Shown piece after piece: positions 1 through 64,000 of a DNA stretch of 64,000 nt. Each line of letters opens with the position of its first letter. The first letter of the stretch is position 1. The notes under the pieces are model-generated. The model was given only the letters and a program-made list of their open reading frames with translations. It searched no databases and had not been told where the DNA came from. The translations under genes were made by a program, and so were the position numbers. This stretch comes from an uncultured Candidatus Rokubacteria bacterium (GTDB taxonomy: Bacteria; Methylomirabilota; Methylomirabilia; Rokubacteriales; DASRDR01): the NCBI GenBank assembly GCA_963805625.1, contig CAWDVE010000019.1, forward strand, positions 64,001 through 128,000, given 5' to 3'.

Positions 1-48
1 ACGCGCGCGCGGTCCCAGGCTGGGGCGGGCACGCGGTCCGTCCGCGAG

Positions 49-768
49 GTGCTCGCTCGGGTGCCGTATTTCCAATCCCTGCCCCCCGCGGAGGTCCGAG
101 CACTGGGGTGTCGTGGCGCCACGCGGACCGTGGCCCAGGGTGACCGTGTGTTCACCGAGGGCGAGCCCTGTCACGGGCTCTTCGTCATCATTGAGGGCAC
201 GGTCGACGTGCGGCAAACGTCGGAGGCGGGCCGCGAGCAGAGCCTCCACACCGAGGGGTCGGCCGCCACCTTGGGGGAAGTGCCGCTCTTCGATGGGGGT
301 GGCTATCTCGCCTCGGCGGTCGCGGCGGCGCCGACGCAGCTCCTCGTTCTCCCGCGCGCCGCCATCCTCGCGCTGTGTCAGCGGCGGCCGGCCGTGGCGC
401 TCGCATTCCTCAAAACGCTGGCCCAGCGGGTGCGGCGCGTCGCCACGCTCGCCGCGGATCTCGCGTTCCGGGAGGTCACGGAACGGGTTGCCCGCCACCT
501 GGAAGCCGCGGCCAAAGCCGCGGGCCGACCCCTGGCGGCGGGGACCACGTTCGAGCTCGCGCTCACGCAGGAGCAGCTCGCCACGCGACTTGGGACCGTC
601 CGAGAGCTCGTCGCCCGGACGCTCGCGCAACTCCGGCGGAGCGGCGTCATCGCGCAGCGTGGCCGCCGCGTCACGATCCTGGACCCGGCCCAGTTGGCCA
701 CCTGCGCCCGGGGTCGGCGCGATGGCGAAGGGCAGGCTGACCGCTCTCGCCCGGGCTGTGGACCGTAA
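49..768 (+). CDS. Crp/Fnr family transcriptional regulator
   Basis: cNMP-binding-like N-domain (VFTEGEPCHGLFVIIEG, LGEVPLFDG) and C-terminal HTH LTQEQLATRLGTVRELVARTL with the R-E-x3-R recognition helix. GTG start uncertain. Confidence 0.92.
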   Translation: MLARVPYFQSLPPAEVRALGCRGATRTVAQGDRVFTEGEPCHGLFVIIEGTVDVRQTSEAGREQSLHTEGSAATLGEVPLFDGGGYLASAVAAAPTQLLVLPRAAILALCQRRPAVALAFLKTLAQRVRRVATLAADLAFREVTERVARHLEAAAKAAGRPLAAGTTFELALTQEQLATRLGTVRELVARTLAQLRRSGVIAQRGRRVTILDPAQLATCARGRRDGEGQADRSRPGCGP

Positions 769-806
769 CCTGGGTCATAGCGCCACCCTCTCCGCGCCTC
801 CATACT
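764..806 (+). promoter_or_regulatory. Putative class II Crp-type promoter (Crp-like box 764-779, -10 CATACT 801-806)
   Basis: CGTAA-N6-TCATA matches TGTGA-N6-TCACA at 7/10 positions. Its centre lies at about -41.5 relative to a start site implied by the -10 hexamer. Confidence 0.5.
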
Positions 807-996
807 GGGGACAACATACCGATGCGAGAGGAGAAGCTATGAAGGGTGCCAACCCCCGAGCTGATGGCGATAGCGTCTCAATGGTTGTGGGGCGAGATCG
901 CGAACCGCTTCCCACCAGGAGGTCGGCATGCACTACTGTGGGCGGGACGTCTCGCGGAAGTCAACGCCCGTCTGCATCGAGTCATAGGAGACCGCG

Positions 997-1686
997 ATGA
1001 AGCGCCCGCGCGTGGTGCCGATGGGAGTGGTCGTCGTCCTGACCGGGGCCCTCGTGAGCGGCGGTGCCTTGGCGCAGTCCCCGACCCCGCCCGCTGGGAA
1101 CGCGCAGCAAGCCCCGGTGGGGCCGGGGATGATGCCTCATGGGGCGATGCCGCACGGCCAGATGCCCCATGGCCCGATCCACGGTCCCATGATGCCAGGC
1201 GGGGCACCGGCGGCCGCTGGTGTGCCGACCTTGCCGGGCCAGGACGCCTTCGGCGCCATCGCCGAGGTCGTGCAGCTCTTGGACGCGGACCCGCAGACCG
1301 ACTGGAGCCGGGTGGACCTCGAGCGGCTCCGCCAGCACCTGATCGACATGAACGAAGTTGTGCTCCGGGCCGAGGTGAAGACGAGTCCCATGCCGGGCGG
1401 CCTGGTGATGGATGTGACCGGCGTCGGCCGGACGGAGTCGGCGATCCGGGCCATGCTCATCCCGCATGCCACGGAGCTGGATCAGATGCCGGGGCTCGCC
1501 GCGAAGACCGAGGTCATCCCGGGCGGTGTGCGACTCACCGTGATGGCGCGGGACGCCGGAGACGCGAAGGCCGTCGCCCGCGTGCGTGGGCTGGGGTTCA
1601 TCGGCTTGCTGACGCTTGGCGCGCACCACCAGCCCCACCACCTCGCCATGGCCCGTGGCCAGGCGATGCCTGGGCACGGCCGCTAA
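997..1686 (+). CDS. Exported His/Met-rich conserved hypothetical protein (possible metal binding)
   Basis: RBS AGGAG, signal peptide (VVVVLTGALVSGGALAQ), MPHG x3 repeats, C-terminal HHQPHH. Confidence 0.8.
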   Translation: MKRPRVVPMGVVVVLTGALVSGGALAQSPTPPAGNAQQAPVGPGMMPHGAMPHGQMPHGPIHGPMMPGGAPAAAGVPTLPGQDAFGAIAEVVQLLDADPQTDWSRVDLERLRQHLIDMNEVVLRAEVKTSPMPGGLVMDVTGVGRTESAIRAMLIPHATELDQMPGLAAKTEVIPGGVRLTVMARDAGDAKAVARVRGLGFIGLLTLGAHHQPHHLAMARGQAMPGHGR

Positions 1687-1816
1687 ATGGCGCCCTGACG
1701 GCACCCACGTCGGTCTCGGTCACGGGGTAATCCCCGGGGGTCGGGTTTCCGGCGCGGCAACGCGCCCAGACACCGCTAGAGAAGAGGATGATCCCTCCTT
1801 CCGCCGACCCGGCATC

Positions 1817-2311
1817 CTATCGCGCGACCAGGGCGGGTGACAGCAGCGCGGCGATGACGCGACCCTTCTCGACGTCCTGGGGCGTGAACCAGTTGGCATC
1901 GTGCGAGACGTTCATCACCCCCACCCGTCGACCGGCAAAGGCGATCGGCACGTTCATGATCGAGCCGATGCCCAGGCTTTCGATCAGCTCATGGTCGGCG
2001 AAGGCCTGTCGGAGCTCCTCGGGCGTGCGCGCGACGAACACCCGGCCTTCCGTCAGCACCACCTGGCTCCAGGGGGTGTCCCGCTTCTGCTTGCGACCGC
2101 CGACCGGGTAGGCCTCGGTGTTGGTGCTGTAGAGGCGCTCGACCTCGCGGGCCGCCTCGTGCACGCGCATGACGGTGAACAGCTTGTGACCGATGGTTCG
2201 CTTGATGAGCGCGTCGGCCGCGGCGAACAGCGCGTACGGGTCCGCGACCTCCGCGGCGATCGCGGCGAGACGCGCTAGGTCATGGACGGTCAGCGGCTCC
2301 CGGGCGCTCAC
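1817..2311 (-). CDS. Stand-alone GAF domain protein
   Basis: GHKLFTV...RLYSTN...YPVGGRK...FADHELIESLGIGSIMNVPI pattern. Lies directly after the ABC permease. Confidence 0.82.
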   Translation of the reverse strand: MSAREPLTVHDLARLAAIAAEVADPYALFAAADALIKRTIGHKLFTVMRVHEAAREVERLYSTNTEAYPVGGRKQKRDTPWSQVVLTEGRVFVARTPEELRQAFADHELIESLGIGSIMNVPIAFAGRRVGVMNVSHDANWFTPQDVEKGRVIAALLSPALVAR

Positions 2312-2320
2312 GTGGGACGC

Positions 2321-3235
2321 TCAGATCTGCTGCCCGAGCCCGCGAAGCCGCGGATCGAGCACGTCCCGCAGGCGATCGCCCATCAGGTTGAATGCCAGCA
2401 CCAGCAGGGTGATGGCCACCCCCGGGATGGTGGGCATCCACCAGGCTCGCCACACCATGTCCTGGGAGTGGCCCAGCATCTGACCCAGGCTGGGAGTCGG
2501 CGGCTGGATCCCCAGGCCGAGAAAGCTCAGCGCGGCCTCCAGGACGATCACCACAGGCAGCTGGAGCGTCGCCAGCACGAGGACGGTGGGCATCACGTTG
2601 CGGAGGACGTGCCGGCCGAGGATCCGCGCGTCGGACGCACCCACCGCCCGGGCTGCCACCACGAAGTCGCGATCGCGCAGCGCCAGCACCTCGGCCCGCA
2701 TCACCCGGGCGTAGGTCGGCCAGCCCGCGATCACCAGCACCGTCACGATCTGCAGGAGGCCGGAGCCCAGCACGGCCACGACGGCGATCATGAGGAGCAG
2801 CGTGGGGATGGCGAGCTGGGCGTCGACCAGACGCATTAGCGCCAGGTCGAGCCAGCCGCCGCGGTACCCCGTGACCATCCCGGCGGCCAGGCCGAGCAGC
2901 AGGGAGACCGGAACGACCATCAGCGCGACTAGCAGGGAGATGCGAAGGCCAACCAGCAGTCGACTGAGGATGTCGCGCCCTAGCTGGTCGGTGCCTAGCA
3001 GGTGGACGTTGCCGCGGACGGCTGTCAGGGACGGGGGGCGGGCGGTGGCGCTCAGGTCCTGCAGCGACGTGTCGTAGGGCGCGACCCAGGACGCGCCGAA
3101 GGCGGCCGCGGTGACGACCGTCAGCAGGACGACGCCCAGCGCCCCCGATGGGCTTCGCAGGACCCGCCGGGCGCCGTGCGGCGACCCGCTACGCTCGGTG
3201 CGCGGCCGCGCGAAGACGAGGGTCGACCCAGCCAT
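2321..3235 (-). CDS. Peptide/nickel ABC transporter permease (DppC/OppC type)
   Basis: HLLGTDQLGRDILSRL, EAA loop (DFVVAARAVGAS), EAALSFLGLG. Confidence 0.95.
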   Translation of the reverse strand: MAGSTLVFARPRTERSGSPHGARRVLRSPSGALGVVLLTVVTAAAFGASWVAPYDTSLQDLSATARPPSLTAVRGNVHLLGTDQLGRDILSRLLVGLRISLLVALMVVPVSLLLGLAAGMVTGYRGGWLDLALMRLVDAQLAIPTLLLMIAVVAVLGSGLLQIVTVLVIAGWPTYARVMRAEVLALRDRDFVVAARAVGASDARILGRHVLRNVMPTVLVLATLQLPVVIVLEAALSFLGLGIQPPTPSLGQMLGHSQDMVWRAWWMPTIPGVAITLLVLAFNLMGDRLRDVLDPRLRGLGQQI

Positions 3236-4124
3236 AGAGGAGATCGATCATGAGGTTCACCGCCAGGAAGACGGCCGCGCCCATGATGGCCGCCCCCTGC
3301 ACCACCGGGAAGTCGCGACCCAGCACCGCCTGGACCGCGAGACGCCCCATGCCCGGCCACGCGAAGATGGTCTCCACCACGACCGCGCCCCCGAGCATCC
3401 GGCCGAAGTCCAGCCCGAGCACCGTCAGCACTGGCAGCGCCGAGTTCCGCAGCACGTGCTTCAGGAGCACCGCGCGACCCGACAGCCCCTTGGCCCGTGC
3501 CGTACGGACGAAGTCCTGGGCCAGCACCTCCAGGAGGCTGGTCCGGGTGAGGCGGCTGGTCTGGGCCGCGTAGAACCCGCCCAGGACGAAGGCCGGCATC
3601 ACGAGGTGCTGGAGAGTCCCGTACCCGGAGACCGGCAGCCAGCCCAGCTGGACCCCGAAGATGATGATGAGCAGCAGGCCGAGCCAGAAGCTTGGCACGC
3701 TGGTGCCCAGGAGGGCCGCCGTCATGGCGGCGGTGTCCACGGCGGATCCGTGCCGGGCGGCGGCGATCAGTCCCAGGGGCACCCCCAGCAGCACGGCCAC
3801 GGCGAGCCCGGCCAGCGCGAGCTCGAAGGTGGCCCGCAGGCGCTCGACGATCAGCTCCCCGACCGGCAGGCCCTGCCGGTAGGAATAGCCCAGATCGCCC
3901 CGGGCCACCCGCGCCACGAACCGCGCGTACTGGATGGAGAGGGGCTGGTCCAGCCCGTAGGCCTGGCGGATCCGGTCGATGTCCTGCTGCGTCGCGTCCT
4001 GAGACACCAGCAGCATCGCCGGGTCGCCGCTCACGTGCATCAGGACGAACACGATCGTGATCACGCCGAGCATGGCGACGCCCGACAGCGCCAGCCGGCG
4101 AATCACGTACTCGGTCACGGCCAT
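3189..4124 (-). CDS. Peptide/nickel ABC transporter permease (DppB/OppB type)
   Basis: GDPA...GLDQPL...GDLGYS, DFVRTARAKGL, VETIFAWPGMG, RDFPVVQG. Confidence 0.95.
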   Translation of the reverse strand: MAVTEYVIRRLALSGVAMLGVITIVFVLMHVSGDPAMLLVSQDATQQDIDRIRQAYGLDQPLSIQYARFVARVARGDLGYSYRQGLPVGELIVERLRATFELALAGLAVAVLLGVPLGLIAAARHGSAVDTAAMTAALLGTSVPSFWLGLLLIIIFGVQLGWLPVSGYGTLQHLVMPAFVLGGFYAAQTSRLTRTSLLEVLAQDFVRTARAKGLSGRAVLLKHVLRNSALPVLTVLGLDFGRMLGGAVVVETIFAWPGMGRLAVQAVLGRDFPVVQGAAIMGAAVFLAVNLMIDLLYGWVDPRLRAAAHRA

Positions 4125-4241
4125 CCCCCCTCGCGCGCGGCCCGCCGGGGGAGCCGAGGCTGCCCGTCATCGCGCCGTCGGCGCTCGGTGGGCCGGGCCG
4201 GCCGCCCGGGCGGGGGCCGGCCTACCCTGCGAGGCCTCGCG

Positions 4242-5780
4242 TCAGCGCCGGCGCCAGCCGGCATCGAACATGGGCAGGAGGAGGTCGGGCCGGGGCGTCC
4301 ACTCCAGGTCGGGATGCATCCCGTACACGTTGGGCGCCGTGAACAGGGAGATCGCCGGGGCCTCGTCCTTGTAGAGCGCCTGGATTCGCCGGGAGAGGTC
4401 GCGCATCTGGGTCTCGTCCCCGGCGACGTTCGCCGCCTCGATCAGCTGATCGAACTCGCGGTTGCCCGGCCGCCACAGCGACCACTCCCCCTTGGAGTAG
4501 AAGGCGCGGAACGGGATGATGGTGCTCAGGCCGAAGAAATCGGTGAAGCGCGTGAACCACCCGTCCTCAGCCAGCTGCCGGCTCTGCACCGCCTTGAGCT
4601 GCACGCCGTACTCGGTGACGTTCGCGCGGGCGCGCACCCCCACCCGGTTGAGCTGATCGGCCACGGCGAGGGCGATGTCGCGGTCACCGGGATAGGCCCC
4701 GCTGGTGGTCGTGATCGTGAACTCGAAGCCGTTGGGATAGCCGGCCTCGCGCAGCAGCGCGCGGGCACGCTCGGGATCGTAGGCGAACGGCGCGATGGAC
4801 GCGTCGCACCCGAGCATCACCTCGGTACAGACGGTCGCCACCGGCTGACCCACGCCGTGCATGATGCTGGCCAGGATGGCCTTGCGGTCGATCGCGTGGT
4901 TGAGCGCTTGCCGCACGCGGGGGTCTGCCAGCGGGCGGTCCTTCGCGATGTTGACCAGGTTGGCGATGACGAAGTACACGCTCAGGCTGCGGCCTTCCAC
5001 CAGCTTCGCCTGCGACGAGTCCTGGATCGGCTTGAACAGCTCGGGCGGCACCAGGTTGATCAGGTGGACGGAGCCGGCCAGCAGCTCGGCCAGCCGGGAC
5101 GACTCGGAGGGGATGGCACGGAAGATGACGCGGCTGATCCTGGGCTTGCCGCCCCAGTAGTCAGGGTTGGCCTCGAGCTCCACGCGGTCGTCCCTCACCC
5201 AGCGCACGAACCGGTAGGGCCCAGTTCCCACCGGGTGCCGGATGAGGGCCTCGTCGCCGCCCTGGGCCAGGAGACCCGGCGGGACGATCATCCCGTAGTA
5301 CCCCAGGAACCGCGGCAGCAGCGGCCAGGGCCGCTCGGTCGCGAACCGGACCGTCGCGTCGTCCACGACGGTCACCGACTTGATCAGCCTCAGCGCGCCG
5401 GCCCCGGGCCACTTCGTCTTGGGGTCCAGCATCCGCTCGAACGAGAACTTCACGGCCTGCGCGTTGAAGGGCTCGCCGTTGTGGAACTTCACGCCCTGGC
5501 GCAGCTTGAACTCCCAGGTCGTGGCGTCGACGGCACGCCAGGAAAGCGCCAGGCCGGGCTTCAGGGCCAGGCTGGCGTCCCGGCCGATGAGCGTGTCGTA
5601 CATGTTGGCCAGGACGTTGATCGCGTGGGTGTGGGTGGTCCGGTGCGGATCACCCGTCTGCATGTCCACGCCCTGCGCCACCACCAGAGCATCGGGTGCT
5701 TGCGCCTGCGCGACGGTGCCCGCGCCGGACGCGACGACGAGAAGCGCGGCGACGCCGAGTGCAGCCAAGGTACGCATCAT
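4242..5780 (-). CDS. ABC transporter substrate-binding protein, family 5 (DppA/OppA type)
   Basis: Start moved to ATG 5780 after GGAGGAGG. Signal peptide; PGLALSW, FKLRQGVKFHNGEPF, PVGTGPYRF. Confidence 0.93.
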   Translation of the reverse strand: MMRTLAALGVAALLVVASGAGTVAQAQAPDALVVAQGVDMQTGDPHRTTHTHAINVLANMYDTLIGRDASLALKPGLALSWRAVDATTWEFKLRQGVKFHNGEPFNAQAVKFSFERMLDPKTKWPGAGALRLIKSVTVVDDATVRFATERPWPLLPRFLGYYGMIVPPGLLAQGGDEALIRHPVGTGPYRFVRWVRDDRVELEANPDYWGGKPRISRVIFRAIPSESSRLAELLAGSVHLINLVPPELFKPIQDSSQAKLVEGRSLSVYFVIANLVNIAKDRPLADPRVRQALNHAIDRKAILASIMHGVGQPVATVCTEVMLGCDASIAPFAYDPERARALLREAGYPNGFEFTITTTSGAYPGDRDIALAVADQLNRVGVRARANVTEYGVQLKAVQSRQLAEDGWFTRFTDFFGLSTIIPFRAFYSKGEWSLWRPGNREFDQLIEAANVAGDETQMRDLSRRIQALYKDEAPAISLFTAPNVYGMHPDLEWTPRPDLLLPMFDAGWRRR

Positions 5781-6624
5781 CTCGGTCCTCCTCCGTGTCG
5801 CGGTCTGCGGAGTCGACGGGTGAGGGCGCGGAAGGGACGGCCTGTTCCTCGCCTCCCGGCCGTGCCGGCGTCGTCCAAGGCAGACGGCCCCCGCCCGCCA
5901 CGCCGGCCAACGCACCTCAGTGCGCCCGACAGGGGTAAGTTCCCTCATGGGCCCCTCGGTCCGAGGGAGCTGGCGACGAACCACCTCTGACCAGCTTCGT
6001 CCCGATGGTGCGCGGCTGGCGCGGGGCATGTCAAGGGCGCATCGACGGGATGATGGCGGGGCCGTGACGGAGGCGGGCCGCGGCCACGGCGTCGCGTGAG
6101 TGCGACGCGATGAGTCCCGTCCGGCCGATTCCTCCGATCTCGAAGTACTACCGTTCGGCGCTTCCTGCTCAACGGTGCGCTGCAGATCGCGAATCGAAAG
6201 TCGTGTCACTGAGGTTCGGGACCCACCCCAGGCGACATGACCTTGGGGTGCATGCGCTTACGACGGAGCGGGTGATGGCACGAACGCGAGGCGATGATTC
6301 GCACGGCATGACGGCCTCTCGATGGCGTGGAGCCCTCGCGCCAAGCTCTGGGGCATGCGAACGCACTAGGCGGCGCGTCTCCTGGGTCGCGCCCGCCGCC
6401 GAGTGGGCATCTGTCCGCACGATCAGCGAGGAGCCCCGCCGGCGGCGGGCGCGGGGCGCGCGCTGTGCCTCCTGTCAATAGGCCGATCGCATCAGCTCCC
6501 GCGAGCCGCCCGGCAGCGCTTGACTTGGGCATCGCGGTGACGCTTCATGGGCACCGGAGGCGTGGATGCTCGGCCGAGCGTCGGTCCAGCTGATCGAAGG
6601 GTGCCCATGCTCGAGGTCGTCCAG

Positions 6625-6929
6625 GCCGCCGGGCGGGGGAGCCGCGACCCCGCGGGCGTTCAGCTCGTGGCGATGCGCCGCGTGCCCGAGCCCTGCGCTG
6701 CGCGCTCGAAGATCTCGCGGATGACGGCGGCTTCCGCCTCGTTGATCCGCCGTTCCACATGGAGCGGCTTCGGTCGACCCGTGACAGGATCGGGAGGGCT
6801 CACCTCGATGTTGTCGTACCCGTAGACGGCACCGCCCGCGACATAGCCGGCGCGAGCCTTTCGCACCGGGGCGTCGTGGGTTCGCTGTCGAGCCTTCTCG
6901 CGCTCCATCTCGTCGGCAAAGGCGGTCAC
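6625..6929 (-). pseudogene. Large serine recombinase remnant (helix E + recombinase domain fragment)
   Basis: AFADEMEREKARQRT...GG.VYGY...INEAEAAVIREIFE...GTRRIA, then a frameshift to LNARGVAAP. Catalytic N-terminal domain absent. Confidence 0.85.
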
Positions 6930-7261
6930 GGAGAGAAGGAGCCAATGCGCACGGGATTTTCAGTTCTTCGACCGGGAGGGTCTACGTTCTGCGCCCACAC
7001 CCCAATGGATGAAGCCAGTAGCGCGAGCCCGCTGACCTCCTTCGAGTCGTACACCATCTCCCAGATCAAACGCGCCAGGGCCACCAGGGCCGCGGCCTGG
7101 ACGGTGGCGAAAAACACAAGAATGCTCGCACTGTGCCCATCGTCTGTGCCCACGGCGACTCACGAGCCCTCGCCAGCGCCTATCGTGGGCAAACGACGTG
7201 ATGGAAGGGGCTCCGGGCAATTGACGTGATCAGACGCGGGGTTGGCTCGACGGGCATGGAT

Positions 7262-7318
7262 GATTCAGGGTCTAGTGCCCGCAAGGGGGTGGGGGTTCGA
7301 GTCCCCCCTTCGGCACCA
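7262..7318 (+). pseudogene. 3' fragment of tRNA-Leu(CAG), probable att site
   Basis: GA-TTCAGGG-TCTAG anticodon arm, long variable arm GCCCGCAAGGG, T-arm GGGGGTTCGAGTCCCCC, end CTTCGGCACCA. No matching 5' acceptor strand (GCCGAAG) or D-arm upstream. Confidence 0.85.
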
Positions 7319-7419
7319 CCGAATTCTCGCACAGTCCTCCGCCCCCGGCCATGTCGCTCGCATCACCGGCGCCTGGCCGGGACCCTTCTGACCGAGACCC
7401 CACGCCCTGACAGGCTGGC

Positions 7420-9438
7420 ATGAGAGCCCTCGCGCCCTTTGAGGCGGTTGGGCGCGCGATGAACCGTGTCTGGCGCTCCCCGCACGCCTCCACTCGGCTC
7501 GGTATCGCGCTGATTGTCATCGCGATGGCGGCGGCCGGGATCGGCCGACCGGTGCTTTTCAACCTGGCCGCCGAGGATCCCAGCCGGTCGGTCCGCCGGT
7601 TTGTCACGGGCACGTCGGAGGTCGAGGTCACGTCCCAGATGCCCTGGTCCCGCGTGCCCGCCGTGCTGCCGGGGCCGGCCGACGCGTGGGCCGGTGGATC
7701 GGCCCACGCAATCGTCGTGCGCCTCTCGCTCCGAGCCCCTCGAGCGCTCCTCCTCTATGTCCGGACGAGTCGAGCGCGGCCGCACGAAATCCCGGCCGCC
7801 CCGGCACCAACCGGGGACTCGCTCGCCCATCTGCGGCTTCTGGTGAACGGGATGAGCGTCGCGACCTTCGAGGCGCCCGGCATGGGCAGCTCTCCCGCTG
7901 CCAAGGCGTCGCGGACGCCTCGCCGAATCACGCTAGCCATCCCGGCCACCGCGCTCGGCAGTCTCGCGCCAGCGAAGATCGCCCTGGTCAACGACGGCGG
8001 GCCCGGCGTGGCGCTCCAGCAAGCTCGTCTCGTCGAAGCGTCTCCCTCGTTCTCCTTGAGTCACGTCATGCGCCGCAGCCGGTTCCCGGCCGTGAGCGCC
8101 GCGCTCCTGGCCATGGGCCTCGGTCTCCTGCTTCGGGGGCGGCTCCAGGGCACGGACGACGGGCCCGGGAGGCATCGGTGGCGCCGGGCCCTCGGCCCCG
8201 GGCTCGGTGTCCTGCTCCTGGCTCTGGCCGTCGCCGCCTCCTCGGTCACGCGCAGCGTTCCCCGGGGGGCCTGGCTGCTTCTGATCCTGATCCTGCTGCC
8301 GATGGGCCGGCGACGCGCCCGGCCGGTCGCTGCCCGCCGCGCGCCGGCCACCGGGCTGGCCCGGGTGGTCGGCAACGCCCTGCTCGTGATCTCCGCGCTC
8401 GCCGTCTCCCTCGTCGCGGGGGAGTTCGCGTTGCGGGTGGCGTTCGGCGACGAGTCCTGGGCGCAGCGCGTGCTGCAATTCTCGCCCCCGAACCCCCCGA
8501 AGCGTAGTCATTTCAATTCACTTGGCTTCGACGAGCGGGAGTTCCCGCTCGAGAAGTCACCCGGGGTCTACCGGATCGCGATCCTGGGCGACTCCCTGTC
8601 GGTGAGCGCTCCACGAGCCCAGCGCTTCGGGAGCGTGATCGCTGAGCGCCTGAACGCGCGCGCCCCGCGGCCTGTCGCCTACGAGGTCCTGAGTTTCGGC
8701 AAGGGTGGCGCGGACACGAACGAAGAGACCGAGATCCTTCAGCGCGCGGTCTGGCGCACCCAACCGGACTTCGTGCTCCTCGAATGGTACGTGAACGACC
8801 TCGAGAACGGGAACCACACCGAGCGCCCGCCGATCTACTTCTTGCTGTCCGGCGAGACGGCGGCCACGCGGTGGCTCCGGCGCGTCACCGACCGGACGCT
8901 GCTCCACTCGATGCTCCAGCAGCAATTCGAGGTCGCGCAGGAGCGTCTCGGGTTCGTCGAGACCTACCCCGCGTACATGCATCGACTGTTCGGCGATCCC
9001 GCGAGTCCGCACTGGGAGGAGGCCGCCTTCGAGCTCCGGAACTTCATCCGCGAGTGCCGGGCGCATCAGACCCCGGTCGCCATCGCTCTGTTCCCGCACT
9101 TGAGCGCCGGCTTGCCGGCCGGCACGTACGAGTTCACCGAGCTCCACGACCAGGTCCTGGAGCTCTGCCGCATGGAGTCGGTCCCGTGCGTGGACCTGCG
9201 GTCGACGTTTGCGGCGTACCCCGACTACACGAGCCTATGGGTCCACCGGTTCGATCCCCATCCAAACGCGCGGGCGCACCGGCTCGCGGCGGAGCGGCTC
9301 ATGGAGGTCTTTGGACCGCTTTGGCTCGACGCGGGGCGCGCCCACGCCGGCGGCCCGCCCGATGAGGACGCCGCTCGTCCGCGCGTCAGCCGAGGCGCCG
9401 CACGGGATTCCGCAGCGTCCCGATCCCGTCGATCGTGA
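7420..9438 (+). CDS. Membrane-anchored SGNH/GDSL hydrolase family protein
   Basis: Several TM segments, then RIAILGDS (block I), YVNDL (block III), DPHPN (block V). Start uncertain. Confidence 0.82.
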   Translation: MRALAPFEAVGRAMNRVWRSPHASTRLGIALIVIAMAAAGIGRPVLFNLAAEDPSRSVRRFVTGTSEVEVTSQMPWSRVPAVLPGPADAWAGGSAHAIVVRLSLRAPRALLLYVRTSRARPHEIPAAPAPTGDSLAHLRLLVNGMSVATFEAPGMGSSPAAKASRTPRRITLAIPATALGSLAPAKIALVNDGGPGVALQQARLVEASPSFSLSHVMRRSRFPAVSAALLAMGLGLLLRGRLQGTDDGPGRHRWRRALGPGLGVLLLALAVAASSVTRSVPRGAWLLLILILLPMGRRRARPVAARRAPATGLARVVGNALLVISALAVSLVAGEFALRVAFGDESWAQRVLQFSPPNPPKRSHFNSLGFDEREFPLEKSPGVYRIAILGDSLSVSAPRAQRFGSVIAERLNARAPRPVAYEVLSFGKGGADTNEETEILQRAVWRTQPDFVLLEWYVNDLENGNHTERPPIYFLLSGETAATRWLRRVTDRTLLHSMLQQQFEVAQERLGFVETYPAYMHRLFGDPASPHWEEAAFELRNFIRECRAHQTPVAIALFPHLSAGLPAGTYEFTELHDQVLELCRMESVPCVDLRSTFAAYPDYTSLWVHRFDPHPNARAHRLAAERLMEVFGPLWLDAGRAHAGGPPDEDAARPRVSRGAARDSAASRSRRS

Positions 9439-9576
9439 TGCTCACGACGTACCCCGGCGCCACTGCGCTGGCATAGGGCATGAGCTGGAAGTCCTTGGCA
9501 GCCGCGGCACGACAACCATGACTTCGCTCAGCCCTTGTCGTACTCGTAGCACCAGCCCGTAAAACCCAGATCGTTC

Positions 9577-10302
9577 TTATTTGTACTTGTCGTGATAACG
9601 GACCCAATATTGTCCCCGGTTGCCCTCGTCGCGCCCTTTGGGAACCAGATCGAGAAGGTGATAGGTGCCGTTCAGGATATCGATGCCCCGCGCGTAGGTG
9701 GAGTAGGTATGATAGACGTCGCCGCGCCGGTCCTTATAGAACACGCTCGCTCCTTCGCGGTCCGTGAAGCCGGCGCTGGTTTTCTCATAGTTGAAGAACG
9801 CCGTCCCCTTCCGGTTTTCCTCCGGCGTGAACGACGCATAGAAGTCATAGTTGAAATCGCTGCCGCCCGAGGAGAGCCACTTGAACTTCCAGCCCATGCG
9901 TGTCTGGAACTTCTTGATCTTGGCGAAGGGGGCTCGGGAAATGGCCACCAAGGTCGTGTCACGATGATTCAGATGAACCTGCGCGCCGTCGTAGTGGTCG
10001 GCCCAGAACGAGCAGTGCGGGCAGCCGGCACTCCATTCCGGGGGGAACATGAAGTGGTACACGATCAGCTGGCTGCGTGTTCCGAAGAGCGCGGACAGCG
10101 TTTCTTTTCCGTTCGGCCCGTCGAAGACGTAGGCTTTGTCCACTTTCACCCAGGGGAGACTGCGCCGATCCCGGTTCAAGCGATCGCCCAGGCGGGTGTA
10201 CCGTTTCTCCCTGGCCAGGAGGGCCCTGCGGGCCGCGAGCCACTGCCGCTCCGAAACGACCTTGTGGTTGTGCACTTTTCCGTCGGCGTGGATCGTGGGC
10301 AT
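9577..10302 (-). CDS. DUF899 thioredoxin-like protein
   Basis: WLAARRALLAREK, LPWV, QLIVYHFMF, GCPHCSF, YHTYSTYARG, VRYHDKY. Confidence 0.92.
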   Translation of the reverse strand: MPTIHADGKVHNHKVVSERQWLAARRALLAREKRYTRLGDRLNRDRRSLPWVKVDKAYVFDGPNGKETLSALFGTRSQLIVYHFMFPPEWSAGCPHCSFWADHYDGAQVHLNHRDTTLVAISRAPFAKIKKFQTRMGWKFKWLSSGGSDFNYDFYASFTPEENRKGTAFFNYEKTSAGFTDREGASVFYKDRRGDVYHTYSTYARGIDILNGTYHLLDLVPKGRDEGNRGQYWVRYHDKYK

Positions 10303-10314
10303 GGCGAACTCCCT

Positions 10315-10863
10315 TTAGGCCGGCCGCTCGATGGCGCGGCTCAGGTCCAGTCTGAGTTTCTGTTCCCAAGAGGGGAACGTGATTGTGCCGCTGTCGCCTT
10401 CGGGCCCCTCGCGCTGTTGCTCCTCGGTGAACCGGACGTTGAAGTCGCTGCCGAGCGAGGACGCCCAGGGAAACGTCCACCCCATCCGCCGCTTGTACGC
10501 CTGCAGCTTCGCGAGCGGCGCCCGCGACACCGCCGAAAGCGTGACGTCGTGGTTGGCCAGGTGGACGACGAAACCGGCGAACCCGTCCGCGATCGCCGAG
10601 CAGGACGGACACCCCGCCGTGTAGTCGGGCCCGAACATGAAGTGGTAGACGAGGAGCTGCGAGCGCCCTCGGAAGAGGTCTGCCAGCGAGGCGCTCCCCT
10701 TGTCGGTCTCGAATCGATATGCCTTGTCGATCCGCACCCACGGCAGCGCCTGCCGCCGCCGCGCCAGCTCGTCACTGCGCCGCGTGAGCTCCTTCTCCGC
10801 CTCGAGCAGCTCGCGCCGCGCTGCGAGCCACTCTTTCCGTGTCCCGGTCAGGTGCTTCGTCAT
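10315..10863 (-). pseudogene. Second DUF899 paralog, C-terminally truncated
   Basis: ATG 10863; QLLVYHFMF...GCPSCS...WASSLGSDFN, then diverges and lacks the HTYSTYARG/RxHD C-terminal region. Confidence 0.75.
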
Positions 10864-11597
10864 CGCTCTTCTCTCCTTCGGGTGTCCTTCGTCGTTCGTG
10901 TCGACGGGGCCCGAGTAGACGCCGAAGACCGAGGTGCCCTGCGCCCCGAGGAGGGCTTGCGCACGGCGCGCACCGTGCCGCTGGTGCCCCCGCCGCAGTA
11001 GAAGACGCCGGCGCCGTCGGCCTCGAGGCCGGTCACGGCGACGCCGGCGGGCATCTCGAGTCGCTCGAGGACCTCGCCCGTCTCCGGATCGATGCGGCGG
11101 AGATCGCTCTGCTCGCCCTCCAGGGTGCCGTGCCAGAGCTCGCCGTTCACCCAGGAGACGCCGGTGACGAAGCGATCCGATTCGATCGTGCGCAGGATGG
11201 CGCCGGTCGCGGCGTCGATCTGGTGGATCTTGCGGGCGCGGTACTCGCCGACCCAGAGCGTCCCCTCGGCCCAGGTCAGGCCCGAGTCGCGGCCGTGGGC
11301 CGGCGCCGGGATGGTGGCCACGACCTGCCCCGAGCGCGGATCGACCTTCTGGATCCGGTCGGCGGCGAGCTGCCAGAGGTATTCGCCGTCGAAGGCGGTG
11401 CCGGCGTCGGCGGCGACGGCGAGCTCGCGGACCAGCGCGCCGCCGCCGGGATCGAGGGCGACGAGGCTCTCGCCGCGGGCGAACCAGACGTGGGCTCCGT
11501 CGACGGTCACGCCGTGGACGTGGTCGATGCCGGGATAGGGGCCGTACTCGCGGAGGATCTCCGCCTGCCGGACCTTGGTCGTGCGCGTCCTCGCCAT
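10860..11597 (-). CDS. Glutaminyl-peptide cyclotransferase-like beta-propeller protein
   Basis: Repeated blades (VHGVTVDG, AGTAFDG, SGLTWAEG, TGVSWVNG, TGLEADG). Confidence 0.8.
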   Translation of the reverse strand: MARTRTTKVRQAEILREYGPYPGIDHVHGVTVDGAHVWFARGESLVALDPGGGALVRELAVAADAGTAFDGEYLWQLAADRIQKVDPRSGQVVATIPAPAHGRDSGLTWAEGTLWVGEYRARKIHQIDAATGAILRTIESDRFVTGVSWVNGELWHGTLEGEQSDLRRIDPETGEVLERLEMPAGVAVTGLEADGAGVFYCGGGTSGTVRAVRKPSSGRRAPRSSASTRAPSTRTTKDTRRREER

Positions 11598-11606
11598 GAC
11601 CCGAGA

Positions 11607-12833
11607 CTACCCAACTGGCAGCGCGCCCGGGAGTAACAAGGTTGTCGCGAATCCGCCGAGCGGCGGCGCGAGCCAGCGGCGGGAGCGACCGCGGCCGACG
11701 GCGCGCACCGCCGCCGCGTCTTCGAGCGGGCGCAGCGCGCGCTGGACGGTGCGCTGGCTCGAGCCGAGCGCACACGCGAGCGCCGAGGTCGACCACGCCT
11801 CGCCGCCCTCGAGCAGGGCGAGGATGGCACCGGCAGGACCGTCGATCGGCGGCGCCAGCACGACGACGGCAGGGGCGCCGATGGGGACGAGCGCGAAGCC
11901 GCGCCGGGTCGCCTCGATGCGGGCAAGCGGGCGCAGGGCGGCGCGCAGGCGGCCGAGCTCGACGCGGAGCCGGGCGCGGTACGACTCGTCGGCGGCGCGC
12001 GTCTCGAAGGCGCGCTCGACGAGGCGATCGCGCGGCACGTCGGCCGGCCAGGCCTCGGCGAGCGCGCCGACGAGGGCGAACAGGACCGGGCGTCCGGCGA
12101 GCGGGACGGAGCGCGCCGGGCCGCGCACGGCGCGCCGGCAGGCGTCGACGACGAGGTCGCCGGACGCGAACAGGGCCTCGACCTCGTCGAGGCGGATCGG
12201 CCGGACCACGCCGCCGCGGATGAGGCGGGCCGACGGCGCCGATAGGGCGCGCCGGGCCCGGCCGATCTCGGCGACCAGGGCCGGGATGCCGGCGGCGAGG
12301 GCGGCGGCGTGGGCGCGGCTGAGCGCGGCGGCGGCGTCCGCGACGCGGACGCGGCGGAGCGCGAGCTCGGCGCGGGTGAGCTCGGCGCGGGCCGCGAGCG
12401 GCGGCGGCGCGCCGGCGGCGTCGACGTCGACCGCGGCGAGCGTCTGCTCGGCGGCCTCGAGCTCGCCGACGAGGAGCTGGCGGCGCGCCCCGACGAGGCG
12501 GGCGTGGAGCGCGTTGGCTCGATCACCGAGCGCGTCGAGCGCCTGGGCGGCGGCGTCGAGCGCGCGCACCGGACCGCTCAGATCGCGCGCCGCGAGCGCG
12601 ACCTCGGCCTCGGCGATCTGGCAGCGCGCCTGGGCGAGGCGCTCGCGGGTGCCGAAGCCGCGGGCGGCGCGCCGGAGGAGCTTGCGCGCCCGGTCGTAGT
12701 CGCCGAGCTGGGCCATGGCGATGCCGCGCAGGGCGAGGGCCGGCGGGTCGTCGCGCAGCGCGACGCGCTTCAGTGCGGCGAGCGGATCACCCGCCGCCAG
12801 CGCGCGCGCGGCCGAGGCGACGAGGGAGTCCAT
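11607..12833 (-). CDS. TPR-like / winged helix-turn-helix putative transcriptional regulator
   Basis: MDSL...AARALAAGDPL.ALKRVALRDDPPALALRG N-terminus, OmpR-like wHTH (RARLRVELGRLR), C-terminal HTH WSTSALA..LGSSQRTVQRAL. Confidence 0.8.
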   Translation of the reverse strand: MDSLVASAARALAAGDPLAALKRVALRDDPPALALRGIAMAQLGDYDRARKLLRRAARGFGTRERLAQARCQIAEAEVALAARDLSGPVRALDAAAQALDALGDRANALHARLVGARRQLLVGELEAAEQTLAAVDVDAAGAPPPLAARAELTRAELALRRVRVADAAAALSRAHAAALAAGIPALVAEIGRARRALSAPSARLIRGGVVRPIRLDEVEALFASGDLVVDACRRAVRGPARSVPLAGRPVLFALVGALAEAWPADVPRDRLVERAFETRAADESYRARLRVELGRLRAALRPLARIEATRRGFALVPIGAPAVVVLAPPIDGPAGAILALLEGGEAWSTSALACALGSSQRTVQRALRPLEDAAAVRAVGRGRSRRWLAPPLGGFATTLLLPGALPVG

Positions 12834-13095
12834 GTCGCCGAGGATACATGCCGATCCAGTGCGGCGCGCACCTCGATACGGATAAGGACACGCGTCGAGG
12901 CCCGAATTCAGGCCAAGCCCGCGCTGCGCCTGCGTGCGCCGCGGTCGGCGGGGCGGGCGCCAGCGTTGCGATGGCGAGCAGACACAACGTCTCGTTAGGA
13001 GAATCCATGTCCGAGGCTAGTCAACATAAAGTCCCTTCTTGGCCGTTTCCCCGTCCCCAAGGGGGGCCGCGCAAGCGCCGCCCGCGCGGACGCGC

Positions 13096-13527
13096 CTACC
13101 GCTGGCGCGCCTCGATCGTCCTGCGCAGCTCCTCTTCCTGCTTGCGCAGCTCGGGCGTGAACTCCTTGCCGAAGTCCTCGGCCTCGAACACCGGGCGGAC
13201 CTCGATGATGCTCTCCTCGCCGGGCATCGGGTCGGGGCACCGCTTCAGCCACTCCATCGCCTCCTCCAGCGACTTCACCTGCCAGAGCCAGAAGCCGGCG
13301 ATCAGCTCCTTCGTCTCCGCGAAGGGACCGTCGATCACGATCTTCTTCCCGCCGGTGAACTTCACGCGCTTGCCCCTCGAGCTGGGGTGGAGCCCCTCGC
13401 CCGCGAGCATCACGCCGGCCTTCACCAGCTCCTCGTTGTACTTCCCCATCGCGGTCAGGAGCTTCTCGTCCGGAAGGACGCCCGCCTCGGAGTTCTTCGT
13501 CGCCTTCACGATCACCATCACGCGCAT
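13096..13527 (-). CDS. YciI family (DGPF) protein
   Basis: IDGPFAETKELIAGFW, IEVRPV; RBS AAGGAG. Confidence 0.93.
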   Translation of the reverse strand: MRVMVIVKATKNSEAGVLPDEKLLTAMGKYNEELVKAGVMLAGEGLHPSSRGKRVKFTGGKKIVIDGPFAETKELIAGFWLWQVKSLEEAMEWLKRCPDPMPGEESIIEVRPVFEAEDFGKEFTPELRKQEEELRRTIEARQR

Positions 13528-13750
13528 CGTCGTCTCTCCTTCGGTGTGGCCGGTTCAACCCGGCCTACACTATCAAGTCGAATGAGCGACCGCGAGATCG
13601 ACATGGGCAGCGCATTCCCCGGCACGCTTCTAGCGCTCCGCGTGTCAGGCGGCGCATTTTTCTTTGAATTTCCTCGCGGATACGGAGAGTAGTCGACGTG
13701 AAGGCCCTTCTCGGTGCTCGCGCCCGCTACTCGTGCCGGCCAAATCAACG

Positions 13751-14074
13751 CTAGGGGCGGACCTCGACGTGGGTGACGAGGTTGCGTCCTCCGTCCACGT
13801 TGTAGCGCAGCATCACGGGGACGCCAGCCTGTAGGAGGTCCCAGCTCGGGACCACGGGGGGAGGGACGACATACTCCTGCCCGTTGTCGAGCCTGATGGT
13901 GCGTCCCTGCTGGTCCACGCGGCTGATCCGCCCCTCGACGACATCTCCCTGCACGACGCCCCGCATGGTGAGGCTCGGGGGGGCGGCCGAGGGCTGGGCG
14001 CTCGCGAGGCTGCCGGTGCCCGCTGCCAACAGCCCGCCCAGTATGACGAACGTCTCACGCACGCCAGATTTCAT
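13751..14074 (-). CDS. Small exported OB-fold-like protein (DUF1344-like)
   Basis: ATG 14074 after GGAGGG; signal peptide; EGRISRVD...TIRLDNGQEY...L.AG.PVMLRY..DGGRNLVT. Confidence 0.7.
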   Translation of the reverse strand: MKSGVRETFVILGGLLAAGTGSLASAQPSAAPPSLTMRGVVQGDVVEGRISRVDQQGRTIRLDNGQEYVVPPPVVPSWDLLQAGVPVMLRYNVDGGRNLVTHVEVRP

Positions 14075-14153
14075 GTCGAAGCCCTCCGAGCTTCCGTTCT
14101 GAGCAAGCCCTGTGCCGTTCGGAGACCGCAGCAGAACCCGATAGAGGCGACGA

Positions 14154-16817
14154 CTATCGGACGGGCGCGACCTCCGGCCGGACCTGCGCGGCAGCGCTCG
14201 AGAGCGCCTGCCGTAGCATCGACTTCGCGCGATCGATGGGAATGGCGAACCCGCCCCGCAACCTCTCGTCCATGACGTGGACGTCGGTGGTGGCGATGCC
14301 GACGACCTGGCCGCGCAGGTCGACCAGGGGACTCCCGACGGACTCCGCCGAGATCGGCGCGTCGATGGCCAGGTTGCCGCCCGTCGCGGAGCCAGTGGCG
14401 CGGATAGTGGCACGGGTAGTCGCCGGCAGCTGGGTTGCCGACCGCCAACCGACGATGATCGCAGGATCGCCAACTCGCAGCCCGCCCGACTGACCGAGCG
14501 GGAGCGCCGCCGGCAGGCCAGTCCCCTCGATCCTCAACACCGCCACACCGGCAAGCTGATCCCGCCATACCTGCTTCACGGGGAGGGTCCGGCCATCGGC
14601 GAGCGCAACCATCAGTATGCTCCCCTCGCGGATCAGGTGATCATGCGTGAGCACATAGCCTCGCCCATCGACCAGGAATCCGAGCCCCGCTTCCGGCGCG
14701 GGCCGTCCGGCCGTAGCCGCCTTTCGGCCATCCGGCGGCGCGAGCAGGATGCGGACGACCGCGGGGCCGACGCTGTCGATCCCCTGCAACGACGCCGTGG
14801 GCGACGGCCCAGGTCGTCTCGAGTCCGTGCCCACGCCCGACCGGCCAATGGCGGCGTCGCCCGGCCGCACTGAGGCGAGGGCAGCCCGCGGTCCACCGGG
14901 GGACCCCGGCGGAGGCGCGCCGCGGATTCCGAGGCTGCTGGGAGACTCCTGCAGCGAGGACTCGGGGACGGACGCGGACGGACGGGTTGCGACGACCGCC
15001 CCCTGTGCTGGTGGGGTTAGACGGGGGGCCGCGGATCCTGGCTCGTCGCTCGGCGTGCCTAGTGTGCTAGACGGGGCTGAGGGCGCGGGGGCCGCGGGCC
15101 CTTGCTTGTCGCTCGGCGTGCCGGATGCGCCGGACATGGGGGGCGCGGCGGGTCCTGCTTTGGCGCTGAACGTCCCGGATGGGGCGGCGGATGGGGGCGC
15201 GACCGCGGGCCCGTCGCTCGATGAAGGCATGCTCAACGGGCCGCGCGCGACGATGGGGGGCGATGCCGCGACGGCTGCCTTGTCGTTCGGAGCCGCGGGC
15301 GCGGGGTCGGCGGCCGAGCCATCGGGGACTCGCGGCTTCGGGGGTGGCACGGGCGGCGGGGGCAGCGCGACGATCACCGATCCCGGCGCAGGCCACGGTC
15401 TAGAGGGCAGAGGTGGCGGGGGATCGCCGGGGCTCGGAATGGGACGCGCCACGGGCGCCGCTCCAGGAGAAGGCGTCGATTCTGCGGTCTTCTCGCCTGG
15501 CGCCACGGGTGGCCTCTCGCTCGGGCGAGTGACGCCGCTCGACGCGCCTGACAACCCGGAGGCGGCTAACGGAGCGGCTCCGCCGGTGCCTCCGGCCGGG
15601 GCCTCCCGCAACGGTATCGGCGCGGATGGCTGTGTCTCCGGTCTTCGCGGTGTGGCGGTGCTCTCCCGATTGGCTGCGGCGGGCGGCGGGACGGTGCCGC
15701 TCGCGGGGCCGGACGGGCGCGACGGCGGAGGCGGCACCGGCTCCAGCCGCGCGATCTGGGACTCGGCAGTGCGCGGCGCCGGAGCGATCCGCGGAGCGTC
15801 GCGCTCGGGCCCGCGGCTCGGAGATGCGGGCGCCGTCTCCCGTTGGCCGCGTGGCGCCGGGGAGACCCGCTCCGCTCCATGCGATGGGCTCACGGGGCCC
15901 GCGGGAGGCACGGACTCAGGGGAAGCTGCCTGGGGGTCGTTCCCGGAAGGAACCTCATTGACCGCAGACGCCGTGTCAGTAGCCGGCGAGCGCTCGTCCG
16001 CGCCGGTACCCGGCGGGAGCTCAGCCAAGTCGGCGGCTGGCCCACGCTCGGTTGATGGCGTGGCCCGCGTCGGGTCCCCGGCGCGACTCTCGGTAGACGG
16101 GCGCGGGCTCACCGATGACCAGTCGCGGGGTGCGCCGGGTAGCGCCCCCGGGGCCCGTTGCGCCAAGCGATCCAGAGATCCCGTGGACTGGAGGAGTGAC
16201 CACGCGATCGGCAGCAGAACTATGCCCGCGACGGCGGCCGCGAGTGCAGAGCGTGCGAGCTGTGTGCGGCCGCGTCGCCCCTCGCATACGGGACACCGGA
16301 TGAACTCGGAAACCGTCGGCGCCACGCATGGCTTATCGTGACGCCAGCGGCTGCGACAGGCCGGGCACGCGTGTAGATGGCTCCCCCGGCTCGCCACCAC
16401 CGCCGATGGGTCGTCGGAGAGGGGCATGCACCACGGGCAACCAGCAATCGGCGCCAGGACACACCGACCCTTGTGGCTCCAAGTGGCGTCGCAGAAGCCG
16501 CAGCGGTGATCGTGGGGCCCGCGGAGAAGTAGCTCGTCCCGACCGGAGCACAGCGGGCACGCCGCCGCGTCGAGGGTGCCAGCATCTCCTCCCGCGGCGC
16601 TACCGAGTCGTTCATAGACGGCATCGACCGGCAACTTGCACCCTGGCGCCGTGGGGCCGGCGTGAAACCACCGGTGATGATTCTGGCAGCGATGCCGATG
16701 CCCTTCCTCGAGCCTCGCCGACTCCGCGCCCACGGTCTCTGGGTCGAGCCGGGCGCCCGCTGCCGCACGACGCGGTCCCGCGGGGGGGCTTGAACGCTCA
16801 CGGAGGCGAGGAGCCAT
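14154..16817 (-). CDS. Membrane protein: three His/Cys repeats + TM + Pro-rich linker + trypsin-like (HtrA/S1C) domain with degenerate active site
   Basis: N-terminal HxHxC...WxH...C...CPxC x3; TM at ~aa190-208; GLGFLVDGRGYVLTHDH, LPLGQSGGLRVGD, GSPLVDLRGQVVGI, GFAIP. Confidence 0.8.
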   Translation of the reverse strand: MAPRLRERSSPPAGPRRAAAGARLDPETVGAESARLEEGHRHRCQNHHRWFHAGPTAPGCKLPVDAVYERLGSAAGGDAGTLDAAACPLCSGRDELLLRGPHDHRCGFCDATWSHKGRCVLAPIAGCPWCMPLSDDPSAVVASRGSHLHACPACRSRWRHDKPCVAPTVSEFIRCPVCEGRRGRTQLARSALAAAVAGIVLLPIAWSLLQSTGSLDRLAQRAPGALPGAPRDWSSVSPRPSTESRAGDPTRATPSTERGPAADLAELPPGTGADERSPATDTASAVNEVPSGNDPQAASPESVPPAGPVSPSHGAERVSPAPRGQRETAPASPSRGPERDAPRIAPAPRTAESQIARLEPVPPPPSRPSGPASGTVPPPAAANRESTATPRRPETQPSAPIPLREAPAGGTGGAAPLAASGLSGASSGVTRPSERPPVAPGEKTAESTPSPGAAPVARPIPSPGDPPPPLPSRPWPAPGSVIVALPPPPVPPPKPRVPDGSAADPAPAAPNDKAAVAASPPIVARGPLSMPSSSDGPAVAPPSAAPSGTFSAKAGPAAPPMSGASGTPSDKQGPAAPAPSAPSSTLGTPSDEPGSAAPRLTPPAQGAVVATRPSASVPESSLQESPSSLGIRGAPPPGSPGGPRAALASVRPGDAAIGRSGVGTDSRRPGPSPTASLQGIDSVGPAVVRILLAPPDGRKAATAGRPAPEAGLGFLVDGRGYVLTHDHLIREGSILMVALADGRTLPVKQVWRDQLAGVAVLRIEGTGLPAALPLGQSGGLRVGDPAIIVGWRSATQLPATTRATIRATGSATGGNLAIDAPISAESVGSPLVDLRGQVVGIATTDVHVMDERLRGGFAIPIDRAKSMLRQALSSAAAQVRPEVAPVR

Positions 16818-17167
16818 GGGTGATGGAGGCGTTCAATTGCTGTGCCGATGGCCGAGGTCGGATTCAGGGGCCGTTCGGCGGGGAGGCATCGGCCGTGAGA
16901 GCAGGCGCCACGCCTAGGGACGTCATGATGTCGTTGGAACGACAACTCGTCACCGCGGCCGCCGTTAGCAAAGCGTCCGACCACGGGCGTGCGCCGGTCC
17001 TTCCCCGACCCGGCGCCATGGCAGCCCGATCGAGCGCGTAGCCGCGGCAGTGGTACCCGGGTTGCAAAGATGGTCCCGTATTGTCGGACACGACCCAAAT
17101 GCGTCACGTGGCTCGACCCCGCCCCAGTGCTGATCGGATCACCGCGTGCGCGCTTCGGAGGCCCGGC

Positions 17168-19192
17168 ATGAAGGCGCACTGGCGATCGACTCTGGCCCTC
17201 GGCGTCATTGCATGTGTCGTGCTCGACTCCGTGTGGATCACCGGGTCCGTTCTTCATCTTGATCGCCTCGCGTCCTTTGCGAAAGACGGAAAGGGAGGCG
17301 GAGGCGGCGACAAAGGCGGAGGCGGCGACAAGGGCGGAGGCGGCGGCAAAGGCGGAGGCGGCGACAAGGGCGGAGGCGGCGGCAAAGGCGGAGGCGGCGA
17401 CAAGGGCGGAGGCGGCGGCAAAGGCGGAGGCGGCGACAAAGGCGGAGGCGCGGACACCGCCGGCGCGGCCGGTAGTGGCACAAGTGGCGGCGGCACCAGC
17501 GGGTCGGGCACGGGCGGGGCGGCAGGTACCGGCGGCGGGGGCGCGGGGACGGGCGGCGCGAGTGGCGTCGGCGGCGCAGGCAGTGGTGGCGCGGCCAGCA
17601 CGGGCGGCGTCGGTACCGGTGGCGCCGGCGTCGGCGGATCTGGGACGGAGAGCTCCGGAGCTGCGGGCTCCGCGACCGGTGGGGCGGGCGCGGGCGGTGT
17701 CGGAGCGAGCACCGGTAGTTCGGGGGCCGAGACCTCCGGAGGGGGCACCAAAGGCGGCGGGGTCGGAGTAGGCGTCGGCGATCCCGGGAAGATTGGCGCC
17801 AAGGGCAGCGCCGCGACGGGCACGGGGGCAGGAGCCACGGGTGACGGCGGCGTCAGCACTGGCCGTGGCGCGAGTGGAGTCAGCGCGGGCGGGGGACTCG
17901 GCCAAGGCGGTCACGGCACGAGCGGGGGCAACGGGTCGAGCGCGACGAGCCCGGGCGCGACAAGCCTCGGGTTGAGTAGTGAGCGGAGCCCGGCGGCGGC
18001 GCCCGCAACGGGAACGGCCGGGCCGCAAGGATCGACGTCGAGCGGGGACCTTACACGGGGCGCAGCCGCGGTAATCGACATGGATCGGCCGGAGCCCTCG
18101 CAGACCGGTGGCGTCACGGACGCCCCGGCCATGGGGCGCGAGAGTGCCGAGGCGGCGGAAGTCGCGGCACGAGCAGCGCGCGAGGCGGCGGAGACTGCAC
18201 GCGCAGCGGCCGCACAGCTCGGCGAGGTTGCGACACGCGCACGCGGGCCGGTCGCCATCGCGGTGGCGGACGCTGCCCAAGGCGCTGTGCGGATGGCGGC
18301 GGAGGCCGCCCAGGTCGCGGCTGACGCGGCGCTTGAAGCGCAGAGTACGGGCGCGAGCCGGCCGACGGAGGCAGCCAGGGCCGCAGACCGCGCGCGCCAG
18401 GCGGCGGCGCGCGCGCAAGAGGCCGCGGACGAGGCAGCCGACGATCTGCGTCAGATTGCGGCGGCTCCGCCGCCGGAGCCGGCACCGGAGTCCGGGCCGA
18501 TGCGGCAGAAGTGGGACGCGCGAGCGGCGTTCGCGCGGGGCAAGGAGCTGTACGAGGCACGGGATCTCGCTAACGCGCGTCCGCATCTCGAAGAGGCGGT
18601 GCGCCTGGACCCGGAGCACGACGCGGCGCGGGCGTTGCTGGGGTGGCTGGAGTACTTCAGCGGATCGCCGGAGGCAGCCATCGTGACGTTCAAGACGGCG
18701 CTCCGCCGCCAGCCGACGTGGGAGGGGCTGTACAACGGGCTGGGATGGAGCCGGCTGCAGCTGCACCGGCCGTCTCTGGCTTACGATGGGTTCCGAGCCG
18801 CCCTGGATGCCAACCCCCAGTACACGGACGCGCTGGCCGGTCTCGGGCTCGCGCTCTATGAATTGGGGCAGTACGCGATGGCGGTGCCAACCCTGGACCA
18901 GGCCGTGGGAACCCTCGAGGGCGCGCTGGGGCGCGGGGCGCCCGAGCTCGTGGACCTGCGCGAAGCCATCGCGTGGAGTCTGTACCGGAGCGGACGGTAC
19001 GGAGAAGCCGCGGTCGAGTTCGAGCGGGTGGTGCAGGCGCGGCCGGAGCGGCCGGGGCTGCAGGCGGCATTGGGGTGGGCGTACCTGAACGGGGGCCGCC
19101 GGGGCGACGCTCGGGTGGCGTTCCAGCGGGCGCTCGAGCTGGCGCCGGACTCGCGGGACGCTGCGCGCGGTCTCGCGCTCGCTTCCCAGTGA
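17168..19192 (+). CDS. Secreted Gly-rich repeat / Ala-rich coiled-coil / TPR protein
   Basis: ATG 17168 after GGAGG; signal peptide; GGGG(D/G)K repeats; C-terminal TPRs (EAVRLDP, LYNGLGW, ALAGLGLAL, AALGWAYL, RALELAP). Confidence 0.82.
   Translation: MKAHWRSTLALGVIACVVLDSVWITGSVLHLDRLASFAKDGKGGGGGDKGGGGDKGGGGGKGGGGDKGGGGGKGGGGDKGGGGGKGGGGDKGGGADTAGAAGSGTSGGGTSGSGTGGAAGTGGGGAGTGGASGVGGAGSGGAASTGGVGTGGAGVGGSGTESSGAAGSATGGAGAGGVGASTGSSGAETSGGGTKGGGVGVGVGDPGKIGAKGSAATGTGAGATGDGGVSTGRGASGVSAGGGLGQGGHGTSGGNGSSATSPGATSLGLSSERSPAAAPATGTAGPQGSTSSGDLTRGAAAVIDMDRPEPSQTGGVTDAPAMGRESAEAAEVAARAAREAAETARAAAAQLGEVATRARGPVAIAVADAAQGAVRMAAEAAQVAADAALEAQSTGASRPTEAARAADRARQAAARAQEAADEAADDLRQIAAAPPPEPAPESGPMRQKWDARAAFARGKELYEARDLANARPHLEEAVRLDPEHDAARALLGWLEYFSGSPEAAIVTFKTALRRQPTWEGLYNGLGWSRLQLHRPSLAYDGFRAALDANPQYTDALAGLGLALYELGQYAMAVPTLDQAVGTLEGALGRGAPELVDLREAIAWSLYRSGRYGEAAVEFERVVQARPERPGLQAALGWAYLNGGRRGDARVAFQRALELAPDSRDAARGLALASQ
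17297..17449 (+). repeat. Coding tandem repeat, 18-bp unit GGCGGAGGCGGCG(A/G)CAA(A/G), 8.5 copies
   Basis: Counted directly; alternating units form a 36-bp higher-order repeat. Confidence 0.95.
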
Positions 19193-19732
19193 CGCGGCCG
19201 GGCGTCTGACGAAGCGCGCCCGCCCCCGGGACTCGCCCACGAGCGTCTCCGTCCGGTTCGCGTAGCCGGCGCGGCCCCGATCAGCGCCACGCCGGCCGCG
19301 GCGCGCGGGCGGGGTCTGCGGTCACGGACCACACGCGTTCGGGATCGGGGCCGCGCCGATCCGGGTCCGGCCGCTGATAGACGACGGCGCCGGTGCGGCC
19401 GACGTGGATCCGGCAACGTCTACCATCGCCTCTTCGAGCCGTCGCAACACAGGGGCACGTGGACGGCCATGCTCAGCCTCGATCCAACATTGTTCAAGCG
19501 CATCCTCGATCACGCGGCGTGTCGGCGGGTGACCATCTGCCTCGCGCGCCCGAGCTTTGACCCTGTCCTAACACCGTACGGTCGCCGGGATTGACGGCGG
19601 GTCACGAGGCGGTGACGGACCGGGATGGCGGCGGCTGGGCCGTCAGCCCGAGCGCGCCGAGCAGGCGCCTCACGGCGTGGGGCTCGGTCACTGCACCCAC
19701 GATCAATCAATCCTCGGAACGCGCCTAGACGG

Positions 19733-20272
19733 TTAGCCACTCTTTTCCTCGACCAGCTCGGCTTCCACGTCGAGGCTGATGAACACGTCGTCGCCCACGA
19801 CGACGCCGGCGTCCTGCAGGTCAGCGTTCCAGCTCACGCCGAACTCTTGGCGATTGACCCGGGTCGTCGCCGTGAATCCGATGCGGGTGTCGTCGAAGGG
19901 CGACCGACACTGTCCGAGGTACCGGACGTCCAGCGTCACGGGCCTGGTCACTCCCCGGATCTTGAGGTCGCCCGTGACCCGGTACTCGTTGCGCGCGACG
20001 GGCTCCACCTTCGTGCTGCGGAAGCCGATCGCCGAGTGGCGTTCCACGTGAAGGAAATCCTCCGACCGGAGGTGGTCATCTCGCTCGGGCTCCCCCGACC
20101 ACAGCGTGGAGGCCGCAATACTAACCTCGACCTGGGCGTCCTCCGGGTGGCTCGGATCGAACTCGAGGGTGCCGCCGATGTTCTTGAAGTGGCCGCGTAC
20201 GAACGTGATCATCATGTGTCGCACGCGGAACTCCGCGGCCGTGTGAGCCTCGTTCAGGATCCACCGAGCCAT
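19733..20272 (-). CDS. YceI family protein
   Basis: HT.AEFRVRHMMI..VRGHF, RDDHLRSEDF, GDLKIRGVTRPV, NRQEFG. Confidence 0.93.
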   Translation of the reverse strand: MARWILNEAHTAAEFRVRHMMITFVRGHFKNIGGTLEFDPSHPEDAQVEVSIAASTLWSGEPERDDHLRSEDFLHVERHSAIGFRSTKVEPVARNEYRVTGDLKIRGVTRPVTLDVRYLGQCRSPFDDTRIGFTATTRVNRQEFGVSWNADLQDAGVVVGDDVFISLDVEAELVEEKSG

Positions 20273-20381
20273 GTCACCCCTCCAGCCCCAGGCCGCGCCT
20301 CGCCTGCACCATGGACAGAGCGGACGATCAGGCTGTCCAGATCTTGCGGCACTGCTGCCCGCGATGCAGCCGGTGCGCCAG

Positions 20382-20729
20382 TCACCGGATGAGGCCGAGG
20401 AGACGCCAGTAGGGGAGGCTGATGAAGAACCCCACCACGACGAGGCCAGCGTACACCCAGGCGAACGGGGCTGCGCCCCGGTGCGTGAAGACCTTGCCCT
20501 CCGTGCCGTAGTAGAGCGTCAGATAGTCCGTATTCTGGTACGGCAGGAAGAATACGCTCCCCGCCTTCAGCGCCACGATCGCCGCGATCCAAGGGCTCAC
20601 TCCCGCGGCCTCAGCAACCCCCGCCAGCGACACCGTGAGAAGCGGCACGGCCGTCTGCCACGGCATGACGGTGCGGATCGCCAGGGTGACGACGATGGCG
20701 ACTCCCAGGACGACCGACGCGCTCCCCAT
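20382..20729 (-). pseudogene. C-terminal fragment of a DASS/SLC13 anion permease
   Basis: Hydrophobic segments, FFLPYQN, ISLPYWRLLGLI end; only ~115 aa. Confidence 0.7.
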
Positions 20730-20912
20730 TGTCCCGAACGCCCACGTCGTCGCCTGCCCTAGCCAGGCATCGGCCCGTACGGTGACGGCCAGGTCAGCCA
20801 GAACACCGAAGGAGTCGCCTCCAGACCTTCCGAGCCCCGCGGCCGAGCCTGGCCGGTATCGACGGCGTCGAGCCTGCTCGCGGGGATGTACGAGAGTTTC
20901 ATCAGCTAAACC

Positions 20913-21100
20913 CTACAGCAACACGCTGCGCTGGAGCCATAGCGCGTCGGCGACGGTGCGGTGCCCACGGCGGGCGAGCTCCGGCAGCAGGCCAAACATC
21001 AGCGCTCCAGCTACCAGGGCATCGCCCCCCGCCGTGTGCCGGCCCATGACCGGCACCCCGAGTCTCATCGCGAGCGACTCGAGGGTCACCTCGACCAGAC
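20913..21100 (-). pseudogene. C-terminal fragment of a DEDDh 3'-5' exonuclease (DnaQ-like)
   Basis: Manual translation: VTLESLAMRLGVPVMGRHTAGGDALVAGALMFGLLPELARRGHRTVADALWLQ (ExoIII HxAxxD). Not in the ORF track. Confidence 0.7.
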
Positions 21101-21367
21101 GGGAGACCCGAAGATGGACGGTCAGGCTGCGGATACGTCGAGGCAGCGCGTTCTGTCCCGCTGCGGCAACGAGTCAGCTAGGCGGGACACCGAACACTAA
21201 TCGCGCACCGAAAGAGGCTGGATCGAGCTGGAACGACACAGGTGTCGTCGAGTGTGCCTCAGGCCAGCGTCAGGGAGGTCAAGGTGGCCCGCCCCACGCG
21301 ACCGCCCCTGTGCGGCTTGATCTCCAACCGCAGATGCGTCACGGCTTCCGCTGAGATCGACCAGAGC

Positions 21368-21710
21368 TCACGTTCGTAACTCGTTCCGGGTGGGCAAGTT
21401 GAACTCCTGCCGCACCAGCTCTCGATAGGTCCGCCCTCCGTTCGAGGAGACGGATACGGATAACTCTTGTGTTCGGCTCACCGCGAGCTCCTCCTCCACG
21501 CCGATCTTGCGGATCGTCTGCGGAGTGTCGAAGAGGAGGACCACCGTCTGCTCCGCCGGTCCATCGGCGATCCAGCGACTGCCTCCGGGTCCTCGGTTGT
21601 GATCGAAGGCACGAGGTCACCTGCACCGTGGCGACGTCCGCAATGGAGATTTCACCCTCGAAGGATGCGGGTTCGCGAGAATGCTTTGAAGGGACCTGCT
21701 TCCTGCAGGG
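21368..21710 (-). pseudogene. Degraded carbohydrate-binding (discoidin/galactose-binding-like) protein
   Basis: Manual translation across a frameshift: RKQ...EISIADVATVQVTS / AFDHNRGPGGSRWIADGPAEQTVVLLFDTPQTIRKIG...SRTQELSVSVSSNGGRTYRELVRQEFN. Confidence 0.65.
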
Positions 21711-21766
21711 AAGACTGGCGTGTATGGACAGGGTGGTGAGGAACGAGTCCTTCCCGGATCGCTGAG

Positions 21767-22609
21767 CTAGGACGCGCGGCGACGCTGCTTGCGCTCGACC
21801 GCTGGCGTCTTCTTCTCGGTTTTCTCGCGTCCCGCCTTCGCCAGCCCCTTCCGTCCGAGGCTCGCCTTGAGGGTCGCGACCAGGTCCGTCGTCGGCGGCC
21901 GAGCCTCAACCTCGAGGCGTTGGATCTCCTGGCCCGCGATCTTCTGTTCGATCGCCTTCAGGAGCCGCTTCCGGTACTCGTCCTCGTAGTTCTCGGGCTG
22001 GAACTCGGTCCCGGAGAGCTCGCTGATCAGTCGCTCGGCGAGCGTCCGCTCTTGATCGCGGATCTTCGGGGCGGCGCCCTGGTCGATCTCGGCCGCGTTC
22101 TGGACTTCGTCGGCGAAGTAGAGCCGCTGGAGAAGGAGTCCGTCCTGGTGTACGCGGATCGCGATCGGTGTAGTCTTGCCGCGCCACGTGAACGTGCCAA
22201 CTGCGACTCGGTGCGTCTGCTGGAGTGCCCCGACGAGCACTCGATAGCCGCGCTCGCCATTCTTCCCGGCGCCGAGGTAGTACGTGTCTTCAAAGTAGAC
22301 GGGGTCGACCGCACCCTCCGGGACGAACGAGTCGATGACGAGCACCGATGAGGACGCTTGCTCGAGCGCTTTCAATTCTTCCGGCTCGAAGCGCACGTAC
22401 TCGTCCTTGGCGATTTCGTACCCTCTCACCGTCTCTTCGCGCGGCACGATGCCGTGTATGGGGCACTCGAGGCGCATCTGGATCCTGGATCCACACCGCT
22501 CGTGCAGAAGGTGGAATGCGACGCCTTGCGAGCTCGTAGCCGTGAAGAGCTGAACCGGGATGGTAGCCAGCCCGAGAGAGATGTCGAGATTCTTGATCGC
22601 GCGCGGCAT
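21767..22609 (-). CDS. ku: Ku protein (non-homologous end joining)
   Basis: MPRAI...ISLGLATIPVQLFTAT, FHLLH, RGYEIAKDEYV, DPVYFE.TYYL, YEDEY, basic C-terminal tail. Confidence 0.95.
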   Translation of the reverse strand: MPRAIKNLDISLGLATIPVQLFTATSSQGVAFHLLHERCGSRIQMRLECPIHGIVPREETVRGYEIAKDEYVRFEPEELKALEQASSSVLVIDSFVPEGAVDPVYFEDTYYLGAGKNGERGYRVLVGALQQTHRVAVGTFTWRGKTTPIAIRVHQDGLLLQRLYFADEVQNAAEIDQGAAPKIRDQERTLAERLISELSGTEFQPENYEDEYRKRLLKAIEQKIAGQEIQRLEVEARPPTTDLVATLKASLGRKGLAKAGREKTEKKTPAVERKQRRRAS

Positions 22610-22818
22610 GGTGTTGTGTAACCAAGGTCTCGCGTGGATGTAGCGTCCATTATAGCTCGATCAGGAGGTCGTCGGTCACGGCGCCAACTCCGCCGTTGGC
22701 CTTAGCGGTAGGTGCTCTTCACCTGTTGACGTCATTCCGGCGCCGGCGTAGCATCGGCCATCCGGCTGCGCAAAGCTCATCGGGGGGCGATTCAGCAAGG
22801 CAGAAAAGAGGTGTATTG

Positions 22819-22983
22819 ATGCCCCGCTACGAATTCCTCTGCGAGAAATGCCGGAAACCGTTCGAGCTGACCATGACCATCGCGGAGCACGAGAAGGGAA
22901 AGGTCCGGTGCCCGACGTGTAAGAGCACGAGAGTCGTGCCGCAGCTCGCGTCCTTCACGACACAGACGTCGAAGAAGAGCTGA
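22819..22983 (+). CDS. FmdB family zinc-ribbon protein
   Basis: MPRYEFLCEKC...CPTCKS; RBS GAGG. Confidence 0.9.
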   Translation: MPRYEFLCEKCRKPFELTMTIAEHEKGKVRCPTCKSTRVVPQLASFTTQTSKKS

Positions 22984-23047
22984 CGGTCGCGGAGGTGACG
23001 CCGAGTTCCGACGGCTCGAGGGACGCGAGGGGGGCTCGAGGAGGCCG

Positions 23048-23503
23048 ATGATGATCAAGGTGCAGAACGTCGGGCACGTGGTCCTTAAGGTCCGGGATCT
23101 TGAGCGGGCGGCGCGATTCTATCGAGATGTGCTGGGGCTCAGGGAGGTGGCACGCGGCACGTTCGGCGGTCGGATGGCGTTTTTTTCAGCGACGGGCGAG
23201 AACCACCACGACATCGCGCTATTTGAGGTTGGCCCCGATGCCGCGCCAGACGAAGGCAATCGGGTGGGGCTGTACCACGTCGCACTCCGGATTGGCAACA
23301 CTCTGGAGGAGCTGCGAGCCGCGAAGGCACACCTCGCGGCGAGTGGGGTCGGGGCCCTGCGCTTGAGGGATCATGCGGTCAGCCAATCCATCTACCTTGA
23401 CGACCCCGATGGTAATGGCCTTGAGCTCTATGTCGACGGGGATCCGGCGATCTGGCGCAACGACCCTGCCGCCGTGGCGACCTCTATGCCGTTCGAACTC
23501 TGA
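23048..23503 (+). CDS. VOC family protein (glyoxalase / extradiol dioxygenase-like)
   Basis: GHVVLKVRDLE..RFY, HHDIAL, GLYHVA, SIYLDDPDGNGLEL. Confidence 0.92.
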   Translation: MMIKVQNVGHVVLKVRDLERAARFYRDVLGLREVARGTFGGRMAFFSATGENHHDIALFEVGPDAAPDEGNRVGLYHVALRIGNTLEELRAAKAHLAASGVGALRLRDHAVSQSIYLDDPDGNGLELYVDGDPAIWRNDPAAVATSMPFEL

Positions 23504-23602
23504 GACGCTTTGACTTCACGGCAATACGCGATACGGCCGGGAGGGTCGGACCCAAGAGCCGAAGCCGACTATCCCTAGAAGCGGGCGATCCAGGGAAGGA
23601 AG

Positions 23603-24353
23603 ATGGGTGTTGATCAGATGAGGAGGACGGAGGCGAGCGGGGATCGATCGACACAGGGTCTCATCGAACGGTTCGCTACGTTCCTGCAGGCGTACGATCG
23701 GTACTGCCCGTTTAGCCGGTATGGCCAGCTTGAGTACCACGTCGAGACGATTCGGCTACGGCGCGAGCTGGGAACGGTAGAGGCCGCACTGAAGAATGAT
23801 TCTTTCCTGAGGAGCCTTTACCGCACACTCCAGGCGTGGGGCGTCGGATCTCGGGCGTCGGTACTTCGGCCCTTGCCGGAGCTTGTGGAGGCCCTTCAGG
23901 GGAGGGCTGGCGAGATCCAGGAGCTCGAAGGGCCACTTCTCGACCAAGACGACCTAGATACTCACGGGATCGCCCGCAAGCTCGCGCAGTTGGTTCAGTC
24001 CCTGGATATCGGAGCAACAAGGCGCGGTTGGTGCCGGGCTCCAAGGCGCTTCACCGCCTGCTCCCTGAACTCGTAGTGCCGATTGACCGGACGTACACGC
24101 AGAGGTTCTTCGAATGGCCTACTCCTCGTGTCCAGTACGCGCCCGAGGAGTGGTTCATCGAGGCGTTCCACGCGCGTTCGCCACGATCGCTCGGGCGACA
24201 CAGCCTGGCCAGTATGTCGGTGACGGTTGGTACACGTCCCGAACGAAGGTCATCGACAGCGCGGTAGTGGGGCTGTGGTGTTGGGTCAAGACCAACCTGA
24301 AGCCGAGCGCAACTGGAGGCGGACCAGGCACCGACGCAGGGTCTCTGGAGTGA
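23603..24353 (+). pseudogene. Hypothetical protein split by two frameshifts (possible HhH-like fold)
   Basis: Three consecutive frames give YRTLQAWG.../SKALHRLLPELVVPIDRTYT/...TSRTKVIDSAVVG. Confidence 0.6.
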
Positions 24354-24410
24354 CTGGAGTTCCTAGATCAGACCGATCCATGTAGCTGTCGAGCAGGTAG
24401 ATAGAGCGGG

Positions 24411-25670
24411 ATGACTGATGAGATGCAGCCGAACATGGAGTCAACTACTACTGCTGCGCGGCCGACGAGGAGCGGACTATCGACCTCGCGGCTGGCGCGG
24501 ATGCACGACGTCCTACGGCGCCACGTCGACAATGGCCGGCTGCCTGGCCTCGTCGCGCTCGTCAGCCGGCGGGGCGCGGAGCACGTGGATGCGATCGGCA
24601 CGCTGGCGTTTGACCGCACGGCGCCGATGCGGCGCGACACGATGTTCCGCTTGGCCTCGGTGACAAAGCCGATCACCGCGGTAGCCGCGATGATCCTTGT
24701 CGAGGAGTGCAAGCTCAGGCTGGACGAGCCCGTCGATGAATGGCTGCCGGAACTCGCAAACCGTCGGGTCCTGCGCACGATCGACAGCGAGCTCGACGAC
24801 ACGGTACCCGCGAAGCGCGCCATCACCCTGCGCGATCTTCTGACGTTTCGATCGGGGTACGGCGAAGTGGCGTTCCTGTCGCCGATGTGCCCGCTCCAAC
24901 GAGCGCTGATCGAGGCCCAGTTGCCGCTGAGCGCGTGGATGTTCCCCGGGACTTCCGACGAATTCATGAGGTGCCTCGGCGACCTCCCGCTCGCGAATCA
25001 ACCCGGAGAGCGGTGGCTCTACCACATGAGCGCCGACATCTTGGGCGTTCTGATTGCCCGCGCTTCCAGCATGTCGCTGTCGGCGTTCCTGCGCGAACGC
25101 ATCTTGGAGCCTCTCGGCATGAAAGACACCGGCTTCACCTTGCCCGAGGCACAGACCGACCGGCTTGCCACCTGCTACCAGACGGATGTTCCGAGCGGCG
25201 AGGTCTCCGTCCTCCCGGACGCTCGCGCCGATTTCCTCACGCGCCCGCCTTCGTTCGAGGCGGGTGCGGGTGCCCGGGGGCTCGTGTCCACGGCTGACGA
25301 TCTGCTCGCGTTCGGCCGGATGATGCTGAACTCGGGTGCGTACCGCAACGAACGCATCTTGTCGCGACCGTCGGTGGAGCTCATGACCACGGATCACCTG
25401 ACGCCCGAGCAGAAGGCAGCCTCGCCGTTCTTCGAGAATTTCTGGGACTCGCGCGGCTGGGGCTTCGGCCTCTCGATCGTGACCCGACGTGCGGAAGTTG
25501 CCGGCCCCGGACGCTTCGGCTGGGACGGTGCGTTCAGCGTGTCGTGGTACGTGGATCGACGCGAGGACATGGTCGGCGTCCTCATGGCACAGGTGCGTCC
25601 GGGCGCGTTGCGTCTGCCGGCCCTCGTGGTCGACTTCTGGACGGCGGCCTACCAGGCGATAGACGACTGA
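24411..25670 (+). CDS. Serine hydrolase (beta-lactamase class C / esterase family VIII)
   Basis: FRLASVTK (SxxK), PGERWLY, LEPLGMKDTGF, FGWDG. Confidence 0.93.
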   Translation: MTDEMQPNMESTTTAARPTRSGLSTSRLARMHDVLRRHVDNGRLPGLVALVSRRGAEHVDAIGTLAFDRTAPMRRDTMFRLASVTKPITAVAAMILVEECKLRLDEPVDEWLPELANRRVLRTIDSELDDTVPAKRAITLRDLLTFRSGYGEVAFLSPMCPLQRALIEAQLPLSAWMFPGTSDEFMRCLGDLPLANQPGERWLYHMSADILGVLIARASSMSLSAFLRERILEPLGMKDTGFTLPEAQTDRLATCYQTDVPSGEVSVLPDARADFLTRPPSFEAGAGARGLVSTADDLLAFGRMMLNSGAYRNERILSRPSVELMTTDHLTPEQKAASPFFENFWDSRGWGFGLSIVTRRAEVAGPGRFGWDGAFSVSWYVDRREDMVGVLMAQVRPGALRLPALVVDFWTAAYQAIDD

Positions 25671-25871
25671 CCCGAAGCCTGGGGCACGCGAGTGCACGAC
25701 GACGACGTCGGGCCCCCACGCCTCGCGAGGGTTGAACTGCGAAGGGCGGCGGCTATCCCTGAAACTTACTGATCCAGGGACCTCATTCTACGCTTGAATG
25801 GCGCCACGTCGTAGGGCTTCGGCGACCTGGATGATGCCTCCCCATAGTGACGACGTGCAAGCCCTACTCCA

Positions 25872-25955
25872 CTCGGCCGGTTGTGCGCCCTCGCGGCCGA
25901 GCTGGTCCGACTGCGGGTAGACGTCATCGTGGCGGGCGCCCCACCCGCCCCTGAG
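25872..25955 (+). pseudogene. Tiny remnant of an ABC_sub_bind-type substrate-binding protein
   Basis: Manual translation RLCALAAELVRLRVDVIVAGAPPA. Confidence 0.5.
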
Positions 25956-26421
25956 TGCTCACTAGCCGTTTGGCGGAAGATCCATGACCGACGACCACCT
26001 GGAGCTAGCGATCTCCGAGACATTCATCACACACTATGAAGGTGTACGCACCAAGGTGTTCCCGTGTCTTGGATGGTGCTTCGCGCCCATCTTTCAGGCG
26101 CCAGACGGCGCGTGGACCTGACGCAAGTACCATGGCTGCACCCTGAGTACCTCAAGATCGCCCTGGACTGACACAATGCCAGGGCGTACCAGTGAGTTGC
26201 CATCCCTCGAACGCGGACGTCCGGGCTACTGATGTACTCGACGGTCCTTAAGGTCAAGGACCAGCCCGTTGCCGTCGGCCGCGTAGGCTAGAAGCAGCCC
26301 CGCGATGGCCTGCGGGAACCCTCCCCCCGTGGCGTGGGTCGATGCGGCCCGCCAGGAGAGCACCACCGTGTCGTGGGAAACGCCGGCTCGGGAGGTCTAT
26401 GGCGTCGCTCCGCTGGCCGGG

Positions 26422-27060
26422 TCAGGGCACCGGTGGAATCGGCGGTGCCGGCTCGTCCGGTAGAGGCTCGGCAGGCCGGCCGTCGAGCCCGAGCCGATCG
26501 GCGATCGGGAGATTCGCGCGGATGACGAGGGCGATCAGGTCGGGCAGCGCGACGCCCCACTCCTCGCTGCCCCGGTAGACATACGCCCGGTCCACGGTCC
26601 GCGCGAAGGACTTCTCCTTCAGGCGTTTGACGACGCTCTCGACCGGGAGGTCCACAAGCCGCTTCGACGGCCGGACGAGGGCGCAGGCGCTCACGAAACC
26701 GGTCAGCTCGTCGGCCGCGAGGATCGCCCGCATCATCGGCGTTGTCCGCTCGATCCCAGTGTAAAAGGCGTGGCCTCCGACGGCCCGGACGACAGCCTCC
26801 GGCCAGCCGCGCGCTTTCAGAATCTCCATGCCCCGCCAGACGTGACCGTCCTCGGTCGGGAAGCGCTCATAGTCGAAGTCGTGGAGCAGACCGACCAGCC
26901 CCCACGTCTCCACCTCGTCGGCGTCGCCGACCCCGGCAGTCCGTGCCAGCTCGCGCATGGTCGCTTCCACGGCGAGCGCGTGGCGGCGGAGGGACTGGTT
27001 CTCGGTGTACTCGGTCAGGAGACGCCAGGCGTCCTCACGCGATGGCCGAGCGGGAGGCAT
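26422..27060 (-). CDS. HD-domain (HDIG-like) metal-dependent phosphohydrolase
   Basis: SLRRHALAVE, GLLHDFDYE, H, DELTG, LVRPSK, KEKSFA. Confidence 0.92.
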   Translation of the reverse strand: MPPARPSREDAWRLLTEYTENQSLRRHALAVEATMRELARTAGVGDADEVETWGLVGLLHDFDYERFPTEDGHVWRGMEILKARGWPEAVVRAVGGHAFYTGIERTTPMMRAILAADELTGFVSACALVRPSKRLVDLPVESVVKRLKEKSFARTVDRAYVYRGSEEWGVALPDLIALVIRANLPIADRLGLDGRPAEPLPDEPAPPIPPVP

Positions 27061-27434
27061 GCGCGGACTCTACGCTCCGCGGCGCGCGGGCGTCAAGGCG
27101 ACCGCGGCTCACTGGCGACCGCGGATCGCTCAGTGGCCTGCCCATGGCGTTCCGCAGTATCGGCCGACGAGACCATCACCGAGTGGCCATCTACTGGGTG
27201 AGCTTCCATCCACCGCTGATCGCTCCCGACACCGCAATAAGGCACGCACTCTTTGCCACTCGACGGTGTCGTGGCAGCCACGGGTGGCAACCGCCTCGTA
27301 CGTCCGCACTGCAGCAGAGCTCGTCGCTGCCCTTCGAGGGCGGTGTCGGGCGGCGATCGGCGCTGTCGGCGGAAGGACGTCTGGGCTCGTGCGCGGCGGC
27401 CCTCCCGCGGCCGCCGTGCGTGCGCCGGATCGCG

Positions 27435-28448
27435 TCAGCGCCCGTGGACCCGGCTCGCCTTGGCCAGGATGTCCTGCGGGATCGTCAGTCCCGCCGCGGC
27501 CGCGGAGGCCACGTTGACCTGGAGCTCGAACACGCGCGGCCGGATGGGGGCCAGCTTGGCCGGATCCGCCCCGAGCAGGATCGGCGCCGCCAGCTGGGCG
27601 GCCCAGAGCATGCCCTGCGCGTACTGGCCGGCTGCCAGGGACGCCACCGCGCCGCGGGCCGGGGCCTGGGGGTCCATGGAGAAGATCGGCAGCTTACCAT
27701 CCTGCGCCGTCTTGACCACGGCCTCAAACGCCGAGGCGACGGTGTTGTCCTGACCCAGGACGAAGGCGTCGACCTTGCCGAGCAGCGACTCGGCCGTCGT
27801 CTTGACATCCGCGCTCCCCGCCACCGTCGCCTCCACCCACTTGATCCCGCGGCGCTCCGCCTCGGCCTTGGCCTGGCGATTGATGGTCACCGAGTTCGAC
27901 TCGGAGGCGTTGTAGATGGCGCCGGCGGTCTTGAGTCCCGGCTGGATCCGAAGGAACAGGTCGAACAGCTCGGCGATCGGGAGCGGGTTGTAGAGGCCCG
28001 TCACGTTGGTCCCCGACGGCCGCTCGACGCTCTCCAGGATGCCGGCCGAGACCGGGTCCGTCACGCAGCCGAAGGCGACGGGGATCTTCCCGCCCTTGGC
28101 GACCCGCACCGTGGCCTGGGCATTCGGCGTGGTGCAGGGCGCGAGGAGGTCGACCGCGTCGGCCACGAACTTCTCCGCGATGTTGCGCGCGTTGCCGACG
28201 TCTCCCTGCGCGCTCTGATAGAGGAAGACCAGGTTCTTCCCGTCCTCGAACCCGGCTTGCTTGAGGCCGTCCACGAAGCCCCGGCGGGTCTCGTTGAGCG
28301 CGGGGTGGTCCACGATCTGGGAGAAGCCGACCTTGTAGACCCGGCCGGGCTGCGGGCCCGTCACCTGGCCGAAGGCGGGGGGGACCGCGAGCGCGAGCGC
28401 CGCCGACAGCGTCCACAGGAGCGTGACTGTCCTCGTCCACGATCGCAT
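27435..28448 (-). CDS. ABC transporter substrate-binding protein (putative Trp/Tyr/aromatic type)
   Basis: ATG 28448 after AAGGAG; signal peptide; QIVDHPALN, AQGD, VTDPVSAG, NVTG, YNASESNS. Confidence 0.9.
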   Translation of the reverse strand: MRSWTRTVTLLWTLSAALALAVPPAFGQVTGPQPGRVYKVGFSQIVDHPALNETRRGFVDGLKQAGFEDGKNLVFLYQSAQGDVGNARNIAEKFVADAVDLLAPCTTPNAQATVRVAKGGKIPVAFGCVTDPVSAGILESVERPSGTNVTGLYNPLPIAELFDLFLRIQPGLKTAGAIYNASESNSVTINRQAKAEAERRGIKWVEATVAGSADVKTTAESLLGKVDAFVLGQDNTVASAFEAVVKTAQDGKLPIFSMDPQAPARGAVASLAAGQYAQGMLWAAQLAAPILLGADPAKLAPIRPRVFELQVNVASAAAAGLTIPQDILAKASRVHGR

Positions 28449-28461
28449 CCGATTCTCCTTC

Positions 28462-29259
28462 TCAGCGTGTGAGCAGCATCCGGTCGACCGACAGCTCTGC
28501 GCCACTAGCTTCGTAGAACTTCGCCACCAGCGTCGCCGCGGTCAGACGTGTCTTGTCGTCGCCCGCGACGTCCAGGATCACCCTGCCCTCGTGCATCATC
28601 ACCAGCCGGCTCCCCCACCGCATCGCCTCGTGCATGTTGTGGGTCACCATCAGCGTCGTGAGGCGACCCTCGGCAACCAGCCGCGCCGTCAGCTGCATGA
28701 CCGCCTCCGCCGTCCTGGGGTCGAGGCTCGCGAGGTGCTCGTCGAGCAGGAGCACCTTGGGCTGCCCCAGGGTCGCCATCAGGAGCGCGAGAGCCTGGCG
28801 CTGGCCGCCCGACAGGGTTCCGACCCGTGCGCCGAGACGTCCCTCGAGACCGAGGCCCACGTCGGCGAGTCGGCGGCGAAACACCGTCCGGCGCGTTTCG
28901 GTGACCGCGCGGCGGAGACCCCGCGACCGACCGCGGCATGCGGCCATGGCCAGGTTCTCCTCGATGGTCATCCCGGCACACGTGCTCTCCTGCGGATCCT
29001 GCGCGATGCGCCCGACCGCCTGCGCCCGGGCATGGGCCGCCTCGCGCGTCACGTCGCGGCCGTCGAGCTCCACGCGACCGGCGTCGGGGGTGACGAGGCC
29101 GACCACCGTCTTGAGGAGCGTCGACTTCCCGGCCCCGTTGGAGCCGATGAGCGTTACGAACTCTCCCGCGCGCACGTCCACGCTGATACCGGCCAGCGCG
29201 GTCACCTCGTTCGCCGTGCCCTGCCCGTAGGTCTTCGTCACGCCGACCAGCCGCAGCAC
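28462..29259 (-). CDS. ABC transporter ATP-binding protein
   Basis: GSNGAGKST, LSGGQRQ, LLLDEH, VTHNM. Confidence 0.95.
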   Translation of the reverse strand: MLRLVGVTKTYGQGTANEVTALAGISVDVRAGEFVTLIGSNGAGKSTLLKTVVGLVTPDAGRVELDGRDVTREAAHARAQAVGRIAQDPQESTCAGMTIEENLAMAACRGRSRGLRRAVTETRRTVFRRRLADVGLGLEGRLGARVGTLSGGQRQALALLMATLGQPKVLLLDEHLASLDPRTAEAVMQLTARLVAEGRLTTLMVTHNMHEAMRWGSRLVMMHEGRVILDVAGDDKTRLTAATLVAKFYEASGAELSVDRMLLTR

Positions 29260-29272
29260 GGCCGCCCCTCTC

Positions 29273-30196
29273 CTACCGGCTGGCCACCGTGAAGCGGAGC
29301 CGCGGCAGCATCAGGGCGAGGAGCAGGAGGGCCGCGGTCACCAGCCGGAGGTCGGTCGGCTGGAGTCCGATCCGGAGGGCCAGCGCCACCAGGAAGCGGT
29401 AGATCACCACACCCACGATCGCGGCTACGATCCACCAGCCGACGGTGCGGTCGCCGAAGATCGCCTCGCCGATGAGGACGGCCGCCGCGCCCGTCACCAG
29501 CACCCCGATCCCCATGCCGATGTCGGCGAACCCGTGGTTCTGGGCGACCAGCGCGCCCGAGAGCGCGATCACCGCGTTCGAGATGGCGAGCCCCAGGACC
29601 TTCGTCCGGTCGGTGTCCACCCCGAGCCCTCGGATCATCGCCTCGTTCTCGCCCGTCGCTCGGACCGCGAGCCCGAGGTCCGTCCGGAAGAAGGCGCCGA
29701 GCGCGCAGGCGACGGCGACGAGGACGACGACCAGCACGAGAATGGTCGCGAGCGGGCCGGCCCGAAGCGGGAGGCCGAGCGCAGCCAGAGCGGCGACGGC
29801 GTCGTCGAACACGGAGCCGGTCGCGAGGAGCGGCGTGTTCGAGCGGCCCATGACGCGCAGATTCACCGAGTAGATCGCGGTCATCACGATGATGCCCGCG
29901 ATGATGTTGTTGATCCGGAGCTTCGTGTGGACGAGCCCGGTGATCGCGCCCGCGGCCGCCCCGGCCAGCGTGGCGACGCCAGTCGCGACGAAGGGGTTGA
30001 CACGCCCGACGAGCAGCGCCGCCACGACCGCCCCGCCGAGCGGATAGCTTCCCTCGGCCGTGAGATCGGGAAACCGGAAGAACCGGAACGAGATGAGCAC
30101 CCCGAGGCCGAGGAAGGCGAAGAGACACCCTTGCTCGAGCATGTTGACCACGAGCGAGGAAACCTGGGGCGAGCTCAGCCAGCCGATGATCGCCAA
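29273..30196 (-). CDS. ABC transporter permease (putative Trp/Tyr type)
   Basis: EQG...FPDLTAEGSYPLG, YSVNLRVMG, RATGEN, GFADIGMGIG. Start approximate. Confidence 0.9.
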   Translation of the reverse strand: MAIIGWLSSPQVSSLVVNMLEQGCLFAFLGLGVLISFRFFRFPDLTAEGSYPLGGAVVAALLVGRVNPFVATGVATLAGAAAGAITGLVHTKLRINNIIAGIIVMTAIYSVNLRVMGRSNTPLLATGSVFDDAVAALAALGLPLRAGPLATILVLVVVLVAVACALGAFFRTDLGLAVRATGENEAMIRGLGVDTDRTKVLGLAISNAVIALSGALVAQNHGFADIGMGIGVLVTGAAAVLIGEAIFGDRTVGWWIVAAIVGVVIYRFLVALALRIGLQPTDLRLVTAALLLLALMLPRLRFTVASR

Positions 30197-30380
30197 CTCC
30201 TCCCGGGTCTCACTGCCGGCGGGTAACGTCGGAGGCGCGCTGCTCGAGCAGCGGGGAATGCCGGCGCGCATGCGGCGGCAGTATACTGGCGGCGTTCCGA
30301 CGAAGGCAACCGGCTTCCGGGGTCCACCGGCGCGCCCCCGGAGGGGCCAACCCGACCCGTCCGCATCGTCGAGGAGGCTC

Positions 30381-31706
30381 ATGCAGGCCGATCTCCGCGC
30401 GTTCCTCGACGTCCTCGACCGGCACGGCCGGCTCGTCCGGCTGCCACGAACGGTCCATCCCCACACCGAGCTCGGCGCGCTCGTGATCGAGGCCGAGCGG
30501 CGTGGCCAGGCCGTCCTGTTCGAGTCGGTGCAGGGCTCGGCGATGCGGGTGGCCGCCAACCTCGCGGGCGACCGGACGATGCTGGCCCTCGCCCTCGGCG
30601 TCGAGCCGGGCGAGGCCGTCCCGGCGTTCCTCGAGCGGAGCCGCCGCCGGATCCCGCCGGCCCTCATGGGAGAGGCGCCGGTCCAGGACGTCGTCCTGAC
30701 CGGCCAGGAGGTGGATGTCCGGCGCCTCCCGCTCGTGGTGCTCTCCGAGCACGACGCGGCGCCCTACTCGACCGCCGGGCTCGTCATCGCGAAGGATCCC
30801 GATACGGGGATCCGCAACGTGTCGTTCAACCGCATGATGCTGCGGAACCGTGACGAGTTCGGGATCCGCATGATGGCGCCCCAGCACCTCGGACAGATCT
30901 ACGACCGCACCACGGCGCGGGGCCGGGCCTTGCCGGTCGCGGTGGCCATCGGAAATCATCCGATCGAGCTCGTCGCCGGGGCCACGACCATCGCCTACGG
31001 CGACGACGAGCTCGCCCTCGCCGGCGCGCTCCGCGGGGAGCCGCTCGAGATCGCCCGGGGCGTGACCGTCGACGTGGAGGTGCCGGCCCGCGCCGAGATC
31101 GTCCTCGAGGGGGAGATCCTGCGGGGCGTGCTCGAGCCGGAGGGCCCGTTCGGCGACTTCATGCAGTTCTACATCCCGGTCACGCCGAACCACGTGATGC
31201 GGGTGACCGCCGTTACCCACCGGCGCGATCCGATCTTCCAGACCATGCACGCCGGCCAGGCCGAGGACACGACACTCCTGGCCATCTCGCGCGAGGCTCA
31301 GCTCTACGAGGCGATCGCCGCAGCCGGCGTCGACGTCCGGGAGGTGAGCCTCACGCCGACCATCCTCGGAGGCGCCATCGCGATCCGGAAGCGCTTTGAG
31401 GGCGAGCCGAAGCAGGTGATGGCCGCCGCGTTCGGCCGCTACCGTTGGCTCAAGGTCTGCGTGGTCGTCGACGACGACGTGAACGTGTTCGACACGGGCG
31501 ACGTCGCCTGGGCGGTCGCGACCCGGGCGCGACTCGCCTCGGGCCTCCTCCACGTGCCCGACGCGCCCGGCCTCCCCCGTGACCCTCACGGGATGCACGC
31601 CGGCAAGCTCGGGATCGACGCCACGATCCCGCTCGGCACGTGGGCCGAGCACGCAAGGAAGCGCGCGCCCGGGCTCGGGCGCGTCCGCCTCGACGATTTC
31701 CGGTAG
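30381..31706 (+). CDS. UbiD family prFMN-dependent (de)carboxylase
   Basis: DLRAFL, KDPDTG.RNVSFNR, VPARAEIVLEG, EGPFGD, VVVDDDVN, KLGIDAT; RBS GAGGAGG. Confidence 0.93.
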   Translation: MQADLRAFLDVLDRHGRLVRLPRTVHPHTELGALVIEAERRGQAVLFESVQGSAMRVAANLAGDRTMLALALGVEPGEAVPAFLERSRRRIPPALMGEAPVQDVVLTGQEVDVRRLPLVVLSEHDAAPYSTAGLVIAKDPDTGIRNVSFNRMMLRNRDEFGIRMMAPQHLGQIYDRTTARGRALPVAVAIGNHPIELVAGATTIAYGDDELALAGALRGEPLEIARGVTVDVEVPARAEIVLEGEILRGVLEPEGPFGDFMQFYIPVTPNHVMRVTAVTHRRDPIFQTMHAGQAEDTTLLAISREAQLYEAIAAAGVDVREVSLTPTILGGAIAIRKRFEGEPKQVMAAAFGRYRWLKVCVVVDDDVNVFDTGDVAWAVATRARLASGLLHVPDAPGLPRDPHGMHAGKLGIDATIPLGTWAEHARKRAPGLGRVRLDDFR

Positions 31707-31952
31707 GGGTGGCCTACGGGTGACGCGGGTCGGCTAGGTCGACGCCCGCATGCGCTCGATCGAGCAGGGGCCGGCCGTGCGTGCCGCCCTCGCGCTCCAG
31801 CGCAGGGTGCCGGTGCAACGCGCGCCCGCGTCTCGGTGTTGCCCGCGGCGGCCCCCGCTGTTTGCCCGCCGACCCGAAGGGCCGTCCGGACCCGCCCGCC
31901 GCGTCATCCTCGTGCCAGGCCCGCGGCGCTATGGTGGGCACCGGCCGGCCGG

Positions 31953-32021
31953 GGAGGCGCCCAGGGCGGGGAGCCGAAGGCGCGCGATGACCAAGAAGAG
32001 CGTTTGCGGCGCCTACGTTCT
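31953..32021. repeat. Dispersed ~68-bp intergenic repeat, copy 1
   Basis: Close match to 49899-49965; bounded by the inverted pair AGGCGCC...GGCGCCT. Confidence 0.8.
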
Positions 32022-32303
32022 CCGGTGTGACGCGGGCAGATTGGCGGGGGCGATCCGCCAGATGGTCTTGAGCTGGCGCGCGGTCGCGGCGCCGCGGACC
32101 GGCGGCGGCATGACGGCCGGTTGGCCGCTGGTACCCCAGATCGCGCCGCTACCGGGATGGCTCGGATCGGGCTCGGCGCGGGCGCAGGTGCCGGCGCCGC
32201 CTGCCCGCGCCGTTCTGGTACGATACCCGCCCGGGGGCGCCGGGCCCGCGCTCGGCAAGACCCCTGTCCACCTCGGTCGCGTCGTCGTGTCTAAGGAGGC
32301 CGC

Positions 32304-32624
32304 ATGTTCTTCGAGCTGAGGCAGTACGTCGTCCGTCCCGGGCAGCAGAAGGCGTGGGTGAAGTGCATGGAGGAGGAGATCATTCCATTCCAGGTGAAGA
32401 TGGGCATGGTCATCCTCGGCTCGTTCGTGGGCGAGGAGGACCCGAGCGTGTACGTGTGGATCCGTCGCTTCGAGAGCGAGGCCGAGCGCAAGCGGCTCTA
32501 CGACCTCGTCTATCAGAGCGACTACTGGAAGAACGAGATCTCGCCCAGGATCGGCACGTTCATCGACCGCGAGCAGATCAAGGTCCAGCGCATCGTGGCC
32601 ACGCCGCACTCGGTCATCCAGTAG
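32304..32624 (+). CDS. NIPSNAP family protein
   Basis: MFFELRQY..RPG, YVWIRRFESE; RBS AAGGAGG. Confidence 0.9.
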   Translation: MFFELRQYVVRPGQQKAWVKCMEEEIIPFQVKMGMVILGSFVGEEDPSVYVWIRRFESEAERKRLYDLVYQSDYWKNEISPRIGTFIDREQIKVQRIVATPHSVIQ

Positions 32625-32832
32625 CATGCGGCTGAGCCTCGCCGGGGGACCGGGAGCGGGGGAAATGGTGTGTGGCCGGCGCGGGCGGTGTCAAGGATCA
32701 AGGACGGCACCGGGCGGCCGTTGCGCCCCGACTAGGGAGTCCTCAGGTGAGGGCAGGGAGACGCGGCTGGCCGGACCCGCCGCTGCGGACTCTGGGAGAG
32801 AGATGCGCTCGAGGTTCCTCCGACGGAATCGA

Positions 32833-32866
32833 GGCGGGCGACCGAGAAGGGTCTCGACCGCCCGCC
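32833..32866. terminator. GC-rich hairpin between convergent NIPSNAP gene and ahcY, possible terminator
   Basis: GGCGGGCG-AC-CGAGA-AGGG-TCTCG-AC-CGCCCGCC; no U-tract. Confidence 0.4.
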
Positions 32867-32916
32867 GGACTTCGCCTGGCACCCCCAAACTCGCGTCCGG
32901 TGGCGCCTAGCCGCGC

Positions 32917-34344
<1,428 letters not shown>

Positions 34345-34374
34345 CGCGCCTCCTTTCTCTACGAGCAAAAGATT

Positions 34375-34448
34375 CGCGAGCGCCGTTGCCGGTCGAACCC
34401 CGAGCCTGGCGAGCACCACCCGGTGCCCGTTGCAACGCTCCTCGGAGA
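34375..34448 (-). ncRNA. SAH riboswitch
   Basis: Minus strand reads CCGAGGAGCGTTGCAAC-hairpin-GCCAGGCTCGG...CAACGGCGCTC, matching the SAH riboswitch consensus, immediately 5' of ahcY. Confidence 0.92.
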
Positions 34449-34775
34449 CGGAGCGATTCTACCAGACCCGGTCTCCGGCGTCAGGCGGCTCCTTCCACCA
34501 CGACCCTCAGGCGCGTCGGCTTGAAGGCGTGACAGGGGTCCGCCGGCTGATCAGATCGCAGACTTGGATCGTGCCGATCGGGGATGGGCGGCCGGGTCCT
34601 GCGGAGATGCGCGCCCTGGTGAGGCGCGACGAGCCGATCTATTCTGGTCGGGAACGTTCCGGGAATCTCCCTCAGGTGCGGGGGCACCGGGGCGCTGCGC
34701 CACGAGAGGAGTTGCTGACGGCCCGTCGGCCGATGCCATGCTGATCCTCACCGCCGACAGCACGGCCGTTTGACG

Positions 34776-35564
34776 ATGCCGCCCCTGCGCCGCGCCAGCC
34801 AGCTCCGGGATCTCGTCGCCTTTCTCGCCCCTCTTGGGCTGGTTGTCGTGGTCTGGGCTGGGGCCGTCGCGATCTTCCACGTCGACACGCGCGTCTTCCC
34901 GGGCGTGGGCGACGTGTTCGGCGCCGCCGTGGACTCCGTGCGAGACGGCAGCCTCGCGCGCCACGTCGGGCAGAGCCTCCTCCGGGTCGTGGTGGGCACG
35001 TCCCTCGCGATCGCCGCCGCCATCCCGCTCGGCGTCGCCATGAGCGTGAGCCCTGTCGTGGCGTCCATCCTGGCCCCGCTCTTCCGCTTCTTCTCGGTGC
35101 TCGCAGGGATCGCCTGGATTCCCATCGCGACGCTCTGGTTCGGCTACGGCTTCGGCGCGATCACCTTCGTGATCTTCAACGCGGTGTTCTTCGTGGTCAC
35201 CTACAACACGCTGCTCGGCGTCGCCTCGATCCCGCGTCCCCTCCGCCACGCGGCGGCCTCGCTCGGGGCCGGACGCTGGCGCATGCTGACGGAAGTGCTC
35301 CTCCCCGGAGCCTTGCCGAACATCGTCACCGGGGTCCGCACCGGCATGGGCTTCGCTTGGCGGGGGCTCATCGCGGCCGAGATGATCGCCACCAACGCCG
35401 GCCTCGGCTACATGCTCTTCGTCGCGCGGGACTTCTACCGGACCGAGGTGATCGTGTTCGGCATGGTCGTGATCGGGTCGCTGTGGCTCCTGATCGACCG
35501 GCTGCTCTTGGCCCCGCTCGAGCGGGCGACGATCGAGCGCTGGGGCCTGGTGAGACGCGCATGA
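34776..35564 (+). CDS. NitT/TauT family ABC permease
   Basis: IAWIPIATLWFG, AAASLGA, LPGALP, AWRGLIAAEM. Confidence 0.93.
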   Translation: MPPLRRASQLRDLVAFLAPLGLVVVVWAGAVAIFHVDTRVFPGVGDVFGAAVDSVRDGSLARHVGQSLLRVVVGTSLAIAAAIPLGVAMSVSPVVASILAPLFRFFSVLAGIAWIPIATLWFGYGFGAITFVIFNAVFFVVTYNTLLGVASIPRPLRHAAASLGAGRWRMLTEVLLPGALPNIVTGVRTGMGFAWRGLIAAEMIATNAGLGYMLFVARDFYRTEVIVFGMVVIGSLWLLIDRLLLAPLERATIERWGLVRRA

Positions 35565-36397
35565 GCCTCACCCGCGGCCAGCCCCTGCCGGCGCCGCTGC
35601 CGTTGCGGGCGTGGTCGCTCTACATGCGGTGGACGACGCGAGCCCCCGGAGTCCGCGCGCTCCTCCCGTTCCTTCCCATCATCGCGGCGTGGGGACTGAT
35701 CGCAGAAGCCGGGATCTTCCCGCGCGTCTTCTTTCCGGGCCCGGCGGAGGTCGTCCGCTCGTTCGCGAGCCTCCTCTACAAGGGCATCCTGCCCGAGTAC
35801 CTCGAGGACAGTGTCGTCAGACTGGCCCTGGGGGCCGCCGCCGGCACCACGCTGGGGATCCCGCTCGGCGCCCTCATCGGCCTCTCGCGCCGCGCCCACG
35901 CCCTCGTCTGGCCTGTGCTCCTCTTCTTCCAGGCCATCGGCGACATCGCGTGGCTGCCGATCCTCCTGATCTGGTTCGGCTTCGGGCTCACGACAATGAC
36001 GTTCGTGCTCGTCTACACCGTGCTCTTCCCGGTCGTCCTCAATACCGCCCTCGGCGTGCGCTCGGTGCCGCTCGAGCTGACGCGGGCCGCCCAGAGCCTC
36101 GGCGCCTCGCAGCTGCGGATCTTGTTCGAAGTGACCCTGCCGGGCGCGCTCGCCAACATCGTGACCGGTCTCCGCAACGGCCTGGGCTATGGCTGGCGCG
36201 CGCTCATCGCGGCGGAGATGATCGTGGGGACCAGCGGGATCGGTTTCATGATGTTCGACGCCCGGCGCGCCGGGTCCGTAGTCGAGATCCTGGTCGGGAT
36301 GATCGTGCTCGGACTGCTCTGGTACGTCGTCGACGGCTGGGTGCTAGTGCCCCTCGAGCGCGCCACGGTCCAGCGCTGGGGGCTCGTCACGCGATGA
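35561..36397 (+). CDS. NitT/TauT family ABC permease (second)
   Basis: ATGA overlap with the upstream gene; IAWLPILLIWFG, AAQSLGA, GWRALIAAEM. Confidence 0.93.
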   Translation: MSLTRGQPLPAPLPLRAWSLYMRWTTRAPGVRALLPFLPIIAAWGLIAEAGIFPRVFFPGPAEVVRSFASLLYKGILPEYLEDSVVRLALGAAAGTTLGIPLGALIGLSRRAHALVWPVLLFFQAIGDIAWLPILLIWFGFGLTTMTFVLVYTVLFPVVLNTALGVRSVPLELTRAAQSLGASQLRILFEVTLPGALANIVTGLRNGLGYGWRALIAAEMIVGTSGIGFMMFDARRAGSVVEILVGMIVLGLLWYVVDGWVLVPLERATVQRWGLVTR

Positions 36398-37152
36398 GCA
36401 TCCTCGTCGTCGAGAACCTCAGCAAGACGTACTTCGATCCGTACGCCGGGGCGCACGTCACCGCCGTCAACGGCGTCTCGCTGGAAGTCCGGCCGGGCGA
36501 GTTCGTCTCCATCGTCGGCCCGTCGGGCTGTGGGAAGACCACCTTGCTCAACATGATCGCCGGCTTCGTCCCGCCCTCGGACGGGCGGATCGTCCTCAAC
36601 GGGCGTGTGGTAAGCGGCCCTGGTCCCGACCGCGGCGTCGTCTTCCAGTCTTTCGCTCTATTCCCGTGGAAGACCGTCCTGGACAATGTCGCGTTTGGCC
36701 CGAAGATGCGAGGTGTCCCACGCGGCGAGCGCGAGCGGATCGCCCGCGAGTATGTTGCGTTGGTGGGGTTGGCCGGCCAGGAGGATCGGTATCCCAACGA
36801 GTTGTCAGGCGGGATGCAGCAGCGTGTCGGTGTGGCGCGCGCCCTCGCCAACAGCCCCGAGATCCTCCTCATGGACGAACCGTTCGCCAGTGTCGACGCC
36901 CAGACCCGGATGACCCTCCAGGAGGAGTTGACGCGGATCTGGCAAGCTCGTCGGCCGACGATCCTCTTCGTCACGCATGACGTGGACGAGGCGGTGTTCC
37001 TCGCCGACCGGGTCGTGGTGCTGTCGAAGGGTCAGGTGCTGGCCGAGCTCCCCGTCACGCTCGAGCGCCCGCGCCACTGGGAGGCACTCGTCGAGCACGC
37101 TGACTTCAAGGCCCAGGTGGCGAAGGTCCTCGGCCTCGTGAGAAGCGCATGA
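36394..37152 (+). CDS. NitT/TauT family ABC ATP-binding protein
   Basis: GPSGCGKTT, LSGGMQQR, LLMDEPF, VTHD. Confidence 0.95.
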   Translation: MSILVVENLSKTYFDPYAGAHVTAVNGVSLEVRPGEFVSIVGPSGCGKTTLLNMIAGFVPPSDGRIVLNGRVVSGPGPDRGVVFQSFALFPWKTVLDNVAFGPKMRGVPRGERERIAREYVALVGLAGQEDRYPNELSGGMQQRVGVARALANSPEILLMDEPFASVDAQTRMTLQEELTRIWQARRPTILFVTHDVDEAVFLADRVVVLSKGQVLAELPVTLERPRHWEALVEHADFKAQVAKVLGLVRSA

Positions 37153-37165
37153 CAGGGGGCCAGGG

Positions 37166-37507
37166 GTGAGGGGGCTACGCGCCATCGTGGCCTCGCGGAG
37201 GGGCCGGATCGCGGTCGCGGCGGTCGGGTGCTATCTCATCTGGCAGGCGTGGCTGACGGTCCGGGCGCCGACCAAGCTCGCCCCGGCCCTGCGCGCGGCG
37301 GGGACGGCGCGCGTGGACGTTCTGGTCACGCTGCCGTTCCCACCCGAGCGCTTCCACGTGCTAGCGTTCCAGAAACACGGCCGGGTCTCAGGGACGCAAG
37401 GCCATCAGATCGAGCTGCGCGGTGTAAGACGCGTCGACCTGACGTCGGTCGCGCGCCCATACTGGGTGAAAGCCATAGATCCGCTGCCAACAGGGAGGGA
37501 ACCATGA
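37166..37507 (+). CDS. Small membrane-anchored hypothetical protein inside the ABC operon
   Basis: N-terminal TM, LPFPPERFH...GRVSG; ATGA overlap with the downstream SBP. Confidence 0.75.
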   Translation: MRGLRAIVASRRGRIAVAAVGCYLIWQAWLTVRAPTKLAPALRAAGTARVDVLVTLPFPPERFHVLAFQKHGRVSGTQGHQIELRGVRRVDLTSVARPYWVKAIDPLPTGREP

Positions 37508-38568
37508 TCCGAGTCCTACTCGCCACCGTGCTCGCACTCCTGGCCGTCGGGCCCGTCCCATTGTCCGCTCAGCAGCCCCCCGTGAAGGTGACAGCCGGCA
37601 TCGTGGCGGCCATCGACCAGCTCGGCATACCCATCGCGCTCGAACGCGGTTTCTTTGAGAAGGCGGGGCTCGATGTCACCATCGCGCGCCCGTATGCCAC
37701 CGGCGTGGACGAGCTGAACGCCCTGCAGGCCGGTGAGATCCAGCTCGGCCAGGTGGGTGTGCCCATGATCGGCGCCGTCTTGCGCGGGATGGACCTCGTC
37801 GTCCTCGGCAACTACTCGGGCGCCGCCGCTCGCCTTGGTTCCGACACGACCATGGCGGTCATCGCCCGTGAGGGAGCCGGCATCGTCAAGGGGCAACCCC
37901 CGAGCCTTCGCGGCAAGCGCATTGCGGCCTCGTTCGGGACGATCAACCACCTCTACCTCCTCGGTCTGCTCGACAAGCACGGGCTCACGCCCAACGACGT
38001 CACCCTCGTTAACACGCCGCCGCCGGACATGACGGTGGCGCTCCTGGCGAAAGGGATTGATGCCTTTAGCGCCTGGGACCCTTGGCCCATCGTGGCCCAG
38101 AAGGACGTGCCGGGCGCGTTCGAAGTGGTCCGCGGGGGGGATGTCATCGGCTTCCTCGGCTTCAACGTCGCCGTGCGGAGCTGGGTGGCCCAGAACCAGG
38201 GCACAGTGGAACGGTTCCTCATCGCCGTCTCCGAGGCCGACAAGTGGATGCGGGCGAATCCCAAACTGGCGGCCCAGGTGGCCGTGCGCTGGATCCCGGG
38301 CCTCAAGCCCGACGTCGCCGACGCGGCCATGCAGTACAACATCCAGCAGGTCGACCGCCGCCTGTCCGCGCACAACTACCGTGCGCTATGGGCTGCCCAG
38401 GACCGGCTGCATCGGCTCGGGCTGATCAAGTCCACCTTCGACGTGAACAAACACGTCGAGCCCGGCCCGATCCTCAAGGTCATGCAGACCCGCCCCGATC
38501 TCTTCTCCGATCTCGCCCCGATCCCGGCGAATGCAGCGATCGCCCCGGGATGGGTGTTCCAACCGTGA
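37504..38568 (+). CDS. NitT/TauT/SsuA-type substrate-binding protein
   Basis: ATG 37504 after GGGAGG; signal peptide; ERGFFEKAGLDV, LRGKRIA, IDAFSAWDPW. Confidence 0.92.
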   Translation: MIRVLLATVLALLAVGPVPLSAQQPPVKVTAGIVAAIDQLGIPIALERGFFEKAGLDVTIARPYATGVDELNALQAGEIQLGQVGVPMIGAVLRGMDLVVLGNYSGAAARLGSDTTMAVIAREGAGIVKGQPPSLRGKRIAASFGTINHLYLLGLLDKHGLTPNDVTLVNTPPPDMTVALLAKGIDAFSAWDPWPIVAQKDVPGAFEVVRGGDVIGFLGFNVAVRSWVAQNQGTVERFLIAVSEADKWMRANPKLAAQVAVRWIPGLKPDVADAAMQYNIQQVDRRLSAHNYRALWAAQDRLHRLGLIKSTFDVNKHVEPGPILKVMQTRPDLFSDLAPIPANAAIAPGWVFQP

Positions 38569-38826
38569 CCCTGGGGACGGTGAAGGGTCCGCACGGAGCG
38601 GAGAGGCACTGGTGAGGTGACTGCTGCGACGGCCTCGCCGGCCGGGCTCCTCGACGCAGACGACGCGGTCGGAGAAGCAGGCGCCGCCGCCCGTCGCGAC
38701 TGGCGGGAAGAGAGATCGACAAGGAGTCCATGGGCCGGCTCTTTACGGCGGTCGCCGCCGCGAGGAAGTGACGGGAGGCCAGGCCGGCGGATCCCAGCGC
38801 CAGAGCGGAGGCGAAAGGAGAAGACC

Positions 38827-39252
38827 ATGCCCCAGCCTCTGTCCGCGGACATCAGGCAGTTGCTCGACCGCCCGAACTTCGCCCATCTCGCCACCCTGAT
38901 GCCCGACGGCTCGCCACAGAGCGCGCCCGTTTGGGTCGGACGCGAGGGCGACCGCATCCTCGTCTGTACCGGCGAAGGCTCACTGAAGGCGATGAACACG
39001 CGTCGCGACCCGCGGATCGCGCTCTCGATCGTCGACGTCCAAGATCCCTACATTGAGGCCCAACTCCGAGGTCGCGTCGTCGAGCGTCGTCCGGACCCCG
39101 ACCTCGCACTCATGGATCCGATCTCCCACAAGTACACCGGCAAGCCCTTCCCGTTCCGGAATCCCGAGGGACGCGTCGCGCTCGTGATTGAGATCCAGAA
39201 GGCGCGGTACGCCAAGTTGCCCTTCGAGCACACGCCGTCAAAGCGCGGCTAG
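38827..39252 (+). CDS. PPOX-class (F420-dependent-like) oxidoreductase
   Basis: AHLATLMPDGSPQSAPVW, K..N.RRDPRIALS, KYTG; RBS AAGGAG. Confidence 0.9.
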   Translation: MPQPLSADIRQLLDRPNFAHLATLMPDGSPQSAPVWVGREGDRILVCTGEGSLKAMNTRRDPRIALSIVDVQDPYIEAQLRGRVVERRPDPDLALMDPISHKYTGKPFPFRNPEGRVALVIEIQKARYAKLPFEHTPSKRG

Positions 39253-39444
39253 GCCCTCGTGCTTGTGAAGCCGGGCGTGGTCCTCACGGAAGCGGAGGTC
39301 ATCGCCTGGTGCAAAGAGGCCGTCGCGAGCTACAAGAAGCCCAAGTCGGTCGAGTTCGTGGCCGAGCTGCCGAAAGCAACTGCGGCAAGGTCCTGAAGCG
39401 GGAGCTCCGGGCACGCTACTGGGAGGGTCGACCGGCTCGTGTGA
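39253..39444 (+). pseudogene. C-terminal fragment of an AMP-binding acyl-CoA synthetase
   Basis: ALVLVKPG..LTEAEVIAWCKEAVASYKKPKSVEFVAELPK / frameshift / GKVLKRELRARYW. Confidence 0.8.
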
Positions 39445-39492
39445 TGGCGCCTGGAGCCATGCCATGCCACGGGCGAGGGTCATGACGGGCGG

Positions 39493-39650
39493 GGGTTCGC
39501 CCGCGTCGCGACCGTTGTGGCGGTTGCTCCGTGCGACGCGTTCGAGGTGTTCACGGACGGGATGGACCTCTGGTGGAGGCGCGACCAACGCTGTCGCTTC
39601 TCGTCGGAGGTCGCCCCTCGGGTTCGAAGGTCAGGTGCAGCGGACGCCTG
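39493..39650 (+). pseudogene. N-terminal fragment of an SRPBCC/AHSA1-like protein
   Basis: Manual translation ARVATVVAVAPCDAFEVFTDGMDLWWRRD. Confidence 0.55.
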
Positions 39651-39944
39651 ATCGAGAGGTTTGATGACCGCCATGCGTGCTAAATCGGGCGAGATCCTTC
39701 GAGGAGCCCACCCGGACGGCCGCCGCGGCTCGCCAGGTCACCTCGGTATGCACCGGGTCTTTCCCGTACGCCAAGGCCGGCCTCCTCCGCGGTCGCCACG
39801 CCCCCGCCCACTGGGGCTGGATCCAGGCCGGTGGCAGCCGCTCGGTAAAGTCCTCACCGCCTCAGTTCTCGTTGCCATCCGAGAAGAATGGAAAGGCGAA
39901 CGGAAGAGCGGCGCGTCCGCCGTATGGTACTGGCCCGCTCTTAC

Positions 39945-39978
39945 GAGGTAAGCTCCCTCTGGAGGTAAGCTCCCTCTG
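39945..39978. repeat. Perfect 17-bp tandem duplication GAGGTAAGCTCCCTCTG x2
   Basis: Seen directly. Confidence 0.9.
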
Positions 39979-40038
39979 AAGGTCTTCAATGCCTCGGGTT
40001 GGGCGTGTCAACAGGGGCCCAGATCCCCAGGGGTATCC

Positions 40039-40968
40039 TCACTCCCAGAGGCGGGTGGAGAAGTAGCGCTCCCCCAGGTCATTGAAGATCGTCACCACAC
40101 GGCCCCGCCCCTCCCGATGCGCGACGTGCTCGACGCCCACGAGATAGGCTCCTGACGACAGTCCCACGAAGAACCCGGCCCGAGCCAGTCGCCCACACAT
40201 CGCGTAGGCGCTGGCGCTGGTCACCGGAATCCGCTCGTCGATGAGACGCTCGTCAAGGATCGCCGGGACGATGTCTCCGGGGTTCCCGAGAGGCTTGAGC
40301 CCTTCGATGCCCGGAAAGACTTCTGGGATCACGGACACGACACGGATCCGCGGGTCGTGTTCTTTCAGACGCCGCCCCAGGCCGGTCAGGGTGCCGCCGG
40401 TGCCGACCCCGACCACCAGGTGGGTCATTCGGCCGTCGGTCTGATCGAGGATCTCGGCGGCGGTCGTCTCGTAGTGGGCGCGCCAGTTGTCCTCGTTGCT
40501 GTACTGATCGCAGAAAAAATACTGTTCAGGATCGGCCGCGGCGCGCCGGTGCACCTCCCGGAGGGCTTCGTCGTACCCCTGGATCGCGTCGGTGAAGATA
40601 AGCCGAGCCCCGTGGGCCAGCAGTCGCGTCTTTCGCTCGGTACTCGCATTGTCCGGGATGACGATCTCGACCGGGAAGCCGATGATCCGGCCGATCATCG
40701 CGTAGGCGATGCCGGCGTTGCCCGACGAGCTGTCCAGAATGGTCTTCCCGGGCAGGAGCTGTCCGCGAGCGACGGCGCTCAGCAGCATGCGCAACACCGG
40801 ACGATCCTTGAGCGAACCGCCCGGATTGAGCTGCTCCATCTTGGCGAACACTTCGACGTCGGGCAGGTGGTCGCGAAAGAGCGGCACCGGGACTAGAGGG
40901 GTGTTGCCCACAGCCCGCAGGACGGGGTAGCGGTCAAGCAGAGGCTGGATCGATCGATCCCAAGGCAT
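40039..40968 (-). CDS. PLP-dependent cysteine synthase family protein (CysM/CysK-like)
   Basis: VGNTPLV, NPGGSLKDR, SSGNAGI, DQYSN, GVGTGGT, SSGA, ERYFST. Confidence 0.93.
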   Translation of the reverse strand: MPWDRSIQPLLDRYPVLRAVGNTPLVPVPLFRDHLPDVEVFAKMEQLNPGGSLKDRPVLRMLLSAVARGQLLPGKTILDSSSGNAGIAYAMIGRIIGFPVEIVIPDNASTERKTRLLAHGARLIFTDAIQGYDEALREVHRRAAADPEQYFFCDQYSNEDNWRAHYETTAAEILDQTDGRMTHLVVGVGTGGTLTGLGRRLKEHDPRIRVVSVIPEVFPGIEGLKPLGNPGDIVPAILDERLIDERIPVTSASAYAMCGRLARAGFFVGLSSGAYLVGVEHVAHREGRGRVVTIFNDLGERYFSTRLWE

Positions 40969-41172
40969 GGGCGTCGACCGCCACTCAGTGTGTCGCCAGG
41001 TCAGGGTGCACCGAAAGGCCTCACGTCATGATATCAACTACCACCCGGTTCCGGGGCTCCGGCCGCGGTGCCCGCTCACGGTCGTAGCTGAATTGGCGAG
41101 CGGCCAGGGTGCCACCCGGTATTGGGCAGGCGCGTGGCCGCAGGATCCGACCCGCGAAGCGGTAGGGAGAGA

Positions 41173-41526
41173 TCAGGTGCAGCCGGTTCTGGGCGTTCCC
41201 CGCGCTTTCCTCGGCACCAGCGTGCACGCGAACGTGGCCGGCTTCGTCCGGTATTGATCGAGGAGGGCCAGAAGCGGCGCCAGCGTCCGGTCCCGCTTGG
41301 CGAGGCCGATGCCGTAGATTGACAGATCGTTCACCAGCCGCGTGTAGAAGACATGCTGGTGGTCGCCAGTGTCACGCATGCAGGACGTCGGCTTCTGCGC
41401 CACGCGCAAGAGGAGGCCGAACGCCCGGACGTACTCGCCGAGCACCGGTTCGTCACGCAGGTCCGGAGGGAACCGCGCCGCGATAGGAGGATCGAGCGTA
41501 TTGACAAGTTGGGCGTCCGGGCGCAT
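41173..41526 (-). CDS. Hypothetical protein
   Basis: ATG 41526 after AGGAGG; protein-like composition (HQHVFYTRLVNDLSIYGIG). Confidence 0.6.
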   Translation of the reverse strand: MRPDAQLVNTLDPPIAARFPPDLRDEPVLGEYVRAFGLLLRVAQKPTSCMRDTGDHQHVFYTRLVNDLSIYGIGLAKRDRTLAPLLALLDQYRTKPATFACTLVPRKARGTPRTGCT

Positions 41527-41575
41527 CGTCCTCCTGCTCCCGGCTCTCCAACACCCAAAGACGCGAGGTGACGCG

Positions 41576-42835
41576 ATGGCCACCCATTTGGACCGCCGGA
41601 AGTTTCTCAAGACCACCGCCCTGGCCGCCACAGCTGCCGCGACAACCGAGGTCCTGTTCCCCGCCATCGTGCGGGCACAGGAACCCATCCGGATCGGACA
41701 GCTCGTCCCGTTCACGGGGTTCCTCGGCGCGATCGGCGAGTACGGCAAGCAGGGCGCCACGCTCGCCGTCGAAGAGTTGAACGAGAGAGGCGGCGTGATG
41801 GGTCGGAAGCTCGAGCTCATCACAGAGGACGAGGCCAACCCGGGCGTCGCCGTGCAGAAGGCGCGTAAGCTCATCGAGAAGGATCACGTGGTCGCCATCG
41901 AGGGCCTCGTCTCTTCGGCCTCGTGCCTGGCCGTCGGCGACGAGGTCCAGCGGGCGAAGGTTCTCCTGATCAACGCCGGCGCCAACTCGGACGAGATCAG
42001 GAGCAAGCGCTGCCATCGCTACGTCTTCTCGACTGAGGGCTGCAACACGCAATACGTCAACGCAATCGGCAACTGGCTCATCAAGGAGCGAAAGGTCAGC
42101 CGCTGGTATTTCCTCACCTCCGACTACGCCTTCGGTCACGACCTCCTCCGGGTGGCGCGTGGCCTCCTCGCCGCGAACAAGGGCACCGAGGTTGGCAGTG
42201 ACCTGGCCCCGACGGGCACGACGGACTTCAGCCAGTACATCACCAAGATGAAGGCGGCCAAGCCCGACCTCGTCTTTCACAACCTGGCCGGCGCCGACGT
42301 CACGAACTTCCTCAAGCAGTACGCCGAGGCGGGGATGACGATCGAGGTCGCGGGCGGCGTCATCGATTCGGCGTACGCCTGGCCCGTCGGCGAGTCGCTG
42401 CGCGGCCACTTCCCGATCATCTGGTGGCACGAGCTCAACACGCCCGCCAGCCTCGCGTGGGCCGCGCGCTACATCAAGCGCTGGGGCCGGCCGCCCGATA
42501 ACCAGGCGTACGGGGACTACACCGCCGTGCACGCCATCGCCCAGGCGATCGACAAGGCCAAGAGCACGGAGAGCGACAAGCTCGTGACGGCGCTCGAGGG
42601 CCACACGCTGGCCGGGACGACGGACGGGCTCAAGGGCCGGCCGCTGACCTTCCGCGCGTGGGACCACCAGCTCCTGCAGCCGATGTACGTGGTCGCCGCC
42701 AGGGACAAGTCGAAGTGGAAGGACAAGTGGGACATCTTCGAGATCATCGGCGAGGTCCCGCCCCTGGGCGCTGCGCTCGAGGCCATCGCGATCCCGAAGG
42801 ACCAGAGCCAGTGCCAGCTGGAGCCGATGTCGTAG
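41576..42835 (+). CDS. Branched-chain amino acid-type ABC substrate-binding protein (Tat signal)
   Basis: DRRKFLK twin-arginine signal; IRIGQLVPFTG, DYAFG, TTDFSQY. Confidence 0.93.
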   Translation: MATHLDRRKFLKTTALAATAAATTEVLFPAIVRAQEPIRIGQLVPFTGFLGAIGEYGKQGATLAVEELNERGGVMGRKLELITEDEANPGVAVQKARKLIEKDHVVAIEGLVSSASCLAVGDEVQRAKVLLINAGANSDEIRSKRCHRYVFSTEGCNTQYVNAIGNWLIKERKVSRWYFLTSDYAFGHDLLRVARGLLAANKGTEVGSDLAPTGTTDFSQYITKMKAAKPDLVFHNLAGADVTNFLKQYAEAGMTIEVAGGVIDSAYAWPVGESLRGHFPIIWWHELNTPASLAWAARYIKRWGRPPDNQAYGDYTAVHAIAQAIDKAKSTESDKLVTALEGHTLAGTTDGLKGRPLTFRAWDHQLLQPMYVVAARDKSKWKDKWDIFEIIGEVPPLGAALEAIAIPKDQSQCQLEPMS

Positions 42836-42860
42836 CGTCTTTGGCGACGTTCGCGGCGCG

Positions 42861-43736
42861 ATGACGCCGGCGGTCCTCGCCGAGTTCCTGCTCAACGGGC
42901 TCGTGCTGGGGGCGCTCTACGTCCTGATGGCCCTGGGGCTGTCGATCATCTTCGGGATGATCGGGGTCATCAACTTCGCCCACGGCGCGCTCTTCACGCT
43001 GGGCGCCTACGCGGCGTACCAGCTGCAGGGCGCGGTGGGCTTTCCCGCCACGCTCATCATCGCGCCGATCCTCGTCGGCATCCTGGGCATGCTGATCGAG
43101 GCGACGCTGCTGCGCCGACTCTACCTCGAGGACCCGCTCCAGGGCCTGCTGCTCACGTTCGGACTGGCCATGGTCCTGGAGCAGGGGATCCGACTCGTGT
43201 GGGGGCTGTCACCCAAGCAGTTCGACGTGCCTGCCGCGTTCGCGGGCGCGCTCAACCTCGGCGCGCTGACATACTCCAGGTACCGCAGTTTCATCCTCGC
43301 CGCCACGGGCGTCCTGATCGTGGGCCTGCTGCTGTTCCTCCACAAGACGCCGATCGGGACGATCGTCCGCGCGGGAAGTCGCGACCCGATGATGGTCCGC
43401 CTCCTCGGCATCAGCCTGAAGCCGGTTCTCACGCTCGTGTTCGGGCTCGGTGTATCGATCGCGGCATTGGCCGGCGTACTCTCGGCGCCGCTCGCCGGAG
43501 TTCAGCCGGCGATGGGTGTCAACGTCGGCACGGCGGCGTTCGTCGTCGTCACCATCGGTGGGCTCGGCAGCTTCCTCGGCGCTATCATCTCAGGTCTGCT
43601 CGTGGGCCAGGTGGTCAGCCTGAGCATCTACTTCCAGCCGCGCGTGGCAGAGGCATCGATGTACGTGCTCATGGCAGTAATTCTGCTCCTGCGACCGCGT
43701 GGGCTGATGGGCGAGCGTTGGGAAAAGTTCGAGTGA
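42861..43736 (+). CDS. livH: Branched-chain amino acid ABC permease
   Basis: NGLVLGALYVLMALGLSIIFG, INFAHG, GGLGS, RPRGL. Confidence 0.93.
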   Translation: MTPAVLAEFLLNGLVLGALYVLMALGLSIIFGMIGVINFAHGALFTLGAYAAYQLQGAVGFPATLIIAPILVGILGMLIEATLLRRLYLEDPLQGLLLTFGLAMVLEQGIRLVWGLSPKQFDVPAAFAGALNLGALTYSRYRSFILAATGVLIVGLLLFLHKTPIGTIVRAGSRDPMMVRLLGISLKPVLTLVFGLGVSIAALAGVLSAPLAGVQPAMGVNVGTAAFVVVTIGGLGSFLGAIISGLLVGQVVSLSIYFQPRVAEASMYVLMAVILLLRPRGLMGERWEKFE

Positions 43737-46258
43737 TCGCCCGCGTCCTCCGCCACCCCCTGGCGTGGCTCTATGCCTGGTTCCTGATCATCCCGTTCCT
43801 GATGACCGCGGCGAAGTCGACGGTTTCGCTGGGGACGGAGATCGTGATCTTCACGCTGCTCGCCATCGCCTATAACATGTTGATGGGCTACACGGGGCTC
43901 GTCTCCTTCGGTCACAGCGCCTTCTTTGGCCTCGGGGGCTATGGGGCCGGTCTCGTGCAGCTCCACCTCGTCAAAGGTATGCTCGTCCCGCTGGTGGCCG
44001 GCGTCGTCGTCGCCACGCTGGCGGGGGCGGTGATCGGCTTCCTTCTGATGCGCAAGCGCGGCGTCTACTTCTCGCTTCTCACGCTCGCCTTTACCCAGAT
44101 GTTCTTCTATGTCGTCTACGGCGCGACCACCGTGACGGGCGGAGAGAACGGCCTCGGCGGCATCGAGCGCTTCCCCGTCGGCGTGGGCAGGCTCAGACTG
44201 GACCTTGGCGACCGGCGCGTCTACTACTACGCCACGGCGGTCGTGGTCGCCGTTGCCATCTGGCTGCTCTGGCGTGTCGTCCACTCACCCTTCGGGCGCG
44301 TGCTGCAGGCGATCCGCGAGAACGAGCAGCGCGCCAGCTTCGTCGGGTACGATGTCAAACGCTACAAGCTCGTCGCCTTCGTCGTCTCGTGCGCGTTCGT
44401 GGGGCTGGCGGGCGCCCTCTACACGTTCTTGTTGAACTTCGCCTACCCGGAGTCCCTGCACGTCACGATGGCGGGGGAGATCGCCGCGATGACCCTGGTC
44501 GGCGGCATGCGGAGCTTCGTCGGCCCGGCAGTGGGCGCGGCGGTGTTCGTGTTCATGCGGGACGCACTGTCGTCGTGGACGGAGAACTGGCTCGTCTACT
44601 TCGGCCTGATCTTCATCGCCTTCGTCATGTTCTCGCCCAACGGCATCGTCGGGGTGTTCCAACGCCTGCTCGGAATGCGGCAGCACGTTGAGCCCGCGCC
44701 TCTGGCGGTTACTTCGGCTCCGGGGCCCGAGGTGGTGGCTCGGGCGGCGGCTTCAGCGGACGGCGGCGCTTCTGCTAATGGTGGACAGCTTCTCGACGTG
44801 GAGCGCGTGACCAAGCATTTCGGCGGCCTCGCCGCGGTGAACGGTGCATCTTTCCGAGTGCGGCGCGGCGAGCTGCGCTCGGTCATTGGCCCGAACGGCG
44901 CGGGCAAGACGACGCTATTCAACGTGCTGACCGGCCTCCTCCCGGCGGACGGCGGCGTGGCCCGCTTCAACGGCGACGCCATCACCGGGCTGCCGCCGCA
45001 TCAGGTGGTGGCCCGCGGGGTATCGCGCTCCTTCCAGATCATCAGTGTCTTTCAGGCCCTCACCGTCTTCGAGAACGTCCGCATCGCGGTACAGGCCAAG
45101 CATCGCCAGCGCTTCGCGATGTTCGCCGACGCTCTTGGACTCGCCGACGTGAACGAGAAGGCCACCCGTCTGGTCCAGGCGGTGGGCCTCGCCGACCGTC
45201 TTGCGACCATTGCCGCCAACCTCTCCCACGGCGATCAGCGCCTCCTCGAGATCGCAATCGCGCTGGCCACCCGGCCCGAGCTGCTCCTGCTGGATGAGCC
45301 GCTGGCCGGCCTCTCCGCCTCCGACCGGACCCGCGTGGCCGAGCTGATCCGCACGCTCAGGCGCTCGACGACGATCGTCCTGATCGAACACGATATCGAC
45401 CAGGTGCTGGCGCTCTCCGACCGCATCACCGTGCTGCACCAGGGTCGCGTCATCGCCGAAGGCGGACCGGCGGAGATCCGGCAGAACCCCGAGGTGCAGA
45501 CGGCCTACCTCGGCCAGCTCAAGGTCGCGTCCGTGACGACCGTCGGCCGGAACCGCACGGCGTCAGCGCCACTGCTCAGCGTCGAAGGCGTGGACGCCTT
45601 CTACGGCAAGAGTCACGTGCTACACGGCGTATCGCTGGAGGTCTTCCCCGGCGAGGTTGTCTCCCTGCTCGGTCGCAACGGCGCCGGCAAGACGACGACG
45701 CTGGCAGCCATCACCGGCGTCGTTCCCCCGCGCCGGGGACGGATCAGATATCGCGATCTCGAGGTCGCCGGCCGGCCGCCCGAAGAGATCGCCCGGATGG
45801 GCGTCGGTCTCGTCCCGCAGGGCCGCCGGATCTTTCCGAACCTCACGCTACTCGAGAACCTCCAGATCGCGCGGCGCGGTTCCGGGACGTGGACTCTGGA
45901 GCGCGTCTTTACGACGTTCCCCAGGCTCGCCCAGCTCCGCGACGCACGCGGCGCCACGCTCTCTGGCGGCGAGCTCCAACTCCTGGCCATCGCCCGCGCC
46001 CTCATGGGGAACGTCGAGCTGCTGCTTCTCGACGAACCCTTCGAAGGCCTCGCCCCCACCATCATCGAGACCGTCTGGAACGTCCTCCACGCCATCAAGG
46101 GTGAGACCACGCTCCTGCTCGTCGAGCAGAACGCCGACCTCGCGCTGGCGTTGTCCGACCGCGCTTACGTCATCAACAATGGGTCGATCGCGTGGACAGG
46201 GGAGGCGCGGATGCTGCGGGGGGAGGAGGCGCTGCGAGTGCGGCTACTGGGGGTGTGA
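43733..46258 (+). CDS. Fused LivM permease + LivG ATPase + LivF ATPase
   Basis: GTGA overlap start; permease (GLVSFGH, TGGENG, IRENE), then two Walker A motifs (GPNGAGKTT, GRNGAGKTT) in one open frame. Confidence 0.9.
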   Translation: MIARVLRHPLAWLYAWFLIIPFLMTAAKSTVSLGTEIVIFTLLAIAYNMLMGYTGLVSFGHSAFFGLGGYGAGLVQLHLVKGMLVPLVAGVVVATLAGAVIGFLLMRKRGVYFSLLTLAFTQMFFYVVYGATTVTGGENGLGGIERFPVGVGRLRLDLGDRRVYYYATAVVVAVAIWLLWRVVHSPFGRVLQAIRENEQRASFVGYDVKRYKLVAFVVSCAFVGLAGALYTFLLNFAYPESLHVTMAGEIAAMTLVGGMRSFVGPAVGAAVFVFMRDALSSWTENWLVYFGLIFIAFVMFSPNGIVGVFQRLLGMRQHVEPAPLAVTSAPGPEVVARAAASADGGASANGGQLLDVERVTKHFGGLAAVNGASFRVRRGELRSVIGPNGAGKTTLFNVLTGLLPADGGVARFNGDAITGLPPHQVVARGVSRSFQIISVFQALTVFENVRIAVQAKHRQRFAMFADALGLADVNEKATRLVQAVGLADRLATIAANLSHGDQRLLEIAIALATRPELLLLDEPLAGLSASDRTRVAELIRTLRRSTTIVLIEHDIDQVLALSDRITVLHQGRVIAEGGPAEIRQNPEVQTAYLGQLKVASVTTVGRNRTASAPLLSVEGVDAFYGKSHVLHGVSLEVFPGEVVSLLGRNGAGKTTTLAAITGVVPPRRGRIRYRDLEVAGRPPEEIARMGVGLVPQGRRIFPNLTLLENLQIARRGSGTWTLERVFTTFPRLAQLRDARGATLSGGELQLLAIARALMGNVELLLLDEPFEGLAPTIIETVWNVLHAIKGETTLLLVEQNADLALALSDRAYVINNGSIAWTGEARMLRGEEALRVRLLGV

Positions 46259-47015
46259 GACACCCTGTGTCAACCTCCCGCGCCTTGGACAGCCAGCAGC
46301 GGTCATGATTGTCCTCCCTCGTGTCTTGCGAGCTTTCAGTTGCCGATGAAGGGATTCGGTTCTTCCACGAAGGTGGTACCCGAGAGCGCGTACTCAACAT
46401 AAAGCTTCTTCTCGGGTGGCACCCGTCGTGCCCCGAGCGTGGGCGTCCTCAGGTGAGGGTAGGGAGACGCGATCCGTCACAGAGGTCCAGGAGCCACCCG
46501 AGCCGAGCGATACACAACCACCGGCCGGCGGCCCAGGCCTCGTTCTCAGAGCCGTTCAGGTTGTCCCGGAGGAGGTAATAGGTCCGGAACTCGACGAGCA
46601 GCTCGGTGTCGCGGAGGAAGGGCGGCTGGGAGCCCAGGGACTCCTTCAGCCGCGGGAGGAACGTCTTACGCCCCGCTGCTGTCCGTTGCCTGAGATCCAA
46701 GAAAGAAAGCGCGGCATGAACGGGTTGGCTCAAGGCTGGCCTCTGGCCCACGTGAAGTCGCTGCGTCACAGCGACGCACCACGGCCGTCTTGTCGCTCGG
46801 GCGTCTCGCGGCACGGCGGCTCGCCAGTCAGCGGCAACTGGGTGAGATGTAAGGTCTTGTACTCGGTCGCGCCGATGTCGGCTCGATCGCAGGGCGGGTG
46901 CCGAGCCGGCTGGCTTCGCTCTTGCTTTCCCGTATGTTCTACGGTTCAACGGCCCTGGACATGACCGAAGCCGGTTCCGTCGACAGGGTGGTCTGGGGGC
47001 CGAGGAGGTGCCCGC

Positions 47016-48488
47016 ATGGCCAGAAGCGCCACGAGATCGGCCACCGCCGTCGGTTCGCGGGATCGACGGTCACCGGCGAGGGCGAAGGGACGCGCCCTGA
47101 TCAGCGTCAACCCCGCGACCGGCGAGACGCTCGCGACCTACGAGCCGCTGGATGACGCCCAGGTCGAGGGTAAGCTCGCGAAGGCCGCGGCGGCCTTCCG
47201 TGACCATCGCCAGACATCGTTCGCCGAGCGGGCGCGGCTCCTGACCCGCGTCGCAGACATCCTCGACGAGGAGCGCGAAGCGCTCGGGCGGCTCATGACG
47301 CTCGAGATGGGCAAGCCCACACGCGGGGCCACCGAGGAAGCCGCCAAGTGCGCGTGGGCATGCCGCTTTTACGCCGAGCATGCCGAGGCGATGCTGGCCG
47401 ACGAGCCGGTCCAGACGAACGCGACGAAAAGCTTCATCCGCTACCAGCCGATGGGGCCGGTGCTCGCGATCATGCCGTGGAACTTTCCCTTCTGGCAGGT
47501 CTTCCGCTTTGCCGCCCCGGCACTGATGGCGGGCAATGTCGGCCTCCTGAAGCACGCGGCGAACGTGCCGCAGTGCGCGCTCGCGATCGAAGATGTCCTC
47601 CACCGCGCGAACGCACCCGATGGCGTGTTTCAGACCTTGCTGATCCAGAACGACCAAGTCTCTAAGGTGCTCGACGATGACCGCGTGGTGGCGGCGACGC
47701 TGACCGGCGGGGAGCGTGCCGGCCGTGCGGTGGCCGAGCGCGCGGCGACACGCCTTAAGAAGACCGTCCTCGAGCTGGGCGGCAGCGATCCGTTCATCGT
47801 CATGCCGAGCGCGGACCTCGATGAAGCGGTGCGCACTGCCGTGAAGGCGCGCATGATCAACAATGGGCAATCGTGCATCGCCGCCAAGCGCTTTATCGTG
47901 GCCGAAGCGATCGCGGACGAGTTCGAGCGGCGCTTCGTCCAGGCCGTTCAGGCGCTCCGCGTCGGCGACCCGCTCGATCCTGCCATCGACGTCGGCCCGC
48001 TCGCGACGCCGGAGATCCTGAGAGGGCTCGACGACCAGGTGAGGCGCTCGGTACGCGCGGGAGCTCGGGTGCTGACGGGCGGACGGCGCCTCGAGCGCCC
48101 GGGAAATTTCTACTTGCCGACGATCCTCCGCGACGTGACCGAGAGGGCGCCCGCCTATCACGAGGAGCTGTTTGGCCCGGTCGCCGTTCTGTTCCGTGTC
48201 CCGGACGCCGACGAGGCGCTGCGGATCGCGAACGACACGCCCTTCGGTCTAGGCTCCAGCGTGTGGACCCAGGACGTGGCGGAGCGTGACCGTTTCGTGG
48301 ACGACATCGAAGCGGGGATGGTGTTCGTCAACGGCATGGTCGCGTCCGACCCCCGGCTCCCCTTCGGCGGCGTGAAGCGGTCCGGGTATGGGCGCGAGCT
48401 CGGCGAGTACGGACCCAAGGAGTTCATGAACATCAAGACCGTCTGGATGAATGGCGACTCGCGCCGCGATCCGAGCGGGACGGAATGA
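47016..48488 (+). CDS. NAD(P)-dependent aldehyde dehydrogenase (succinate-semialdehyde dehydrogenase type)
   Basis: IMPWNFP, LELGGSDP, NNGQSC, EELFGP, PFGGVKRSG.GRE; RBS GAGGAGG. Confidence 0.94.
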   Translation: MARSATRSATAVGSRDRRSPARAKGRALISVNPATGETLATYEPLDDAQVEGKLAKAAAAFRDHRQTSFAERARLLTRVADILDEEREALGRLMTLEMGKPTRGATEEAAKCAWACRFYAEHAEAMLADEPVQTNATKSFIRYQPMGPVLAIMPWNFPFWQVFRFAAPALMAGNVGLLKHAANVPQCALAIEDVLHRANAPDGVFQTLLIQNDQVSKVLDDDRVVAATLTGGERAGRAVAERAATRLKKTVLELGGSDPFIVMPSADLDEAVRTAVKARMINNGQSCIAAKRFIVAEAIADEFERRFVQAVQALRVGDPLDPAIDVGPLATPEILRGLDDQVRRSVRAGARVLTGGRRLERPGNFYLPTILRDVTERAPAYHEELFGPVAVLFRVPDADEALRIANDTPFGLGSSVWTQDVAERDRFVDDIEAGMVFVNGMVASDPRLPFGGVKRSGYGRELGEYGPKEFMNIKTVWMNGDSRRDPSGTE

Positions 48489-48502
48489 AGGAGGACGGTG
48501 TC

Positions 48503-48817
48503 ATGGCGGACAGGATCGACGTCGAAGAGGCCCGGGACAAGGTCACGGAGGGCGAGGCCCTGCTCGTGTGCGCGTACGAGGACGATTCGAAGTGCGACCG
48601 CATCAAGCTCGAGGGGGCGATCGCTCTCACCGAGTTCCGGATGCTTGCGGAGTCGCTACCGAGGGACAAGGAGATCATCTTCTATTGTGCCTGACCCGCG
48701 GAGGCGTCGGCCGCCAGTTTGGCGGACCGTTATCGCGCGAAGGGCTTCACGCGGACGAAGGCGCTGCGGGGCGGCGTCGAGGCCTGGCAGCACGCGGGGT
48801 ATCCGATGGCTGCCTAG
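48503..48817 (+). CDS. Rhodanese-like protein, probable selenoprotein (in-frame UGA at 48692-48694, C-A-U)
   Basis: EIIFYCA-UGA-PAEASAASLADRYRAKGFTRTKALRGGVEAWQHAGYP: the rhodanese C-terminal half continues in frame after UGA; SECIS-like hairpin follows. Confidence 0.8.
48708..48729 (+). promoter_or_regulatory. Putative bacterial SECIS hairpin
   Basis: CGG-CCGCCA-GTT-TGGCGG-A-CCG; the loop G (48717) follows the UGA after 22 intervening nt. Confidence 0.6.
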
Positions 48818-48929
48818 CGACAAGAGCGCAGACGTCGGAGGATCGAGGGCTTGCCGTCCGAGGGCAGGACTTCCGCGCGGCGGCCGAGTTCACCGTGGCG
48901 GCGGGCTAAGTAGGCGAAACGGGACAACC

Positions 48930-49109
48930 GCCGCTCTCCGCAATGGCAAGAGCTGGAGCATCGGCCAGCCCTACGGCGCCTCCAACAGCTGGGTGTGGAC
49001 CCCCACCCAAGCAGGAACCTACGCGCTTCGGGTCTGGGTCCGACAGGCAGGTTCCAGCATCAGCTACCACGCGTGGGCCGGGAGCGGTTTCTTCGCCGCC
49101 GGGCCTTGA
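48930..49109 (+). pseudogene. Fragment of a Y_Y_Y / Ig-like surface-protein repeat
   Basis: WSIGQPYGASNSWVWTPTQAGTYALRVWVR. Confidence 0.55.
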
Positions 49110-49312
49110 GCCGAGCAGGTCCCACGCCCCTCCCGGATTGCGCCCGGGGGCCTTTCGACAAGGCGGCGACCCGCAATGCTGCCACGGCGTCCACCGATGC
49201 CTCCTCCCGGCTTCGGTAGGGTCCCGGTCACCGGGAGACGGGGGTACGGTGCCGGTCGACGCTTTCGCCCAGCCTCGACCCCCGGCCACCCAAGTCGGCA
49301 GCCAGGGGCGGG

Positions 49313-49880
49313 TCAGCGGAGGTCGGCGATGAACTCCAGGAGCAGGCGGTTGACCTCGTCGGGCCGCTCCTGCTTGGTCCAGTGGGAGCAGCGCCGGATG
49401 TTCTCCGTGCGAAGGCCAGGGATCCACCTCGGCATGGGCTCGGCCAGGGCCGGCCGGAGGATCGGATCGTTGTCGGCCGTGATCACGAGCGTCGGCACTC
49501 GGATCGTCGGGTCGGCGATCCGGCGCGCGTCCTCCCAGTTCAGGTCCAGCGCCCGGTACCAGTTGAACGACCCGCGCGTCCCCGAGCTCGGCCTCCGACC
49601 GGTTGGGGGCCTGGTGCCACAGCATGTTAGTAGCCACTTTCGCCGAACCGCTCGCGGAGCGCCTGGGTCGGCGGCATCGGCCCCGGGGGTGCGAACCGCG
49701 GACTCCACCAGCACCGCCACCGCCCAGTGTGCGAAGTGGTCGAGGACCCCCCAGGTGCTGCGCTCGCGCGCGTACCCGTCCAGGTAGGCCTGCCACTCCG
49801 CGGTCGCCATCGGCCACCGGTACCAGGTCCGGGCGAGGTCGTGGTCGCCGACGTAGATCCGAAGGTCCTCGGTGTCACGA
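49313..49880 (-). pseudogene. Chimeric relic: phosphotransferase-like fragment fused to an epoxide hydrolase-type alpha/beta hydrolase C-terminus
   Basis: DHDLARTWYRWP...YLDGY, then NWYRA...VPTLVITADNDPIL...SHWTKQERPDEVN. Confidence 0.6.
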
Positions 49881-49898
49881 TCTGGATGACACCCTCCC

Positions 49899-49965
49899 GG
49901 AGGCGCCCAGGGTGGGGGCCGAGGGCGCGCGATGACCAAGAGTGCGTTTGCGGCGCCTGCATTCT
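49899..49965. repeat. Dispersed ~68-bp intergenic repeat, copy 2
   Basis: Close match to 31953-32021. Confidence 0.8.
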
Positions 49966-50110
49966 GTTCCCCGAGACGTAATTTGCTAGAATGTCGGCTC
50001 ATGCCGGTGGCTCACACGGTGTTCGTCCACGTCACGCGCGTACCGGCGTGTGGCATCTCGGCAACGGGCGCGGCGGCCGGCGGCGTCTTGCCGCGAGGCA
50101 CGACGCGACC

Positions 50111-51715
50111 GTGAAGCCCGCCGCCGACGTCGTCGAGGGGCTCCGTCTCCTGGTGCGGCTCCCGGGGCTTGTCCGTACCGCCATTTCCCGCGAAGACGCC
50201 GAGGCGGCGCTCCGCGGTCGGCTCGAGCGACGCGAGGCCGATTTCCTGGCGCTGGTCCGTCGCGGGGTCTACGAGAATCCGGCGAGCCCGTTCAGGAGTC
50301 TCCTGGCTCACGCGGGTTGCGAGCCAGGCGATCTCGCCCGGCTGGTGTGGGCGAACGGCGTCGAGGGCGCGCTCCGCACGCTCCTGCGGGCCGGAGTGTA
50401 CGTCACGGTGGACGAGCTGAAGGGGCGATGCCCGATCGTCCGTGGGTCCCTGACGTGCACGGCGAGTCCCGAATCTTTCCGCAATCCGCGGGCGCGCGCG
50501 GACATCCTTACCACGAGCGGGGGGAGTCGAGGACCCCGAACGCGTGTGCACCAGGACCTCGCCTTCGTGTGGGAAGGCGTGACGAACCTCCTACTGACGC
50601 TCGACGCGCGCGGGGGTCTCGGCTGGCGCTTCGCGGTGTGGGGTGTGCCCGGCGGCGTCGCCTTCCAGCAGCTCCTCGCTCTGGCGGTGATCGCCCGCGA
50701 TCCTCCGCAGTTCTTCTCGAGACTGGATTCGCGCACCGAGCGCGAGCTGCTTCGACGTTACCGGTGGAGCTTGCGGTTGCTACAGGCCGTCGGACGGCTC
50801 GCCGGACGCCGGTTCCCGCGTCCGCTCCAGGCGCCACTGGCAGATCCGGCCCCCTTGATCCGCTGGTTCGACGCCATTCGGGCGCGCGGCGAGACGCCGC
50901 ACGCCCAGGTCTACGCCAGCACCGGCGTGCGACTCGCCGAGGCGGCCGCCCGCATGGGAACCGACCTTCGCGGAGTGAAGTTCTTCTTGACCGGGGAGCC
51001 CATCACGCCCGCCCGCCGTGCCGCCATCGAGCGAAGCGGCGGGGAGGCCCTGCCTCGCATGGGAAACACCGAGCTGGGGACGGTCGTCGCCAGCGGGTGC
51101 CTCGCTCCCGACGGGTGTGACGAGATGCACGTCCTGCACGACATGCAGGCCGTGATCCAGCCGGCGGACGACGGTAGGCCGGGGCTCACGCCGCGGACGC
51201 TCCTGGCCTCGTCCATCCGACCGCAGGCGCCCCTCGTTCTCTTGAACGCCTCTCTCGGCGACGTCGGAACGCTGTCCGAGCGAGCGTGCCACTGTCCGAT
51301 GGCCGTCCTCGGCTGGACGCTGCACCTGTCAGAGGTCCGGAGCCACGAGAAGCTGACCGCCGGCGGGATGACCATCCACGATTCCGACCTGATCCGGGTA
51401 CTGGAAGAAGTGCTTCCCGCCCGCTTCGGCGGAGGGCCGCTCGACTACCAGCTCGTGGAGGAAGAAACCGCCGCCGGTGACCCCGCCCTCAGCCTCCGCG
51501 TTCATCCGGCGGTCGGCCCCCTCGATCCGAGAGCCGTGGCGAATGCCTTCCTCGACGCCATCGGCCACGGTCGGGGTTTCGAGCGGGTGATGAGCGAGAC
51601 CTGGCGGGAGGCCGGCTTTGTGCGGGTCGAGCGTCGCGCGCCCGTGGCCACCCCCGGGGGCAAGGTCCAGCATCGTCACTCCGCGGGCCGACATCCCGTG
51701 TCGTCGGGCACCTGA
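50111..51715 (+). CDS. Phenylacetate-CoA ligase-like (ANL superfamily) hypothetical protein
   Basis: TTSGGSRG P-loop-like motif, LTGEPIT, GNTELG, LLNASLGD, RS.EKL, DYQLVEE, GKV. GTG start inferred. Confidence 0.7.
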   Translation: MKPAADVVEGLRLLVRLPGLVRTAISREDAEAALRGRLERREADFLALVRRGVYENPASPFRSLLAHAGCEPGDLARLVWANGVEGALRTLLRAGVYVTVDELKGRCPIVRGSLTCTASPESFRNPRARADILTTSGGSRGPRTRVHQDLAFVWEGVTNLLLTLDARGGLGWRFAVWGVPGGVAFQQLLALAVIARDPPQFFSRLDSRTERELLRRYRWSLRLLQAVGRLAGRRFPRPLQAPLADPAPLIRWFDAIRARGETPHAQVYASTGVRLAEAAARMGTDLRGVKFFLTGEPITPARRAAIERSGGEALPRMGNTELGTVVASGCLAPDGCDEMHVLHDMQAVIQPADDGRPGLTPRTLLASSIRPQAPLVLLNASLGDVGTLSERACHCPMAVLGWTLHLSEVRSHEKLTAGGMTIHDSDLIRVLEEVLPARFGGGPLDYQLVEEETAAGDPALSLRVHPAVGPLDPRAVANAFLDAIGHGRGFERVMSETWREAGFVRVERRAPVATPGGKVQHRHSAGRHPVSSGT

Positions 51716-51716
51716 C

Positions 51717-52736
51717 ATGCTCCGGGCGGCGCACCGAGGCTCTCGGCGCGGCGCCCTGCCTGTGGCGCTCGCGCTGACCGCCATCGTGATCGCACTCCTC
51801 CCGGCGTCGGCCCTGGCCCAATCGGGAGGGCTCCGTGCACCGCTCCGCCTCGGCTGGACCCTCACGGGCGGCGTGCAGCAACTCCCCATGTACCTCGCCG
51901 CCGAGGGCTTCTTCGCCGAGGAGGGGCTCGACGTCCAGGTCGTGAGCCTTTCCAGCGGGAGCCGGGTGATGGCGGCGCTCGCCGCCGGATCGGTGGACGT
52001 GGCCATGTCCAGTCTCGACGCCGTGGTCACCGTCATCGGCGCCGGGCATCCGATCCGCGTGTTCTATGCTCCGAGAACGGCCGTGGGTTTCGTGTGGTAC
52101 ACCCGCCCCGGTATCAGCGGCTGGAAGGACCTCAAGGGTCGCACGGTCGCCATCTCGAGCTTCGGCTCCCTCACGGACGTTCTCACGCGGTTCGCCTTGA
52201 AGCGCCATGGCCTGAGTCCTGGCGTGGACGTGAACATGATCCAGTTGGCGGAGTCCGCGACGCGGATGGCCGCGCTCCGGGCCGGTCGGGTGGACGCCAT
52301 CATCGTTTCCCCTCCGCTCAACTACTCCGCGGAGGAGCTTGGGCTTTCCTTGCTCGACACCCAGCAGACGGCGATCGGTGAGCTGTGGCCCCAGGGGGTC
52401 TTCGCCGCACGCGAGCGCCTCTTGGCGGAGCAACCGGGTTCGCTTCGGGCCCTGCTTCGAGCGTACATCCGCGGCGTGCGCCGAGCCCGTGCCGAGCGCG
52501 GGGCCTCGGTCGAGGTCATGATGACTCAGGGGAAGTTCTCGCGCGCCCACGCCGAGCGCCTCTACGCCGAGGCTCTCCCGACCCTTGACGAGCGCGGCGA
52601 CCCTCCGCCTCGCGCCATGACCGCCTTCTGGGGGATGCTGGCGGCGTCCGGCGAGATCTCGGAGCCCTGGCCCGAGGCACGATTTCTCGACCGACGCTTC
52701 ATCGATACCTTCGCTGAGTGGGCTCCTCCGCGCTGA
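51717..52736 (+). CDS. NitT/TauT/THI5-like substrate-binding protein (orphan)
   Basis: Signal peptide; EGFFAEEGLDV, DLKGRTVAISSFGSLT, GRVDA. Confidence 0.9.
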   Translation: MLRAAHRGSRRGALPVALALTAIVIALLPASALAQSGGLRAPLRLGWTLTGGVQQLPMYLAAEGFFAEEGLDVQVVSLSSGSRVMAALAAGSVDVAMSSLDAVVTVIGAGHPIRVFYAPRTAVGFVWYTRPGISGWKDLKGRTVAISSFGSLTDVLTRFALKRHGLSPGVDVNMIQLAESATRMAALRAGRVDAIIVSPPLNYSAEELGLSLLDTQQTAIGELWPQGVFAARERLLAEQPGSLRALLRAYIRGVRRARAERGASVEVMMTQGKFSRAHAERLYAEALPTLDERGDPPPRAMTAFWGMLAASGEISEPWPEARFLDRRFIDTFAEWAPPR

Positions 52737-52779
52737 CCCCTGACCGCCGGTGGCCCACCTCGAGCTCGATCGCGTCCGG

Positions 52780-53224
52780 CTCGCCTTTCCACCGGGCGCT
52801 CCGGGCGCAGTCCCCGGTGCCGATCGCCACCGGCGAGGTGCTCACGCGGCGGCAGGCCTTCGAGCCGTGGATCAGGGAGGGCGCCGCCGACATCCTGCAG
52901 CCGGACGTGACGATCTGCGGGGGGCTGTCCGAGGCGCGCCAGATCTGGCAGGCGGCGTCCGACCGCGGGATCCGCCTGGTCATGCACGGCTGGAACACGG
53001 CGGTCGGCGCCGCCGCGGACCTGCAGCTCACTGCCTCGATGCCGAACGGGAGGTTCCTCGAGTACTGGCACCCGGCCCCCTACGTGAGCGGGATCCTGCG
53101 GACACCGCTGGTCCTCGACGAAACGGGGCTCCTGCCGGTGCCCGATCGTCCGGGGCTGGGAATCGAGATCGACCTGGAGGCGGTGCGCGCCTGCCGGCGC
53201 GGCGCCGAGGACTTCGGGGGGTAG
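52780..53224 (+). pseudogene. C-terminal fragment of a mandelate racemase/enolase superfamily enzyme
   Basis: PIATGE, DILQPD..ICGGLSE, HGW, PDRPGLGIEID; N-terminal half absent. Confidence 0.8.
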
Positions 53225-53250
53225 GGGACCGAGGAGGCGGACACCGCGGC

Positions 53251-53724
53251 ATGACCACCATCCTGTTCGTCTGCACAGGGAACATCTTCCGCAGCCTCAC
53301 CGCGGAGTACGCGCTGCGCGCGCAGCTGCCGCCGTCCCATCCCTACCGGGTCAGGTCCGCGGGCATCGAGGCGCACCCGGAGTCCGTGGCGCCCACGGTC
53401 CGCGACCGGCTGCTGGCCAGGGGCGTCGACTGCCGCGACCACGTCCAGCGGCGGCTGACCCACGCGGTGCTGGCCGAGGCCGACCTCGTCGTGGCGATGG
53501 GCCTGGACCATCGCGCGTTCATCCGACGGGTGTTCTCGCGCGAGGCCCCTCTCTTCCACGAGATCTGCTTCCGGCGGGAGGAGGGGGTCCTGGACCTCCA
53601 CGAGGCGCTGCCGGACTGGTCGCGCGATCCCGAGGCCAGCCAGCGGTACATGGTGCGGACCGTGGATCACATCTGGAAGGCGATGCCGGCGTTCATCGCC
53701 CGGCTGCCGGACTGGGTGCGGTGA
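53251..53724 (+). CDS. Low-molecular-weight phosphatase (LMW-PTP/ArsC fold), atypical
   Basis: ILFVCTGNIFRS P-loop, SAG, ADLVVAM..DH; RBS GAGGAGG. Confidence 0.85.
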   Translation: MTTILFVCTGNIFRSLTAEYALRAQLPPSHPYRVRSAGIEAHPESVAPTVRDRLLARGVDCRDHVQRRLTHAVLAEADLVVAMGLDHRAFIRRVFSREAPLFHEICFRREEGVLDLHEALPDWSRDPEASQRYMVRTVDHIWKAMPAFIARLPDWVR

Positions 53725-54257
53725 CGCGGGGCAGTGCCGAGGGCGAGCGACCGGCGGTCCGCCGGCTCCGCCGTCCTCCGCGCGCCGTCGCGCGCCGGCG
53801 GCGACTCGGCGTCCCTCTTGGCAACGCACCCGCCGGCTATCCCGACACAATTCCACTGTCTCGTCGACCACGATCCAGAGCACGCTCCTGCGCCGGGCCT
53901 CCGAGATCTATGCAGAGGGGACCGGAGTCATGGTGATCCAGGTCACCGACCTCGGCACGCTCGATATTGGGGCACACGGCAGGAGCGCACCGCCTTATCT
54001 CGAGTCGCAAGACGCCAGATGGTCCCACGCTGGCGGACAAGGGGCACCGTTCGGTCCTTGACAGCGATGGCTACTACGCGCAGGCCTTTCGGGTCGTACG
54101 GCGTCTTTGAGACGAACGAAGCGATGAATAGTGCGGGCGCGGCTGGACCAAGATACGCCGTCAAGCTCTGCGGCCGAGCCTAGCCCAACTCCGTACCCTC
54201 TCCTCGTACCCCACGTCCAACGCCGGCTACGCACCGGGCAATCCTGGCACGGCCAGT

Positions 54258-55685
54258 TCAGGACGCCACCCATCCTGTCGGATTGGGCCGGCGGGTGTGC
54301 CAGGGGGTGGCGCGCTCGTAGGCGCGCGCGATGCGGAGCACGGTCACCTCGTCGAACGGCCTGCCCACCAGCTGGATCGAGACCGGCAGACCGTCTCGAC
54401 TGAAGCCGGACGGCACGGAGATGGCCGGCTGGCCGGTCAGGTTCCAGGGCGCCGTATAGCGGCTGGTCTGCGGCATGATCACGTGCTGGGGAATCTCGTC
54501 AAAGGAGAGGGCCGGCACGGCCTGGCCGGGGAAGATCAGCGCATCGACCCGCTCCAGCACGGCCGCCACCTCGCGGGCCAACCGGGTCCGCAGCCGCTGG
54601 GCACGCAGGTAGTCCTGGGCGGTGAAGGTGCCCGCCATGTACAGCTTCGTGCGCAGGAAGTCGCCGTACTCGTTGGGGCGCTGGCGGAGCGTTTCACGAT
54701 GGTAGTCGAACGCCTCGGCCACCAGCGGCACCCAGATCGAGGGCAACAGGTCGAGCAGCGGAATGTCGACCTCTTCGATGCGGGCGCCCTGACGCTCCAG
54801 CTCGGCGAACGCCGCCACGGCCGCGCTCCGCACGTCCGCGTGCAGCCCCGCCCAGTCCAGGTAGTAGCGCCGCGGCAGGCCCAGCCGCGTGCCGCGCACG
54901 CCGCCCTCCAGATCGCGGATGTAGTTGGGCGGGCTCATGGCGGATGTCGAGGCGTCGGCCGGGTCGTGGCCGGCGATTGCCTGCAGCATCACGGCCGTGT
55001 CCCACACCGTCCGGGTCATCGGGCCGACGTGGTCCAGCGACCAGCACATCGGCAGCACGCCGGTCCGGCTCACCAGGCCGTAGGTGGGCTTGAGGCCGAC
55101 GATGCCGCAGTTGGCAGCCGGCCCGCGGATCGAGCCACCGGTATCGGAGCCGAGCGCGCCGGCGCACAGCCCGGCCGCCACGGCCACGCCGGAGCCGGAG
55201 CTGGAGCCGGCCGGCACCCGCGCCACGTTCCAGGGGTTCCGGCCGGTCGGGAACGGTCCCTCGCGGGTGGGGTAGCCCCAGGCGAACTCGTGCATGCTCA
55301 GCTTGCCCAGCAGCACCGCCCCAGCCTCGTCCAGCCGCCGGGCCACGAAGGCGTCCTCGGCGGGCACATGGTCCGCCAGCACCCGGGAGCCGCCGGTCAG
55401 CTTCACCCCAGCCACGGCCACCAGGTCCTTGATGGCGATCGGCACGCCGTGGAGCGGCCCGCGCCGCTCGCCGCGCGCCAGCGCCGCGTCCGCTTGACGG
55501 GCCTGCTCGAGCGCCCGCTCGGCGGTGACGGTGATGTACGACTGGAGCACGCCGTCGTGTCGCTCAATGCGCCGCAGGTACGCCTCGGTCACCTCCACCG
55601 AGGAGAAGGCGCCGACGCGCAGCCCCTCGCTAATGCCCTTCAGATCCAGGTCGCAGATCTGCTCGGCAGCGGTTGTGGCGCTCAT
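54258..55685 (-). CDS. Amidase signature family protein
   Basis: PLHGVPIAIKD, GSSSGSG, GSDTGGSIR, GLKPTYG, GLPVSIQLVG. Confidence 0.95.
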   Translation of the reverse strand: MSATTAAEQICDLDLKGISEGLRVGAFSSVEVTEAYLRRIERHDGVLQSYITVTAERALEQARQADAALARGERRGPLHGVPIAIKDLVAVAGVKLTGGSRVLADHVPAEDAFVARRLDEAGAVLLGKLSMHEFAWGYPTREGPFPTGRNPWNVARVPAGSSSGSGVAVAAGLCAGALGSDTGGSIRGPAANCGIVGLKPTYGLVSRTGVLPMCWSLDHVGPMTRTVWDTAVMLQAIAGHDPADASTSAMSPPNYIRDLEGGVRGTRLGLPRRYYLDWAGLHADVRSAAVAAFAELERQGARIEEVDIPLLDLLPSIWVPLVAEAFDYHRETLRQRPNEYGDFLRTKLYMAGTFTAQDYLRAQRLRTRLAREVAAVLERVDALIFPGQAVPALSFDEIPQHVIMPQTSRYTAPWNLTGQPAISVPSGFSRDGLPVSIQLVGRPFDEVTVLRIARAYERATPWHTRRPNPTGWVAS

Positions 55686-55915
55686 CGGCCTCCCCGCACG
55701 GTCGGCTTCTCAACGAAGGTCGGCTCATCCTCCGGCATGATCGGCGTGCTTCGGAGGACGTCGCGGTTGGGCAGGTAGTCCTGCCAGAGGACGAACAGGT
55801 TGTCGCGCTCGCCCTCGGGGATGTCGAGGTCGGCAGCCTGCAATTCGGCCTCGAAGCGGCGGCGGCATTCGATGACGTCCACGGTAGCCTCCTGGGTTAG
55901 GGGGACGGGCGTCAT
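55682..55915 (-). CDS. Small acidic protein coupled to the amidase (possible GatC/AtzG-like partner)
   Basis: ATGA overlap with the amidase; ends ...EDEPTF, resembling the EP-x-F tail of amidase partners. Start uncertain. Confidence 0.55.
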   Translation of the reverse strand: MTPVPLTQEATVDVIECRRRFEAELQAADLDIPEGERDNLFVLWQDYLPNRDVLRSTPIMPEDEPTFVEKPTVRGGR

Positions 55916-56001
55916 CAGGGTAGCATCTGGCGCCATGTCGAGGAGGAGTAGTACGACTACGGATCTGAACGCGTGGCCTTTCGCGTCCCGCAAAGCACGC
56001 G

Positions 56002-56640
56002 GTGGCCGGGGCCGTCTTCACCGTGGACCCCCTCACGGGCTCCCGCACGATCCTCAGTGACTTTGGCAACGCGACCCAAGGCCCAATAGGACCGGAGACA
56101 GGTGGTCTCACTCTGGACGCCTCCGGCACCATCCTGGTCACCGACATTCAGGCCGGCACGGGCGGGCTCGGGGCCCTCTTCACCGTGGATCCCGTCAGCG
56201 GCTCCCGCACGATCCTCAGCGACTTTGGCGACGGGCCCAGGGCCCGACAGGAGGCTCCGGTACCATCCTCGTCACCGACCATCAGGCCGGCACGGGCGGG
56301 GGCCTCTTCACCGTGGTGCCGACGGCTCCCGCTCTCAGTGACGACGATAACCAGGGCTGGCAGTCCGGCACCATCCTGGCCGGCACGGGCGGGCTCGGCG
56401 CCTCCTCGACGTTGGTCGAGTTCACCTTCAGCGGCAGTGACGATGTCGGCGTGAGCGCCTTCGAGTGCAGCCTGGATGGCGCAGCCTTCAGCGCCGCTCG
56501 AGCCCCACCAGCTACATCAACCTGGGCGGCGGAACCCATACCTTCCAGGTCAGGGCGGTCGACACCTCTGGGAACGAGGATCCAAGTCCAGCCACGTTCA
56601 GCTGGTTCATCCCAGGGCACCGCGCCAAGTGAGTGTAGGC
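56002..56640 (+). pseudogene. Degraded surface protein (beta-propeller repeats + Ig-like domain)
   Basis: Repeats GALFTVDP.SGSRTILSDFG and SGTILVTD.QAGTGG; VEFTFSGSDD...FECSLDG / GTHTFQVRAVDTSGNEDPSPA..W split by frameshifts. Confidence 0.7.
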
Positions 56641-57296
56641 TGAAGGTGGGCTCTCTGCCTCGCCTTCCCGACGCGGGCTACTCCACCGGCTAGACGCTCT
56701 CCGGCCTGCCGCTCGCTAGAGTCCGGCCACCCTGGGAATGCGCCCGCTGGGCTGACGGCGGGGTCGGGGAGCGGCCCAGGAAACAGGCTTTGCACCGCGT
56801 AGGTTCCTAAGCTGCGCACGGGTCAGCCGATGCTCCCGTCTTCGGTGACTGCTGGACGCCGGGCGCACCCTCGGCACCGGGCGACTCGCCCCGTCACTGC
56901 TCCGCTGGGCAGTGGTTCGGGAGTTCGTGGTCTTCGCACGGGACCTGGATATCCGGCGCGGTGTCGGTTCCGTCCCTGCGGTGGGCGGATCTATCGGCGT
57001 CAACGGTGGCGTGCCTGAAGGATATCGACCCCGCGCTCGGCGAGCAGGAGGTCGATCGCTTGCGGCGTGAAGAACAGTACTGACGGCTGGGGTGGCTGGG
57101 AGCGCGCCTGGTGCACTACCGCTGGGACACGACGCAGCCCACCTACATGCCATACCTGGACCGCTGGTACCGACCACAGGGCGGAGACGCATTGACGTCA
57201 TGGCTCTACACGGCACCGGACCAGCGTGGCCGAGGTATCCAGCCCGCGAACCACGCGGATCTGCGAGAGCAGGTGCTCACGCGCGGGTGCCGCCGG

Positions 57297-57497
57297 TCAC
57301 TCGGCATCGTGGCGGTGTGATCGACCGCACGGACCTCTTCGTGTCCGCGTCCCGGGTGGGCGTGGAGGGGACAGCCGAACTCCGGACGGCCTCGTTGCGA
57401 AGCCGCACGATTGGCAGGCGGGCGGCAGCGCGGCTCCGCAGTTCGAACAAAAGCGGTGGCCCTCGCGGTTCTCGTGCTGGCATCGCGGGCATTGCAT
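57297..57497 (-). pseudogene. Double zinc-ribbon N-terminus typical of adenylate/guanylate cyclases, truncated
   Basis: MQCPRCQHEN...RFCSNCGAAL...CQSCG, then similarity ends. Confidence 0.7.
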
Positions 57498-57549
57498 TTC
57501 CGGGGCTCCAGTGTCCTTGGCAAACGCGTGCCGGAGTGTTCCGGCCAGC

Positions 57550-57666
57550 GCACAAGGATCCCTTAATCCAGGACGCGAGACGGTCGATCAGCACGTCCTC
57601 GATGCCGTAAAATGCATGCGGGGACCGCAGGCTGCAGGGGAGGCCGGCCGGCGTCAAGGACGGCAA
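57550..57666 (-). pseudogene. C-terminal fragment of an alpha/beta hydrolase
   Basis: GLPCSLRSPHAFYGIEDVLIDRLASWIK resembles a C...HxFxGIE...WIK tail. Confidence 0.45.
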
Positions 57667-58007
57667 CGGGCGGCACCTGCTGCCGGGCCTGCCCCAACCG
57701 GCCAGCGCGCCTCACGGAAGTCTCACGGAAGTCTGGATCAATCCTGCATGCTCCCTGTCGGGCCGGTGGCCAACTCGCATCTGGGGCGGCTCCTAGGAAT
57801 GGCGAAAATCCCCACTCGAGAGCCAGGAGCACATTCCTGGTCTCGTTCCCTGAAAGGAGACTCAGTTTGATCGCTGCCACCAGTGCCAATTAGGCACTTG
57901 CGCGTTGACGGCCCTGCGCGCATGTTCCTATAGTTGACTCTTCCCATACCGTCCTGAGTAGCGAGGGTAAGCGTGGCGAGTTCACTCCGCACGGGTGTCC
58001 CCTGGCG

Positions 58008-60032
58008 GTGATGGTCGATCCCACCCCGCGCGATCGGCTGTTCAACTTATTTCACCGGCTCGTCGAGAGCAGCCTGGGGCTGATGTGCGTTCATGACCTC
58101 GACGGCAAGCTGCTTTTCGTGAATACCGCAGCTGCCAGCGCCCTGGGCTTTCGGCCAGAGGACGGCATTGGGTGGAATCTCCGACGATACCTCGCGCCGG
58201 CCGTGCAAGAACAATTCGACGTCTACCTCGAGCGGATCCGACGCACGGGGGTGGACAGCGGGCTCATGCGCCTGGTCGGGAAGGACGGCACGGAGCTGGT
58301 GTGGCTGTACCGGAACACTCGCTACGAGGAGCCCGGTCACCCACCCGTCGTGCTCGGGCAGGCACAGGATGTCACCGACCTCATCCGCGCCCAGCAGAAG
58401 CTTCGCGAGAGTGACCGACGCTTCCGGATCCTGGCCGACTCGGCGCCCGTTATGATCTGGATGTCGGATTCGTCCGGCAGGTGCGCCTTCTTCAACAACG
58501 CGTGGCTCCGTTTTCGCGGGCGCACCGTGGAACAGGAGCAGTATGACCACTGGCTCGAGGGCGTGCACCCGGACGACCGCACGCGGTGTGTCGAGGCCCG
58601 ACGAGCGGCTGCGAGCACCCATCAGCCCTTCCGTGTGGAGTATCGGCTCCAGCGCGCCGATGGAGAATACCGGTGGGTGCTCGATCATGGCGTGCCCAGA
58701 GTCGAAGCCGAGGGCGACTTTCCGGGGTTCATTGGATCCTGCGTCGACATCACCGAGTCGCGCCAGGCACGGGAGGTCTTGGAGCAGGCTCACGACGATC
58801 TGGCCCGACTCGTGGCGGCGCGTACCGCAGAGCTCCTCCGCGCCAACGAGGAACTCCAGGCTCAGATCGCCCGGCGTGACGAGCTTCAAGAGGAGTTGGC
58901 GCGCGCCCGACGATTCGAGTCACTCGGGCTCTTGGCGAGTGGTGTGGCTCACGAGTTCAACAATCTGCTCACGGTCATATACGGACGGAGCCAGCTGCTA
59001 CGGGATCGCGTGGGTACCGATCCGCGACTTCACCGTGACGTCGACAACATCGAGCACGCCGCGCAGCGGGCCGCCACTCTGACGGCGCAGCTCCTCGCAT
59101 TCGCTCAACGGCAGATTCTGTATCCCTGCCGACTCGACCTCAACCGGTTGCTCGTAGATCTCCAGCCGAGGTTGCAGGAGCTTCTGGATTCGCGGATCAA
59201 CCTTGAGCGGGTACTCGATCCTACTGTCCCTCGGATTCAGGCCGACGCGAGACAGGTCGAGCAGCTGATCCTCGATCTCGCCCGGCACGCTCGCGAGGCT
59301 ATGCCCGAGGGCGGACGGTTCCTCCTCGAGACGAGGAATATCGAGCTGGATCAAGCGTTTCTTGAGACGCACCCCGGCTCGCGGCCGGGGCGGTATGTGC
59401 GGCTTGGTATCCGTGACAGCGGGGTCGGGATGGATGACGCGACCCGGGTGCGTGTCTTCGAACCATTCTTCGTGACGCACGGCGACCGCGTGGGCATAGT
59501 CCTCGGGTTGGCCGCCGCGTATGGCATCGTGAAGCAGCATGGTGGTTACATGTCAGTCGAGAGTCCTCCGGATGGTGGCACCTTGTTTCGGGTCTATCTG
59601 CCCATTCCGGAGGACGCGGAGGAATCGGCACCGTCGACGTCGCGAGACATCCGCTCGACGCGCACCGGGGCGACCGTGCTGCTCGTCGAGGACCAGCCGA
59701 CCCTCCGCGGCCTCGCGCGTGAGATTCTGGAGCACGAAGGCTATTCGGTCATGGAGGCGAACGACTGCAACCAGGCGCTCGCGCTCGCCGAGCGACACGC
59801 GGGGCAAATCCACCTGCTCTTGACCGACGTGATGATGCCGCACATGAGTGGGCCCGAGCTGGCCGACAACCTGGCACGAACGCACCCTGGGCTGCGCGTT
59901 GTCTACATGTCGGGGTTCACCGGCGACGTCATTGACCGCCATCGGGTGACCCGGCGCGGCACCCGCTTCCTCCCCAAACCGTTCACGGCGGAATCATTGC
60001 TGGGGGAAGTGCGGGCGGCGCTCGTGATCTGA
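58008..60032 (+). CDS. PAS-PAS hybrid sensor histidine kinase/receiver with degenerate ATP-binding boxes
   Basis: Two PAS/PAC domains, H-box GVAHEFNNLL, G1 DSGVGM, receiver domain LLVED...DVMMP...KPF. Confidence 0.93.
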   Translation: MMVDPTPRDRLFNLFHRLVESSLGLMCVHDLDGKLLFVNTAAASALGFRPEDGIGWNLRRYLAPAVQEQFDVYLERIRRTGVDSGLMRLVGKDGTELVWLYRNTRYEEPGHPPVVLGQAQDVTDLIRAQQKLRESDRRFRILADSAPVMIWMSDSSGRCAFFNNAWLRFRGRTVEQEQYDHWLEGVHPDDRTRCVEARRAAASTHQPFRVEYRLQRADGEYRWVLDHGVPRVEAEGDFPGFIGSCVDITESRQAREVLEQAHDDLARLVAARTAELLRANEELQAQIARRDELQEELARARRFESLGLLASGVAHEFNNLLTVIYGRSQLLRDRVGTDPRLHRDVDNIEHAAQRAATLTAQLLAFAQRQILYPCRLDLNRLLVDLQPRLQELLDSRINLERVLDPTVPRIQADARQVEQLILDLARHAREAMPEGGRFLLETRNIELDQAFLETHPGSRPGRYVRLGIRDSGVGMDDATRVRVFEPFFVTHGDRVGIVLGLAAAYGIVKQHGGYMSVESPPDGGTLFRVYLPIPEDAEESAPSTSRDIRSTRTGATVLLVEDQPTLRGLAREILEHEGYSVMEANDCNQALALAERHAGQIHLLLTDVMMPHMSGPELADNLARTHPGLRVVYMSGFTGDVIDRHRVTRRGTRFLPKPFTAESLLGEVRAALVI

Positions 60033-60066
60033 CCCCGGTTCGCCTTTCGTCCAAGCACCCCTCGAG

Positions 60067-60262
60067 TCGAGCCGGCGGGGTGACTGCTGGGACAATGCCC
60101 TCGTCGAGAGCTTCTTCGCCACCATCAGGGTCGAGCTCGTCCACGACGCCGCCTGGGCCAGGGGGGCCCGGGCCGAGTTCTTCGACCACATCGAGGCTTT
60201 CTGCAACCGGGCAGCGGCGACATTCGGCGTTCGCGGATCTCAGCGCGCGGAGCGTTCGAGCG
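60067..60262 (+). mobile_element. IS3-family transposase C-terminal remnant
   Basis: Manual translation SRRGDCWDNALVESFFATIRVEL...FDHIEAFCNR / QRRHSA..LS. Confidence 0.85.
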
Positions 60263-60334
60263 GGAACGAGCCCGGCCCTAGCTTACCGGTACGACGCCAG
60301 CCGCCGTGCCAGCCTTCAGACGAAATGGGTCGGC

Positions 60335-61231
60335 ATGAGGATTCTCCGTCAGCAGGTGCAGATCGAAGAAGCCGCGCGCGCCCTGATTGCGAAGAAGGCG
60401 ATCTACCTGGAAGCTCAGGCGGCGACCGGCGTGCCATGGTGGATGATCGCCGTGATCGACGGGCGTGAAGGCGGAATCTCCGAGCTCGGTACGCGACACC
60501 TGCACTGCGGGGATCCGCTCACCGATTACACGGTGCACGTTCCGACAGGCAGGCCGAAGGTCGGGCACGGTCCGCCGTTCACCTGGCTCGAGAGCGCAGT
60601 CGATGCGCTCACCCTGAAGGGTCTCGGCAAGATCAAGAATTGGACAATCGAGCGCGTGCTCCATGAGCTGGAGCCGTACAATGGCCTCGGCTATTTCACC
60701 CGCGGTATCTCCTCACCGTACATCTGGTCGTGCACCAACAACTACGATCCGCCCTTCGGACCTGGCGGAAAGTACGTTGCGGATCACCAATTCGATTCGG
60801 CGGCGGTCGATGCTCAGATTGGATGTGCGCCACTCATCAAGACACTGGTGCACCTCGATTCTTCCAGCCCACTGAAGACGGAAGCCACGTCGCCAACTAG
60901 GGGCACGTCCGCGCCGGCCGGAGCGTCGCGGAGGAGAGTAATTGTAGCCGCGGCCGTCATTGCCGGTGGTGGCGCCACGGTGGGCGTGGCGGCGCGGCAA
61001 GGCGCGGGTGTCGTGGCGATCACTGGCATCGTCCTGGGAACGATCGTCGTCGCTGCGGCGGCCTGGATGGTCCCGCATCGCCCCGTGTCCTATCGGTCGA
61101 GTGCGCGCGGGGCGCGCAGCCGGTTCGTCGGGGTCCACGATCCGCCAACGAGCCCCCAGTACACCCCGGAGCACGCTTGTCTCGCACCTCGGGTCCCTAC
61201 GGGCCGCCCTCGGTCGGCCACCCCCTCTTGA
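60335..61231 (+). CDS. Lysozyme-like (peptidoglycan hydrolase) protein with C-terminal TM segments; 5' end possibly damaged
   Basis: TGVPWWMIAVI..RE, LHCGDPL...VP.GRP, FTW.ESAVDAL, YNGLGY, SPYIWS, GKYVAD..FD...D.Q.G. Confidence 0.72.
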   Translation: MRILRQQVQIEEAARALIAKKAIYLEAQAATGVPWWMIAVIDGREGGISELGTRHLHCGDPLTDYTVHVPTGRPKVGHGPPFTWLESAVDALTLKGLGKIKNWTIERVLHELEPYNGLGYFTRGISSPYIWSCTNNYDPPFGPGGKYVADHQFDSAAVDAQIGCAPLIKTLVHLDSSSPLKTEATSPTRGTSAPAGASRRRVIVAAAVIAGGGATVGVAARQGAGVVAITGIVLGTIVVAAAAWMVPHRPVSYRSSARGARSRFVGVHDPPTSPQYTPEHACLAPRVPTGRPRSATPS

Positions 61232-61500
61232 AGGGCGCGTACTCGGCGGCGCCGATGTCGCACTGCGGGTCGCCATCCAGGTCGCCGTCGATCGGCCGGA
61301 GGACCCCGCGCTAATCGACGGGCTCACAATAGCCGGGCGATCCGGCGTCGATCGCGGGTCTGCCGGACTTCAGCGCGTGGATCCACGTGTTGCCGACCTT
61401 GCTCCACTTGAGCGGCGAGATCTTGGGATTGCCTACCAGGATTCCCTGACCGGGGAAGAAGCACGTGCTGTCGCTGGCCAGACTGTGGATCGCGGCGACC
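61197..61500 (-). pseudogene. Choice-of-anchor Q-like domain fragment with nonsense codon
   Basis: HALKSGRPAIDAG...VD*RGVLRPIDGDLDG...CDIGAAEY (TAG at 61311-61313 in place of the Q of DQRG). Confidence 0.72.
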
Positions 61501-61513
61501 GAGGCAAGGTCTC

Positions 61514-61781
61514 CGGCATCGGAGCGACGCGCAGAGTGCGCGCCGGGCCGGCCACGGCGGACATCCCGATCATCGCCATCACGTCCTTTGCGCTGAGCGG
61601 GGACAAGCAGCGGGCGAAGGAGGCCGGGGCGTCGGCCTATCTGGCGAAACCGTACAGCCCGTTCACGCTCCTCGACATGATTCGGAAGCTGCTGATCCAG
61701 CTCCAGGCGCCGGAGCGAATGCGAATCAAGGATGCCTTCGCCGCGAGGCATCAGGGGATGTCCCCGGCGCCTCGTGATTGA
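61514..61781 (+). pseudogene. C-terminal half of a single-domain response regulator (DivK-like)
   Basis: ATRRVR..PATADIPIIAITSFALSGDKQRAKEAGASAYLAKP; phospho-Asp region missing. Confidence 0.75.
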
Positions 61782-61829
61782 CGCTCGGGTCGTCGGGCGC
61801 CTGATGTCGAAGCCCCCTGATCCTCGCCT

Positions 61830-62426
61830 CTAGTGCGCCCTTTCCATGACCTTGACCTCGCCCGAGGTGACCTCTGGAGGATTGGGCGCCAGTGCGGCCA
61901 GGTGTTCCTTCACGAAGGTTGCCGCCGCCTTGGTGGACTCGGCCGCCCCGGAGGATGTCGTGAAACCGCTCAGGGTCACGAGGGTGCCCTTCCCCGCATC
62001 GAGGATCGAGTATGTGGCGAAGCCCGGCAGGTGGGTGACGAGGGGCAGGAAACCGGTCCGTGCGCGCGTGACGATCTGCTCGACGTTCTTCGCGTCGATC
62101 TGGTAGCGACGGATCACACCGTACTTCGGTGGCTCCTTGATCTCGCGCAGCCGGACGTCGCCCTCCAGCACGCGTGGAGGTGTGGGCAGCATCGAGGCGA
62201 TGTTCTCCTTGACCCAGGCCGCCGCCTTCCTGGTCGACTCCTCGGTGCCGGCCTTGCTCTCGTAGACGCTGTAGGTGACGAGATGGCCGTGGCCCGCGTC
62301 CAGGATCGAGTAGGAGACGAAACCGGAGATGGCCTTGATGATCGGGACACCACCCTCGCGGATACGGCGAATGACCTCGTTGACGTTCTTCGCATCTAGG
62401 GTGTAATGCCGGAGGACTCCGTGCAT
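61830..62426 (-). CDS. Tandem dimeric alpha/beta-barrel (ABM-like) protein
   Basis: Internal duplication: GV.R.Y..DAKNV...GF..YSILDAG.G.LVT.S...ESTxxAA..VKE...P.PP.V..G.V x2; RBS AAGGGGG. Confidence 0.8.
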   Translation of the reverse strand: MHGVLRHYTLDAKNVNEVIRRIREGGVPIIKAISGFVSYSILDAGHGHLVTYSVYESKAGTEESTRKAAAWVKENIASMLPTPPRVLEGDVRLREIKEPPKYGVIRRYQIDAKNVEQIVTRARTGFLPLVTHLPGFATYSILDAGKGTLVTLSGFTTSSGAAESTKAAATFVKEHLAALAPNPPEVTSGEVKVMERAH

Positions 62427-62561
62427 CGGGGCACCCCCTTCATGATCGTCGAGTTGGGATCGCGCGGCGCGTCAAGGGAATGAGCAGCACCTCCTCTCGG
62501 ACGGCGTGGAAAGCGGGCTGACTCTACACCCGAGGCCTGCTGGGGTCAATCGTGCGCATCG

Positions 62562-63980
62562 GGTCAAAACATCTGCTACCAGAGGAGGGGCCGTAGCTCA
62601 AAAGTGACGGTTACCAGACCCAATCCCGATGGGGAGGTGACCGTGACGCGGACGAGCATGCACGAGTACGTGGCCGCCCAACGACCGCGGTACCTGGCGG
62701 CGTCGCGCCGGGAGAAGCGTCGCATCCTGGATGAGGTCGTGGCGGTGACCCGATATCACCGCAAGGCCGCCCTCCGCCGACTGCACTGGCCACCGCGCAC
62801 GACCCCGCGCGCGGCGCGGACCGGCCGGCCTCGGGTCTATGGCCCGGACGTCACCGTCGCCGCCCAGGTCCTCTGGGAGGCCAGCGGGGAGATCGGGGCC
62901 GTCCGGCTCCAGCCGTTCCTCTCCGAACTCCTGGACCGGCTGCTCGCCTTCGAAGCACTGCGGCTGACGCCCGACACCGCCGCAGCGCTCCGCCGGGTGA
63001 GCGCGGCCACGCTCAAGCGGCTGCTCGCCCCGATCCGCGCGACTCGGCCGCCCCGCGGCCGGGGGACGACCCGCGCCGGCACCTGGCTCAAGCATCAGAT
63101 CCCCATCCGCACCTTCGCCGACTGGGATGACGCCCGCCCCGGGTTCCTCGAGGGCGACCTCGTCGCGCACTGCGGCCCGACCACCGCGGGCTTCTATCTC
63201 CACACCCTCTGCGCGGTCGACATCGTGACGGCCTGGACCGAGCTCCACGCCGTCTGGGGCAAGCATCAGGAGCGGGTCGGCGGGGCCATTCATCATGTCC
63301 GGCAGCGCCTGCCCATGCCCCTGCTGGGACAGCGATTCGGGCTCCGAGTTCATCAACGAGGCCTTCTGGCGCTACTGCCAGCGCGAGGCCATCACCTTCA
63401 CCCGGGGCCGCGCGTATCGCAAGAACGACAGTGCCCACGTCGAGCAGAAGAACGGGGCGATCGTACGCCGATGGGTCGGCTATGATCGCTTCACCACCAA
63501 GGCCGCCTATGCCGCCCTCCAGGTCGTCTATCGTCTGCTGCGCCTCCACGTGAACTTCTTCCAGCCCGTGCAGAAACTCGAGGCCCGCGTCCGCGTGGAG
63601 CAGCGCGTCCGCCGAATCTACGATCGCGCGCGGACCCCGTATCAACGCCTCTGCGCCACCGGCGTCCTCAAGCCCGAAGCCCGCGAGGCGCTCGACCAGC
63701 TCTATCACAGCCTCAACCCGCTCCAGCTCCGCCGGCAGCTCGACGCGGCCCTCGAGCGGCTCTGGGCGCTCGCCACCCCCGCCCCGCCCGTCCCGAGCGG
63801 GATCCAGCCATGATCGCCCGTCCCGACCTTCGCACCATTGGCCCAGGAGCCACGATCTCGGCCAAGGCCATACCCGGATATCCCCCTCGCCGGCCGGCCG
63901 GTGGGCCCTTCCGCCCCGCCCCGCTGGTAACCGTCACTTCTGAGCCACTGACTGCCGGAGGGTAACAGTCACTTATGAGC
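62562..63980 (+). mobile_element. Insertion sequence (rve/DDE transposase, IS481/ISNCY-like) with paired terminal repeats
   Basis: Left GCTCAAAAGTGACGGTTACCAG (62596-62617) is inverted to right CTGGTAACCGTCACTTCTGAGC (63924-63945); outer copies at 62562-62580 and 63961-63980. Exact tips unresolved. Confidence 0.85.
62644..63813 (+). pseudogene. DDE transposase with a frameshift near 63325
   Basis: RYLAASRREKRRILDE...YHRKAA, GFLEGDLVAHCG, then the frame changes at PLLG / DSDSGSEFIN, FTRGR.YRKND.AHVEQKN. Confidence 0.88.
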
Positions 63981-64000
63981 CGAGACGTCGTGGACGGTGA

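Follow-up and report, generated by a model that had tools for sequence, protein, structure and literature searches.

A conserved gene pair of Rokubacteria, encoding a predicted membrane-anchored HtrA pseudoprotease and an exported TPR protein, as a likely binding scaffold of the cell envelope

Results and Discussion

Two genes of an uncultured Candidatus Rokubacteria bacterium (GCA_963805625.1), here called A and B, form a conserved unit whose likely role is not proteolysis but binding, as a scaffold tethered to the membrane within the cell envelope. A tethered periplasmic scaffold or holdase is our best reading of the pair, one that we put forward tentatively and in which the binding itself is predicted. 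The module lies at positions 13751-19192 of a 64,000-nt stretch of contig CAWDVE010000019.1 (the window), with the following features.

13751-14074, minus strand: gene C, 107 aa, exported, DUF1344; a neighbour in this locus only
14102..14117, minus strand: separate sigma54-type site, 43 nt before C, between the A stop and the C start; scores 7/7, putative function
14154-16817, minus strand: gene A, 887-aa single-pass membrane protein (Cys/His repeats, transmembrane helix, Pro stalk, GAPP motif, HtrA pseudoprotease)
14199..14771, minus strand: HtrA/DegS-like trypsin domain, broken triad (H727, G757, V827), without PDZ
14787..16190, minus strand: Pro-rich stalk, 468 aa, 23% Pro
14871..14927, minus strand: GAPP stalk-end motif, residues 631-649, [IV][PR]GAPP..GG..L; candidate docking peptide for the TPR partner
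16191..16247, minus strand: hydrophobic transmembrane helix, residues about 191-209, with an Arg-rich stretch just before
16284..16700, minus strand: three Cys/His repeats, residues 40-178, predicted cytoplasmic; His/Cys/Trp invariant in alignments
17051..17066, plus strand: sigma54-type -24/-12 site in the spacer, 117 nt ahead of the start codon of B; scores 7/7 against the consensus, putative promoter
17168-19192, plus strand: gene B, 674 aa, ATG start (signal peptide, Gly-rich spacer, Ala-rich helices, TPRs)
17168..17281, plus strand: long signal peptide, ending S-F-A directly before the Gly repeats; predicted cleavage
17296..18139, plus strand: G4-5(D)K repeats (17296-17450), then a Gly/Ser/Thr/Ala linker
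18140..18448, plus strand: Ala-rich helical domain, residues 325-427, with an AxEAAxEAxD motif at its end
18521..19189, plus strand: TPR array, residues ~452-670, with conserved Trp 493, 518, 527, 603 and 637

All three open reading frames lie where a preliminary description of this DNA had placed them, and its account of two large low-complexity genes and a small exported gene, with their domain anatomy and a 350-bp divergent intergenic region (measured at 16818-17167), was confirmed. Its author did not recognise the architecture; likewise, our searches of Pfam, NCBIfam, PDB sequences and fold databases found no described family with the A/B architecture.

Linkage and distribution of the pair

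In an order-wide scan of 183 genomes, B adjoins A in 20 of the 26 loci with a long A gene, four of the others being without B and two lying at a contig edge. The two large genes had already been proposed as a unit, with synteny across related genomes as the suggested check, and this count bears the proposal out. The divergent layout is by contrast not a defining feature, as 13 of the 20 pairs are tandem, six divergent and one convergent. Tandem A and B genes abut, and the link persists despite changed orientation and changed flanking genes. Among related loci collected with the B alignment as query, an A-type gene lies within 8 kb in 17 of 35 B-family loci (GTDB scan). In a TPR tree built without the partial or frameshifted copies (L077, L090, L095, L097, L098), a single clade of 23 rows (support 90/96) contains all 17 B copies linked to A and is separate from the split copies that we term resident; for six of its B copies, the DNA covered contains no A gene. 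Distances among A and among B sequences correlate (Mantel rho 0.74, 15 pairs), a value inflated by kinship.

Long-A genes were found in only two genera of the order scan, their relatives being Rokubacteria, and in family f2 both genes are confined to genus g15 (A in 11 of 17 genomes, B in 10 of 17, against 0 of 142 other genomes). Because the genomes come from two genera, the 20 loci represent far fewer independent events. The reach of these findings is limited to those genera, and the functions assigned below are predicted ones.

A trypsin-type domain that has lost its triad

Residues 711-841 of A match Trypsin_2 (Pfam, E 1e-17), and the HtrA/DegS family supplies the best NCBIfam and PDB matches (PDB HtrA chains, E 9e-18), though the NCBIfam HtrA score of 83 bits against a cut-off of 470 is, like the others, far below every HtrA cut-off. 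A structure model of the GAPP motif together with the domain is of trypsin type, confident from construct residue 53 on, with pLDDT mostly 85-97 over the domain. The preliminary description had noted that the catalytic Ser was missing, which is correct (Val827) but incomplete: while the His of HtrA is retained (H727), the Asp is also replaced (Gly757), so that two triad residues are lost and not Ser alone. A complete His-Asp-Ser triad occurs in none of 83 family sequences and in all 43 HtrA controls (including P0158 and P0200, which are ordinary HtrA), extending the earlier view of a dead protease to the whole family; no His is conserved family-wide among the domain positions at least 80% conserved. 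Activity through Ser826, one residue away, was considered and rejected, since the Asp is lost here as well and the His in most homologues.

The domain is under purifying selection (dN/dS 0.29-0.42, five pairs), and such selection on folded domains argues that A and B are not chance GC-rich open reading frames. Dead domains form one clade in our tree (SH-aLRT 99) and carry their own conserved surface motifs. DegS is membrane-anchored and faces the periplasm, a placement that A would share along with the Trypsin_2 domain common to HtrA, DegS and DegP (peptidase S1C). A differs from all three in its broken triad, the 468-aa stalk, the N-terminal Cys/His repeats and the lack of a PDZ domain: none was found by Pfam search, and the protein ends ~14 aa past its last helix. 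Five B-linked A loci are without a protease domain, and in two further A forms a solute-binding domain takes the place of the C-terminus. The protease domain of A is thus optional, and a role of the dead protease as the essential core is not supported.

Cys/His repeats at the N-terminus of A

The pattern H-x-H-x-C-xx-[C/H]-xxx-W-x-H-xxx-C...C-xx-C is present in three copies over residues 40-178 (14 Cys, 11 His), with eight candidate metal ligands per repeat (His3-Cys5). We infer zinc binding by the repeats and a cytoplasmic location, the Arg-rich stretch before the transmembrane helix pointing to an N-in topology; in most homologues, too, a hydrophobic segment follows the repeats. The region was modelled by AlphaFold2 at pLDDT 82; neither Pfam nor the PDB sequences nor any of three fold searches gave a significant match to it. 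Pfam zinc-ribbon models gave nothing significant (best E 0.0014, in 2 of 16 members; Zn_ribbon_4, E 0.068, in 1 of 16), a word-index protein search with the region found no match among candidates of 487-1553 aa, and scores in an ESM Atlas search were all below 0.8. As a small, soluble, well-predicted unit with no significant family or fold match, the repeat lends itself directly to structural and metal analysis.

The identical repeat type also occurs on membrane proteins of 60-150 aa that have no outside domain, which indicates that the repeats work without a sensor. In a single locus, L086, a cytoplasmic AAA ATPase of PEP-CTERM/ExeA type (TIGR03015, E 5e-56, below cut-off) partly replaces the repeats and is placed before the transmembrane helix, stalk and tip.

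The TPR protein and its candidate docking motif

Most of the listed homologues of B have an A-x-A-like site before the Gly tract, which in the window contains 8.6 copies of an 18-nt unit (17296-17450) encoding eight G4-5(D)K repeats. Across homologues this region is conserved in composition, while its sequence differs and its length ranges from almost none to more than 300 aa. This variability makes the Gly repeats unlikely ligands, contrary to an earlier suggestion that they might be bound by the dead protease. The Ala-rich helical domain has no Pfam or NCBIfam match, and at the split resident loci it is a separate exported protein. These resident relatives of B stand behind a histidine kinase and a sigma54 activator that match ZraS/ZraR and AtoS/AtoC, below cut-off. 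ESM Atlas searches with B returned generic TPR clusters. The Trp residues of the array are invariant in 30 of 30 alignment rows, and equally so in resident and unpaired copies without an A neighbour, so that the groove of B may bind something else.

On the side of A, stalk length is highly variable among homologues, and the GAPP motif at the stalk end was found in 20 of 24 long-A loci examined (a count that excludes G089 C34 and G052 C119). It is absent from both forms in which a solute-binding domain replaces the C-terminus, and is retained, as the C-terminal element, in all five B-linked forms without a protease; this retention makes it the best candidate contact for B, and we predict from these patterns that it is the docking site. 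Two loci keep the motif without a B neighbour (G002 C112, G082 C83) and two B-linked loci lack it (G003 C8, G004 C28). A search of the window's genome gave one occurrence at E 1e-5, the next best match being at 0.005, and the motif has a pLDDT of about 50 or lower when modelled with its own protease domain. Binding of a 20-residue GAPP peptide to the TPR domain would be a cheap, concrete test of this envelope system, whose hosts are an abundant soil lineage that is still uncultured.

Sigma54-type sites and gene C

Scored against our own consensus, 15 of 957 upstream regions reach the top value of 7. A 7/7 site also precedes the two closest B homologues (L066 and L064); of the 10 A-linked B genes checked, just 3 have a sigma54-type site upstream, none at top score lies before gene A, and no sigma70 promoters were found. 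In 7 of 7 resident loci a sigma54-type site lies 108-134 nt after the sigma54 activator.

Gene C matches DUF1344 (PF07076, E 9e-8, 32.3 bits against a gathering score of 23.1) and had been taken for a third component. It does not belong to the conserved module: no DUF1344 gene adjoins A-B in any other locus, and this one has paralogues and its own sigma54-like site.

Proposed mechanism

Rokubacteria are predicted to be diderm (PMC5712423). We hypothesize that A displays its broken HtrA-type domain on the long Pro-rich stalk in the periplasm, anchored or positioned by cytoplasmic zinc-binding repeats, and that the Trp-lined TPR groove of B would bind the Pro-containing GAPP motif at the stalk end. 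The dead trypsin domain may then be an optional peptide-binding cap that holds envelope clients without cutting them. In the window's sub-clade B would be induced by sigma54, much as the split ancestral form is seemingly induced by the neighbouring histidine kinase and sigma54 activator; with such induction, the task of the unit would be upkeep of the envelope or a role in envelope stress. It is tempting to go further and propose that two Rokubacteria lineages alone possess a trans-envelope system in which a new two-zinc His3-Cys5 finger is a general inner-membrane anchor whose periplasmic tip can be exchanged (a dead HtrA, a solute-binding protein, ankyrins or no tip at all), and a dedicated TPR protein docked on the Pro-Gly motif links the pseudoprotease's capture of envelope clients to a partner that the finger has in the cytoplasm; in this full form the proposal is doubtful.

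Comparison with known systems and alternative explanations

The RseA/RseB and ZraP-ZraSR envelope systems join a bitopic protein to a soluble periplasmic partner, and anti-sigma systems have a cytoplasmic metal domain, a transmembrane helix and a long periplasmic region together with such a partner. The A-B layout, including the short conserved terminal motif, recalls them, with A predicted to be bitopic and B soluble, and with the kinase and activator ahead of B's split relatives. A relay to the cytoplasmic repeats, the idea of the preliminary description, is in our judgement unlikely. In its RseA/RseB-like form, damage to the envelope would be sensed by B or by the dead protease, and the repeats, set free once A clusters or is cleaved, would then act on a regulator such as a sigma factor. 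The sigma54-type sites before B and C would suit it, as would the ATPase partly replacing the repeats in L086. No sigma factor, kinase or regulator recurs beside A-B, however: neighbour clusters from 54 loci held no conserved signalling neighbour, and no recurring sigma factor appeared among them or among 67 proteins scanned. For want of such a sigma factor gene, which distinguishes A-B from RseA/RseB, membership of the anti-sigma systems (RseA/RseB, ZAS) was rejected. A shape change would also be unlikely to pass through a Pro-rich linker of 468 aa, and the repeats of the small membrane proteins have no outside domain to report on.

An improbable alternative is a positioning scaffold for an envelope machine, whose repeats bind a cytoplasmic landmark while the stalk spans the periplasm and the tip, with B, recruits or assembles a pilus, secretin or similar structure. 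GltJ combines a cytosolic zinc ribbon, one transmembrane helix and a flexible region with a folded domain in the periplasm (PMC11135422), and ZitP is a bitopic zinc-finger protein of pilus biogenesis and swarming (PMC5182063). The predicted order in A of zinc domain, single helix, flexible periplasmic region and folded tip is that of GltJ/AgmX and ZitP, and L086 joins the module to a PEP-CTERM/ExeA-type ATPase. On the other side, genes for pili, secretion or motility do not recur around the pair, and the ATPase fusion was seen in one locus. The proteins as there described have a four-Cys ribbon where A has the His3-Cys5 repeat, and a TonB-C tip where A has a pseudoprotease; lacking that ribbon, and with no fold match of its repeat, A was rejected as a GltJ/ZitP member. 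Only L086 has an ATPase of the general type of the ExeA/GspA-ExeB secretin assembly factors (PMC4098917), whereas the window's A has none and no T2SS genes recur nearby.

MamO, a degenerate member of the HtrA family, switches on MamE-dependent proteolysis (PMC4794232), and pseudoproteases of the MamO/LimO magnetosome type share with A an HtrA-type domain, a degenerate triad and non-catalytic roles. On this precedent the dead domain of A might pair with an active HtrA encoded elsewhere, activating it or feeding it substrates with B as adaptor. The window's genome does contain HtrA-like genes with intact His and Ser motifs (7 of 10 tblastn matches by pattern, and an eighth with a near-match His motif), but the neighbours of the pair include no recurrent gene for an active protease (L093 has one trypsin gene, which is unrelated), the five B-linked loci without any protease domain would leave nothing to pair, and the MamO match is weak (E 0.0015), all of which makes this distinctly improbable. 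A was rejected as a MamO member on its 17 bits against a cut-off of 800 and its lack of magnetosome neighbours; its domain context differs, a surface di-histidine metal site on the protease domain is a mark of MamO, any metal sites of A being in the separate Cys/His repeats, and the linked TPR gene and stalk motif have no counterpart in the description of MamO used here.

Least probable is hitch-hiking, by which A and B were joined once by chance, in a variable region, and co-inherited without acting together: the two-genus range of long-A genes (kin share neighbours), the four loci with A but no B, the frequent B without A and flanks that resemble variable regions speak for it, but the link holds whether the layout is tandem or divergent and is shared by two families, tandem genes abut, and A and B distances correlate even if kinship inflates the value.

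The A family adds independently evolved bacterial HtrA pseudoproteases outside magnetotactic bacteria. Its C-terminal fragments are held in databases as active proteases, under the name 'serine protease Do'.

Gene layout and conservation of the pair

Genes A and B form a real, lineage-restricted and apparently undescribed two-gene envelope module, in which known design elements are joined to a repeat that is unclassified and to a pseudoprotease family that is new. They lie on contig C19 of a 7.27 Mb genome belonging to a group, Rokubacteria, predicted to be diderm (PMC5712423), and the sequence bears out the positions that a preliminary description gave for both and for gene C.

Features of the three genes
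14154-16817, minus strand: gene A, 887 aa
Gene A, residues 40-178: three Cys/His repeats, H-x-H-x-C-xx-[C/H]-xxx-W-x-H-xxx-C-x(6-10)-C-xx-C
Gene A, after the repeats: Arg-rich stretch, then hydrophobic helix (~191-209)
Gene A, stalk: 468 aa, 23% Pro
Gene A, C-terminal domain: Trypsin_2 (Pfam)
17168-19192: gene B, 674 aa
Gene B, N-terminus: long signal peptide ending in S-F-A
Gene B, after the signal peptide: eight G4-5(D)K repeats, then Gly/Ser/Thr linker
Gene B, C-terminal part: Ala-rich helices, then TPRs
Gene C: DUF1344 match (Pfam)

Repeat 1 of gene A has a longer insert than the pattern of the others. The preliminary description did not recognise this architecture, and the literature searched (main texts, with few subscription papers among them) yielded no description of the A-B pair and no paper joining 'Rokubacteria' and 'HtrA'. 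The architecture went unrecorded because gene callers mostly recovered just the C-terminal 110-350 aa of family members, many of these fragments being labelled 'serine protease Do' by JGI.

The link between A and B is kept across relatives: among 26 loci with a long gene A (the window's own included), B is adjacent in 20 (gene ends within 2 kb), absent in 4 and cut off by a contig edge in 2. The divergent orientation originally reported is less general than the pairing itself, occurring in just 6 of the 20; 13 pairs are tandem (B then A) and one is convergent with one intervening gene. An A-type gene lies within 8 kb of 17 of 35 B-family loci, and in a 33-row B tree all 17 A-linked copies fall, with six unpaired copies, inside one 23-row clade whose support (90/96) is below the tool's star. 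Pairwise distances of A and B correlate (rho 0.74, 15 pairs), which is weak evidence because kin are not independent. Most loci differ in their flanks, one shared site being seen in genus g15.

In a scan of 183 genomes of the order, the repeat was matched in genera g1 (14/14, plus G000, the window's own genome), g6 (1/1, a single-repeat protein) and g15 (11/17), and gene B in g1 (10/14), four other genera of the window's family and g15 (10/17). Neither was found in the remaining 142 genomes of family f2. Searching 251 genomes of the phylum with a longer A profile gave no match beyond g1 and g15; many of the genomes scanned are incomplete.

A Ku gene lies near the A-B pair both in the window (21767-22609) and in G004 C28 (L092:9427-10221), and a DUF899 cluster near B-family genes in the window (9577-12833) and at L073:10497-13927, suggesting a common gene pool in variable regions. 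Short contigs with the titles Gemmatimonadales, Eisenbacteria and Thermoanaerobaculia also carry B or A-B loci (L079, L081, L085); misbinning is as likely as transfer, since L079 and the g15 site have a neighbour in common. Frameshifts within A or B genes (L020, L064, L066, L076, L077, L098, L101), several on long contigs, may stem from errors in sequencing instead of decay.

The dead protease domain and the Cys/His repeat

The HtrA-like domain was correctly described as lacking the catalytic Ser, replaced by Val827; the Asp is gone as well (Gly757), while His727 is kept. A profile search added 77 further dead-protease family sequences among the 120 matches listed. The full triad is present in none of the 83 family rows spanning all three positions (of 90, a few being one gene reached by two routes), as against 43/43 HtrA controls. 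Twelve dead domains form a single clade (SH-aLRT 99), dN/dS is 0.29-0.42 (five pairs, simple counting method, synonymous sites near saturation), and the AlphaFold2 model is confident. Judged from its sequence, the domain is dead yet kept, and residues whose conservation in the family does not extend to HtrA (T-G-G-x-L-A ahead of the former active site, D-R and L-R in the final helix) may point to a new binding surface. The window's genome has two further trypsin-like genes without the His and Ser motifs (C10:157875-158384 and C20:6065-6571), which form a clade apart from the A family.

The gene A tip is exchangeable, being a TAXI-type or TctC solute-binding domain in L019 and L092, ankyrins in P0027, and nothing in some homologues. 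One A-type gene, L086:3172-6201, divergent from B, has two of its repeats replaced by an AAA ATPase at the N-terminus (TIGR03015, E 5e-56, below cut-off). The A-type proteins L018:8157-10448, L066 and P0073 carry a further domain at the N-terminus, which ends in DRR..ERR..ERR repeats and has no match in Pfam or NCBIfam.

His, Cys and Trp positions of the repeat are invariant or nearly so across 59 aligned sequences, and its profile returned just 80 proteins from 1.84 billion representatives. Pfam gave nothing better than E 0.0014 and PDB sequences no match at E 1; the repeat model (mean pLDDT 82) had no fold match at E 0.001 in PDB and BFVD, nor at Z 2 among 48,161 chains. By these searches the repeat is unclassified, though finding no match is no proof of a new fold, especially when a repeat protein is small. 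With eight candidate ligands, each repeat may bind two zinc ions. The repeat also occurs on 140-aa (two-repeat) and ~60-aa (one-repeat) proteins, where a hydrophobic helix at the N-terminus and then basic residues precede it, and is therefore predicted, by the positive-inside rule, to be cytoplasmic.

The 140-aa stand-alone proteins (G000 C19:173817-174251, L029, L030, L031, L032, L114, L115) have a syntenic site in g1 near a lytic transglycosylase-like gene. The ~60-aa micro-proteins, found in many g1 genomes (L103, L104, L105, L106, L108, L109, L111, L112), were probably missed by annotation; L110 and L113 are single-repeat ORFs without a clear helix.

A candidate contact and possible functions

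The stalk ends in [IV][PR]GAPP..GG..L (the GAPP motif) in 20 of 24 long-A loci examined, and the motif is the C-terminal feature of all five B-linked protease-less forms; forms tipped with a solute-binding domain do not have it. Its pLDDT of ~50 or lower (motif plus protease model, few alignment rows over the motif) is as expected of a free peptide. Five Trp are invariant in the gene B TPRs (30/30 rows); four of them occupy position nine in successive first helices, a position that faces the groove in general TPR geometry. The motif is a candidate contact for these TPRs. Against this pairing count the Trp, equally fixed in B copies without an A neighbour, two loci where the motif persists in the absence of B, and two B-linked loci that lack it.

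We tentatively favour, as the best-supported reading, a tethered periplasmic scaffold or holdase, in which the Cys/His repeats would be a zinc-finger anchor on the inside, the stalk would be long and flexible, protein B would dock on the GAPP motif, and clients would be bound by a dead-protease cap that is optional. The relay of a signal from dead protease to repeats, proposed at the outset, seems unlikely; one ligand suggested for the dead protease, the gene B Gly repeats, was not supported, as the tract reads as a spacer because its unit differs among homologues and its length ranges from almost none to >300 aa. A positioning scaffold like GltJ (PMC11135422) or ZitP is likewise doubtful, a regulator acting on active HtrA in the manner of MamO (PMC4794232) is improbable, and hitch-hiking is the least probable explanation.

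Origin of gene B and its neighbours

Genus g1 and a related genus have a second, syntenic site at which B takes the form of two separate exported proteins, one with Gly tract and helices and one with TPRs, encoded after a histidine kinase and a sigma54 activator. In all seven split-B loci checked, a -24/-12-type site follows the activator at a distance of 108-134 nt and scores 6 or 7 of 7 on our own consensus-based scale; a score of 6 is reached by 38 of 957 upstream regions. Sites of 7 of 7 precede the window's B and its two closest homologues, but of the 10 A-linked B genes checked just 3 have one.

Gene C, initially counted with the pair, does not appear to belong to it: among the 18 and 35 loci searched it is adjacent to the pair nowhere else, and in G004 one homologue is placed ~3 kb upstream of B. 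At least four further DUF1344-like genes are present in the genome, and a separate sigma54-type site precedes gene C.

A short ORF elsewhere in the window (6663-6929, minus strand) resembles a serine recombinase fragment, with no Pfam match at E 1e-4. The window's genome also holds another split B-like pair (C10:220628-226828; names read from sequence rather than from domain scans), made up of a Gly/Met-rich exported protein and a TPR lipoprotein-like protein. Genes for a small exported protein, a histidine kinase and a sigma54 activator run divergently from this pair; a heavy-metal P-type ATPase lies alongside, and sigma54-type sites occur on both strands.
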